Source: Octopus sinensis (taxonomy: Eukaryota). Taken from it: a stretch of DNA of 64,000 nt. The notes beneath the pieces were generated by a model that saw only the letters and a list, made by a program, of their open reading frames with translations, was not told the origin of the DNA and searched no databases. The position numbers and the translations under genes are program-made. Every line of letters starts with the position of its first letter. Position 1 is the stretch's first letter. The stretch lies in NCBI RefSeq assembly GCF_006345805.1, contig NC_043006.1, positions 42,842,001 to 42,906,000 on the forward strand, read 5' to 3'. Shown here piece by piece: positions 1-64,000 of this stretch.

Positions 1-227
1 TCCTTGGTTAGTCTTCTGTAATAATCCATAATAGTTATATGTAAAATCCATTATATTGTCTTGTATTCGATAATATAGAATAATGGAATCCTATATTGAT
101 AAGCATTTAACGATAATGCATCTGCTCCTCAGAAAAATCAAATGTGAAATTTGTATAATTTTACGAATGGTAGTTTTTAAAAAATTATGATGTAATATGG
201 GAAAATTTCACATTGTATTCTATTCTA

Positions 228-289
228 TCAATCTATTTGTCTGTCTATCTATCTATCTATCTATCAATTTGGCCATCCATCCATCTATC

Positions 290-340
<51 letters not shown>

Positions 341-395
341 TTATCTACCTAACTCTCTATCTATCTCTCTGTCTGTCTATCTATCTATCTATCTA

Positions 396-430
<35 letters not shown>

Positions 431-483
431 ATGTTACTGTGTGTGTGTTTGTGTGTGTGTGTGCATGCATGCGTGTGTGTGTG

Positions 484-520
<37 letters not shown>
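228..520. repeat. Compound microsatellite (ATCT)n-(AT)n-(GT)n
   Basis: Directly visible tandem units. Confidence 0.97.
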
Positions 521-522
<2 letters not shown>

Positions 523-814
523 ATGAAAACTAGTGATACAGCTTACATTCTGTAACCTTGCAGTTAGACTAATAACAAGGAGCACAATTGAAAGTGAAGC
601 CTCAACATGGTTGGGCACTTAGTCATTTTAGCATGGATTTCATTTCCAACTCTATATCATTCTTAATCATCCTTCCTATAAAACAATTTTCAAATTTTGT
701 TTTGAACAGAAGAGCTTCAGAATTTGCAAATCAAACCCCAAAAAATGTAATTAATTTTCCCCAAAAATTCTTGAAAATATGTTTTTAAAATCAAAAACTA
801 ATTCCAGTACTTTT

Positions 815-825
815 ATGTATGTATG

Positions 826-858
<33 letters not shown>

Positions 859-960
859 TATGTATGTATGTATGTATGTATGTATGTATGTATGTATGTA
901 TGTATGTATGTGTGCATGTATGTATGTGTGCATGTATACATACATACATACATACATACA

Positions 961-996
<36 letters not shown>

Positions 997-1028
997 TACA
1001 TGTATGTATGTATGTATGTATGTATGTA
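815..1028. repeat. (TATG)n/(CATA)n microsatellite with internal strand switches
   Basis: Directly visible. Confidence 0.97.
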
Positions 1029-1241
1029 TATTCCATTTGCATTTGAAGGGTATAAATACATTTCATTTGTTGTATTTGTAATTCCATTTTCATTGTTAAT
1101 AAATTGAAGCAAAAACAAAAAAACTTCTCAAATTTTCTGAAAGAGAAACAGCTAATGTTTTCAAATACAAACAAAATATATTTATATACTTCAAATGTAG
1201 ATAAAAAACAAAAAAAACAAAAATATATATATATATATTGC

Positions 1242-1416
<175 letters not shown>

Positions 1417-2000
1417 AAAGGTACTGTAGTGATAAATTACATAACAGTAATCATCTCTTTTTTTTTTACTTAGATAAAAAATTTTTGATTTTTTCCTTTT
1501 TTAAAAATACAAATTTACTGTTTCAGAAGCTCTGTTGTTTAAGATAAAATTTCAAAGACCGACAGAAAAAGGTATAACAAAATGTTTGAGCGAGGTTAAA
1601 TATTCCATACTAAAGTATGAGCCTATGACCACAGTAAACGACTAAAACTAGTAAATTAAGGAGAGAATGTGTGTATATCTTGCCTAATTTTGTAATATTT
1701 GTTTATCATTTATGTATGTCTCATGAATAGTATCAAAAATGTAAATGGTGTATTTCTAAATGATTAATGTCTTCAATTTTATTCCATAGTTTTTTGTCAA
1801 TCGCCTTTCAAATAAATTCAATGTGTGTATGATAGATTATGCTTTCAGTTTTGTTCCACGGGTATAACACTGCATATGTAGATGGTAGCAGAAAAATATT
1901 ATAAATTATAAATTATAAATTAATTGGGGCTGCAACATAAATCTGTAGTTTAGAAGTTAAGATAGAAAAAAGAGTTTATTTCTGATTCATAATATAAATA

Positions 2001-2406
2001 CTCTCTTTACTCTTTTACTTGTTTCAGTCATTTGACTGTGGCCATGCTGGAGCACCACCTTTAGTCGAATCAAATCGACCCCAGGACTTATTCTTTGTAA
2101 GCCTAGTGCTTATTCTATCGATATCTTTTGCCGAACTGCTAAGTAATGGGGACGTAAACACACCAGCATCGGTTGTCAAGCGATGTTGGGGGAACAAACA
2201 CAGATACACAACATATTCACACACATATATATATACATATATACGATGGGCTTCTTTCAATTTCTGTCTACCAAATCCACTCACAAGGCTTTGGTTGGCC
2301 CAAGGCTATAATAGAAGACACTTGCCCAAAGTGCCATGCAGTGGGACTGAACCCGGAACCATGTGGTTCATAAGCAAGCTACTTACCACACAGCCACTCC
2401 TGCGCC
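2001..2406 (-). mobile_element. tRNA-derived SINE, family A, full length (tRNA head, internal TA/TG microsatellite, 3' module)
   Basis: Minus strand begins ggcgcaggagtggctgtgtggtaag (A box) ... ggttcagtccc (B box); >20 full or partial copies in window. Confidence 0.9.
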
Positions 2407-2524
2407 TATGCATGATCTTTGTAGAAAACAATCCATAATATAACGTTCTGTTTCAAGAACTGTATGTCTCTTCAGGTAGTGTAAAATTACAAAATCCTTT
2501 TGTGACCATCAGTTGGAGTAAAAA

Positions 2525-3403
2525 CTATGTTGAGTCAGAAGTTTTGAAGTGTTTTTGTTACTTATTTGCTTTATTTGTCAAGTTACAAGAAAAGCAGTCT
2601 TTAGAGGCCTTTGTGTGGTATGGTCTGAAGCCACATTTCTGCCATTTCTTTGATCCCAAGCTGATACCAATTCTTGTCCTTCAAAATGAAGAGCTGCTGC
2701 TCGAAATCTTCTACCTCCTCTCTTATGAAGAAGTCTCATGAATGCAGGAAGTGAGCCATGGGTTGGAAAAAATAATAACCAGAGGGAGATATTTTTCTGC
2801 AGTTATAACATGCATAAGCAGTGGTTAAAAAAGGACCAGCTTCTGGAACATGTCATTAAACATGGGTATTTCAAATACTAGGTGACATCTGGTGGAATCA
2901 TGAGATGATAATCCGCTACAAGTTTATTTCAATTCCATATGGTCAAACCATTAATGCCAACTTGTGCTCCAAACAGCTGGAACGGTTGTATGCCATTGTA
3001 CAGCAAAAATACCTGGCATTGGTTAACAGAAAGCAAGCTTTTCTGCAGGAAGACACCACAAGACCTCATACTGCTCTAACAACCTAGAATAAACTCCAGG
3101 AACCTAAGGTAATCAAACAGATGCTACACAGAGAATATAGTTTGGACCTAGTTCCCTCGGATTATTGCTTGTTCCTGTCCATGGCTCATTTTATGCATTC
3201 ACAAAGGAGGTGAAGGCTTTAGTGAAGGAATTCATCACAAAGGACAAGAACTGGTATCTGCATGGGATCAAAGAACTGGCAGAAAGATAGCTTCAGACAG
3301 TGCAAAACAATGGCCTCTGAATGCTAGACTGCTTTTCTTGTAACTTGACAAATAAAGCAAATGAGTTACCAAACTTTTGCAAAACTTTTGACTCAACACA
3401 ATA
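2525..3403 (+). mobile_element. Non-autonomous mariner derivative: catalytic-domain remnant between two inverted copies of the right end
   Basis: GQTINANLCSKQLERL...QEDTTRPHTA and YSLDLVPSDYCLF resemble mariner QDNARPH and YSPDLAPSDY motifs; 2525-2760 is the reverse complement of ~3180-3403. Confidence 0.85.
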
Positions 3404-3744
3404 TATAACTGCAAGGAATGAACAAAAATACTGAAAAATAGAGATAATTATACACAACCAATCTTATCAGGAAAAAACTACTTCAAAGTGCCCAGCATGG
3501 AATTCACTTCCTATGGGCATACATCCTTGGCAATGATATCTACTCACTCCACGTGGTACAGTATACATCATAATTAGTCTTTGTGTGGCATATTTCACTA
3601 AAAGTGCTCAACAAATATTCATAAAATTTATGAATTATTTGGGAGTGCCAGACAAGTCTACAATGAAATAATAGAGGAGGATATTTAACATGTGATATGT
3701 ATCAAAAGGGAAAACTATGCAAGGTTTTATTACACACATACAAA

Positions 3745-3776
<32 letters not shown>

Positions 3777-4009
3777 TACACACATATGTATATGTATGTA
3801 TATGTATATATTTATATGCATATATATATGTATATATGTATATATTTATATGGATATATATATATATATTAACACACACACACACACACATATATACATA
3901 CATATATAGATGCATATATATATATATGTATATGCGAAAACCTGACAAATAAAGTGAGTCCACAGCATATCCTACACCAACTTCATACAACCAGCTCCAG
4001 CCCATTCAA

Positions 4010-4480
4010 AGAACCTTGGATCGTAGGACGACCTGCTGTGCTTACCTTGGATCGTAGGGTGACCTGCTGTGCTTGAGGAGACCTATTGAGTCAAGTACAT
4101 CAACATCAACATCAAAATATAAATCAAATGGAAATTGTAGTTGTGATACCTGTGCCGGTGGCACATTAAAAGCACCATCTGAATGTGGCCGATGCCAGCG
4201 CCACCTTGACTGGCTTCTGTGCAAGTGGCACGTAAAAAAGCACCAACTGATCGTGGCAATTGCCAGCCTCCTCTGGCCCCTGTGCCGGTGGCACATAAAA
4301 AGCATCCACTACACTCATGGAGTGGTTGGCGTTATGAAAGGCATCCAGCTGTAGAAACACTGCCAGATCAGACTGGAGCCTAGTGCAGCCTCCTGGCTTC
4401 CCAGATCCCAGTCAAACCATCCAACCCATGCCAGCATGGGAAACAGACGTTAAACGATGATGATGATGATGATGATGATG
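4010..4480 (+). mobile_element. 3' UTR fragment of an RTE-type LINE with (GAT)n tail
   Basis: Homologous to 42270-42894, which follows an RTE ORF; shared gagtggttggcgtt...ggcatccagctgtagaaac motif and GAT tail. Confidence 0.8.
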
Positions 4481-4519
4481 ATATACACAATATATATGTC
4501 TACAACTTGTGACAGACCA

Positions 4520-4840
4520 TGCCTTTCTTTTGCTGGGCTCATATCTCATAGAAAACAAACTTCCACCAACTATTCTACCTATATGTCTGTGCACACCTTT
4601 CAATGTAATGTATGCCAGAAGGTCTGAAAATTTAATGGAGGCCTTAAAAGTCATTTTAAGACCCACAAAGACCAGAACTTATCTGCAGCTCTTGGTGGTC
4701 CAAATCAGCTATGCAATCTATGTGGGTGTACTTTCAAAGCATTGTCTGGTTTAAAAAGCCACATCAGATGCCATGAGGGTTCTAAGGTGTAGGTACAAGA
4801 GGTGGTCAAACTCTGCATAAGGAGCAGACAACCACTATAT
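4520..4840 (+). pseudogene. Degraded LINE ORF C-terminus with two C2H2 zinc fingers (probably RTE-BovB-like)
   Basis: 4598-4792 translates FQCNVCQKV*KFNGGLKSHFKTH...CNLCGCTFKALSGLKSHIRCHEGSKV*. Confidence 0.65.
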
Positions 4841-4849
4841 ATATAGTCA

Positions 4850-5038
4850 CCATGATAGATCGTTAGCCACTACATACATTTTTTTCTCTCTTTGTTTTTT
4901 CTGTGTCCCTTTTGGTAGAAGAGCGTAGGCTCAAAACGTAAAAGACTTTTTTCTATTCCTGAGCATTATACTAATACATCTGTTTGTTTTGTACACCACC
5001 TGTCTTCATCTTTTGTCTTTTTCGTAAACTCTCTCTAT

Positions 5039-5040
<2 letters not shown>
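4850..5040 (+). mobile_element. PLE terminal-repeat (pLTR) fragment with hammerhead-like motif
   Basis: Homologous to 34900-35102 at the 3' end of the PLE remnant. Confidence 0.75.
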
Positions 5041-5072
<32 letters not shown>

Positions 5073-5079
<7 letters not shown>

Positions 5080-5966
5080 AACTTACTTGGAGAAGAGAAA
5101 CAACACGTGCGTTCGGTCATATAATAACAATATAATAAATAAATAAAATAAATAAAACATATGCATATATACATACATATATGTACATACTTACATCTAT
5201 ATGTATATATACATGCATATATATATATATGAGTACAGGACACCACAAATAAACGTAGAACACAACGAGAAACGAAAACATAAAATCCAACAAGGAAACG
5301 GACTTTTTTTAACAACGAAAAAAACAGAGTACAGGACAAACAATACAAGGAAAATTCCCCTTCATCAGCTGCCCCTGGTTCGACTCAATGCTTGTTTTGA
5401 AGGTAAGGGCAGAACATGGCCAGACCGAAGCAGTCCTTCCTGCAAAAGGAATTAAATAAAATTCTTTTGCAGAGGGGTAAAACAAGTGACAAGAACAGGA
5501 CGTAAAAGCAATACAAATGAAGAAAAACAGTAGAAAAAACAGTACAAATAAAGAATAACAGGACAAGAAAACCAACAATAAGGGCTTTTTTAGGCCTAGA
5601 CAGTGGAAAAATTAGTTAGAACGCATGTGAAAAATTGGCTTGCGAAAGACAGAGAAGTCAATGTATGCTTGTTGAAAGCACGAGCTGAAAGAAAGTTTTA
5701 GTAGCACTCTGGTCAACGGCCAGAGAGAGGAGGAGGAGAGAGAGGAGAGAGAGAGAGAGAGAGAAGGGGAAAAGAAACCAGAAAGGGTGAAAAATAAGAA
5801 GGAGAGAGACAAGTAGAGAGGAAGACAGACAGGCAGGGAGGAAAGGTCAAGTAAAGAGTAAGAGTGCGCATCATGATTATTCAAATAAAAACTTACTTGG
5901 AGAAGAGAAACAACATGTGCGTTCGGTCATATAATAACAATATAATAAATAAATAAAATAAATAAA
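5073..5966 (-). mobile_element. Repeat bounded by ~85-bp direct repeats, likely PLE-derived
   Basis: 5073-5158 nearly identical to 5883-5966; minus strand contains ctgatgaagggg near 5355-5370. Confidence 0.55.
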
Positions 5967-6128
5967 TGTATGTATGTATGTATATATTCTATAATTATAA
6001 ACATAATTATAATCAGGGGTCAGCTAATTACTTCACCACATGCTGAATTTTAGAAATAGGAGTTAAAATGCCTTTTCTGCTACTATAAAGATCTCCCAGA
6101 ATATAACACCTTTTTTGTTTTACGTAGG

Positions 6129-6174
<46 letters not shown>

Positions 6175-6189
6175 CACACTCTCACATAT

Positions 6190-6380
6190 ATCATCATCAT
6201 TTAATGTCTACTTTCCATGCTGGCATTGGTTGAACAGTTTCATACGGAGGTGGCTAGCAGGGAGCTGTCCAGACTCTAATTGTCTGTTGAGGCACAGTTT
6301 TTTATGGCTGGATGTCCTTCCGAATGCCAACCGCTTAACAGAGTGTGCACTGAGTGCTTTTTATGTGCCACCGGCACATA
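6190..6380 (-). mobile_element. RTE 3' tail fragment
   Basis: Reverse complement of the GAT-tailed family. Confidence 0.7.
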
Positions 6381-6494
6381 TACAGATACATAAATATATA
6401 TATATATATATACATGCAAGTGTATATATATATATACACATACATGCATATATACATATATATACTCACACACTCACATATATATATACATATG

Positions 6495-6685
6495 TATGAT
6501 AGATCGTTAGCTACTACACACATTTTTTTCTCTCCTTGTTTTTTATGTGTACCTTTCTGTAGAAGAGCGTAAGCTCAAAACGTAAACGACTTTTTCTATT
6601 CCTGAGCGCTATACTAATACATCTGTTTGTTTGTACACCACCTGCCTTCGTCTTTTGTTTATTTTCATAAACTTTCCCTTTATAT
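6495..6685 (+). mobile_element. PLE pLTR fragment with hammerhead-like motif
   Basis: Same family as 4850-5040 and 34900-35102. Confidence 0.75.
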
Positions 6686-6759
6686 ATATACATATATACA
6701 CATACACACATACATATATATATACATGCATACATACATACATACATATATATATATAT

Positions 6760-7269
6760 AAGTAGTTGAATGAATTATCCTACTATGGATAATTCGGTTA
6801 ACCGATACCCGGGTAGCAAATTCACGTCAGAAAACATGGTTAAAGCTACATGCCAAGGGCAGAGATCACGTGCTTTCGTGTGGAAATTTGTGTGTTTTTT
6901 TTACTATAAATAAATGAAAGAATGGAGCTGAATGACGATTTAACAAAATTTCTTTATTCTCGACATATGTTTTGAAGACTGCATATTCCTATTTCCGAAG
7001 GAATAAAGGGTGCATTATGCCGACTTCTCATCAGGAAAGCCAAGGAACTTATGTCAGCATCATGACAAACATTATCACTATGGACTCCGTGTGGGCAGTC
7101 ATCTAAAAGTTTTTGTTCGTCATGATGCTGACATAAGTTCCTTGGCTTTCCTGACGAGAAGGCAGCATAATGCACCCTTTATTCCTTCGGAAACAGGAAT
7201 ATGCAGTCTTCGAAACATATGTCGAGAATAAAGGAATTTTGTTAAATCGTCGTTCAACTCTATTCTTTC

Positions 7270-7280
<11 letters not shown>
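6760..7280. mobile_element. Fold-back element: ~150-bp leader plus imperfect inverted repeat (arms ~6905-7071 and ~7114-7280)
   Basis: Arms are reverse complements with a few mismatches; flanked by (TA)n. Confidence 0.85.
7147..7227 (+). ncRNA. Candidate type I hammerhead ribozyme
   Basis: tttc-CTGACGA-gaaggcagcata...tatgcagtcttc-GAAAC-atat-GTC-gaga: canonical core, long stem II, palindromic minimal stem III, stem I tttc/gaga. Confidence 0.75.
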
Positions 7281-7349
<69 letters not shown>

Positions 7350-7354
<5 letters not shown>

Positions 7355-7959
7355 TGAAATGGATAAATGAATTATCTTGTTAAGGATTATTCAAAATTTA
7401 ACCGATACCTGGGTAGCAAACATCACAACAGAAAAAACACGGTTGAAGTTACGACCTTGGGGTGTCACAACCGTGCCTTAGCGTGGATAATTGAAGTTTA
7501 ATATATTTAGTGAAGGGAAGAAATGGAGCTGAACGAAGATTCTACAGAATTCCTTTTATTATTTTCTACACATGTTTCAAAGGCCGCAAATTTCCAAATT
7601 CGGATTGAATAACGAGACCATTTTGCAGCATTCTCTTCAGGAAAATCCAGGAATTAAAAATCCAAAACAAATGCGCAGCAAGGTATTCGAACAAAACACT
7701 CCTTAGGAGCCCATGAAAAAGCACAAAACTGTTTTGTGCTTTTTCATGGGCTCCTAAGGAGTGTTTTGTTCGAATACCTTGCTGCGCATTTGTTTTGGAT
7801 TTTTAATTCCTGGATTTTCCTGAAGAGAATGCTGCAAAATGGTCTCGTTATTCAATCCGAATTTGGAAATTTGCGGCCTTTGAAACATGTGTAGAAAATA
7901 ATAAAAGGAATTCTGTAGAATCTTCGTTCAGCTCCATTTCTTCCCTTCACTAAATATAT
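7350..7959. mobile_element. Fold-back element: leader plus perfect palindrome 7501-7959 (229-bp arms, centre T7730)
   Basis: Arms read as exact reverse complements; leader related to 6760-6900; rearranged relative at 37543-37680. Confidence 0.9.
7814..7899 (+). ncRNA. Candidate type I hammerhead ribozyme (mirror copy on minus strand ~7561-7646)
   Basis: attttc-CTGAAGA-gaatgctgcaaaat...atttgcggccttt-GAAAC-atgt-GTA-gaaaat. Confidence 0.72.
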
Positions 7960-8195
<236 letters not shown>

Positions 8196-8437
8196 TTTAA
8201 TACACAATACATGGATTTAACTAAACTGGTTGTACTTACAAAAAAGCTCCTTTAGTGGACCAAGCTACAAACCACATATTTGACCAGTACAGAGAGATGT
8301 AATGCATCATCGTATGCAGTTGGAATCCATTAGACCAAATTAGTAACATCTATTTCAGAAAGTCAGGAGGTACAAAATGAATATATTATTTCACCAGTTG
8401 ACATCCATAAGATCACAATCGTTTTGCAGCCAACAAA

Positions 8438-8799
8438 ATGGAAAAAATAACTCATTTTAGTGCATAATAAATGATTTTACATGTCTGCATTAGTATATAT
8501 GTTATAAGTTACATAGTACTATTGTAAAATTTACAAGGCAATACAGGTATAGAAGGCTAGCTCTTCAGATCATAGAATACCATGGTTACATCCATTCTTC
8601 AACTCAATATACATATACAAAAGCAAAAAGTTGTCTTCAAAATATTAATGTATGGAAGACAATAATTAATTATAGAGCTAGCCTTCTATACTTGTATTAC
8701 ATTGTAAATTGTATAATAGTACTATTTAATTTATCACATGTTTACTAATGCTAACATGTAAAATAATTTATTATACATTAAAATAAGTTATTTTCCCAT
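8438..8799. mobile_element. Old MITE/fold-back with ~125-bp imperfect terminal inverted repeats
   Basis: 8438-8563 matches reverse complement of 8673-8799 (e.g. tatagaaggctagctct / agagctagccttctata). Confidence 0.7.
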
Positions 8800-9329
8800 G
8801 ATTTTAGCAGTGAAATGATCACAATCATAAGATACCAACTGGTGAAAGAAGTATATTGATCTGATATCTCCTGACTTTCTTTATGTTTTATATACATACA
8901 CATCATCATCATCATCCTCCTCCTCCTCATCATCATCATCATCCTCATCCCCCTCATCATCATTATCATCCTCATCATCCAGTGTTTTAAATCCAAGTTT
9001 TGTCCCCATTAACAGGGGTGGTCAGAGCTACTTCATTGCCGTAGCAACCTAAGTAGGCAGGTGCAACCCACCCCAATCTTTGGGCTGGCTGGGGCCCATT
9101 CTCCTTTGCTGTCATGAAGCTTTTTTGGAGCTGGATTTTTGGGGAGCAAGCCCTTGCTTACCCCCAACCTCAGTTTCTAGACATCAGTGGTCCCGAGACC
9201 ACAGCCTCTACGATGATTTTTAAGAAATGTGGTGGAAAACTAGCCCAGGAAGGCATGGATGCTACTCCATGAGACCCCTTTCAGAGCCCCCCACCTAATA
9301 TTACATACATATATATATAATTATTTGGA

Positions 9330-10020
9330 CTTTGGGTACATGTCTATTACTATGCCAGTTAAAGCACAGTCACCATTTGGTCTACCTGATAACATTCACA
9401 GTTGTGGTATTATTTTCACTGGAGCTATGTCAAGATTTCTGTAGTGTTCATTTGCTTTATAATTGATGAAGGAAATAGAAAATGGATTTGATTTGATTCG
9501 TACCAAATCCATTTTCCATTTCCTTCATCAATTACGTGTGTGTGAATGTGTGTGCACGTGTGTGTCTGTGTGTGTAAGTATGTATTGTGACATCTCAAAA
9601 ATAAATAGACCCATTATTTTGAAGATTTATTTCTCCTTTTTCCTTTGAATATTTGCTAATCAGAAGGTTTTCTTCTAGCTGCTCTGCCATAGTAGCCAAC
9701 TTAAGGGAGATAAATCACAGAAATACTTCAAATGGAGTTGTTCTGCAACATCAGCTGTCTTACAACAAGGATTATTTTCAGCAATCTGCTTTTGACATTC
9801 TGAAGACACCTGTCAGAGGCCAGGCAAGTGTATACCTGAATGAGATCGTTTGCTTCCTCTCCTTTGTTGGTGAATAATACAATTATTCTATTGACTGTGG
9901 CAAGAAGAACTCCAAGGTCTTATGCAATCTTATGCTGTCTAAGTCCACCCCCAGACTGACCTACGATATGCTCTCTTTGAAAATCAGACAATACTTTTGT
10001 TTCTGCTGTTCAAGACATGG
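9330..10020 (-). pseudogene. Degraded Tc1-family transposase, N-terminal HTH region
   Basis: Minus strand reads MS*TAETKVLSDFQREHIVGQSGGGLRQHKIA*DLGVLLATVNRII, resembling Tc1 ELSDFERG.IVG...S.R.IA. Confidence 0.65.
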
Positions 10021-10287
10021 CTAGTTGCTATAAGCTGAAATGAAAAATGATTATATATCAACAAGTTTGAAGCACCAGGTCGTGTTTACACAGATAAAAC
10101 AAACAGCATAATGATGGGCATGTATTTACTTTTGGGATGTGTGTGTGTATACACACATGCTCACACATATATATAGTACACATGTATATATATATATGTG
10201 TGTGTGTGTAGGTGTGTATACATATATAAGCATATTTACACATATGCTTGTATGTATGCATATGGTTCTCATATATATATATAAATA

Positions 10288-10681
10288 GGCACAGGAGTGG
10301 CTGTGTGGTAAGTAGTTTGCTTACCAACCACATGGTTCCAGGTTCAATCCCACTGCATGGCCCCTTGGGCAAGTGTCTTCTACTATAGCCTCGGGCTGAC
10401 CAAAGCCTTGTGAGTGGATTTGGTAGATGGAAACTGAAAGAAGTCCATCGTATATATATATGCGTGTGTATATGTTTGTGTGTCTGTGTTTGTCCCCCCA
10501 ACATCGCTTGACAACTGATGCTGGTGTGTTTACGTCCCCGTAACTTAGCAGTTTGGCAAAGGAGACCAATAGAATAAGTACTAAGCTTACAAAGAATAAG
10601 TTCTGGGGTCGATTTGCTCGACTAAAGGTGGTGCTCCAGCATGGCCACAGTCAAATGACTGAAAAAAGTAAAAGAGTAAAA
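10288..10681 (+). mobile_element. SINE family A, full length
   Basis: A/B boxes, homology to 2001-2406. Confidence 0.9.
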
Positions 10682-10765
10682 GTGTAATAATAAAAGAGTA
10701 ATAATAATTAGAAAAGATTATTATAGTTAATCTTCTTTTGATTACACACACACATATATTTATAA

Positions 10766-11093
10766 AACTATATTTCAGTTATTTACATTTGAGGGACATT
10801 TGTCCTCATCTTGTTTGTTGTTAACACGTTTCGGCTGATATACCTTCCAGCCTTCATCAGGTGTCTTGGGGAAATTTCAAACGTTGGTTCTCATTCCTAA
10901 GGTATTTTTCGATGTTATTATTATTATTATTATTATTATTATATTATTATTATTATTATGATTATTATAATTATTATGATTATTATAATTATTTCTTCTT
11001 ATTATTATTATTCAGGTCACTGCCTGGAATCAAACTCAGAATCTTGGGGTTAGTAGCCCTTGCTCTTAACCACTACTCCATATGCCCACAGGC

Positions 11094-11161
<68 letters not shown>

Positions 11162-11349
11162 TCGAAAAATACCTTAGGAATGGGAACCCAGGTTCAAAAT
11201 TTCCCCTAGACACGTGATGAAGGCTGGAGGGTAAATCAGCTGAAATGCTGTGTTAACAACAAAGATGAGGACAAATATCCGTCAAATGTAAATAATGTGA
11301 ATAACGTAAATAATGTACATAATTCCTCATCTCTTAAATATAGAACTGT
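10766..11349 (-). mobile_element. tRNA-headed element with (AAT)n linker and hammerhead-like tail, plus an inverted second tail
   Basis: Minus strand: tRNA-like 11087-11013, (AAT)n, then acac-CTGATGA-a-ggctg...cagcc-GAAAC at 10864-10823; inverted tail copy at ~11158-11349. Confidence 0.75.
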
Positions 11350-12525
11350 ATTATTGTATTTTTTCATTTCCTTTTAAATTGAAGTTCCTAAGTTTAAATT
11401 AGTGTAAAGGAATTTAACCATTTTTAAGAAAAATCTCAAGGTTTTAAAGAAGGTATGTAATTCCTTTCTAAGAATGTTTGTATTTGCTTGAAGTTTCTGA
11501 GGATCATCCCAATAAAAACTGCTTTAAACAAATGAAATTTGATGAATAGAGAAGATAATATGTATTGGCTAACAATGTCACTGGTCTCTGCTGAGTCTTT
11601 CACTACCATGCTGACATTAGATGATTATTTAGTGCTTTCTTTATCCAGTATGCATTGTTGCAAAATAGAAGAGATTTCATGGCTTGTAATATTATCTCAA
11701 TTTCTGTGTATTTCATTGTGGTGATTGATTTGGCGAAGTTCAGAGCTGCAAAATAGTCCTTAGTGCTAAAATGGAAGAAGTGACATTAATTTTTGTTTAG
11801 GATCTTTTTGATTATAACAATATGTTTTACTCCAGAGAGGTAAAAACCAAGTGTGTTTTTATTCAGGATATAAATATGTCAATGATTTTCTTGCTAATGA
11901 TACATAGGTCACAGTTAGAAGGTTTTATCGGTTTGTGATATATTAGCATTTGTGTAGTAAGATATCAACTGTTTTAAATTTTCAAGTTAATAGCAATATT
12001 TTTAGCTGTTCTGTTTATGTTCCTTAAAGAAGCATATTTTGTTATCTTTTGTTTTCTTGTCAGTGCCAGAGACTGAGCTTTAAAAAAAAAAGATGATTGA
12101 AAGCCTGTTTGCCTTGTTCAATTATACAAACAATTTTGCACAGGTTTTGATGTAGTTTAATATCTGCTTCAGCAACATGCTACAATATGTTCCTTCACTT
12201 GTTGAATCTTATGTTTCTGTACATCATAAATACTTCATCTCTGAATGATTGAAGAAAATGATTGTGTGGTGGGCTTTGAATTGCCATGAGTCCATGGTTG
12301 TTTGCAAAATTTTCATCATGTTTGTTTACTTTAGAGTGATAAATTCTCTTAGTCTCTTGAGGAAACTTTTGTTATTTGGTAAGTTTCTTTGGTTAATATC
12401 TCTTGGTTCATAGAGATACATTCTTTGTGAAAATGTGTTTAGGGTACAGCTGCATCCTTTCTTTTTATCAATCAATATTAGGGAAGCACTCATGTCATAT
12501 ACGTACATACATACATGCATAAATA

Positions 12526-13090
12526 TTCGGTTGCCTGGAATGTTCGTGCCGATTTATGGTAGCTTACCTTTCGACTTATTTTATAACATGTTTGAGTTCA
12601 TGAAATAGGATTTGACTACACCTCCATTTAGAGCACAGTTTAAGCTATCTTTTCGTGGAAGAAGGTTTATGTTCCTAAAACCTGTGTTAATTTTGTAACC
12701 CTTTAAAATGGAAGATAAGAAAGTTCATTTTCGGCACTTGATGCTTTGGGAACCAGACAAAAATTGCTGCAGCTCGGCTGGGATGTGTTACCCTACCCTC
12801 CATATTCACCAGATATTGCTTTTTCAGATTTTCATTTATTCAGGTCTCTGCAGAATAGTCTTAATGGCAAAAATTTCAATTCCTTGGATGATGTAAGAAG
12901 ATACCTTGGTGAATTCTTTGCCATGAAACCACCTCAATTCTGGGAAGAGGGTATTTTCAAGTTAAAGGAAAGATGGAGACACATTGTGCAACAAAATGGT
13001 TCATATTTGGCTGATTAAAATGTAATGGCAAGTATTTATTAACCTTTTTCTTGCCTTTAAAAATCAGCACAGACTTTCCGGACAACCCAA
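12526..13090 (+). mobile_element. Internally deleted mariner transposon with both TIRs and TA target duplication
   Basis: ~30-bp imperfect TIRs; N-term MEDKKVHFRHLMLWE joined to C-term LGWDVLPYPPYSPDIAFSDFHLFRSLQNSL. Confidence 0.92.
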
Positions 13091-13184
13091 TACATACACA
13101 CATATGTAATACATAAATACATACACACACACATACATACTTACATAAATACATACATACATAAATACATACTTACATACACAC

Positions 13185-13445
13185 ACTTCCACTGTCCTGT
13201 TTTTGTTCTCAAATTTGACCCTCCATAAATCCCAAATTTTATTTTGGTACTTATGGGAGCAACTGTCATCGAAGACTCATATTGTCATTCAATGCTCGAA
13301 ATGAGGTGTAGCTAGACAGCAGACAACTGATAAAGGGTCGTTTACTTGTCCTGTTTTCCATTTGTTTCTCTCGTTGTTTGTGTATTGAATTTATTTGCTT
13401 TCGTATTTCATGTTGTTTACTGTTGGTGACATCCTGTACCCATAT
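13185..13445 (+). mobile_element. Short dispersed repeat, probably a PLE terminus
   Basis: Homologous to 37735-38055; ends ggtgacatcctgtaccc then TA-rich tract; degenerate hammerhead-like pieces. Confidence 0.6.
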
Positions 13446-13689
13446 ATGCATGTATGTATATATATACATATATATATTATTTGTATTATTGCATACATAC
13501 ATACATACATACATACATACATACATACATACATACATACATACATACCAGGCATGTGGCATCAGCAATTACTCAGGTTATAGGCAGTTGGTGACTTTTA
13601 TGTTGTAAAACATACAAATAAAATAAATGAAACACAGACGTGTAACTGAGTTGAAGACAGATTTACTTCTGCCTTTATAGCACATAAAG

Positions 13690-14610
13690 AAAAGGTTTGT
13701 TGCATATATTAATGATATAGTTACCAATTTGAAGAATGTTACAGTGCTGAAATAGGCGGATGACATTAAGCTATACCTCGAAATAAAAAGAACAGATCTT
13801 ATGCCCTATAGATCTTTCCTGTGATCAGACCTGGATACAATGCAGCAATGGATCTCTGGCTGGCAACTCAAGCTAGCTGTGGACAAGTTTGACACCATGC
13901 ATTTTGGGAGGAAAAATCCAGCCTATACATACTCCCTCAGCAACACCTATCTGAAGAAATCTTCTAGTGGACGTGATCTGGGCATTATTGTAAACAATGA
14001 TCTCCATTGGACAAACCACATCTCTAAGATTGCCAAGAAGGCTGAAGAGTGGGGTCTAGCATCACTCAGTAAGACTTTTGCTAGCTGCTCTCCAGCTATC
14101 TATTTAAAATGGTACGGCCACACTTGGAATTTAGATCACTAGTCTGGAATCCCTATCTTGCGCAGCAGATAAATCTCCTGGCAACAGTTCAGAAGAGTGC
14201 AACAAAATGAATACTCGACATCAGACATCTACTATACTGTGTACGTCATGCTTGTCTGGGCATGGATGCAGTGAAGCTCAGACATCTGGCATCTGACTTG
14301 GTTGGCACCCACAAGATTGTCCACTACCTTTCCAACCTTGGGCACCGTTTTGAATTCCAAATGACAAACACTCGTGAACATGCTTATAAAATCAAAAACC
14401 AACACAGCACCCATGACTTCTGGAAACATTTTTTTCATGCTCAGAATTACTGAAACATGGAACAAACTATCCACATCATTTGTTAGCTGTCGAGACACTA
14501 CATCCTTCAAAACTTCCATGCTTCCTGAAATCTGCCAGTAGTACAGCTGATGGTTTTTTTTGTTTTTAGTTGTAGTGCACCTGAGCACTGTATACAACAA
14601 TTTCCTTTAT
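13690..14610 (+). pseudogene. CR1/L2-like LINE reverse transcriptase C-terminal remnant and 3' end
   Basis: FVAYINDI...K*ADDIKLY...MQQWISGWQLKLAVDKF..MHFGRKN...RDLGIIV with stops and frameshifts. Confidence 0.85.
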
Positions 14611-15410
14611 CATCATCATCATCATCATCGTTTAACGTCCGCTTTCCATGCTAGCATGGGTTGGACGATTTGACTGAGGTCTGGTGAACCGGATGGCTGC
14701 ACCAGACTCCAATCTGATCTGGCAGAGTTTCTACAGCTGGATGCCCTTCCTAACGCCAACCACTTCGAGAGCACCACTATTTTCTTCCTTCTTTGTTAGT
14801 TTTCATCATGTAGTGTCCCACATTTTAAAATACTTGCAATTTGTATTTTTACTGCATATGTTTGATCCGCTTGATATATTTCCAAAATTAAATATTTTGA
14901 TATGCAAAATATACTTCACATTATTACATATACTACACATTAATGCCAAAAATATTGTGTATATTGATTATCTTCAAAATGATCACACCATCAACAAAAA
15001 GTTCAATACCAACTTGCTAAGCAGTTATGAGAGGCTATCAAAACCAAACACCCAGAAAAACTGATGAATGGAGTTTTGTTCCATTGGGACAATGCTTCAT
15101 CACTTTTACGTGCCACCAACATGAGGGCCAGTCAGGCGGTACTGGCAATGGCCAAATGCTCAAATGGTGCTTTTTATGTGCCACCTGCACAGGAGCCAGT
15201 CCAGCAGCACTGGAAACAACCTCGCTGGAATGTTTTTTCACGTGCCACCAGCACAAGTGCCAGTAAGGCGACAGAAGTAACGATCACACTCGAATAGTGT
15301 TCTTTACATGCCATCGGCACGGAGACCAGCTTGTTGCTCTGGCAACGATCACGCTAGTATGTTACTCTTAGCGCTCCACTAGCATTGATGCCAATCATCA
15401 AATTTGATTT
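14610..15410 (-). mobile_element. RTE 3' UTR/tail copy interrupted by a ~330-bp duplicated segment (14770-15103)
   Basis: Tail family sequence stops at ...ccacttcgagag and resumes at cttttacgtgccacc. Confidence 0.8.
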
Positions 15411-16184
15411 CAAATTATATATGACTCTCTGTGCAACATTTTATGGTTGTTAGTCAGTGTAATGTCACACACCCCACTTCTGTTCCCATTCAGTTGTACC
15501 CCTCACGGTGTTCAATATTTGGTGCAAGACTTGCTCTCTTTTCTATCTATTTCTCTGTCCGTCTCCTCTCCCCTCTTGTGCACAAAACCTTCCCCATCTA
15601 TTTCTATCTGCCTCTCTACCTATCTGCTGCCTTTCTCTCTTTACTACCTTCCATTTCTTCCTCTGTCCACCTCTGTCAACCACCTACTGTCTATCTTTAT
15701 TCCCTTTTTTTCTCCACACTCCCTCTTTTTTCCTACTTGCTCTTTCCCAACCCTCTCTATTTCACTCTGTCTTTCTTCACTTTTTGGTACCAAAAGACCA
15801 TCCAATTTTTTATAACTCATCTTTTATCTACTTGACCAGTACATAGATAAGACATGTATTTTGTTTCATCTCCTGCCTGACATTCACTTCAGACCTTCAG
15901 TTTACCTTTTCACTTTTCATTCTTTTCTTTCCTTCTATCTTTCTTCCTTTCAATCCCATCTTTCCTTTCTTCTCCTGAGCCTTCTCATTGTACCTTTGGA
16001 ACACAAGCACCACTATTTTCCTCCTTTTTTGTTAGTTTTCATCATGTAGTGTCCCACATTTTAAAATACTTGCAATTTGTATTTTTACTGCGTAGGTTTG
16101 ATCCGCTTGATATATTTCCAAAATTAAATATTTTGATATGCAAAATATACTTCACATTATTACATATACTACACATTAATGCCA

Positions 16185-16425
16185 AAAATATTGTGTTTAT
16201 TGATTATCTTCAAAATGATCACACCATCAACGAAAAGTTCAATACCAACTTGCTAAGCAGTTATGAAAGGCTATCAAAACCAAACACCCAGAAAAACTGA
16301 TGAATTGAGTCTTGTTCCATTGGAACAATGCTTCAGCACGCAAGTCCTTGGTTTCAATGGCTGCTGTGCATGATTGGCTTTGAACTGGTTGATCACCCTC
16401 CCTATGTTAGTAATTTGGTTCCATC
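16185..16425 (+). pseudogene. Mariner transposase catalytic-domain remnant (partly duplicated at ~14950-15103)
   Basis: IVFIDYLQNDHTIN...LFHWNNASARKSLVSMAAVHD..FELVDHPPY, resembling VLFHQDNAPAH / HPPYSPDLAPS. Confidence 0.8.
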
Positions 16426-16432
16426 TAGTTAG

Positions 16433-16494
16433 CATGTGTTTCCCAACATAGATAAACACTCAGCTGGGCGTTTATCTATGTTGGGAAACACATG
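16433..16494. repeat. 62-bp near-perfect palindrome
   Basis: catgtgtttcccaacatagataaac...gtttatctatgttgggaaacacatg centred on cagctg. Confidence 0.9.
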
Positions 16495-16754
16495 ATGCTT
16501 GCACCTATATCCATATCACTTTTGTGCGAGTGTGTGTGTGTGTGTGTGTTTGCGTTTGTCTCCATCTCACCACTTGACAACCGGTGTTGGTTTGTTTACA
16601 TCTGTGTAACTCTATAGCTAGGCAAAAAAAAGAGACCAATAGAATGAGTTCTAGGCTTACAAAAAAAAAAAAGGTTGATTCATTTGACTACAAACTTTTC
16701 AAGGTGGTGCTCCAGCATGACCACAGTCCACTAACTGAAAGCAGTAACAGTAGA

Positions 16755-16904
16755 ACATATATTGTTTTTTCTGTGTACTTTTCTGTAGAAGAGCGTAGGC
16801 TCAAAATGTAAAAAACATTTTCTATTCCTGAGCGCTATACTAATACATCTGTTTGTTTTGTACACCACCTGTCTTTGTCTTTTGCTTTTTTCGTAAACTT
16901 TCCC

Positions 16905-16910
<6 letters not shown>
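16755..16910 (+). mobile_element. PLE pLTR fragment with hammerhead-like motif
   Basis: ctgtagaagagcgtaggctcaaaatgtaaaa, same family as 34900-35102. Confidence 0.72.
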
Positions 16911-16953
<43 letters not shown>

Positions 16954-18118
16954 TTTATTATTAAAGCTGCAAACATCACCATATTGCTCTACATCCGGAA
17001 TTTGAGTGCTATTTTTTTCCCATCCTGTTCCACATATATGTGCATACTCTGGTGTGTGTGTGTGTGTGTGTGTGGTACATGCATGTGCATGAATATATAT
17101 GTACATATATATATTATATATATAATCACACACACACACATCAAAATATATATGTATTCATATGTGTAAATATATATATACATATATATTTATATACATA
17201 TATATTTATATATATATATATGTTTGAATTCATAATTATATCTATACATATGTATATATATAAGTCTATATATATATACATGTATATATATAATATATAT
17301 ATATATTTGTATATTGGCTAAACTGGCAAAATGACCATTCCTAAATATAACAATATATATATATATGTTTTATATATATACACATTCATTTATTTGTATA
17401 AGACGAATGACTGTAATTTTGTATCACACGATATCAGAGCAGCGTTATATTGTTACTAATCTGGATATCTGGATGTGGCACTAATAAATTGAAAAGATAT
17501 GCTAATGTTTTAGCACCATAAATTTACAGATATTTATTACTGTCATACAAGACATTACTTGATAAAAGGGTGAGTGCGTGCGGTGCATCTGTTATTCACT
17601 CACAAATACACCGAATAAATTGCAGTTCAAATCTTGTTTAGGGCAAACTTCACATTTCTATCCATCTCAGATTGATAGAATAATTGGTGTCATATGGAAC
17701 TGACCTCTCTTGTCTTCTTGTCTTCAGGTAAAAGTTAAGAACATCTCAAAATTGTTATTGTGTCTGTATCATATCAGGATATGTGTGTATGTGAGTGTGT
17801 TTGTGTGTGTTTGTGTGTGTGTGTTTGTGTGTGTGTGCATGCATGTGTGTACTAGGTGTGTCTGTGTGTATATCTGTTTGTGTGCGTTTGTGTTTCTCTG
17901 TGTGTGTATGTATGTGTTTGTTTGTGTTTCTGTGTGTGTTTGTGTGTGTGTGTGTGTGTGCATAGGTATGCCTGTGTGCATTTGTTAGCTCTTTACAAAT
18001 TGACATTTCTTAATAAACTATTTATATATGGACATATATATATATATTTACATGTAAAGACAGATATGTATATACACATGTAAGTGTATGCATATATATA
18101 TATGTATATATTTAAATA

Positions 18119-18164
<46 letters not shown>

Positions 18165-18702
18165 TATATGTATGTATACAGACACACACACACACACACA
18201 CACACATAAGCAGATAAAGCACCACGAACACATACTCCTATGCTTATTAATATATGTACACATATACGCACTCAATTTATAGAAATGTATAGATACAGGT
18301 GTGGTTGAGTGGTAACAAGCTTGCTTCCTGCCCACATGGTTACGAGTTCAGTCCCACTGCATAGTACCTTAGGTGCGTGTCTTCTACTATAGCCCTGAGC
18401 CAACCAAAGCCTTGTGATTGGATTTGGTGGATGGAGACTGAAAGAAGCCCATCCTTTATATGTGTCATCATCATTGTCAGTTATTGTCTGTTTTCCATGT
18501 TGGAATGGTTTGGATTGTTTGACAGGAAAATGGCAAGCAGCAGGGCCATGTTGAGCTCCAATGTCATCTTTGGCTGGATGCACTTGCCAATGACAACCAC
18601 TTTACAGAGTGTACTGGGTGCTATTTTGTGCTTCTGACATTACTGAAATTGCCATGTAACTTGCAAGACAGAAAGAACTGGGAAAAAGGAAAGACAGAAA
18701 GA

Positions 18703-18916
18703 AGGCGTTGAGCTGGCAGAAATGTTAGAAAGCTGGGCGAAATGCATGGCGGTATTTCATCTGTCTTTACATTCTGAGTTCAAATTCCGCCAAGGTCGAC
18801 TTTGCTTTTCATTCTTTCAGGGTCGATAAATTAAGTACCATTTGTGTACTGGGGCCAATCTAATCGACTTCCCTCTCCCCCAAAATTTCGGGCCTTGTGC
18901 CTAGAGTAGAAAAGAA
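18703..18916 (+). mobile_element. tRNA-derived SINE, family B
   Basis: gagctggcagaaatgttag (A-box-like), gagttcaaattcc (B box), central gtcgataaattaagtacca domain; many copies. Confidence 0.85.
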
Positions 18917-19479
18917 AGAAGTCCTCATTACGAACTGGAAGTATCTGGGAGTTGTGGAGAAGGGTGACTTTATGCTAAGTATTGAAAGGCAAAAGTAGAT
19001 AATGTACAAAGGAAATACATGGCTGAAGGTGATAAAAGTGATAAGAGGAAGGTACTGCTATGGAGGAGATACAAGGTTGAAGGAGATAAGAGGAAGGTAG
19101 TGATGGAGTGCTTGAGCAAACTGTCAAGGAACAAGAAGCTGAGCAGAAGAGCGGACATGGATGGTGTCTTGCTATGGAGGAGATACAAGGTTAATCAATA
19201 CAAGGTTAATCAATAAAATTTTATAATTCATAAATAATTATATCAGAGGGTACACAAAGTACCAGCTTGCTAGAAATAAGAGTCAAAATCCTCAAATAAG
19301 TTACCAAACTCACTAAAAAATCATATATATGTATAATATATATACTTTTATTAAATCGGCAGAATCTTAACAAAACTATAGCTTTAATGAAAGCATATTA
19401 CTCTACCTTAGGTACTCGAGTACTATTTTTTTCATCTTGTTTTGCATCTATGTTCTTATTCATGTGTATAAATACATCT

Positions 19480-20130
19480 ATAAAAGGTTTTCTCACAGGT
19501 TTTGTCAAATGAATTCATTGATAAAGCATTGGTCAACCTGAGACTATAGTAGAAGACATATATGTTTGTGTGTCTGTATTTGTCCGCCCAGCTTCACTTG
19601 ACAACCGATGTTGGTGTGTTTACATCCTCATAACTTAGAAGTTCAGCAAAAGAGACTGATAGAATAAATGCTAGGCTTACAAAAAATAAGTCCTGGGATC
19701 GATTTGTTCGACTAAAGGTGGTGCTCCAGCATGGCCACAGTCAAATGACTGAAACAAATAAAAGAATAAGTAGAAGGCACTTGCCCAAGGTACGATGCAG
19801 TGGGACTGAACCTAAAGCCAAATGTACTTGGGGAGCAAGTTTCTTACCACACAGCCACACCAGTGCCTATATATACATAACTATCTATATATGTGTATGT
19901 ATATGTAAGTGTGTATGTATACATATGTGTATGTATGTGTTTGAGTGTGTTTGTATGCAGTGGGCTTCGACACAGTTTCTATCAACAAAATTCACTGACA
20001 CAGCATTGGTTGGTGCAGGTCTATCATAGAAGTAAAAGACACTTGCTCAAGATACTGTGTAGTGGGACTGAACACTAAACCACATGGTTACAAAGTGAGC
20101 TTCTTAACCACACAGCCATACCTGCACCTT
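19480..20130. mobile_element. Scrambled cluster of SINE family A halves in both orientations
   Basis: Alternating head (minus) and 3' module (plus) fragments. Confidence 0.75.
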
Positions 20131-20307
20131 GTAGATGATCTGAATTTTGTTTTGTTATACAAGACACTTCAATCTGTTGAAGTACATTCAAGAGATAAGT
20201 AGATGCAGCACAGAGATTTATGAAAGTTAATGAAATGTAATGTATATAAGATAACAAAAGTGTGTCAATGTCGCATAAAATAGAAGAGATTCTTAATCAC
20301 AGACATA

Positions 20308-20470
20308 GGCAAAGGAGTGGCTGTGTGGTAAGTAGCTTGCTTACAAACTACATGGTTCCGGGTTCAGTCCCACTGCGTTGCACCTTGGGCAAGTGTCTAC
20401 TACTATAGCCTCAGGCCGACCAAAGCCTTGTGAGTGGATCTGGTAGACGGAAACTGAAAGAAGCTCGTCG

Positions 20471-20512
<42 letters not shown>

Positions 20513-20722
20513 TGTGTTTGTGTGTCTGTGTTTGTCCCCCCAATATTGCTTGACAACCGATGCTGGTGTGTTTACGTCCCCGTAACTTAGCGGTTCAGCA
20601 AAAGAGATTGATAGAATAAGTACTAGGCTTAGAAAGAATAAGTCCTGGGGTCGACTTGCTCGACTAAAGGTGGTGCTCCAGCATGGCCACAGTCGTATAA
20701 CTGAAACAAGTAAAATAATAAA
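20308..20722 (+). mobile_element. SINE family A, full length
   Basis: A/B boxes and homology to other copies. Confidence 0.9.
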
Positions 20723-20750
20723 AAGAGAGAGAGAGAGAGAGAGAGACGTA

Positions 20751-21580
20751 TGTGGTCTGATCAATAAGTATCTGGACTGTTGTAATAGTAGCAAAGCTAA
20801 AGCATGCAGAATAAAGCTGCTTTGCACACATTGACCTTGAACTCTGCTGGGCATGAACACTAAGTTTTAACTTTCTAGCTTACTTCTGCTGTTTACAGGA
20901 GTGCTTGGAAGGAAGGTGTGTAGCATGTGATCCTCACATTGATCATGACAGAGAAAGCTGAGCAGAGAATCTGCATCAAATTTTGCCAAATGTTTGCAAT
21001 ACCTGCATCAAATTTTGCCAAAATTTTGCAATACCTGCTCAGTGGCCTACGCAATGTTTTCAAAAAGGTTTCATCATTCTTAACACAATCCATGAGATCT
21101 TGTGCAACTGAAATCCAAGTGTCTTTTTGGTCAGCTGAGAGCAGGTTTGGCACAAACTTATTTCTTTATTGCCCACAAGGAGCTAAACATAGAGGGGACA
21201 GACAAGGACAGACAAAGGGATTAAGTCAATTACCTCGACCCCAGTGCATAACTGGTACTTAATTTATTGACCCCGGCAAGGATAAAAGGCAAAGTTGACC
21301 TCAGCAGAATTTGAACTCAGAACGTAACGGCAGATGAAATACCCTGCGTGCTAACATTTCTACCAGCTCACTGCCTTGGCACAAATTTGGCAGACATGCA
21401 TCTCACACCCAAATCTTCTGTGGTAATGGTCTGAACTGAACTGTAATTAATCTGCACATCCTCTGATAACACACGGTTGGTGATTCGATGATTTCCCCTC
21501 ACAGATGTATGCACATCTGTGATATTTTTCTCAGTTCTGCTGGTTGTGGGTCTCTCAGAACATGCATCAATATCAACATT
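20751..21580 (-). mobile_element. Mariner derivative (two-left-end family), truncated and interrupted by a SINE
   Basis: TIR ta-tgtggtctgatcaataagtatctggac; minus-strand peptide SERPTTSRTEKNI...SAKFVP. Confidence 0.85.
21160..21375 (-). mobile_element. SINE family B with ~13-bp target-site duplication
   Basis: Flanked by ttggcacaaactt and ttggcacaaattt inside the mariner sequence. Confidence 0.88.
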
Positions 21581-21930
21581 GGATGCCCTTCCTAATGCCA
21601 ACCACTCTGAGAGTGTAGTGGTTGCTTTTACGTGTCACTGGCATGAGGGCCAGTCAAGCGGTACTGGCAACGACTACGCTCAAATGGTGCTTTTTATGTT
21701 CCAACTACACAGGAGCCCGTCCAGCGGCACTGGCAACAACCTCGCTGGAATATTGTTTTTTACATGTCACCGGCACAAGTGCCAGTAAGGCAACACTGGT
21801 AACAATCACACTCGAATGGTGCTTTTTACATGACACCAGCACGGGAGCCAGTCAGCAGCCCTGGCAATGATCATGCTCGGATGGTGCTCTTAGTGCTCCA
21901 CTAGCACGGATGCCAGTCAAGCAGTGCTGT
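21580..21930 (-). mobile_element. RTE 3' UTR fragment with tandem hairpin units
   Basis: Homologous to 15104-15400 and 42440-42770. Confidence 0.8.
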
Positions 21931-22949
21931 CATCAAATCTGATGCCTGTATTTCGCTTATATTTTTGTGCATTTTACTACATAAAGGTCACCAACTGTTT
22001 ACCCCGAGTAATTACTGACGGCATATGCCTGATACATAGGTATATGTATGCATGTGTGTTTATGTGTACCTTATCATGATATGATGGCTGTAAATGAGGA
22101 ACACCCATTATACAAGTGATACTGTTTGTTTCTGTCTTCCAGGAACATCACAAAATGTCACATGATGAGATCAAACTTGATACCTTGTCAATGTGAAGCA
22201 AACTTCTTTAACGTTTGGCCATAGTGTGCTCATTGATAGATTGTAGTAGTATTATAGAAAAATCAGACTGAACTTAATGCCAAAAGTAAGACAATGGGAT
22301 ATAAATATACAAGCTATTCCAGTAATAAACAATAACTTTAACATAATATATTGGAAGTTAAGTGAACTGAACAGCTTAGATACAAAAATAACAAATAAAT
22401 ACATAAATACATAAACTCTTCAGAAAGCTTTTGTTGGCATTCCACATCCACCATTCAAAAGAGGATATCAAAAGTATGCATCCATTATGCACACAAAGTG
22501 GAAAGTTCTTTTATAAATAAGGAAATACTATAAAGAAACTATAGTGGACATAGATAAATTAATTAGAAGAAAACAAATGGGAAATTGGTTGGAGATTTGA
22601 TTAAGGAGAAAAAATAATAAATTTCTTCATTTCATGTTTAAGGAAGTGCTAACTTTTAAAAAAAAATGCAAAATAGAAGCTATAGTCATCGTCTTTTTCT
22701 TCTTGTTTTGTTATCTTTTTCCATGTTGGATGAGATTTCTCAATGCAGTGTTCTTCTGCCAGATGCCCATTCTACATTTGTACTTGCTTTCAAGTACAGT
22801 ATTGTATCTCACATCTTTGCCACTTGTACTACTAAGCTAATGGATTGTTGTATAAGTGGGACATCAAATGCATCATTATTGCAGCCAAGCATTTGTAATG
22901 TGAAGACATGAGAAGATACAGACAAACATGTATGCATGAGCATACGCAC

Positions 22950-23090
22950 AGGCATATACACACAGAGGCATACACACAGACATATACACACAGAGGCATA
23001 CACACAGACATATACACACAGAGGCATACACACAGACATATACACACAGAGGCATACACACAGACATATACACACAGAGGCATACACACA
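22950..23090. repeat. 28-bp minisatellite (catatacacacagaggcatacacacaga) x ~5
   Basis: Directly visible. Confidence 0.9.
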
Positions 23091-23307
23091 CACACAGACA
23101 CATACACACACATATGTATGTCTGCATGCATGTGATACGCTTCCATATTGGTTCTGACAAGGCATTTGTCAGCCAAAACCATATGAAAAGACACTTGCCC
23201 ATGGTGCCAAACACTGAAATTGAACCTTAAACCATGCAGTTATGGAGTGAATTTTGCAGCTACATGGCCATGCCTGTGGTTCATACATCAAGGAAAAAGA
23301 ATATATA

Positions 23308-23829
23308 CCGTAAATCCTTGAGTATAATCTGCACTTTTTTCCCAAAATTTAAAGGCCAAAATCCCTAGTGCGTACTATATACAAGGTTAAAAATGAAACA
23401 TATTATCTAAGCAATGTTTGAGTCTCTATTTGCTGTCTGGCAATGTTTATTCAGACGCATTTTGTGATGTCGGGCACGAAAATACCTTAAGCTAAGCCTG
23501 AAAGCAATGAAGTCATAAAAGAATCATCCATAACTTGCAGTAAGCAACATTTATTAAAATAAAAGTATTCAGAACACAGAATAACATTTCACAAAACCAA
23601 TTTGCAAACATATTTACATTCCCAAATAACAGTTAAGATCATCACCATTATTGTATTACGCATGCGTGGAAGTGTTTGTTCGACTAGGTGCTGCTGGCTT
23701 AATTACGCACGACTCAAGTTAGAGAAGGAGTGCGTATTATACACAAGGTTTAGATTTTTCAGAGGTACAGCCCCCTAAAAATCCCCTGCATATTATACTC
23801 AAGGGCGGACTATACTCAAAGATTTACGG
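23308..23829. mobile_element. pogo/Tc1-mariner-type MITE
   Basis: TIR ccgtaaatc(c/t)ttgagtata(a/g)tc(t/c)gc, TA duplication, subterminal gtgcgta.tata.acaagg repeats. Confidence 0.88.
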
Positions 23830-24298
23830 TACATATTGTTTATATCATCAGTAAATCATAAATCCAAGATAGAAACAAACTCTAAGCTACAGAGCAGTAG
23901 AGTATTAAGATAAAAATAGTTATGGCTGGTCTATGGGATTATCCCGGGTTTCATGTTCATAAAGTGCTTAGCTTTACAGCATCTCAACAGACCCTAATGG
24001 ACAGTGGCCTATAACCTCTCTTCATATATCTGTAATATGTAACAAAAGTAGTATTAGATTATAATATTTATCTGTGTATCATAATAATAAAAAGCAAGTT
24101 TACTGCTGTATTATTTTGGAGATATCTTTTATGGACATGCTGTGTTTAAAACCACAATATATATTGGAGGCAGACAAAAATAATCCTAGTAGTGGTTAGT
24201 GAGAATGTTAGATGCATTTCAGCCTCATTAGGCTTTGTCAGTAGCATGTACTCACAGCTGAGTAGGTGCTTAGCTTATATGAGTAAAAAGATGATAAT

Positions 24299-24604
24299 GC
24301 TGTTGTTGTTGTTGTTGTTAGTGGTGGTGGTGGTGGTGGTGGTGGTTGTGGTTGTGGTGGTTGTGGTTGTGGTGGTTGTGGTGGTGGTGGTGGCGGCGGT
24401 GGCAGAAATGGAGGGGAAGAAAGGAAGAAAGAATGAATGAAAGAAAGAAAAAGAGAAAGAGAGAGAGAGAAAGCGAGAGAAAGAGAAAGAGAGAGAGAAA
24501 GAGAGAAAGAAAGAGAGAGAGAGAAGGGAGAAATAGAGAGAGAAAGAGAGAGAGAGAGAGAGAAAGAAAGAAAGAAAGAAAGAAAGAGAGAAAGACAGAA
24601 AGAC

Positions 24605-24647
<43 letters not shown>

Positions 24648-24675
24648 AGGAGAGAAAGAACGAAAGAAAAGAGGG
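24299..24675. repeat. (GTT/GTG)n then (GA)/(GAAA)n purine tract
   Basis: Directly visible. Confidence 0.95.
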
Positions 24676-24969
24676 AAAGCCTTTTTTGTTATTTATTTTT
24701 ATGTTGCAGAAATCAATGTAAGAACAAAAAAAGTAAAACAACAGGATGAGAAATTGATATCTGCAATGGACTGTGCTGTCAAATTCATGAAAGAATGGAC
24801 AAAACCAAATCCAAGCAGTTCCTGATTAGCATGGTTTGGGATTTATTCTGAGGAACATGGCAAGGTGAGGAGGAGATGGGGGCCTCTGTTAGGGAATGTG
24901 AAGATGTTTTTTTTTAAAAGGAAGAAGAGTTGATTTGGTAGCGTAGAGTACATTCATGTACTTTTAAGA

Positions 24970-25660
24970 GGTGAGGTGGAAGAGGAGAAGGAAGAGGGGG
25001 AAGAAGTAGGAGAGGAGGAAGGGGGGGGGAGGGGGAGGAGGAAGGGGGAAGAGGAAGAGAAGGAGAAGAAGAAGAAGGGGAGGAGGATGTAGTAGTAGAA
25101 GGAGGAAGAGGAAGAGAAGGAGAAAGAAGTGGAGAAGGTTGGAAAAGGGGAAGAAACAGAAGAGGAAGGGAAGGAGGAGGAGGAGGGGAAGAAGAAGAAG
25201 GAGGAAGGAGGATGTAGTAGTAGAAGGAGGAAGAGGAAGTGAAGGAGAAAGAAGTGGAGAAGGTGGAAGAAGGGGAAGAAATAGAAGAGGAAGGGGAGAA
25301 GGAAGAAGAAGAAGAAGAAGAAGAAGAAGAAGGGGAGGAGGATGTAGTAGTAGAAGGAGGAAGAGAAAGAGAAGGAGAAAGAAGTGGAGAAGGTGGAAGT
25401 AGGGGAAGAAATAGAAGAGGAAGGGGAGAAGGAAGAAGAAGAAGAAGGAGAAGAAGAAGAAGAAGAAGAAGAAGAAGAAGAAGAAGAAGAAGAAGAAGGG
25501 AAGGAGGATGTAGTAGTAGAAGGAGGAAGAGAAAGAGAAGGAGAAAGAAGTGGAGAAGGTGGAAGAAGGGGAAGAAATAGAAGAGGAAGGGGAGAAGGAA
25601 GAAGAAGAAGGAGAAGAAGAAGAAGAAGAAGAAGAAGAAGAAGAAGAAGATTGTAGTAGC
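24970..25660. repeat. Purine-rich higher-order VNTR (~125-165 bp units)
   Basis: Anchor ggatgtagtagtagaaggagg recurs four times, plus a partial fifth, with variable (GAA)n. Confidence 0.9.
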
Positions 25661-26173
25661 AGACAACATATATAGATTTTTATGTAGTAATTCACCTCCC
25701 CCAAAGTCCGTGGTAACTAACATCTGCAGGTTGTCTACAAGATGTTTGCTGATATGCTAAAGTTTGATCAAGCTAGAAATAAAGTTCCACAAAGCAACAT
25801 TCATGTATTTATATATAACACATTTGAGGTATAATAAGAAAGATTTCGTTTGTATTGGGTTGTGAGTGACAGATTTGGTATTTGCAGCTGACAAAGTGAA
25901 AGGACAGAGAAATGCATGCATCCTATGATCCAGTGACATCATTTACAATCTAAAAATGTGTCTTTGCATTTGTCTAGGAAGAGAAATTTTTCCCTAAACT
26001 ATTTCTGGTTTGAAAAGTCATACATCTGAACGCACTTTGAACAGGGTATTTACGACTTTCCACAAATATACACATGCATATCAATATATATATACACATA
26101 GACACAGACAAACAAACACAGACACACACATACATACACACACATATATATATATGAGTGTATATATATATGA

Positions 26174-26210
<37 letters not shown>

Positions 26211-26392
26211 TATATATACAGGTGTAGGAGTAGCTGTGTGGTAGTTAGCTTACTTACTACCCATGGTTCCAGTTCAGTCCCACTGCATAGTACTTTGGGC
26301 AAGTGTCTTCTACTATAGCCTCGGGCCAACCAAAGCTTTGTGAGTGGATTTGGTAGACGAAAACTGAAAGCCTGTTGCATATATGTATATAA

Positions 26393-26433
<41 letters not shown>

Positions 26434-26581
26434 TATATTATATATATATATATATATATGTATGTTATGTATGTATATGTATATATTATATACCAGAGTA
26501 AACACATAAATATGAAACAAGGTGGAAAAAAGAGTACTCAAATACCAGTGGTAGAGTAATATGCTTTATTTAAAGCAGCAG

Positions 26582-26692
26582 AAAATTCAACAAAACCTGT
26601 TACTCTGAGTTTCACGTTGCTGTTCATCGGACAGTTTTTGCTAGTGATGAACGGCAACGTGAAACTCAGAGTAACAGGTTTTGTTAAATTTT
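26582..26692. ncRNA. Inverted repeat of a minimal hammerhead-like motif
   Basis: Arms 26582-26628 and 26646-26692; minus arm ctgt-CCGATGA-acagcaacgt-GAAAC-tcaga-GTA-acag. Confidence 0.65.
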
Positions 26693-27866
26693 AGGGACTT
26701 GATTAGTAAGCGGGTCCTGTTGCACTGTTTAGGCAGAAGCAAATTTCTGATTAGCATAATTGGGCATCCAAACCTTTGTCTAAGAATGCGAAGTGGAAGC
26801 CCTGCTGGCTCCAATGAGTTGAGAAACTCGATAGCGTAATTGACAATGTCTTAGGGGTCAGGGATCTGGTCAATCGATTTGTAGATGCGCTCCTCACCTG
26901 GGATTCGACTTATGAGCTGGTCGTTGATAACACTGACAGCTACGTTTTGGGGGGCCAGGATGGTTCTTTCACTGAGTCAATTGATGTCTGCATAATTACT
27001 TTCCAGATTGGGGAACACTGTTTCCAAAAGATCGGAAGGGTTGACCACGGTGTTGCACGGATCAGAGATGGATATGTCACCCCTATCATTCCTAGGGACC
27101 TTGCCTTCTCCAAGGGCTAAAATGTCTTCAGTAAATGCTGCAGACGTGCTATCACCAAGCAAGTGCGCACGCATGTTTGTGCTTAGGCTTAAGGTCTTAA
27201 CCTGGAGCCACAATGGAAATTTTACCCATTTATATTGTGTAATTCACTGACAAATTGTTACCTACCTCTTTGTTTCTATGTTGTTAAATAAATGAATCCT
27301 CAACGGAACACTTTTTTCCTCAACGTAGAATAAAAACAAAACTCTTTCACGCCCAAAGTAATGTGTGGGTGTGAAATGGGGGGGGGGAGAAAGATGAACG
27401 ATTTAAAATAAATATATTTTAATTGTTGTGTGAGAAAGTATATATAATCTGATTATAAAATATAGTGTCTTTCAAAAATATCCTAAATTTGAATACTATA
27501 TCTCATGTTTAAGAAAGAAACATTTTACATTTTCATTTTTGGTGAATGCTGTCACTCTCTCTCTCCCTCACACACATACATCAACACACAACTTCTTTCT
27601 CCCTCACACACACACACATTTTCACTTCGCTATGGTAAGAAGGGAGTTAACTCATGTTAGTAAACTTCAAAATTGGTAAAAGTTTAGGTTGAAAATCAAT
27701 TTTTACCGCTACCCACGGGTGCCTTGGGAAAAATAATTTAATGAAAATACAGCTAGGGTCATGACGAATGTCCTCCTAAAATTGGAGTGACATGTGTGCT
27801 AATTTGTGGATGTGCATAAATTACATTCACATACACACACACACACATCCTGCCTTTTATATATAC

Positions 27867-27869
<3 letters not shown>
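26693..27869 (-). mobile_element. Helitron remnant with PIF1-like helicase fragment (26693-27215)
   Basis: LSLSTNMRAH...LALGEGK...VFPNL...ILAPQN...FLNSLEPAGLP...PIMLIRNL...CNRTRL; 5' TC end at 27869 followed by tatataaaagg and TG tract. Confidence 0.85.
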
Positions 27870-27903
<34 letters not shown>

Positions 27904-28122
27904 GCAGGATGTATGTGTGTGTGTGTGTGTGTGTGTATGTGAATGTAATTTATGCATGTCCACAAATTGTGTGTATGTGTGTGTGTGTCTTTCTCTCTCT
28001 CGATATTATATATATATATATATATATATCGAGAGAGAGAGAGAGACACACACACACTTACACACACACATACACATACTTACACACACACTCATACACA
28101 CACACATACAAACAAACACACA

Positions 28123-28163
<41 letters not shown>

Positions 28164-28176
28164 TGTGTGTGTCAAA

Positions 28177-28252
28177 GTTTCATGGTGTAGTGGTTAACAC
28201 ATCTGCTTAATTTAACATGCAGAAGGTTGTGAGTTAAAAACTCGCTGAAACC
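28177..28252 (+). pseudogene. tRNA-Val(AAC)-like pseudogene
   Basis: Acceptor gtttca/tgaaac, D region tggtgtagtggtt, anticodon arm tctgc..aac..gcaga with 5-nt insertion, mutated T loop, downstream T6. Confidence 0.7.
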
Positions 28253-28487
28253 TACGATAGCATTTTTTAATGGTGGTAGTCCAGCACAGCTCCAGCTCGG
28301 GCTGCAACCAGTAGGAGAATAGAAGAACACAGGTACATTTACATATAATCAGGTGATGTTATACAAATAGCAAATCATGAATAATCTACAATTGTTACAA
28401 CAAGCAGAACAATATAAATACAATCAGTCAAATTAAACAGGCAGTATCAATCCACTTTACTTATCTAGTCTGTCATTGACAAGTGAA

Positions 28488-29290
<803 letters not shown>

Positions 29291-30652
29291 ATATGAGCAC
29301 ACATACATTTATCATTGATATGGAAATAAAATAAGAAAAATCACTCACTGTAGCAAGTCGCATGCATTTGAACAGCAAATATGAATAAAGTTATATTAAA
29401 CACTGTACAAAATAAATTCTTGATTTATTGAAATTAGTTGTACTTCCAAGGAAATTAAGCCATTTTCCTGTTGGCAATTGAAACTAAATCGAAATGACAA
29501 GGGGAGTTAATCTCAAGAATCAAGATTTCTACAAAATTGACATGCCATTAAAGAAAGGATGGCTTGATTGTTTAGCAAAAAGTGGCCATGCAGTGAAAAC
29601 ATGTTTCTGCCTTCATAAGAATCATCAGCACATGGTTGTTCTACTTGGTTTAATCCCACTGAGTGGAATCTTGGGCCCACATCAGGTTTTATAATTTTCG
29701 GTTGATCCATACATTGCAAGTGGAATGTGGTAAATGGAAGCTGTGCACAAGCCTGTCAAATGTATCATATCAGTAATTCGTTTTGTTAATGAAGAGCTGA
29801 GGAGCAGTATCCATTACCTGTGCAGCTCCTCTCCATATGGTTGTGACTGATGTAGCCTATGTCTGCCTGAACATCTACACATTCTATACATCAATGTCTG
29901 CAGGATAAAAGCATGGATGAGAAATGACCTGACCTAAAAGTTCTCAACCCAATGATCCTGGCTAAATATATCAAATAACCAGCTGTTTTTATAATCTCCA
30001 TGTAGGGAAATGCGCGTATTGTTATCTGTATATGTATTTGAATGTGTGATTGCAGAGAAAGACAGGGAGAAAGGGAGAGAGTATGTCTTCATTGCTTTGT
30101 TTTTTTTTATTTTTATACAGCAATTTGCTAACAAAACCATCATTGGTTAGTTTCTAATAAGCCAATAAGTACAGTTTTACAGTTTTATAGCGGCAGAACA
30201 AATATTTGAAGGAAATTTATTCATAAAGCGCTGGATTTTTGATCAGTTTGTTAACGTCTATATTTTTCACCGATGTACATTCACCGAAGATTGTATACAC
30301 ATGTAAAACTCCAGCCAAAACAGTCACAGAAGTTCAATGCAGGCTTTGGCCTGGCCGGCTCTTGTGGTACCATCCCGCCCTTGCTAGCATGGAACATGGA
30401 TGGATGGATGGATGGATGGATGGATGGATGGATGGATGGATGGATGGATGGATGGATGGATAGGTAGGTAGGTAGATAGATATGTTTCTTTATTAGCAAT
30501 TCAGGGTTGAACATAGATGGGACAAATTACAAAGTAGAGCTTTTCTTTTTGGGGAGAAAAAAATAAGTGGGGTAGGTTTTTGATCAAAAGGGATCGTAGA
30601 AAGGAATAATAAAAAAAGAAAAAAAGAAAAGAAAAAAGAAAGAAAAAATGGG

Positions 30653-30685
<33 letters not shown>

Positions 30686-31242
30686 GTGTGTATTCTATAT
30701 ACAAATTTATATATGTACTTATGAATATATGTATGTTTTCTTTTTGTTTTAATTTAGGGTTAATTCTGACCAGCCACCAGCTTAGTAACAAGTTTGTGAA
30801 GGAAAGCATCTTGTTTTGTCCATCAGCCTTTAAATCTTAAGAAGGACTTGCAGATTGGGTTGGTAGATATCCTGTGGCTTCTATGATTATAGGTATGAAA
30901 CTGAAATTTTCTCTTTCTCCTATATTTTTCTGGCCACAATAACATCCAATATCAACTGATTTCCATAACAGAGCGTATATTTTTCTTATGGTTCCATACA
31001 TTCAAAATCTGGCTAGTTGTGTACTTGGTGACTGTTTTAATTCCTAAGCTCCTCCAATGTTTTTTTTTATATCCATCGCTCTCAGTATAATCAACACAGT
31101 TCGTATTTCCTTTTTCTTATCCTGATAATGTATGTCTGTGTGTATAGAGTGTTTGGATTACGTTTGACAGTTTGCATAAAAGGCAAAGAAAACATACTAT
31201 GCCATCCAAAAATAAGAGTATTTTTAAAAATCAAATATATCA

Positions 31243-31895
31243 AGGTGCAGGCATGGCTGTGTGGTAAGAAGCTTGCTTTCCAACCACATGGGTCCGGGTT
31301 CAGTACCACAGCATGGCACTTTGGGTGAGTGTCTTCTACTACATCCTCAGGCCAACCAAAGCTTTGTGAGTGGATTTGGTAGATAGAAACTGAAAGAAGC
31401 CCGTCGTATATATATTTTATTTCTTTTATTGGTTTCAGTCATTTGACTGTGGCCATGCTGGAGCACCATCTTTAGTCGAGCAAATCGACCCCAGGACTTA
31501 TTCTTTGTAAGCCTAGTACTTATTCTATTGGTCTCTCTTGCTGAACTGCTAAGTGGCAGGGACGTAAACACACCAACATCAGTTGTCAAGTGATGTTGGG
31601 TGGACAAACACAGGCATACAAACATATACACACACATACACACACACAACACACACACACACACACATATATATATTTCAGTTTCCGTATGTATATGCAT
31701 GTATTTGTGTGTCTGTGTTTGTCCCCATCACCATTGCTTGACAACCAATGTTGGTGTGTTTAAGTCCTCGTAAAAGAGACCAATAGAATAAGTACTAGGC
31801 TTACAAAGAATAAGTCCTGGGGTCAACTTGTTTGACTAAAGGTGGTGCTCCAGCATGGCCACTGTCAGATGACTGAAACAAGTAAAAGAATAAAA
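31243..31895. mobile_element. SINE family A (+) with an inverted 3' module of another copy inside its microsatellite
   Basis: Head 31243-31410 (+), 3' module ~31415-31620 (-), 3' module ~31700-31895 (+). Confidence 0.85.
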
Positions 31896-31989
31896 GAAAA
31901 AGAAAAGAAAAGTGGATTATAACTGGGAGATAACAGCTCACTCAAGGTATCCACCCTCAGCTTCCACCTCAGCATCAAGACAGCTCCAG

Positions 31990-32275
31990 AACCCCTGATA
32001 CTGAATTCCTCATTGTGTCCTTGGGAAGGTCTTTGAACACCTCCTATCATGATATATCATGACTGCGATTTTACTTGGCTTGATGGGTCTTATTCTCAAG
32101 CATGACATAATGCCAAAGGTCTCGGTCATTGCCTCTGTGAGGCCCATTGCTCAAAAAGAACTCAGCCACTTTGCCTTCATAAGACCCAACGCTCAAAAGG
32201 AACTCAGTCGCTTTACCTCTGTGAGGCTCATTGCTCAAAAGGAACTCAGCCATTTTTCTCTCCATGAGGCCCAGT
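31990..32275 (-). mobile_element. LINE 3' UTR-like fragment with 42-bp tandem repeat x ~3.4 (32131-32273)
   Basis: Unit gcctctgtgaggcccattgctcaaaaagaactcagccacttt; adjacent sequence resembles 4065-4105. Confidence 0.65.
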
Positions 32276-32334
32276 TTGGCCTTGGTGTTGCAAGCCAAGT
32301 GGCTAGTGTCTTTCTCAGCCATGCCCTGCACTTA

Positions 32335-32830
32335 GTAAACCATGGCATTACAATTGGGGAATTAGGGGCCCAGAATTTGGAGCTGGTGAAATCGCAAAAA
32401 TTCTCTGACAACCACTTTTGATTCTTTCTAGAGGTATGACAAGGAGTCAAATTCTGTTGCTACATATGTGGCCTTCCAGCAGCAATCCTCTTCAACCTGG
32501 ATTTGACTACAGTTTCCAGCAGCTTCACAGCCGTTTGAATTGAGCTTAAGGCCCTGTTCAAAGGAAAAGAGGCAGCATGACATCAACCTCACTGGAGGAG
32601 TTTGATGGAACTTGGTTTTCATGATGTTCATGTCACACCTTACAGCTTTTACAGTGTTCATAGAGCATTCAGCAGCAGTCATGATGCCATCATTTAATAC
32701 CAAACACGAATCATTGTGATGCAGGGAACTCTTTTCCAATATTCAGATGGCTTCTAATCTTCCATGTCAGCTAAATTTTTCAACTACAGCTTCAATCTTT
32801 ATGTTCTTCAGCACCATTTATTGTTCACCA
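32335..32830 (-). pseudogene. Tc1/mariner-superfamily transposase remnant (maT/DD37D-like)
   Basis: MKTKF...FEQGLKLNSNG...AGRPH..QQN.TPCHTSRKNQKWLSENFCDFTSSKFWAPNSP. Confidence 0.75.
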
Positions 32831-32899
32831 ATACATCAAGCTGTTCCAAAAAGAAAAAGGCATAAAAAATGTCAAATTTACCCCAAACATTTAATATGT

Positions 32900-32941
<42 letters not shown>

Positions 32942-32943
32942 TG

Positions 32944-32997
<54 letters not shown>

Positions 32998-33040
32998 ATA
33001 TATACATCATCATCATATATATATATATATATAGTGTGTG

Positions 33041-33073
<33 letters not shown>

Positions 33074-33076
<3 letters not shown>

Positions 33077-33360
33077 AGGCGCAATGGCCCAGTGGTTAGG
33101 GCAGCGGACTCGCGGTCATAGGATTGCGGTTTCGATTCCCAGACCGGGCGTTGTGAGTGTTTATTGAGCGAAAACACCTAAAAGCTGCACGAGGCTCCGG
33201 CAGGGGGTGGTGATCCCTGCTGTACCCTTTCACCACTCTTTCTTCTGTTGGCCTGCTCGCTTAGCCAGTGGGGTAGCGTAATTCGAAGACTAAAACAATG
33301 CGAACACATTGTGACCAGCGATGTGTAACTACATCTGATGGACTGGTTGGTCACGTGATT

Positions 33361-33366
<6 letters not shown>
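33074..33366 (+). mobile_element. tRNA-derived SINE, family C
   Basis: tggcccagtggttagg A box, ggtttcgattccc B box; related to 43709-44011. Confidence 0.85.
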
Positions 33367-33399
<33 letters not shown>

Positions 33400-33449
33400 A
33401 TATATATATATGTATGCATGTATGTATATATATATATATATATATATGT

Positions 33450-33775
33450 AACAAATCGACCCCGGGACTTATTCTTGGTAAGCCTAGTACTTATTCTATT
33501 AGTCAGTTTTGCTGAACCGCTAAGTTACGGTGATCTAAACACATTAATATCGCTTGTGAACTGATGGTGGGGAGACAGGCATAGGCACACAAATACACAC
33601 ATGCACACACACATACACATATACGACGAGCTTCTTTCAGTTTCTATCTACCAAATCCACTCACAAGGCTTTGGTTAACCTGAGACTATAGTAGAAAACA
33701 CTTGCCCAAGGTGCCACACAATGGGACTGAACCCAGAACCATGTGGTTAAGAAACAAGCTACTTACCACACAGCC
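33450..33775 (-). mobile_element. SINE family A, truncated
   Basis: Homology; head cut at the PLE junction. Confidence 0.85.
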
Positions 33776-35102
33776 CCCCTCACCACTATCCACACCGCCC
33801 TTGCCAGAGCACGTTCCATAGACCGTGCATCTGCTCTCTCCCCCCAAACCCACCCTGTAGTCTCCTGCCTCCTTTTTCCCCTCACTTACCACCCCACGAC
33901 CCTACCTCTCCAACGCACCATTCTTCGAGCTTTCCGGCATCTCCAGTCCGACCCGTCCATTTCACACCTCTTCCCTAACCGACCCCTCCCCTCCATCAAA
34001 CGAGCCCATAACCTACGTGACCTCTTAGTCCACAGCTTCTTCCCTGACCCTACCTCCCAACCTTGCCAACGACACACCAGTCTCACGCCATTTCTGCTCC
34101 ACTGGTCACTCCTTGCAACACCTGTCTGTGTTCGGATTGTCCTTGCACAGAGGCCATCGCCATCCGGATTGCCGTTTGCGCCGTGAACAGGAATTAATCT
34201 TCTCTCTTCGCTCCTTCATGCCATTTGGTCTCAACTCTCCCCCCCTTCTCATCTAACCTCCCCCTCCGACTCCTACTTCTCTTCAGTCCTTCATCTTTTC
34301 ACCCCATTCTCTTTCCCTCCTCTTCTTTCCTCTTTCTTCTTCCCTCTTCCCCTTCTCTCTTTCTCTCTGCTCCCTCACTCCCCTTCTCTCCCCTCCACCC
34401 TCCTTTCTCATCCCCCTCCTTTTCTCCTCTCCTTCCTTCTTCCCCCCTCACCCCCTCATCTCATATTTCTTCCCCCTCTCCCCTCATCTCATCTCTCCCC
34501 TCTCCCTCCCCCCTCATCTCCTCTCTCCCCTCCACCTCATCTCTCTTCCCTCCTCCACTCCTCCTTCCCTCTTCTCTCCACCTTTCACTCTCCCCACAAC
34601 CCCCACTCTACCCCAACCCCCAGCCAAACCCACATTCCATATGGGCTTTCCCCACCTCCCACCACACTACACTACACTACACCATACGACACTACACTAC
34701 ACCATATGACATTACACATCACATCATACATACATACATACACACGTCCAGACCTTTCATACGCACATACATACTCTCTCATACACACACGCACCCTTAT
34801 GTTGGGTCGAGGTCATTTAACCCTGTTATCTCCTCTACTTTCCCTCTTGCGTCTAACGTCTGATCTCTGACTTTTGGCCGAAATCAGACCGCCATGTTGA
34901 TTTGTTAGCTCCTGCATGCATTTTTTTTCTCTCCTTGTTTCTCTCTGTGTTTCTTTTCTGTGTATCCTTCTGTTGAAGAGCGTAGGCTCGAAACGTAAAA
35001 GACTTGTTTTATTTCCATTCCTGAGCACCATACTAATACAATTGTTAGTTTGTACTCCACCTGCCTCCGTCTTTTGTTTATTTTCGTAAAGCTTCCTGTT
35101 AT
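33776..35102 (+). mobile_element. 5'-truncated Penelope-like element (Neptune-type): RT thumb/linker, partial GIY-YIG C-terminus, pyrimidine-rich UTR, pLTR
   Basis: PLTYHP...ILRAFRHLQSDP...LFPNRPLPSIKRAHNLRDLLVHS, then TPVSRHFCSTGHS...RREQELIFSL...GLN. Confidence 0.85.
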
Positions 35103-35122
35103 ATATAAATGTATATGTATAT

Positions 35123-35187
<65 letters not shown>

Positions 35188-35189
35188 TA

Positions 35190-35220
<31 letters not shown>

Positions 35221-36699
35221 TGGATGGATGGATGGATGTATACGTATGTATGTATTCAGTCAATGTGTCACAGGTCAATTCACTGTCTGCCTCCAGTCAG
35301 AATGCCAACACATTATTAAGTGGTGCTTAAACAATATATTGAACTGGCATTAAGAAATACAAACTTTCTCTTCCTATTGATATTAAGACGTGGAGAATAA
35401 TAGAAATTGAAATGAAGTGTTGAAAAAAAAAAGAAATTAAGAAACAAATGGAAGAATTTAAATAAAATCCTTACTTTTGTAAAAATTTCTTTCTGGCTTT
35501 ATCTAATTTCTTTTTTTTTTATTTTATAGAACGCATCCAAACAGATAAATACATGTACAATAATACATATAAGAATATAGACAGAAACGTATATAATTCT
35601 TAGGTATTAATATGTAAGAAAAGAAAAAAACTTACGTTAAAACATATTTATTAAAATAATTTATTTATTTAAAAATTTATCAAGAACACAAACAAACCAA
35701 AACAAAAAAAAAATAGATAAATATATCTGACAACTAAAAACTCAAGTTAATGACAAAAAAACATTGAGATATTAAAATTTCAGATTATGAACTGCTTTCA
35801 AGAACTTAAATGTTTTTTTTTGTTTTTTTTTTTTTTTTTGTTCAGAATCCGTGTCTATCACACTTCTAATGCACTTGTTTAATCTCAACATTTCGTTCTT
35901 TATTTGGCTGGTTTCTTCTGCTTGGATACATTTTTGTAATTTAGCATCTGTTTGGAACTGTTATGATCAACACATTCTTCATAACAAAATTAAATATCTT
36001 TTGATATATACGAGTTATTTTCATTGTTATTTCTCTTATATTACCAGGACTAGAATCTTAATTTATCATTTTTTTAAAACTTTAACTATTAGTGCAAACA
36101 TGGCTGTGTGGGTAAGAAGCTTGTTTCACAACCATGTGGTTTCAGGTTCAGTTTCAAAGCACAGCAATTTGGACAAGTAACTTCTATTATAGCCCGTTGT
36201 TGACCAATGCCTTGTGAGTGAATTTGGCAGATGGAAACTATGTGGAAGCCTGGTTCATTCATATGTATGTATATACACATTTCTATTTATCTATCTATCT
36301 ATCTATCTACCTATCTGACTATCTAACTCTATATATCATTGCTTAAAGTCTATTTTCCAGGCAGGTATGGGATGGATAATTTGACAGGAACTGGCAAGCC
36401 AGAGGGTTGCACCAGGTTCCAGTTGTGTATTTTGCCATGGTTTCTATGGCTAGATACCCATCCTAATGTCAGCCACTTTTCTAGACTGTACTGGGTGCTT
36501 TTACGTGGTGCAACATAGGTGCTTTTTTTACACAGAGCTAGCTTTCAGTGTCTACCATTGACAAGGCCAAGGAAGACTGAAACCATATGATATGGTAGCT
36601 CAAGTGGTGGCACTAAGCAATATAAAGAAGAGTCATTATATGCACAAAAGTTTGTGATAGGTTTTTTTCACAGTATCTATCACAGTATTCTGAGTTCTA

Positions 36700-37140
36700 A
36701 CACAGCACCCACTTTTAAAAGGGGATAAATATTACCTTTTGTTATTAATACTGCTTCTGTTGTTCTGAATTATTTTTTAACAAGCCCACTGGCTATTTGT
36801 GACACTAGTGCCTGCTTAGGTACTGAGATTACTTTCATGCTTGCATGAAGTTAGTCCCAATGCTGGAGTCAACTTTACTCAAATCTTTGGACTGAGGAGA
36901 AGCAGGACTGGTGCCAGGTCCTGTATTCTGAAAGTGTGCTTTCTCAGGACGAAAAGAGAATGTTGCATCATTTCAGATTGCTTTTACTTTGTTTTTGAAG
37001 TACAAGAGTGGCCTTCCAACTGACTTTGCAGCTGGAACTTGTCTAAAGATAAATTGCTTTGGAATTTTGATATCACTCATATGTGAGAGATGACCTGACC
37101 ATCTAAACTGTATTTCAATGAGGATAGTACCTCACTGTTA
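36700..37140 (-). pseudogene. RTE-BovB-like LINE ORF C-terminal remnant
   Basis: RWSGHLSHMSDIKIPKQFIFRQVPAAKSVGRPLLYFKNKVK resembles LRW.GHV.RM.D.R.PKQ...GRP.LRFKD. Confidence 0.7.
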
Positions 37141-37180
37141 TGAATATGGTCGCTTGAAGATAGTACACAAGTATATATCG

Positions 37181-37514
37181 AAAACCCCCTTCAGTCATGA
37201 ATGACCACGGGTTGCACCTAGAAAGTTACCCTCTCAGGCACAAGTCTGGGCAAGGTTGTTTATGGAAGGCCAGCAGTCACCCATGCATACCAGCCTCCCC
37301 TCTCCATGCCACCAATGTTATCCAAGAGAAAGGCAAAGGCCAATGCACCTTGAAACCAGTGACATCACATCTCATTTCTACAGCTGAGTGAACTGGAGTA
37401 ACGTGAAATAAAGTGTCTTGCTCAAGAACACAACACACAGCCCTGTCCAGTATTTGAACTCACAACCCCATGGTTGTAAGTTCAATGCCCTAACCACTGA
37501 GCCATGCACTTTCA
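37181..37514 (-). mobile_element. tRNA-derived SINE, family D (CORE-like ttgagcaagacacttt segment)
   Basis: A box tggctcagtggttagg, B box gagttcaaatac; copies at 45633-45937 and 49510-49830. Confidence 0.82.
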
Positions 37515-37678
37515 CACAAGCATATATATATATATATATATAATTTAGTGAAGGGAAGAAATGGAGCTGAACAAAGATTCTACAGAATTCCGTTTTTTCT
37601 GTTGTGATTTTTGCTACCCAGGTATCGGTTAAATTTTGAATAATCCGTAACAAGATAATTCATTTATCCATTTCAATA

Positions 37679-37723
<45 letters not shown>

Positions 37724-37734
37724 ATATATATATC

Positions 37735-38055
37735 AGGTCTATCGACTCTCCATGTTTTCGTTCGGTTTCCCTATATGTCTCCACTATCCTGTTTTTTTCT
37801 GCTAACTTTGACCCTCCATAAATCCCAAATTTTATTTTGGTATTTATGGAAGCAACTGTCTTCGAAGACTCATATTGTCGTTGATTGCTCGAAATGGGGA
37901 GTAGATAGATAGCCGACAACTGATGAAGGGTCATTCTTTGTATTCTTTCTATTACATGTCTGGTTTTCCATTTTCTCTCTCTCGTTATTTGCATATTTAA
38001 CTTATTTGTTTTCGTATTTCATGTTGTTTACTGTTGGTGATGTCCTGTACCCATA
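37735..38055 (+). mobile_element. Short dispersed repeat, probable PLE terminus
   Basis: Homologous to 13185-13445; contains ctgatgaaggg. Confidence 0.6.
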
Positions 38056-38074
38056 CATATATATATATAATATA

Positions 38075-38135
<61 letters not shown>

Positions 38136-38158
38136 ATATTTACATATATATATTTATA

Positions 38159-38680
38159 TCTCTTATTATAAAAGGCAGATTTTATCTGCCTCCCTTTGTC
38201 TCTTATAGACAGGAAAGTTTTTTAGGACGAATATATAGATATTTAAATGTATTTATATATTCATCTATACACAGATGTATGTATAATGCGTGTGTATATA
38301 TTTCCATAGAGGTAACTTTTCACTCCATACAAAGTTTTTTAGGACGAATATAGATCTAAAGTATATACAAGTAGCAGAAAGATCGCCCAAAAGTGTATAT
38401 AGATATTTAAATGTATTTATATTCATCTATACACAGATGTATGTATAATGTGTGTGTATATATTTCCATAGACGTAACCATTCACTCCGCACAAAGTTTT
38501 TTAGGACGAAAATAAGATCTAAAGTTATCTCTAAGTAGCACAAAGATCGCCCAAAAGTGTATATAGATATATAAATGTATTTATATATTCATCTATGCAC
38601 ACATGTATGTATAACGTGTGTGTATATATTTCCATAGAGGTAACCATTCACTCCATACAAAGTTTTTTAGGACGAAAATA
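38159..38680 (+). mobile_element. Helitron-like 5' portion with internal tandem repeats (~120-165 bp x ~3)
   Basis: Starts a|TC-tcttattataaaaggcagattttatctgcc; same end inverted at ~43595-43633; anchor aaagttttttaggacgaa recurs four times. Confidence 0.65.
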
Positions 38681-38681
38681 T

Positions 38682-39524
38682 TTATATATAAAAGAAAGGT
38701 TGTGTGTCTGTCTACTCCGATTTAGATTCCTAACCACTCCCACATTTTGCGATGCAGTTTAACCAAAACCGGGTATCTTATAGTCGTGATTCATATCGAG
38801 CCCTTCTGGGTATTAGCGCACGTCTACGATGAGTCTACGATTTTACAAATAATTTACCATCATTTTTTTCCATTTTAAGGCATATTTTTTTTTAATAAAG
38901 GGAAGTAACTCTCAAACTTCACACCAATATGCGTGCTCATATGCGACGTAATATCACATCAGCAGCATTTCCTCACACCCTCCTTGCACTTGGCGAAGGC
39001 AAAATACCAGGGGATGAAAATGATAATATTGCCATCGATTCCATTTGTACCATTGTTAAGACACCTTCTGATCTCAGAGATGCAGTGTTCCCAGATCTAC
39101 AAGCTAATTATCAGAATATGGATTGGATTGGCAAAAAGGCTATACTGGCCCCGAGGAATAAAACTGTTCACCATATTAATGATGAAATGCTAAAACTCAT
39201 TCCTGGGGAAGTCTATGTATATCAGTCTATCGATACAACTCCTGACCCAGAGGACGTCATCAACTATCCAATAGAGGTACTCAATCCTTTGAGCACCCCG
39301 GACTACCACCACACTTTCTCAAACTTAAAGTTGGTGCCCCTATAATGCTCATCAGAAATTTGGTTCCCCCAAAACAATGCAATGGCACACGTTTGATCGT
39401 TAAGTCCTTATCTCCCACCGTAAACTTATATCAATATTTGCCTGAATAATCATCATAATTCAGTGCAATCATTAACAGTACTTTCAAGCAATTCAGCCCC
39501 GAGCAACGCCGGGCAATTCTGCTA

Positions 39525-39525
<1 letters not shown>
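38682..39525 (+). mobile_element. Non-autonomous Helitron carrying PIF1-like helicase fragment (~38905-39420)
   Basis: ORF 38929-39345 (NMRAH...ILAPRN...YPIEVLN), frameshift to GAPIMLIRNL..CNGTRL; 3' hairpin cccgagcaacgccggg then CTAG|t. Confidence 0.9.
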
Positions 39526-39561
<36 letters not shown>

Positions 39562-39562
<1 letters not shown>

Positions 39563-39936
39563 TAGCACTATGACCTGGCAATGCTGGGTCATTGTGCTAG
39601 TGCATGCATATACAGCTGTGTGTGTGCACACACATACATGCGAGTACTGTCCAAATCTCCGACCAATCACATACAGCTAGCAAGCTTTCAATTGGCGTAT
39701 CAAGTTTCGGGCATTTTGATTGGGTTTTGGATAGAAAATTCACAAAAAAGTCATTTCTATTGATTTTTTGATGGCTTTGCTGGTTGACTCAGGAAATGTA
39801 AAGATGTGCATGACCACCCTTGGATGGTTTTGAATAAGCATAGAAAGTGCGAGCCCTCTAACTGAAAAATTGTGGATTTGTATAAAGGACACGCACACAC
39901 ACACATACAGACAGACATTTTGCCGTTTATATATAT
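39562..39936 (-). mobile_element. Non-autonomous Helitron
   Basis: Minus-strand 3' hairpin gacccagcattgccaggtc plus CTAG|t; 5' tatataaacggcaaaatgtctgtctg. Confidence 0.8.
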
Positions 39937-39937
39937 A

Positions 39938-40574
39938 CTAGCAGTATCACCCGGCGTTGCTCGGGTTTGTAAGGGAAATAACTATATAAGCATTTTTAGA
40001 GAGTTATAGCCAAAAAATAGCAAAAAATGCATTAAAAATGGAAAAAATATGATGGTAAATTTTTTTTTAAATCGTTGACTCATCGTAGACATTTTTAGAG
40101 AGTTACTTCCCTTATATAATAGCGAAAAAATGCATTAAAATGGAAAAAAAACTATGGTAATTTTTTTTTTAAATCGTAGACTCATGTAGACGCTTTCTTA
40201 GCCATTTCTGTTTTGGTGTCTTCAAGCCATGAAGTCGTTGTTCTAAAACAACGCTGGTCTCCTTGACAATGCATTACGACGTTGATTTCCTTACACTCCC
40301 TTCCCCACAGGTGCAGGTGTGAGCGTGGACGCCAACTCCGCCGCCATCGACACACGAAAAATTATGCATTAAAATGGAATAAAAAATGATGTTAAATTAT
40401 TTTTAAAATCGTAGACTCATCGTAGACCCGCGTTAATACTCAGACGGGCTCGATATGAATCACGACTATAAGCTACCTGAATTTGGTTAAACTGCACCGC
40501 AAAATGTGGGAGTAGTTAGGAATCGAAATCGAAGGGGACAGACACTCACACAACTACAGTTTTATATATATAGA
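39938..40574 (-). mobile_element. Non-autonomous Helitron related to 38682-39525
   Basis: 5' a|TC, 3' cccgagcaacgccggg...CTAG|t; shares 5' region with 38700-38880. Confidence 0.88.
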
Positions 40575-40654
40575 TATACATAGCGCAGTAGTGGTGAGAT
40601 GTGACAGGCAGAAAAGCATACATTCACTCTCTGCATGCAATTAGACTCGGAAAG

Positions 40655-41183
40655 TTCGTGAGGAACCCATTGACCCAATTTGCTGACTTTTCCGATAGCA
40701 CACAGGTCTCAATGAATGGTTGAATGACCAAATCCAAGCTTCTCTGCTAGTTCCTCAACAGTTACGATGAGATTTTGTTCCACCAGGGTTTTCAGGATGT
40801 CCTTGTCGAGTTCTACAGATCTTTCAGGATGAGGCTCGTCTTCTAGGCTGTAGTTTATGGCTCGGAATTTCTGGAACCACCATTGACACTGCCTTACGCT
40901 TATTGTCCAATCCCCATATACTGCATTAATATTTCTTGTACTTTCCGTTGCGTTGTTGTCTTTATTGAACTCATAAAGCAAAATATGCCAAATATGCTCC
41001 TTTGTTACTTCCAACATAGCTTTGAAAAAAATAGCTGTTAAAATCGAAATGCACTCTTCAAAACTTGCACTATGAATAAGGACAAGATAAAATTACTACC
41101 TGCTTTTATAGCAAGTTAATATAAGTAGTTTATCCCATTCCCCTCTGACATTTAGTTCAAGCTGTTGAAAAAACCGCATTATT
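40655..41183 (-). mobile_element. Mariner left end with transposase N-terminal remnant
   Basis: ORF 40709-41017 MLEVTKEHIWHILLYEF...WFQKFR..SLEDEP, continuing to WVPHEL. Confidence 0.88.
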
Positions 41184-41307
41184 ATATATATATACATACA
41201 TACATACATACATATACACACACACTCTCTCTCTCACACACATGCACACATTTATATTCTGTTATTCTTTTATATGTTTCAGCCTTGAGGTTGTGGCCAT
41301 GCTGGAT

Positions 41308-41338
<31 letters not shown>

Positions 41339-41378
41339 CTATCTGTCTGTCTGTCTGTATGTATATATGTATATGTAT

Positions 41379-42894
41379 GAGGGTTTAGAATCGAGGGGCC
41401 TTAGAGTCAACCTAGCTAAAACCAAAGTACTAATAAGTAGAAAGGTAGAAAATCCACAAATATCCTCAGGAAGATGGCCCTGCTCGATCTGTAGAAAAGG
41501 TGTAGGTAGAAACTCTATAAGATGTACCCAGTGTAAGCTATGGACACATAAGAGGTGCAGCAATGTCAAAGGTAGGCTAACTGGGAAGATAGTTTTTGTA
41601 TATGGCAGATGCTCAGGAGCATTGACCTCCGAAAATCTGCAGAAAACAACTTCCGTCACTTTCCGGGGGGAAAAACTCGAAGTAGTTGATAGCTTCCGCT
41701 ATCTAGGTGACCAAGTCAGTAGTGGAGGTGGGTGCGCTGAAAGTGTAACTGCTAGAATAAGAATAGCCTGGGCAAAGTTTAGGGAGCTCTTACCTCTGCT
41801 GGTGACTAAAGGCCTCTCGCTCAGAGTAAAAGGCAGACTGTATGATGCATGTGTACGAACAGCTATGCTACATGGCAGTGAAACATGGGCCGTGACTGCT
41901 GAGGACATGCGTAAGCTCGTGAGGAATGAAGCCAGTATGCTCCGATGGATGTGTAATGTCAGTGTACTTACTCGACAGAGCGTTAGTACCTTGAGAGAAA
42001 TGTTGTTACCTAAGAAGCATCAGTTGTTGTGTGCAAGAGAGACGATTGCGCTGGTATGGTCATGTGGCGAGAATGGATGAAGATAGGTGTGTGAGAAAGT
42101 GCCAATCCCTAGCAGTTGAGGGAACCCGTGGAAGAGGTAGAGACCCAGGAAAACCTGGGACGAGGTGGTGAAGCACGACCTTCGGACGTTAGGTCTCACC
42201 ATGGAAATGACTAGAGACCGAGACCTATGGAAGTATGCTGTGCGTGAGAAGACCCGGCAAGACTAGTGAAGCCATAATCCGTGGCCCCTACCTGGGACGT
42301 AGTCAGTCCACCTGTGCATACCTTCCTTCTTGTGACACTTGTGAAGACCTGTTGAGGCAAGTGAGAATTGATCGAATCAAATCAAATCAAATCGAACCAA
42401 ATCAAAATAGATGAACATCAATGGAATTTGTATCCTTGTGGTACCAGTGCCGTGGCACATAAGAAAACCATCCGAACGTGACCGTAGCCAGTACCGCAAC
42501 GACTGGCCTCCGTGCTGAGGGCACGTAACAAACACCATCCGAGCGTGGCCGTCCGCCAGCCTCGTCTGGCACCTGTGTCGGTGACACATAAGAAAACACC
42601 ATCCGAGCGTGGCCGTCAGCCACCTCGTCTGGCACCTGTGTCGGTGGCACATAAAAACACCATCTGAGCGTGGCCGTCTGCCAGCCTCGTCTGGCACCTG
42701 TGTCGGTGGCACATAAAATCACCCACTACACTCTCGGAGTGGTTGGCGTTAGGAAGGGCATCCAGCTGTAGAAACACTGCCAGATCTGACTGGCTTGGTG
42801 CAGCCTTCGGGCTTGCCAGACCCCAGTTGAACCGTCCAACCCATGCTAGCATGGAAAGCGGACGTTAAACGATGATGATGATGATGATGATGAT
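41379..42894 (+). mobile_element. 5'-truncated RTE-clade LINE: RT C-terminus with PHD-like finger, 3' UTR repeats, (GAT)n tail
   Basis: GLRVNLAKTKVL...LEVVDSFRYLGD...ARIRIAWAKF...LHGSETW; frameshifted RLRWYGHV; stop near 42264. Confidence 0.93.
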
Positions 42895-42976
42895 GTGTGT
42901 GAACAATAATATTTTCAACAGATGTGTTGCAAATGTATCTGATTGTTCTCAAGCTTCAATACTGTGTGTGTGTGTA

Positions 42977-43009
<33 letters not shown>

Positions 43010-43088
43010 ATGTATGTATGTATATGTATGTATGTATGTATGTGTGTATGTATGTATGTGTGTGTGTATGTATGTATGTGTGTGTGTA

Positions 43089-43119
<31 letters not shown>

Positions 43120-43631
43120 ATGTATGTATGTATGTATGAGTGTATGTTTACTTTATTACTAACACAAGCCACTACGGTTATTTAATGTAAAGTCTTCCTC
43201 AAATCACTCTCTCTTGCTATTTACTCTCTTCCAAGAACATTTTCACTCACTCTTATGTCTTAGCTTCCCATACATTTACTCATGTATCTATCAGCGTCAT
43301 AGACAGAAACAAATATTACATCGCCATCGTCACCGCATTCTATTGTCTACCTGTCAACACACTGAATTACTTTCACTTTATTCGTAGCACACTGTGTGTG
43401 TGCGTTTACGTGTGCTGTAAACCAGACTAAGAAAAGCATTTGACATACACACCAGAATGTGAGTTTTCTGTAAATTTTGCTTAATTGGAGTTTAAATTTT
43501 AAAAACTGGACCTGGCATGACCCGATGCATTCTACTCTTAAAAATGCTAGTAAATTGTATTGAAGAAATCCTATATTGTAGATTTCTATAAGATACAAAG
43601 GGAGGCAGATAAAATCTGCCTTTTATAATAA

Positions 43632-43671
<40 letters not shown>

Positions 43672-43708
43672 TTATTATTATTTTTATTATTATTATTATT
43701 ATATATAT

Positions 43709-44011
43709 GTGGAAGCACATGGCCCAGTGGTTAGAGCAGTGGACTCACGATTGAGGGAGCACGGGTTCGAATCTCAAACTGGCCGATGTATGTGTTTATG
43801 AGTGAAACACCTAAGCTCCACATGGCTCCGGCAGAGGGTAATGGCGAACTTCTGCTGACTCTTTCGCCACAACTTTCTCTCACTCTTTCCTCCAACATCT
43901 TGCAGCTCACCTGCGATGGACCGGTGTCCTGTCCAGGTGGGGAACCTATACGCCAAGGAAACCGGGAAACCTGCCTTATGAGCCAGACGTGGCTCAAGAA
44001 GGAACAAACAA
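43709..44011 (+). mobile_element. SINE family C relative
   Basis: A/B boxes; shares aaacacctaagctccac.ggctccggcag with 33074-33366. Confidence 0.82.
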
Positions 44012-44810
44012 TTATATATATGTATACATATATATGTAATTGTGCTTCACTGCTTACTTCTTTGACTAAGCAAAAGCACTGTACATGTAGGTGTCCTTTC
44101 AGGAAAATTCCAATCATTTTATTTACCAGGTCTTTGGAAGCCCTACACAATAGTATACAGTATTAATAAAATAACAGAAAGAAAAAATCTTTGCCGATTA
44201 TTTCAGAATCTTGTTTTGCTTGTCTATCATTCTACATCATACTTTTCATATGTTTCATACTTTTTATGCTGTTCTAGTCTATCTATATAAGCTCACAATA
44301 TAAATCATTTATTTTTCCCCTCTCCAGTACTTTATTGTTGGTAAAATGTGTTTCATGTAATGGCCATCTCTTCTGATTAAACTTCACTACAGATAAGCTC
44401 TCCACACAGAGAATTTGTAACATATTTCTATAATCAGATATAAGTTCTCAAATGATTTTTATCAGCATTGTATGTTTTCAATCTTCAAAGATGAATATCG
44501 TTGTTTATGTTTTAAATATGTGTATCAACTTAACATCTAAATTCTGTGAATATATTGTTGATACTGCGATATCAGTATTACGTATATACTTTTAGTATTG
44601 TGATGTTTATACTCTGTATATATTATCTTGTTTACCTTACTTTGTCTATTTAGTCAACACATCTATTAGTTCTCCTTTCTCTCTTTCTCCCCTCTCCTCC
44701 ATCCACCTCTTCTTTCTCTTTGTATTGGAAGTGTGTGCACAAATATATATATATATATGTATGTATCTATGAATGTATATATACACATACACATATATAT
44801 ATATAAGCAT

Positions 44811-44850
<40 letters not shown>

Positions 44851-44851
44851 A

Positions 44852-44894
<43 letters not shown>

Positions 44895-44901
44895 TTAAGT
44901 A

Positions 44902-44933
<32 letters not shown>

Positions 44934-45138
44934 CATACAAACATATATATATGTGTGTATATATATAGATGTCTGTTTGTGTGTGTATATTCACACACAC
45001 ACACACACATATATATTTATATATATGCATATACACACACACATATATATGCATACACATACATGCATATATAGATATCACTTATTTGTATATACATAAA
45101 TTTATTTGTTGCAGGTACACGCACACAAACTTTTGTGC

Positions 45139-45172
<34 letters not shown>

Positions 45173-45416
45173 ATGTATCTGTGTGTGCTTTCATATATGC
45201 ATACATACATATATAATGCTAACATACAAACTTATATACTTACACACATACGCATTCATTTGTAAACTTAAATCCAAGCATGAAATATAAGTTTGTTCAC
45301 ATGTATGCCCATACATTACACACACATGTATGTATGAGCAAATATGTTAGCATGGAAATTGAACTGAGTGTGTATATATATGTGTATGCAGGTATATGTA
45401 TTTACATGTTGATATA

Positions 45417-45449
<33 letters not shown>

Positions 45450-45632
45450 CAGATGAGGCTGAGTGGTAGCAAGATTGCTTCCCAACAACATGGTTCTGGA
45501 TTCAGTCCCACCATGTGGCACATTGGGTACATGTCATCTGCTACAACAGTTGGCTGACCAAAGACTTGTGAATGAATTTTGTAGATGGAAACTGAAAAAA
45601 GCCCACCATATACATATATATATATATACAGT

Positions 45633-45937
45633 GAGACCCCTTTGGTCATGACTGACCATGGGATTGCACCTAGGATGTTACCCTCCCAGGCACAAGTCCA
45701 GGCAAGGTTGTTTATGGAAGACCAGCAGTCGCCCATGCATACTGGCCTCCCCTCTCCACGCCACCAGTGTTATCTGAGGGAAAGGCAAAGAGGCCAGTAC
45801 AGCTTGGCACCTATGACATCGCGACTCATTTCTACAGCTGGGTGAACTGGAGCAATGTGAAATAAAGTATCTTGCTCAAGAACGCAACGCGCAGCCCGGT
45901 CCAGGATTCGAACTCACCACTGAGCCATGTGCTTTCA
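45633..45937 (-). mobile_element. SINE family D
   Basis: Homologous to 37181-37514. Confidence 0.85.
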
Positions 45938-46147
45938 TATTTGATTTAGATGTATTTCTCCATTTTCTTAACTTGTATTAGTAACTTGTGGTAAATCATT
46001 TTACCTTTGCCCATATAATACAGTAAATGAATTGATTGCATCGCAATCATTAACATTTATGTATTAACTTTGTTGGGTACTTCACTAGCAGTATATTGGA
46101 TATACGTTATCCCATAGAGGGTTGCATTTACAACCCCTATCTCAATT

Positions 46148-46185
<38 letters not shown>

Positions 46186-47197
46186 CGAGGCCTGATCAAT
46201 AAGTATTCGGACTGTTACATAGAGTGTAGCTGCTTGGCAAAGATTGACCTTGAACTCTAATGTGCATGTGCATAAAATTTTAGCATTGTAGCTCACTTCC
46301 ACTGTTTACAGCAGTGCTTGGAAGGAGGGTGTGTAGCATGTGATTGTCACATTGACCATGACAGAGAAAGTTGTCATGGTGATACCTGCTCAGAGGCCAG
46401 TGCAAATTTGCAGAAAGTGTATGGAAAAGTGTATATGAGCAACACACAGGTGCATGAGTAGTTCAGATGTTTCCAAGATGGTCAAAAAATGTTGATGTTG
46501 ACGAACGTTCTGGGAGACCCACAACTAGCAGAACTGAGGAAAACATCATAGATGTGCATGCAGCTGTGAGGGAAAAACATTGAAACACCATCCGTGAGTT
46601 GTCAGAGGATGTGCAGATTAATTACCATTCAGTTCAGTCCATTATCACTGAAGATGCCAACGACTGCTCGGTTCAAAGCCTCTCTTGACCAGAAATGGCC
46701 TGAACTCTTTGCATGAACACCCTCCCTGTACATAACTCCATGTCCCCCTACATGGCCTTGCTTTTTGCTTTTTGAGCCAAAAAATTAACTTAACTTAGAT
46801 TTGAGTATGAGTCTGCCAAGTTTGTGCCAAAACTAATTTCAGTTAACAAAAAAAACACTCGGGTTTCTGTCGCACAAGATCTCCTTGATTGTGTCAAGAA
46901 TGAGGAAAACTTTTTGAAAACCTTGCATAGGACTCTGAGCAGTTATCACCAAGCTTTTGGCAAAATTTGATGCAGATTCTCTGCTCAAACTTTCTTTGTC
47001 ATGGTCAATGCGGCAATCACATGCTACACACCTTCCTTCCAAGCACAGCACCAAACAGTAGTTGTGAGCTAGAACTTTAAAACTTAGTGAGCATGCACAG
47101 CAGAGTTCAAGGTCAATCTTGTGCCAAGCAACTTTACTCTGCATGCTTTAGCTTTGTTACTATGGCAACAGTTCAGATACTTATTAACCAGACCACA
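46186..47197 (+). mobile_element. Mariner derivative with two inverted left ends (second copy 47599-48607)
   Basis: TIR at both ends; MTEKV...DERSGRPTTSRTEENI...SAKFVPKL; no catalytic domain. Confidence 0.88.
46656..46796 (+). mobile_element. CR1-like LINE extreme 3' end inserted in the mariner derivative
   Basis: MPTTARFKASLDQKWPELFA*, (TAACT)n tail, flanked by agat; absent from sibling at ~51190-51215. Confidence 0.7.
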
Positions 47198-47492
47198 TCT
47201 ATATTTGTGTGTGTGTGTGTGTGTGTGTATCTATGAGAGTGTATCTTTGTGTCTGTGTTCATCTCGCACTGCCACTTGACAATTGGTGTTGATATATTTA
47301 CGTCACCTGCAACTTAGCAGTTTGGCAAAAGAAACCAATAGGCTTAAAAAAAAAATAGATAACAACTGATGTTGATTCATTCAAGTAAAATTCTTCCAGA
47401 CGGTGCCCCATCATGGCTTCAGTCTAATGACTGAGGCAAGTAAATGAATGAAGATAGAAGATACACACGTATATACATATATACATAATATA

Positions 47493-47594
<102 letters not shown>

Positions 47595-48902
47595 CATACG
47601 AGGCCTGATCAATAAGTATTCGGACTGTTACATAGAGTGTAGCTGCTTGGCAAAGATTGACCTTGAACTCTAATGTGCATGTGCATAAAATTTTAGCATT
47701 GTAGCTCACTTCCACTGTTTACAGCAGTGCTTGGAAGGAGGGTGTGTAGCATGTGATTGTCACATTGACCATGACAGAGAAAGTTGTCATGGTGATACCT
47801 GCTCAGAGGCCAGTGCAAATTTGCAGAAAGTGTATGGAAAAGTGTATATGAGCAACACACAGGTGCATGAGTAGTTCAGATGTTTCCAAGATGGTCAAAA
47901 AATGTTGATGTTGACGAACGTTCTGGGAGACCCACAACTAGCAGAACTGAGGAAAACATCATAGATGTGCATGCAGCTGTGAGGGAAAAACATTGAAACA
48001 CCATCCGTGAGTTGTCAGAGGATGTGCAGATTAATTACCATTCAGTTCAGTCCATTATCACTGAAGATGCCAACGACTGCTCGGTTCAAAGCCTCTCTTG
48101 ACCAGAAATGGCCTGAACTCTTTGCATGAACACCCTCCCTGTACATAACTCCATGTCCCCCTACATGGCCTTGCTTTTTGCTTTTTGAGCCAAAAATAAC
48201 TTACTTAGATTTGAGTATGAGTCTGCCAAGTTTGTGCCAAAACTAATTTCAGTTAACAAAAAAAACACTCGGGTTTCTGTCGCACAAGATCTCCTTGATT
48301 GTGTCAAGAATGAGGAAAACTTTTTGAAAACCTTGCATAGGACTCTGAGCAGTTATCACCAAGCTTTTGGCAAAATTTGATGCAGATTCTCTGCTCAAAC
48401 TTTCTTTGTCATGGTCAATGCGGCAATCACATGCTACACACCTTCCTTCCAAGCACAGCACCAAACAGTAGTTGTGAGCTAGAACTTTAAAACTTAGTGA
48501 GCATGCACAGCAGAGTTCAAGGTCAATCTTGTGCCAAGCAACTTTACTCTGCATGCTTTAGCTTTGTTACTATGGCAACAGTTCAGATACTTATTAACCA
48601 GACCACATCTATATTTGTGTGTGTGTGTGTGTGTGTGTATCTATGAGAGTGTATCTTTGTGTCTGTGTTCATCTCGCACTGCCACTTGACAATTGGTGTT
48701 GATATATTTACGTCACCTGCAACTTAGCAGTTTGGCAAAAGAAACCAATAGGCTTAAAAAAAAAATAGATAACAACTGATGTTGATTCATTCAAGTAAAA
48801 TTCTTCCAGACGGTGCCCCATCATGGCTTCAGTCTAATGACTGAGGCAAGTAAATGAATGAAGATAGAAGATACACACGTATATACATATATACATAATA
48901 TA

Positions 48903-48982
<80 letters not shown>

Positions 48983-48989
48983 CATATAC

Positions 48990-49024
<35 letters not shown>

Positions 49025-49509
49025 TATATATGCATTTGCTGAAACACATCCACAGCTGTCTTGTCATCTCCAGACAATAAGCTAATTCATTTCCTTTTTG
49101 GCATGTCCAATTTCTCCATTATCTCCCATTCTCATTTAGAGCTGGTTTTGGTTGTCATTTAGTAACCGTGACATATCCACTGGAGGTGGAGCTCACTATC
49201 ATCATCATCATAATCATCATCACCACCACCAGCACCAGCACCATCATCATCATCACCACCACCATCGTTTAATGTTCATTTCCATGCTGGCATGGGGAGG
49301 ACAGTTTGACTGGAGCATGCAAAATGGAAGGCTGCACCAGGCCCCAGTCATCTGTTTTGGCATGGTTGCTATGGTTAGATGCCCTTCCTTATGCCAACCA
49401 CTTTACAGAGGATACCGGGTGCTTTTTCACGGGGTGCCAGCATAGCTACTTTTCATGTGGTGCAAGAATTTATGTTGTACAGTATTTTATATAAGTGTAT
49501 TTCTCTGTG

Positions 49510-49830
49510 TGAAGGCACGTGGCTTAGTGGTTAGCGTATTCAGCTCATGATTGTAAGATCATGAGTTCAATACCCAGCAGTGCATTGTCCTTGAGTAAGG
49601 CACTTTATTTCATGTCACTTAAGTCCACTCAGATGGCAAAAATGTATAATATCTGTATTTCAAAGGGCCAGCCTTGTCACACTCTGTGTCATGCTGAATC
49701 TCCTTGAGAACTAAGGGCATGCATATCTGTGGAGTACTCAGCCATTTGCCCATTAATTTCATGAACAGGCTGTTCCCTTGATCGGCTCAACTGGAACCCT
49801 CGTCATCATAACTGACAGAGTACCAGTTAG
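49510..49830 (+). mobile_element. SINE family D relative (different 3' part)
   Basis: A/B boxes and ttgagtaaggcactttatttc segment. Confidence 0.75.
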
Positions 49831-49867
49831 TTATTTCTCTGTATAACTTTTCTAGGGGCAATTTTAC

Positions 49868-50326
49868 CCCTTTCATTACTGTATTTATTTTGAGATGTTC
49901 TGTATTTCTTTCAATTCATTTTAAATATAACAAAGAATTTAGTAAAATAACTTAGTTACCATTAAGCTTGTGTTAGGAACATAAATTGTGACTAAGGTTT
50001 GATGGAAGGCTTTAATTCAAAACTTATTAAAACAAGACATTTGTACTCAGAGCCAGAGATGGGTTCAGCCAGGTTGTTATCGAAAGGGTTAAGAATTGTT
50101 TCTCTGTTATATATTTTAACCCTTTTGTTACCTTATTTCTGTTGAGATGCTCTGTTCTTCTTTCAATTAATTTAAAATATAACAAAGAATTTAGTAAAAT
50201 AACTTAGTTATCATTAAGCTAGTGTTAGGAACATAAATTGTGAGTAAGGTTTGATGGAAGATTTTCATTCAGAACTTTTGTACCACAGAGCCAGAGGCAG
50301 TTTCAGCCGGATTGATATCAAAAGGG
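49868..50326. mobile_element. Two adjacent piggyBac-like (TTAA) MITEs: 49868-50088 and 50120-50326
   Basis: ttaa|cccttt ... aaaggg|ttaa ends; homologous bodies. Confidence 0.82.
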
Positions 50327-50704
50327 TTAATAAAGGGATTAGGGATTTCCAAATGGCTTTTCATTTCTTTCATCTGATTTATATATGACTTCATTCAAAA
50401 TCATAGCCAAATTAGAAGCCATCTATGCTATACTTGTGAAGTTGTATCATACCAATACAATTGCTAAAGCTGACTGATGAAGCAAGTCATAAATTCAATT
50501 TCCAGAAACAAGATCTGTCCTGACACTAAACACATGTTTTTTAAGTGTTTGTTAGATTAATTTTTCTGAATTATTTAACTCTGTTCCATATTCATCATGT
50601 AGACTAACATCACAGCTCTAAATATCCAAATTTATTGTTAAGTATTTGTGGAGTTTTTTGTGTTCTTAAATCTCAGATTAGATCAGTCAGAATGTGTTGA
50701 TATA

Positions 50705-50746
<42 letters not shown>

Positions 50747-50838
50747 CTTGAATATATAAATATGAGTACAAACATGAAAATAAATTTGGAAATACATACA
50801 TGCACATGCATACACACGCACACACTTATATGCGTGTA

Positions 50839-51222
50839 CGTGGTCTGATCAATAAGTATCTGGACTGTTGCCATAGTAACAAAGCTAAAGCACACAGAGT
50901 GAAGCTGCTTGGCAAAGATTGACCTTGAAGTTTTAATGTTCTAGCTCACTTCCACTGTTTACAGCAACGCCTGGAAGGAATATGTGTAGAGTATGATCAT
51001 CACATGATAGAGAAAGTTGAGCAGATAATCTGCATCAAATTTTGCCAAAAGATTGGTGATACCTGCTGAGAGACCTATGTAAAGTTTTCATCATTCTCAA
51101 CACGATCAAGATCTTGTGCAACTGAAACCCAAGTGTCTTTTTGGTCAGCTGAAAGCAGTTTCGGCACAAACTTGGCAGATACATGTCTCATATCCAAATC
51201 TTCAGTGATAATGGACTGAATA
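50839..51222. mobile_element. Mariner two-left-end family fragment
   Basis: Same TIR and junction as 20751 and 46186 copies. Confidence 0.85.
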
Positions 51223-51439
51223 TCATTCACATAGTCAGGTTCAAAAAAGGAATGAGTGAAAAAGCTTTCAAGGAAAGATACACACATCACCTAACTTCAT
51301 TTAGACACAAGAATAAAGGATGTTACAACTTTGTCTAAAATACATAACGGATAAGCGTGTGGCCAACCCCCAAACTGGAGCATCATAGCCAAAGCCAGCA
51401 AATATAAGGACACTGCAGCAAGTTCAATCTCTCTCTCTC

Positions 51440-51735
51440 TCTTTACTCTTTTACTTGTTTCAGTCATTTGACTGCGGCCTTTTAGTCGAGCAAATCAACC
51501 CCAGGACTTATTCTTTGTAAGCCCAGAACTTATTCTATCGGTCTATTTTGCCGAACCGCTAAGTGACGGGGACATAAACACACCAGCATCGGTTGTCAAG
51601 CAATGCTAGGGGGACAAACACAGACACACAAACACACATACATACATATATATATATACATATATACGACAGGCTTCTTTCAGTTTCTGTCTACCAAATC
51701 CACTCACAAGGCATTGGTCGGCCCGGGGATTATAG
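51440..51735 (-). mobile_element. SINE family A, head-truncated
   Basis: Homology to 2001-2310. Confidence 0.85.
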
Positions 51736-51933
51736 AGAAACATTAACAGCTGACATCTTGAATATTATGTAAGTAACTTTCTATCCTTGCTTACTCAAAC
51801 AACAGTTTAATCTGCAAAATTTCGAGCATGACTCCTCATCAAGCTCACCACCGATTCAGTCAAGATAAATCATTGTGTACAATATACATGTGATTTTAAT
51901 ACTTATAGGATGAATAATGATAATAATATTGAT

Positions 51934-52147
51934 CTTTTCTCCTGTAGGCTCAAGGCCTGAAATTTAGGGGAGAGGATAGTCGATTACATCGACCCCAGTA
52001 CTCAACTGGTACTTATCAGTCCTGAATGGATGAATGGCAAAGTCCACCTTGGCAGAATTTGAACTCAGAAGGTGAAGGTGGACGAAATACTGCTAAGTAT
52101 GTCATCCAGTATGCTAACAATTTTGCCAGCTAGCGGCCTTAATGATG

Positions 52148-52227
<80 letters not shown>

Positions 52228-52876
52228 AAAAATAGTTTCAAATTTTGGTACAAGGCCAGCAATTTGGGGGAAGGGGTAAGTCAATTACATCTACTCCAGT
52301 GCTCAACTTGTACATTTTTTATCAAGCCCTCAAGGGATGAAAGACAAAGTCGACCTCAGTGGAATTTGAACTCAGAACGTAGTGTCAGGCAAAATATCGC
52401 TAAACATGTCATCCAGCATGCTAATGATTCTGCCAGCTCGCTGCCTTAATAATCTTTTCTACAATAGGCACAAGGCCTGAAATTTGGGGGAGGAGGACAG
52501 TCAATTACATGAACCCCAGTGTTTCACTAGTACTTATTTTATTGACCCTGAAAAGATGAAAGACAATATCGACCTCAGCAGGATTTGAACTCAGAATATG
52601 AACTCAGAACGACCTCAGCAGAATTTGAACTCAGTGCGTGCTAACAATTCTTATTTCTTTATTGCCCACAAGGGACTAAACAAAGAGGGGACAGACAAAG
52701 GGATTAAGTCGACTACATCGACCCCAGTGCATAACTGGTACTTATTTAATCAACCCCCAAAAAGATGAAAGGCTAAGTCAACCTCGGTGGAATTTGAACT
52801 CAGAACGTAAAGACAGACAAAATACCGCTAAAGCATTTTGCTCGGCATGCTAACAATTCTGCCAGCTTGCTGCCTT
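51934..52876 (-). mobile_element. Array of four SINE family B copies
   Basis: Copies at ~51934-52138, 52236-52446, 52453-52645, 52650-52876. Confidence 0.85.
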
Positions 52877-53399
52877 AACAATAATAATAATGATAGCAAT
52901 AACAATGATGATGATGATGATGATGATCATGATGATCATGATAATCATGATGATGGTGATGACAAAAATAATAATAATAATGATAATAATTTATCATTTA
53001 TTCCATTAACCATCCAACTATTGCAGGAACTCGTGCTTCAATTTAAAGTTATGTGCATGTAAGACATATATGACACTATATGATTTGTAAAATTTAATCT
53101 TATGAACTCATTAATGCTAAAAGCTTTGTAAATCCCATAAAATATCCGTGTACACATGCACACACGTCTGCAATTGTATAGGCATGCAATTCGTACTGTT
53201 TGTATTTATATAAGGGTATGTGTACATGTGTTCTAAAATTACTAGAAAGCTCTATTCAACTCAGCTCCTAAAAGACACATTTTACCAGCATCTACAATGG
53301 ATCAAACCTAATTCAAAGAAAATAAAAATTAAAAAAGTCCCTATATGAGGTACCTCCCCTGTGTATCTTGTACCTCACTCTATATCACCAAGCTTCTGG

Positions 53400-54006
53400 T
53401 TATTATTATTATTATTATTATTATTCGGTAGTCTTATTTTTATAACGTGCTTTCACTGCACTACTGAGTGCAGCTCTGTGTGCCTTAGGTATGTGCTGTA
53501 GTTTGCTGTGATGCTCTGATGGTTACTGTATTGAAAGTGCTTTACGTAGGATGTGTGCGGTGCCTAGTAGTGCAATTTTCTGTATGTTATATATATTTGT
53601 AAGTCCTGGTGTTTTTGTTATCTATTTGTCTGAAATTTTTTTTTTATCATACCTAATGCACCTACTATGATAGGGATTGTTTCTGTTTTTAGACTCTACA
53701 TTTGAGTTACCTCTATTTCCAGGTCTTTGTATTTTGAAAGTTTCTCCATTGTCACCTGTTGGTATTGATACATCGATTAGAAAGCATTTTTTCTTCATGA
53801 TCTCTGAAAACTATATTTGACCTATTGGCCTTAATTTCACTATCTGTGTGTATTGACATATCCCAGAGTATGGCTGCTTTCTCATTTTTTTTGACCTTTT
53901 CTGGAATGTGCCTACACCATCTTTTTTCTATTGTTATTCCATAATGTTGGTATAGTTTCCATTGTATATAGGTCTTGACTTTGTCATGCCTGTGAATATA
54001 TTCATT
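53400..54006 (-). pseudogene. R4/Dong-like LINE 3' end: restriction-like endonuclease remnant and (TAA)n tail
   Basis: YIHRHDKV...ILWDMSIHTDSEIKANRS...LIDVSIP...EKLSKYKDL...PIIVGALG...QKIALLGTAHILRK. Confidence 0.88.
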
Positions 54007-54143
54007 CTTATTTCTTCTTTGTCTTCTACTTCTTTGTCGTCTTCTTCTTCTTCTTCTCTTCTTCTTCTTCTCTTCTTCTTCTTCTTCTTCTTCTTCTCCT
54101 CCTCCTCCTCCTCCTCCTCATCATCATCATCATCATTACTATA

Positions 54144-54176
<33 letters not shown>

Positions 54177-54196
54177 GTTACTATTATTATTATTGA

Positions 54197-54420
54197 AGTG
54201 GCAAGTTGGTAGAATCCTTAGCTTACCAGGTGAAAAGCTTAGCAGAATTTTGTCCATCTTTAAATTCTGAGTTCAAATTCTACTGATGTCAGCCTTGCTT
54301 TTCATCCTTTCAGGACCAATAAAATAAAATAAAATAAGCACCAGTTGAGCAATAGGGTCAATGTAATTGACTAGTTCCCCTCACCCAAAATTTAGGGGCT
54401 TGTACCTACAGTAGAAAGGA
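54197..54420 (+). mobile_element. SINE family B
   Basis: Homology to 18703-18916. Confidence 0.8.
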
Positions 54421-54624
54421 TCATCATCATCATCATCATCATTATTATTACTGATCTTTCAGTCTCCACTCAATGCTGAATGTTTTTGAGAAGGATGACT
54501 TACATGAAGCAACCAAAAAACACCACCAAGTTCTTCCAAAAGATGCTTAAATATGTGTGCTAGAAAAACATTTAAGAAAAGGTATTGAAAACCAATAAGA
54601 CATTTATTTTATAATGTATCCAGA

Positions 54625-54976
54625 GTTTACAACCTTGTGATTTTGTGTTCAGTCCCACTGCTTAGCACCTCAGGCAGATGCCTTCTACTGTAGCCCCAAA
54701 CCAGCCAAAGCTTTGTGAGTGAATTTTGCTGAGGAAAACTGTGGAAACCCATTGTATGTATAAACACACACAGACTCACACACACACACACACATGCACA
54801 CACACACACGTACACACACAAACATACACACACACACATAAATACATATATGCATATACATATATAGGTACAGGGTGACAGCATGGCACCTTCGACAAGT
54901 GTATTCTACTATAGCCTCTGGCCAACCAAAGCTTTGTTTGTGGATTTGGTAGACGGAAACTGAAAGAAGCCCGTCG

Positions 54977-55041
<65 letters not shown>

Positions 55042-55338
55042 ATGTATATATGTATGTGCGTGTATGTATGTGTGTCTGTGTCTGTGTTTGTCCCCTCCAA
55101 CATCACTTGACAACCAATGCGGGTGTGTTTACATCACTGCAACTTAGTGGTTCAGCAAAAGAGGCCAATAGAATAAGTACTAGGCTCACAAAGAATAAGT
55201 CCTGGGGTCGGTTTGCTTGACAAATTGTTAAGATATTGAGATAGTTTTCTTAACATGAAACCAATGGTAGCCTTAATACACAAGTAAAGAAATTTCATGC
55301 ACCAACATGGTGTTGCGCACTCATTCTCATTGTTCGAC

Positions 55339-55376
<38 letters not shown>

Positions 55377-55600
55377 TGCAAGTGTGTGAGTATGGTTCTG
55401 TATCCATATTTATTCCCCCTGCCATTTGACAATCAGTGTTGGTTTTCTTATTTCCCAGTAACTTAGTGCCTTGGCAAAAGAGACCAATAGAATATATACA
55501 CGACTTAAAAATATGTACAGGGATAGAATTTTTCCAGCTAAATCCTTGAAGGTGGTGCTCCAGTATGACTGCATCTTAACAACTGAAACAAGTAAAAGAC
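54625..55600 (+). mobile_element. Cluster of SINE family A fragments
   Basis: Head fragment 54625-54755, near-complete copy 54885-55222, 3' module 55400-55600. Confidence 0.75.
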
Positions 55601-56605
55601 AGAACAGATAAACAGTAAAAGGTGCACCAATTGAATGAAGCAACTCCACAACACCTTCGTTTATTTCATTAAATCAAACCTTGTCTGCCATTCAACAATT
55701 TTCCAACAAACATTTTAAATTGGTTCTTCAAAATCCCACGAATTCTACAAATTCAGTTTGGGTAGATTTTACTTCAGTCAAAAATCATTGTATTGCTTTT
55801 AGTTTTTGTCAGGCTGCTGTCATATTCTCAATAACATTCATGATATGGTAACCATACTAGAATTCTTTGACAGAAGGTTTGGTATGAACTTAATCAGTTG
55901 CTTAAAGACACATTTATATCCTCTTCAGCAGTGTGCTACATTCAATAACCTCCAGATCTATAAATTAAATCGAGCTAGATGTGACTGGAGACAGAAAAGC
56001 TATTTGAATATTTATCTGTCAGGTTATCCTAAGTATGTAGTTGACCTCGAGCATGAGTCTTTAAGAAGCAAGGCTTTATTTTCAAGGTTTTAGCTTGACA
56101 ATATTCTCTGACAACTCAATAGAAATATGAAGCAAACAAATCTTAGAACACTTGGTCAGTTTGTTACGAGGTGTGCCAATGTTTTACTAGTGGTTGTGTT
56201 GGGTTATTGGCTGTGTATGAATGATGAAGAACACTTTGTAAGCAATTAGCAGAATAATTATTTTGTTGAACATAGAATTTTCCATGCTGGTCTTTGAATG
56301 AAGAATACAAATGACAATTCATTCACATTGAGAGAGGCAAACTCTGTAGTTAAAACAAAATGGCTGGTTCATATAGCCCTGTGACTATATTGTCATGACT
56401 GGAGAAAATATGCTAAATTGATGATGGCAGATCGGTAGCTTCTAATTTGCTTGGATGGAGAAGAAAAATATGAGTATGAAGTTGTTAAAATGACTGTTTG
56501 GCATATTGCCTCTGCTCCTGCTGGTGAATGAAAACAGTCTCCAACATTCTGAAGTTTAGTGCCAAAAATTCATCATTTTATAAGCCTCATTAAAAGGTTC
56601 TAGAA

Positions 56606-56779
56606 CAGTCCTCCACAAACATTTTTCACTTGCACTACACTTATATTCTTTTCGGAATTTGGCGGCACACCTGAACTAAAAGTATAAAGGAAAAACTTAC
56701 ATTCAGGTTACATGGCGACACATCTAGCATCATCTCATGGCACACTGGTGTGCCATGGCATACTGGTTGTGGAACACTG
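56606..56779. mobile_element. hAT (Charlie/Buster-type) MITE
   Basis: TIR cagt..tccacaa / ttgtggaacactg; 8-bp TSD ttctagaa / ttctagta. Confidence 0.85.
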
Positions 56780-57559
56780 TTCTAGTAAGTCAAATCACAT
56801 GATGGTTCATTGCTGGTTGGTCAGTTACTCAGCCAATCACATGAAATGACTACAGCTAAGCTGTGACTTTTACTTGTCTGTTCCAGCAGTTCAGTTTCGA
56901 ATCTGCTATACATTCTGTTTTATTTGATTGCCATCCAACACTTATGTCTCGGATTGATAAAATGCCAATGGTTTAAAGTTTAGATCTGGAAGTTGGTGAA
57001 AAGTTCTTTTCTCTTCTTTGGAGAACTAGTTATGTCTATCATTATCTAGAAAGTCTCTGTAGTTTCATTTTACTTCTACAGTCATTCAATCACTTTCTAT
57101 ATCCTGTTTGACACTCCCTTCCTGCAGTCATATTATCTCATGAGAAGGAGAGCCAACAAAAACATGCGGATAATAATGACTCAGATATCATAGCCATCAC
57201 ATACTTTCAGTTCAACTTGAAGTGATCATGTGCGACTAATCTTAAACAGCTAAGAAATAAAGATGAGGGCTTTTAAATCACAAAGCAGCATTATGAAAGT
57301 TTGTTATGATTTCTAGTTGCTTTTGAACACAGTTTATTGGAAAAGAATTTTATCCCCAAATCCACATAAAACCAAACAAATTAAAAGTTAAAATTTGACT
57401 GAACACCTATCTTATTAATTCATGTATTAAGAGTTTGATTCTGATAACCAGCCATGCTTTTTCAGAAGTTCCACTGTGTTATCAAAGTTTACACAAACTA
57501 GCTTCAGAATCTCCATTCAGAAACTCTATTATATTTCAGGTTTATATTTATCAACTATT

Positions 57560-58290
57560 GATAAGGTATCTTAAAACTTTTGCCAGTGGAGTGTTCAGTA
57601 AGAAAAGAATAAATTCAGCAACTGAACTGTTTCGAAAATTTTACCATAAATACATCACACTTAGCAATGCACATTCCAACCAAAATGGGAGGATGATTAT
57701 TGCCGTTTACAAAAATAACTTTGCATCGTTTTTACATTATTCTTTTGTTGAATACCATTTTTATAATCAGCAATCATAACTGCAATATTGTCTGTCATAG
57801 CATTTCATGTTTCTTAAGCTGATCTAAATTTACTTCTATCATGTTCTATACATTTTCTTGTTGTTGTTGTTTTAATTGAGTAAATATAAAAAAGGACTCT
57901 TGTTATGAAAATTGTTGTCACTTTAAAATCAATACCAGTACAACAAGCTATTCCTACCACTTGCTCATGAAACACTTGATCTTGTGACCAATATATTTTA
58001 CCTCATGGACAAATGCTATATAGCAATTTACATGAACAATAGCAGCCATCAGCCGAATATATTCACTTAAGAGCAATGGAAAGAACTGTAATATTCTTCC
58101 TGGGTTCTTTACCACATTACTGAGTTGAGCTTCTATAAGAAAATTAAACTTAGCCAAGAATTTTAGTAACCTCATAAAACTTTCACGACTACTTTCTTGT
58201 CTATATAGGAGACTCTGGTCACTACTCAATGCAAGGTTCTGTGTTGCCAAATTTTTGTACAACAGAACATTTTGCAGAAATTTCACAATA
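57560..58290 (-). pseudogene. Highly decayed hAT (ZMYM1/Tip100-like) transposase remnant
   Basis: LATQNLALS...FMRLLKFLAKFN resembles LAKQNLA.RG...NFL.LL.LLAKFD; weak similarity further downstream. Confidence 0.4.
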
Positions 58291-58503
58291 TTTTTTTATG
58301 TAATTTAGCTTGAAGCTCTATCAATGATTCCACCATTTTCTAAAATATCTCAATAGCTCTTATTCAGAAAATGCTTAAACCCAATGTAAACATATCCAAG
58401 AAAATCATATACATACATACATACATACATACACACACATACATCTATATATATATATATATATTATATATATATATATTATATATATATATAATATATA
58501 TAT

Positions 58504-58539
<36 letters not shown>

Positions 58540-58873
58540 GTATACACATACACACACATATTTACATATATATTTATACACATACTCACATGAGCACACA
58601 CACATATATGATATAATATATTTATCTATTTATTTAGGATAAGAATGTAGTAGAAGCATCAAGATATATATGTAAATAAGTCATTTAATGGTATATCTTG
58701 AAGCAAATACAACTATAGAATAATAGCTTGCAATATTCTAGTTTAATATTCTGGTTTAAAAGCCCCTTGGATGTAGAGAAAAAGAAATTTGAATACTCCC
58801 TCAAGGACTCGACTCCTGCATCTTCTGTTACCATGGTTCAAGTCTCACAGGTAGCTTTCAGCCTTCTTTCTGT

Positions 58874-59018
58874 CCTAGAATGAAAACCCAGGTTCGACAT
58901 TTCCCCAAGACACCTGATGAAGGCTGGAGGGTATATCAGCCAAAACGCTGTGTTAATAACAAACAAGATGAGGACAAATATCCATCAAATGTAAATAATG
59001 TAAATAAGGTACATAATG
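58874..59018 (+). mobile_element. Third copy of the hammerhead-like tail seen at 10766-11349
   Basis: acac-CTGATGA-aggctggagggtatatcagcc-aAAAC-gct-gtgt. Confidence 0.75.
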
Positions 59019-59499
59019 AAGACAATATCTATATGTTTCATTAAGCTGTAAAGAAAAGTACTTTGTTACTTCAATCTGCTCCATAAGTTGGCAGTGGCAT
59101 AGCTAGGTGTAATGAGGGAGCTGGTCCACTCCAGGTAATGTTTTTATGGAGGAGGTACTTTTGGATCTTCTGTATAAGCCTGTATAGAGTCAAGGGCCTG
59201 AGTATGGGTGGAAAACTCAAGGAGTGCGCTGAGTGGCACGCAGTCCAGCTGCACCAGTGTGATTTGATCTTGTGAATTCATTCACCAACAGTCTCATCTG
59301 AAAGATTCACTTACACCACCTGCTCATCTCAATTAAGCCTCATTAATACAGCTATTAATAGTAGCAACTTACTAATTGTGTATTACTTGTTAACCTTTGT
59401 AAATTAAAAGGCTACATTATAAACCTGAAAAGAACAAATATTTATGTTGTGACTCTTCAAAAGGCAGCTTCTGGTGGCCTTTTAATTCAATATACTTTC

Positions 59500-59810
59500 T
59501 TTCAAAAGACTTTTTCAGCTTTAAAGTAACTTCATTTACGTCATATAGTCAGTGATACTTGAGAACTGGCTGTTTCATTGATATCCTACTCAAACCATCT
59601 CCCCAAATCAAATTCTGTGGTTTGGTCATTACCACTCCAGTTGTGTTAACAAAACCAAATTGAAGGCACGATGAGTCATATTTCTGAGAATAACTTGTAC
59701 AAATTCTTTTTGCTGGTAATATTTTAATTTCATTTACAATGACATCATCTGATTCAGAAATGCTTCTGTGTTTAGCAGTCACATGTCTCAGTTTTATAAG
59801 CATGTCCATT
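59500..59810 (-). pseudogene. Buster/Charlie hAT transposase N-terminal BED-finger remnant
   Basis: QKYDSSCLQFGFV...KPQNLIWGDGLS..SMKQPVLKYH resembles RKYD..YL.FGF...PQC.IC...LSN.SMKP..L.RH. Confidence 0.7.
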
Positions 59811-59874
59811 GGCCCTCACTCGAGCATTACACACACACAGTACGCTTTTATCATGGGTGTATATTTATTGTATA

Positions 59875-60311
59875 GGTACAGGAGTGGGTGTGTGGCTATA
59901 GGTGCAGGATATTGGTGCTGTGTGGTAACTAGCTTGCTTATAAACCACATGGTTCCAGGTTCAGTCCCATTATGTGGCACCTTGGGTAAGTGTCTTCTAC
60001 TATAGCCTCGGGCCGACCAAAGCCTTGTGAGTGGATTTGGTAGACAGAAACTAAAAGAAGCCTGTCGTATATATGTATATATGTATATATATATGTGTGT
60101 GTGTTTGTGTGTCTGTGTTTGTCCCCCCGAAAATTGCTTGACAACTGATGCTGGTGTGTTTACATCCCCGTGACTTAGCAGTTTGGCAAAAGAGAACCGA
60201 TAGAATAAGTACTAGGCTTACAAAGAATAAGTCCTGCGGTCGATTTGCTCGACTAAAGGCGGTGCTCCAGCATGGCCGCAGTCAAATGACTGAAACTAGT
60301 AAATGAGTAAA
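59875..60311 (+). mobile_element. SINE family A, full length, with duplicated 5' end
   Basis: Homology; two ggt.cagga..tgg starts. Confidence 0.88.
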
Positions 60312-60627
60312 TCTAAGAGTTAATGCAGTATAAATGCATTGATTGTGATATCAATGTTGAAGAATATTGACTAATAATGTTATGTTAGGATATGAAGATC
60401 ATACAAAATAGAATCTTAGACAGAAGTAGTTTTGGAAAATGTCCCTGTCTTTAACTTCATGATGATGACTGCGGTTCGGATTAACTCTAGATAATAGAAC
60501 CAGGTTTGAACATTAGAAAGCTTTATACACTGCAGTTCAGTTACCAGATCAGCATTTTTTTTTTTTATAAATCACACTTCGACTGAGAACAAGGCATTTT
60601 CTACTGACATTGTACAGCATCAAAAGC

Positions 60628-61026
60628 AACTACTACTACTACTACTACTACTAATACTTCCACTACCGTTACCACCACCAACATCACCATGAACACCTTC
60701 ACCACCACCACTACTACCACTACTATCACCAACATGACCACCACTACTACTACCACTACTATCACCAACATGACCACCACTACTAAACAACTACTATTAC
60801 TATCGTTACCGCTGCTGCTGCTGTCACTACTACTACTACTTCCACCACCATTACCACAACCACACCACCACTACTAAATAACTACTATTACTATCGTCAC
60901 TGGTGCCACTGCAACTGCTGCTGCTGGTGCTGCCACTACTACTACTTCCACCACCATTACTACAACCACACCATGACCACCACCAACATCACTAAACAAC
61001 TACTATTACTATAATCACCGCTGCTG

Positions 61027-61069
<43 letters not shown>

Positions 61070-61240
61070 CACCACCTTTATTAAAACCACACCACCACCA
61101 ACATCACCAAGAACACCACCACCACTAATACTATCACTACTATCAGCAACACCAGCACCATCACCATCACTAAACAACTACTATTACTATCGTCACCACT
61201 GCCACTGCAACCACTACTACTATTACTACTACTACTACTA
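60628..61240. repeat. (ACT/ACC)n low-complexity tract with higher-order units
   Basis: Anchor actaaa(c/t)aactactattactat recurs four times. Confidence 0.9.
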
Positions 61241-61547
61241 GATTGATTATATACAATGTGACCTGTTAAAAATATGTTATGCCAAGGTAATTGCAATATT
61301 CATCTCTAATTAAAGGTGCTATCTTTATTATTTAACAAAATTATAAAGGTTACCACCTTTCCCTCCCTTCCCAACCAAATATCTATTGTAATCCACCATG
61401 GAAGCATAATAATTGCCAAGATCACTTCTTCCATTGTTCCAATTAAAGACCTTTTGCAAACATTATCAAAACATACTAATTATACTGTCTACCGCTTTGT
61501 AGCTGTAATTAAAAATTTATGGTTGTTATTGTATTATTTCTGTCACT

Positions 61548-62780
61548 AGGTTCAGGTGTGGTTGTGTGGTAAGTAGTTGGTTTCTTAACCACATGGTTCT
61601 AGGTTCAGTTTCAAAACATGGCATCTTGTTCAAAGTGTTTTGTGCTTTATCCCTAGGCTGACCCCTCGTAAGTGAATTTGGTAGACAGAAACTGAAAGAA
61701 GTCTGTCATATGTATATACCTATTTCTTTACTGCCCACAAGAGGCTACACACAGAGTGGACAAACAAGGACAGACAAACGGATTAAGTTGATTATATCGA
61801 CCCCAGTGCGTAACTGGTACTTATTTAATCGACCCTGAAAGGATGAAAGGCAAAGTTGACCTCGGCGGAATTTGGACTCAGAACGTAGCGGCAGACTAAG
61901 CATTTCGCCCGGTGCGCTAATGATTCTGCCAATCATCATCATCATCTTTTAATGTCTGCCTTCCATGCTAGCATGGGTGGAACGGTTTCACAAGCATTGG
62001 CCAGGCAGAAGCCTGTACCAGATTTCTGTGACTGTTTTGGCAGGGTTTTTACAGCTTGATGCCCTTCCTAACACCAACCACTCAGCTTTCTACATGACAC
62101 AAGCACAGGCGAGGTCAGTTTTGGCAAGGTTTTTACAGTTGGATGCCCTTCCTAACACCAACCACTTTACAGGGTAGACTGGATACTTTTAAGTGGCACC
62201 TGCCCTGACAGGGTCACCAAGTACTTGCAAGACAACAGTTACAGCCTGACCTCGCCTGTGCTTGTGTCACATAAAAAGCACTAAGACCACTCTGCTGACT
62301 GGTTGGTGTTAGGAAGGGCATCCAGCTGTAAAAATGCTGCCAAAATAGTCACACATGTCTGATGCTGGCTTCTACCTGGCCAGCTCTTATGAAACCATCC
62401 CACCCATGCGGACATTAAACAATGATGATGATTACAGCATGAAACTTCCGGTAGCTCGTTTTTTAAAATTCTGTCTATATTAAATAATATTCATCTCTCA
62501 CTGGACAGAATACATTTTTAATGGATCCTACCTTCAATGAAACAGTAAACTAGATGTGTGTGTGTGTGTCTGTGTGTCTTTGTAATTGTCCTCCATCACT
62601 GCCTGGAAAATGGTGTTGGTTTGTTCACATCCCCCATAACCTAGCAGTTTGGTGTAAAAGACTGATGGAATAAGTACTAGGTTTAAAAACTAAGTTCTGA
62701 TGTTGATTTGTCCAACTAAAACCCTTCAAGGTGGTGCACCAGCATGGCCACAGTGCAATGACTGAAACAGATAAAAGATA
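61548..62780. mobile_element. Mixed cluster: SINE A head, SINE B (-, 61720-61931), RTE-type tails (both strands), SINE A 3' module
   Basis: Homology to copies elsewhere in the window. Confidence 0.75.
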
Positions 62781-63253
62781 TTTATAGCATAAAACTGATC
62801 AGTCATATACAGTAATTCTGCACCATATCATGGTCCACCTATTGCGGTTTATTATTCAAGGTTACATGAATTCCTCCATGGTGTTGTTTTGCATTTATAA
62901 TAAAATAAATGTATACAAATTATAAAAATAATTTTAAAAAATACACAGTACTGTTTTTACTTTGTTGATTTTTACCTATTTTGGAACGTAACACCTGCGA
63001 TAGTCGAGGGAGGTTTATGCTAGTAGCAAGTAAAATATTGATGGGACAATTGAAACATAGATTAGATAACCTGTTTGTTTAGGAAGCTTGCTTTGCAGTC
63101 ATGTGATTTCAGGTCAATTTCCACTAGGTTAGTACTTTCCTGGGTTAGTATGATAGCCTATAGTACTTCCACTGGGTTAGTACTATAGCCTCAGGTTGAC
63201 CAATACCTTGTGAGTGAATTTGGTAGACATAAAATGTGTGGAAACCTGTCACA

Positions 63254-63296
<43 letters not shown>

Positions 63297-63444
63297 TTGC
63301 CATTACCAATGAGAACATGTGACTTGATAGCACTGGGTTTTCTCTTGTAAAAACATCCTAGAATTCTCCTGTGAAGAAGGAGGTAAATTGGAGGGAACCA
63401 GCTAAACCTGCAAAGTGTAAGCCAAAACAGATGATGATGATGAT

Positions 63445-63611
63445 ATACGACGAACTTTTTTCAGTTTCCGTCTACCAAATCCACTCACAAGGTGTTGGTC
63501 AGCCTGAGGCTATAGCAGAAGACACTTGCTCAAGGTGTCACACAGTAGGACTGAACCCGGAACCATGTGGTTTGCAAGCAAGCTACTTACCACACAGCCA
63601 CTCCTACACCT
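63445..63611 (-). mobile_element. SINE family A 5' half
   Basis: A/B boxes on minus strand. Confidence 0.85.
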
Positions 63612-64000
63612 GTTATGCTTATTTATTTTTTTTGCATGTAGACTACATGCTGACATGTACACATTTTATAGTGAGGATAAAACCAAAGAACTTTTACTGA
63701 TGGGTGGAAATCACTCAATACTAAGAGTAGAGTCAAATTCACTCATTGTAATGTTCATGCTGACTGACATTATGAGTTTTGCCTGACAGCTTAGTCAACC
63801 ATTTATGTGTCTATATGTCTACATGTCAGTGTGTGTATGTGTGTGTATCTGCATGTTCATACATATTCATTTTTTTAATACATTTAAATTTCATGTTAAC
63901 TTATGCACAATATATAAATATCATTTGAGAGAGACCTTTGAGAGAGACCTTGAGACTATCCTTGTGGCGCTTCTTCTGCCCTCCGACTTTGCGCCTGCCC

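Follow-up and report, generated by a model that had tools for sequence, protein, structure and literature searches.

Two adjacent hammerhead fold-backs in an octopus (TA)n tract as probable head-to-head pseudo-LTR insertions of coding Penelope-like elements

Two fold-back elements lie side by side in the genome of Octopus sinensis, each with a hammerhead ribozyme fold on both strands, and they raise the question of what such elements derive from, how their two arms came to face each other and what the ribozyme contributes. At stake are the origin of the inverted pseudo-LTRs (pLTRs) and tails of Penelope-like elements (PLEs) and the role of PLE hammerheads. We consider it highly probable that the two elements, here E1 and E2, are independent short head-to-head pLTR insertions in (TA)n from two related coding PLE families, presumably formed by twin priming, and that each arm carries a conserved hammerhead fold that likely cleaves only as a dimer.

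Layout and hammerhead folds of the two insertions

The window, that is, the whole 64,000-nt stretch of DNA analysed, holds the two fold-backs where the original prediction had placed them, sharing one architecture and set in (TA)n. (TA)n or related microsatellites border both elements, which are ~70% alike in sequence, and in this 64-kb window the inverted repeat of E1 occupies 6905–7071/7114–7280 (167 nt, 94%) and that of E2 7501–7729/7731–7959 (229 nt, 100%). We attribute their adjacency to the (TA)n target that both families share. The sequence originally described as a leader of ~150 bp is present, but it is the 146-nt 3′ tail read on the minus strand. ORFs inside 6700–8000 were short and uninformative, and no remnant of a parent ORF was found in the window. 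The features are listed below, with arm positions numbered relative to the predicted ribozyme cut.

6681–6760, no strand: left target flank, a (TA)n/(CATA)n microsatellite
6760–7071, minus strand: E1 tailed arm, read as the 5′-truncated 3′ end of PLE family 1, −109 to +202 from the cut
6760–6904, minus strand: E1 146-nt tail, bounded by the fixed 3′ ends +57 and +202
6962–7034, minus strand: E1 minus-strand copy of the hammerhead, predicted to be inactive (G12→A at 6973)
7070–7280, plus strand: E1 tailless arm, −153 to +57, beginning at an initiator-like site
7147–7227, plus strand: E1 type I hammerhead fold
7147–7150/7224–7227, 7151–7157, 7158–7211 and 7215–7222, plus strand: E1 stem I, core, domain II and palindromic stem III
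7273–7354, no strand: (TA)n separating E1 and E2, a target tract common to both
7355–7730, minus strand: E2 tailed arm, read as the 3′ end of PLE family 2, about −166 to +214
7355–7500, minus strand: E2 146-nt tail
7567–7640, minus strand: E2 minus-strand hammerhead copy, core intact
7731–7959, plus strand: E2 tailless arm, −163 to +66, perfect complement of 7501–7729
7814–7899, plus strand: E2 type I hammerhead fold
7814–7819/7894–7899, 7820–7826, 7827–7881 and 7885–7892, plus strand: E2 stem I, core, domain II and stem III
7954–8183, no strand: right target flank, a (TA)n/(GATA)n/(CATA)n microsatellite

On the plus strand of E1, CTGACGA at 7151 is followed by a 54-nt domain II and by GAAAC-ATAT-GTC ending at 7223; the corresponding parts of E2 are CTGAAGA at 7820, a 55-nt domain II and GAAAC-ATGT-GTA ending at 7893, with a stem III (7885–7892) that is self-complementary when G–U pairs are included. 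Cleavage is predicted after 7223 and 7893. The minus-strand copies begin at 7034 (E1) and 7640 (E2). Hammerheads had been proposed on both strands of each element, and the folds were located accordingly, but the minus-strand core of E1 is altered (G12→A at window position 6973); thus, the core CUGANGA...GAAA, the A15.1–U16.1 pair and H17 are present in three of the four window copies.

Structure prediction returned a distal stem I helix, with which the hammerhead-compatible fold comes within 0.7–3.8 kcal/mol of the MFE, and predicted stem III self-duplexes of −7.0 and −6.0 kcal/mol; the isolated hammerheads were not significantly better folded than shuffles (z −1.2 and +0.3). In the predicted read-through RNA, the hammerhead motif is fully paired with the antisense arm, which supports the earlier suggestion that read-through would yield long dsRNA. 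A read-through hammerhead would then be locked in duplex, so that cleavage at this locus would need transcripts starting at the fold-back centre. Dispersed fold-backs of this kind are a likely source of dsRNA in the host.

Several other repeats were seen. Beside E1 (window ~6495–6680, plus strand) and again at ~34970 (plus strand) there is a third (TA)n-flanked repeat with a minimal hammerhead-like fold comprising a 4-bp stem I, a 4-bp stem II, no loop III and a non-canonical core in which A6 is U; similar sequence was present in 24 of the 263 loci fetched. At window position 10860, on the minus strand, a hammerhead-like core has a short paired stem II and no clear stem I. A further inverted repeat (window 8444–8564/8674–8794; 121 nt, 87% complementary) was rare among the loci fetched. 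At locus L007, E1-family and E2-family insertions lie within ~800 bp of each other, like the window pair.

Coding parents, abundance and covariation

Some copies of the window elements extend upstream, beyond the short form. One locus, L062, is a complete element of ~3.7 kb with an uninterrupted 902-aa ORF at 4725–7433 that contains RT and GIY-YIG domains. It is preceded by a 5′ pLTR with hammerhead and tail (4241–4682) and an inverted tailless arm (3862–4119), and a 3′ UTR separates it from a 3′ pLTR (7919–8350) that is 98% identical to E2. E1 sequence, in turn, lies ~500 nt downstream of a related ORF in all 20 long loci fetched using upstream sequence, and these E1-side ORFs (at loci including L081, L080 and L072) are 45–81% identical by segment. 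The Penelope-like origin first suggested is thereby borne out, with ORF-bearing parents encoding RT and GIY-YIG found for both elements.

The ORF has RW(L/F), DKT (position 122), YRDD and, at its C terminus, a GIY-YIG lacking CCHH, together with CxxC..E..CxH (CNLC at 862, CPH at 890). Its best-scoring named homolog is from an octopod. Pfam returned no family for the whole ORF, the RT domain included, and a weak GIY-YIG match (E 0.084) when that domain was excised. Of 71 full-length homologs, 60 have the CxCX5C linker before EN, as does the L169 family of this genome; it is absent from the E1 and E2 families, which have Asn/Ser-rich inserts instead. Because the Hydra motifs are present but this linker is not, we call the families Hydra-like PLEs rather than strict members, a placement by motif description. 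As judged from these sequence features, E1 and E2 are 5′-truncated 3′ ends, or pLTRs, of two autonomous PLE families nearest to the Hydra clade.

Family sequences were present among the contigs of four runs, which speaks to presence and not to starts, ends, strand or level. One such contig (run X2, record 25), placed at L062:4690–8352, joins 7944 to 4720 and lacks the hammerhead and tail that separate the upstream pLTR from the start of the ORF; its junction ends are non-canonical as splice sites. Among the other loci, L063:4193–5083 (minus strand) holds a transposase fragment that we take, from its motifs, to be mariner-like, and the flank of L005 from ~1700, translated by eye, reads as part of another PLE's GIY-YIG, with two cysteines separating GIY from YIG.

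The hammerhead is abundant. A tight pattern matched the genome 4,774 times (0 for the reversed control), and a looser pattern allowing a 41–67-nt domain II matched 13,771 times (58 for the control), a figure in which two-arm insertions are counted twice. First-look candidates numbered 1,914 and 1,481 at 93–99% identity, 40 of which were scored in each case, and these are not copy numbers. Among copies partly selected by similarity, 117 of 136 and 29 of 32 retain the core pattern.

Covariation was assessed in an alignment of 20 subfamily copies hand-picked for diversity, in which 90.8% of cells pair and 41 cells are double-changed compared with 16 in shuffles (0/500). Two other measures stayed at shuffle level (pairs with a double change, 39/500; pair types, 197/500). 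Compensated pairs amount to 7/12 in basal stem II, the helix that RNAalifold also recovers unprompted, while the apical hairpin of domain II has zero double changes in the same 20 rows. The ~55-nt stem II originally proposed to pair throughout is thus upheld in its basal ~12 bp but not in the distal ~30 nt, where compensatory change is lacking; on this alignment the basal ~12 bp appears to be the only supported helix in the 55-nt domain II. Of 27 clusters of unrelated domain II sequences, some of them favoured by the genome patterns used, 21 have a paired stem I, compared with 11% when partners are swapped, and 22 have a self-complementary stem III; perfect stem III palindromes of five different kinds occur in 7 of 10 clusters met incidentally in flanks. 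Covariation is thus seen from family to family in stem I, in stem II and in the palindrome of stem III, a pattern indicating that the hammerhead fold is under structural selection. Far from lacking the core or stem covariation, the family keeps its core mostly intact and its stems covary; together with the folds, this upholds the proposed type I hammerhead with a lengthened domain II and a stem III that is palindromic and of the dimer type.

The comparison with Rfam that had been suggested turned out differently: no hammerhead model matched the window elements at gathering score or at E ≤ 10, and below-threshold matches to generic hairpin miRNA models were rejected. Since long-domain-II hammerheads escape Rfam despite their many pattern matches in many unrelated families, hammerhead counts in such genomes are likely too low. 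Unrelated families with 43–65-nt domain II and differing stem III palindromes were seen at L168, L169, L185, L170, L172–L180, L155, L123, L127 and L144. The distant L168/L169 family is collinear with a Hydra-type ORF that keeps the CxCX5C linker; therefore, the long arm is not tied to loss of the linker.

Origin of the inverted arms

Arms end at +57 or +202 in the E1 family and at +66 or +214 in the E2 family. In a position-based sample, made up of the first 100 of the 854 places where a 24-nt marker just 3′ of the cut is matched exactly, 96 arms finish at one of two fixed sites, 58 of them tailless and 38 tailed. Thirty of the 100 begin at −159 to −142 and 15 begin further upstream; 30 of 85 5′ stops fall in a single 18-nt window (p 3e-9). 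Arms beginning at the ribozyme cut numbered 2 of 100 compared with 2.7 expected, and a hint of such copies in a tail-selected set (5 of 53 arms, at 3 loci) was gone in the position-based sample. At L123:1495–1759, a single case, both arms of a head-to-head pair start exactly at +1, the predicted cut. Upstream of the 5′ stop of E1 lie TGACGTCA (−193), TATAA (−180) and TCATT (−154), and upstream of that of E2 lie TGACGTCA (−188) and ACAGTT (−166); going by their likeness to promoter motifs, we presume these to be promoter and initiator.

Most insertions combine one tailed and one tailless arm, in counts that pool loci picked by similarity and by position. Among 94 distinct head-to-head pairs of the E1 family, 87 are tailed plus tailless, one end could not be classified in 5, and of the other two pairs one has two tailless arms and one has two tailed arms; for the E2 family the same combination accounts for 16 of 20, with 2 pairs unclassifiable and 2 tailed twice (one a tandem with a tailless outer end, the other with mirrored flanks). 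More distant families have the same asymmetry, with tails of roughly 70–155 nt, and outer flanks are TA-type at 160 of 174 ends. The two arms of an insertion agree at 406 of 426 subfamily-diagnostic sites (51 pairs), compared with 62% (maximum 72%) when shuffled. Both arms of an insertion derive from one subfamily, a concordance that could partly reflect the activity of one subfamily at a time.

How far the arms reach bears on how the second one is made. Among the 87 pairs, the tailed arm stops before +57 in 20, the tailless arm is longer on the 5′ side in 29, the tailed arm is longer in 25 and the two are level in 13. The tailless arm holds sequence missing from the tailed arm in 49 of 87 pairs and therefore is not a fold-back copy of it, and fold-back self-priming was rejected as a general source of the second arm. 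Arms overlap in 67 of 87 pairs, so simple twin priming on one RNA is insufficient and either template re-use or a second RNA is needed. A conserved tail structure predicted from 11 tails was dropped because it showed zero compensatory changes. At L017:945–1460, five short alternating direct and inverted copies of the first 30–60 nt of the element lie at the junction, which suggests repeated template jumps at the RNA 5′ end.

We propose that a promoter in the pLTR would start the RNA ~153 nt upstream of the ribozyme, a position suggested by where copies stop and by the look-alike motifs. The element protein, likely as a dimer, would nick both strands of a (TA)n tract, and each strand would prime reverse transcription at an internal site of the RNA, either +57/+66 or +202/+214. 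Both cDNAs would extend toward the RNA 5′ end, often halting early or at the start site, and would then be joined head to head. The nicking and priming steps are drawn by analogy with the anole PLE, whose protein in vitro cuts and extends both strands, begins at two internal sites on either side of the tail and copies RNA that has not been cleaved (PMC11167929). The ribozyme would probably process tandem transcripts; copies run across the cut site, which means that their template RNA had not been cut, and the ribozyme is therefore likely kept inactive in monomers and works only when dimeric or in the presence of protein.

A bolder version of this scheme, which we regard as unlikely, is that the palindromic stem III of the long-domain-II subclass would pair two element RNAs in the manner of a retroviral dimerization signal, and that a protein dimer, working from opposite strands of the DNA, would copy the two RNAs beginning at the two fixed start sites. 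The need for template re-use or two RNAs leaves room for it. If true, it would explain the overlapping arms of one subfamily, the one tailed and one tailless end per insertion and the uncut templates, and it would answer what PLE hammerheads are for.

What the fold is kept for admits a further interpretation, namely that it serves mainly as a structural or protein-dependent element, such as an RNA dimer interface or folding switch, and does not cleave as RNA alone. We hold this possible, if rather doubtful. There is no surplus of copies beginning at the cut; the hammerhead of the anole PLE needed protein to cleave and could be dispensed with in vitro (PMC11167929), and metazoan PLE hammerheads are described as cleaving weakly even as dimers (PMC4209133). 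However, the core-adjacent stems, where the search pattern left them free, covary exactly as catalysis requires, and the fractions of intact cores given above, partly similarity-selected as they are, point the same way.

The original prediction had read the elements as a non-autonomous, retrozyme-like family, and short start-site-to-tail copies might likewise be taken for a SINE- or retrozyme-like family that propagates itself when mobilized in trans. One 5′ end is common to 30 of 100 arms, a few short-only clades are well supported (8, 7, 5 and 4 members, nested), and animal retrozymes are reported to derive from PLE pLTRs (10.64898/2026.07.22.740005), but we consider this reading quite improbable because the long (31) and the short (61) copies each include both alleles at all 11 polymorphic sites and most supported clades mix the two classes. 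The window arms are no closer to either class: E1 arms average 0.928 to long and 0.929 to short copies, and E2 arms 0.979 and 0.977. Moreover, TGACGTCA and TATAA lie upstream of the common start and hence are lost in short copies, and the retrozyme hallmark of head-to-tail tandem units was not found among 220 hammerhead copies; only 4 of these sit within 1 kb of another copy on their own strand, and they are accounted for by the window pair, two local duplications and a repeat of 84 nt. Coding parents, shared alleles, mixed clades and the absence of tandem arrays thus led us to abandon the retrozyme-like label. MITE- or foldback-type DNA transposons would account for long terminal inverted repeats with no ORF in the window, and an assembly artefact for E2 arms that are 100% identical, yet neither is at all credible here: the arms are variably 5′-truncated copies of one RNA-sense sequence, many are solitary, and they run on into the RT ORF, which refutes the DNA-transposon reading for the family, while E2 is asymmetric, with a tail on one side and differing flanks, and the same layout recurs with imperfect arms at dozens of loci. 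Independent head-to-head pLTR insertions from coding PLEs remain our preferred reading.

Significance and comparison with known elements

PLE hammerheads, inverted pLTRs and tails are already known, and small PLE hammerheads are reported to cleave as dimers. The locus is ordinary PLE debris, but the families it comes from have a hammerhead form that is both unusual and abundant, and their insertion signature is unusually easy to read. In the literature found, leaving room for subscription papers, Repbase or Dfam, there was no description of long-domain-II (51–65 nt) hammerheads in cephalopod or Hydra-type PLEs, nor, within the same limits on subscription papers and TE libraries, of a 146-nt PLE tail; (TA)n targeting without the CxCX5C linker was not found described, and it is relevant to the suggestion that the preference for microsatellites is set by this linker. 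The 146-nt tail lets the two priming sites be told apart easily, in thousands of copies and alongside the intact L062 ORF, so that both the twin-priming model and the role of the ribozyme are directly testable.

The Hydra clade is described by an RW motif, DKT, no CCHH, CxxC/CxH, (TA)n targeting and a CxCX5C linker (PMC8557442). The E1 and E2 families resemble it (Craig et al. 2021, PMC8557442) in their single ORF with RT and C-terminal GIY-YIG, the RW motif, DKT and lack of CCHH, CxxC and CxH around a conserved E/N, insertion into (TA)n and a type I hammerhead close to the 3′ end whose short stem III is self-complementary. They differ in having an Asn/Ser-rich stretch where the linker would be, an ORF of 902 aa in a unit of ~3.7 kb, whereas described Hydra elements are under 3 kb with a canonical hammerhead (PMC8557442), and a domain II of 54–55 nt, roughly double the usual size, rather than at most ~26 nt in the Hydra rows of File S2 (PMC8557442). 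Hydra-1_Obim (709 aa, 23-nt domain II; PMC8557442) is a different family. A comparably long domain II is tabulated in the accessible supplement of PMC8557442 only for non-animal EN-minus elements such as the spike-moss PLE-X1_sMoe. In its accessible portions, octopus repeat annotation mentions PLEs and no ribozymes (PMC13282606).

Known PLE pLTRs are described as inverted, with a tail of 30–40 nt at one of the ends, TATA/Inr motifs and inserts rich in Asn (PMC3846280; PMC8557442). E1 and E2 share with this architecture, and with PAc (PMC11167929), the head-to-head inverted 5′-truncated copy, the tail on one end and solo pLTRs, as well as TATA/Inr-like pLTR motifs, Asn-rich ORF inserts and two internal RT start sites, but their tail is 146 nt rather than 30–40 nt, and their hammerhead and tail lie wholly upstream of the ATG (the L062 tail ends ~45 nt before it), whereas those of PAc overlap the ORF start (PMC11167929).

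The hammerheads are likewise close to the minimal PLE hammerheads of Cervera and De la Pena (2014, PMC4209133), which are type I with a palindromic helix III, a helix I of 4–6 bp and a larger-than-usual helix II, and which occur in thousands of dispersed copies and in opposite-strand pairs 100–700 bp apart; a short stem II and palindromic stem III are also described in PMC3088659. Helix II, however, measures 7–8 bp in PMC4209133, compared with a 12-bp mismatched basal helix capped by ~30 more nt here. Metazoan non-LTR retrozymes (PMC7229834; 10.64898/2026.07.22.740005) are similar in being short, non-coding and dispersed, in carrying a type I hammerhead and in their relation to PLE pLTRs, but they are head-to-tail tandem repeats whose canonical hammerheads give rise to circular RNAs, whereas E1 and E2 are, on the evidence assembled here, head-to-head truncated ends of ORF-bearing elements.
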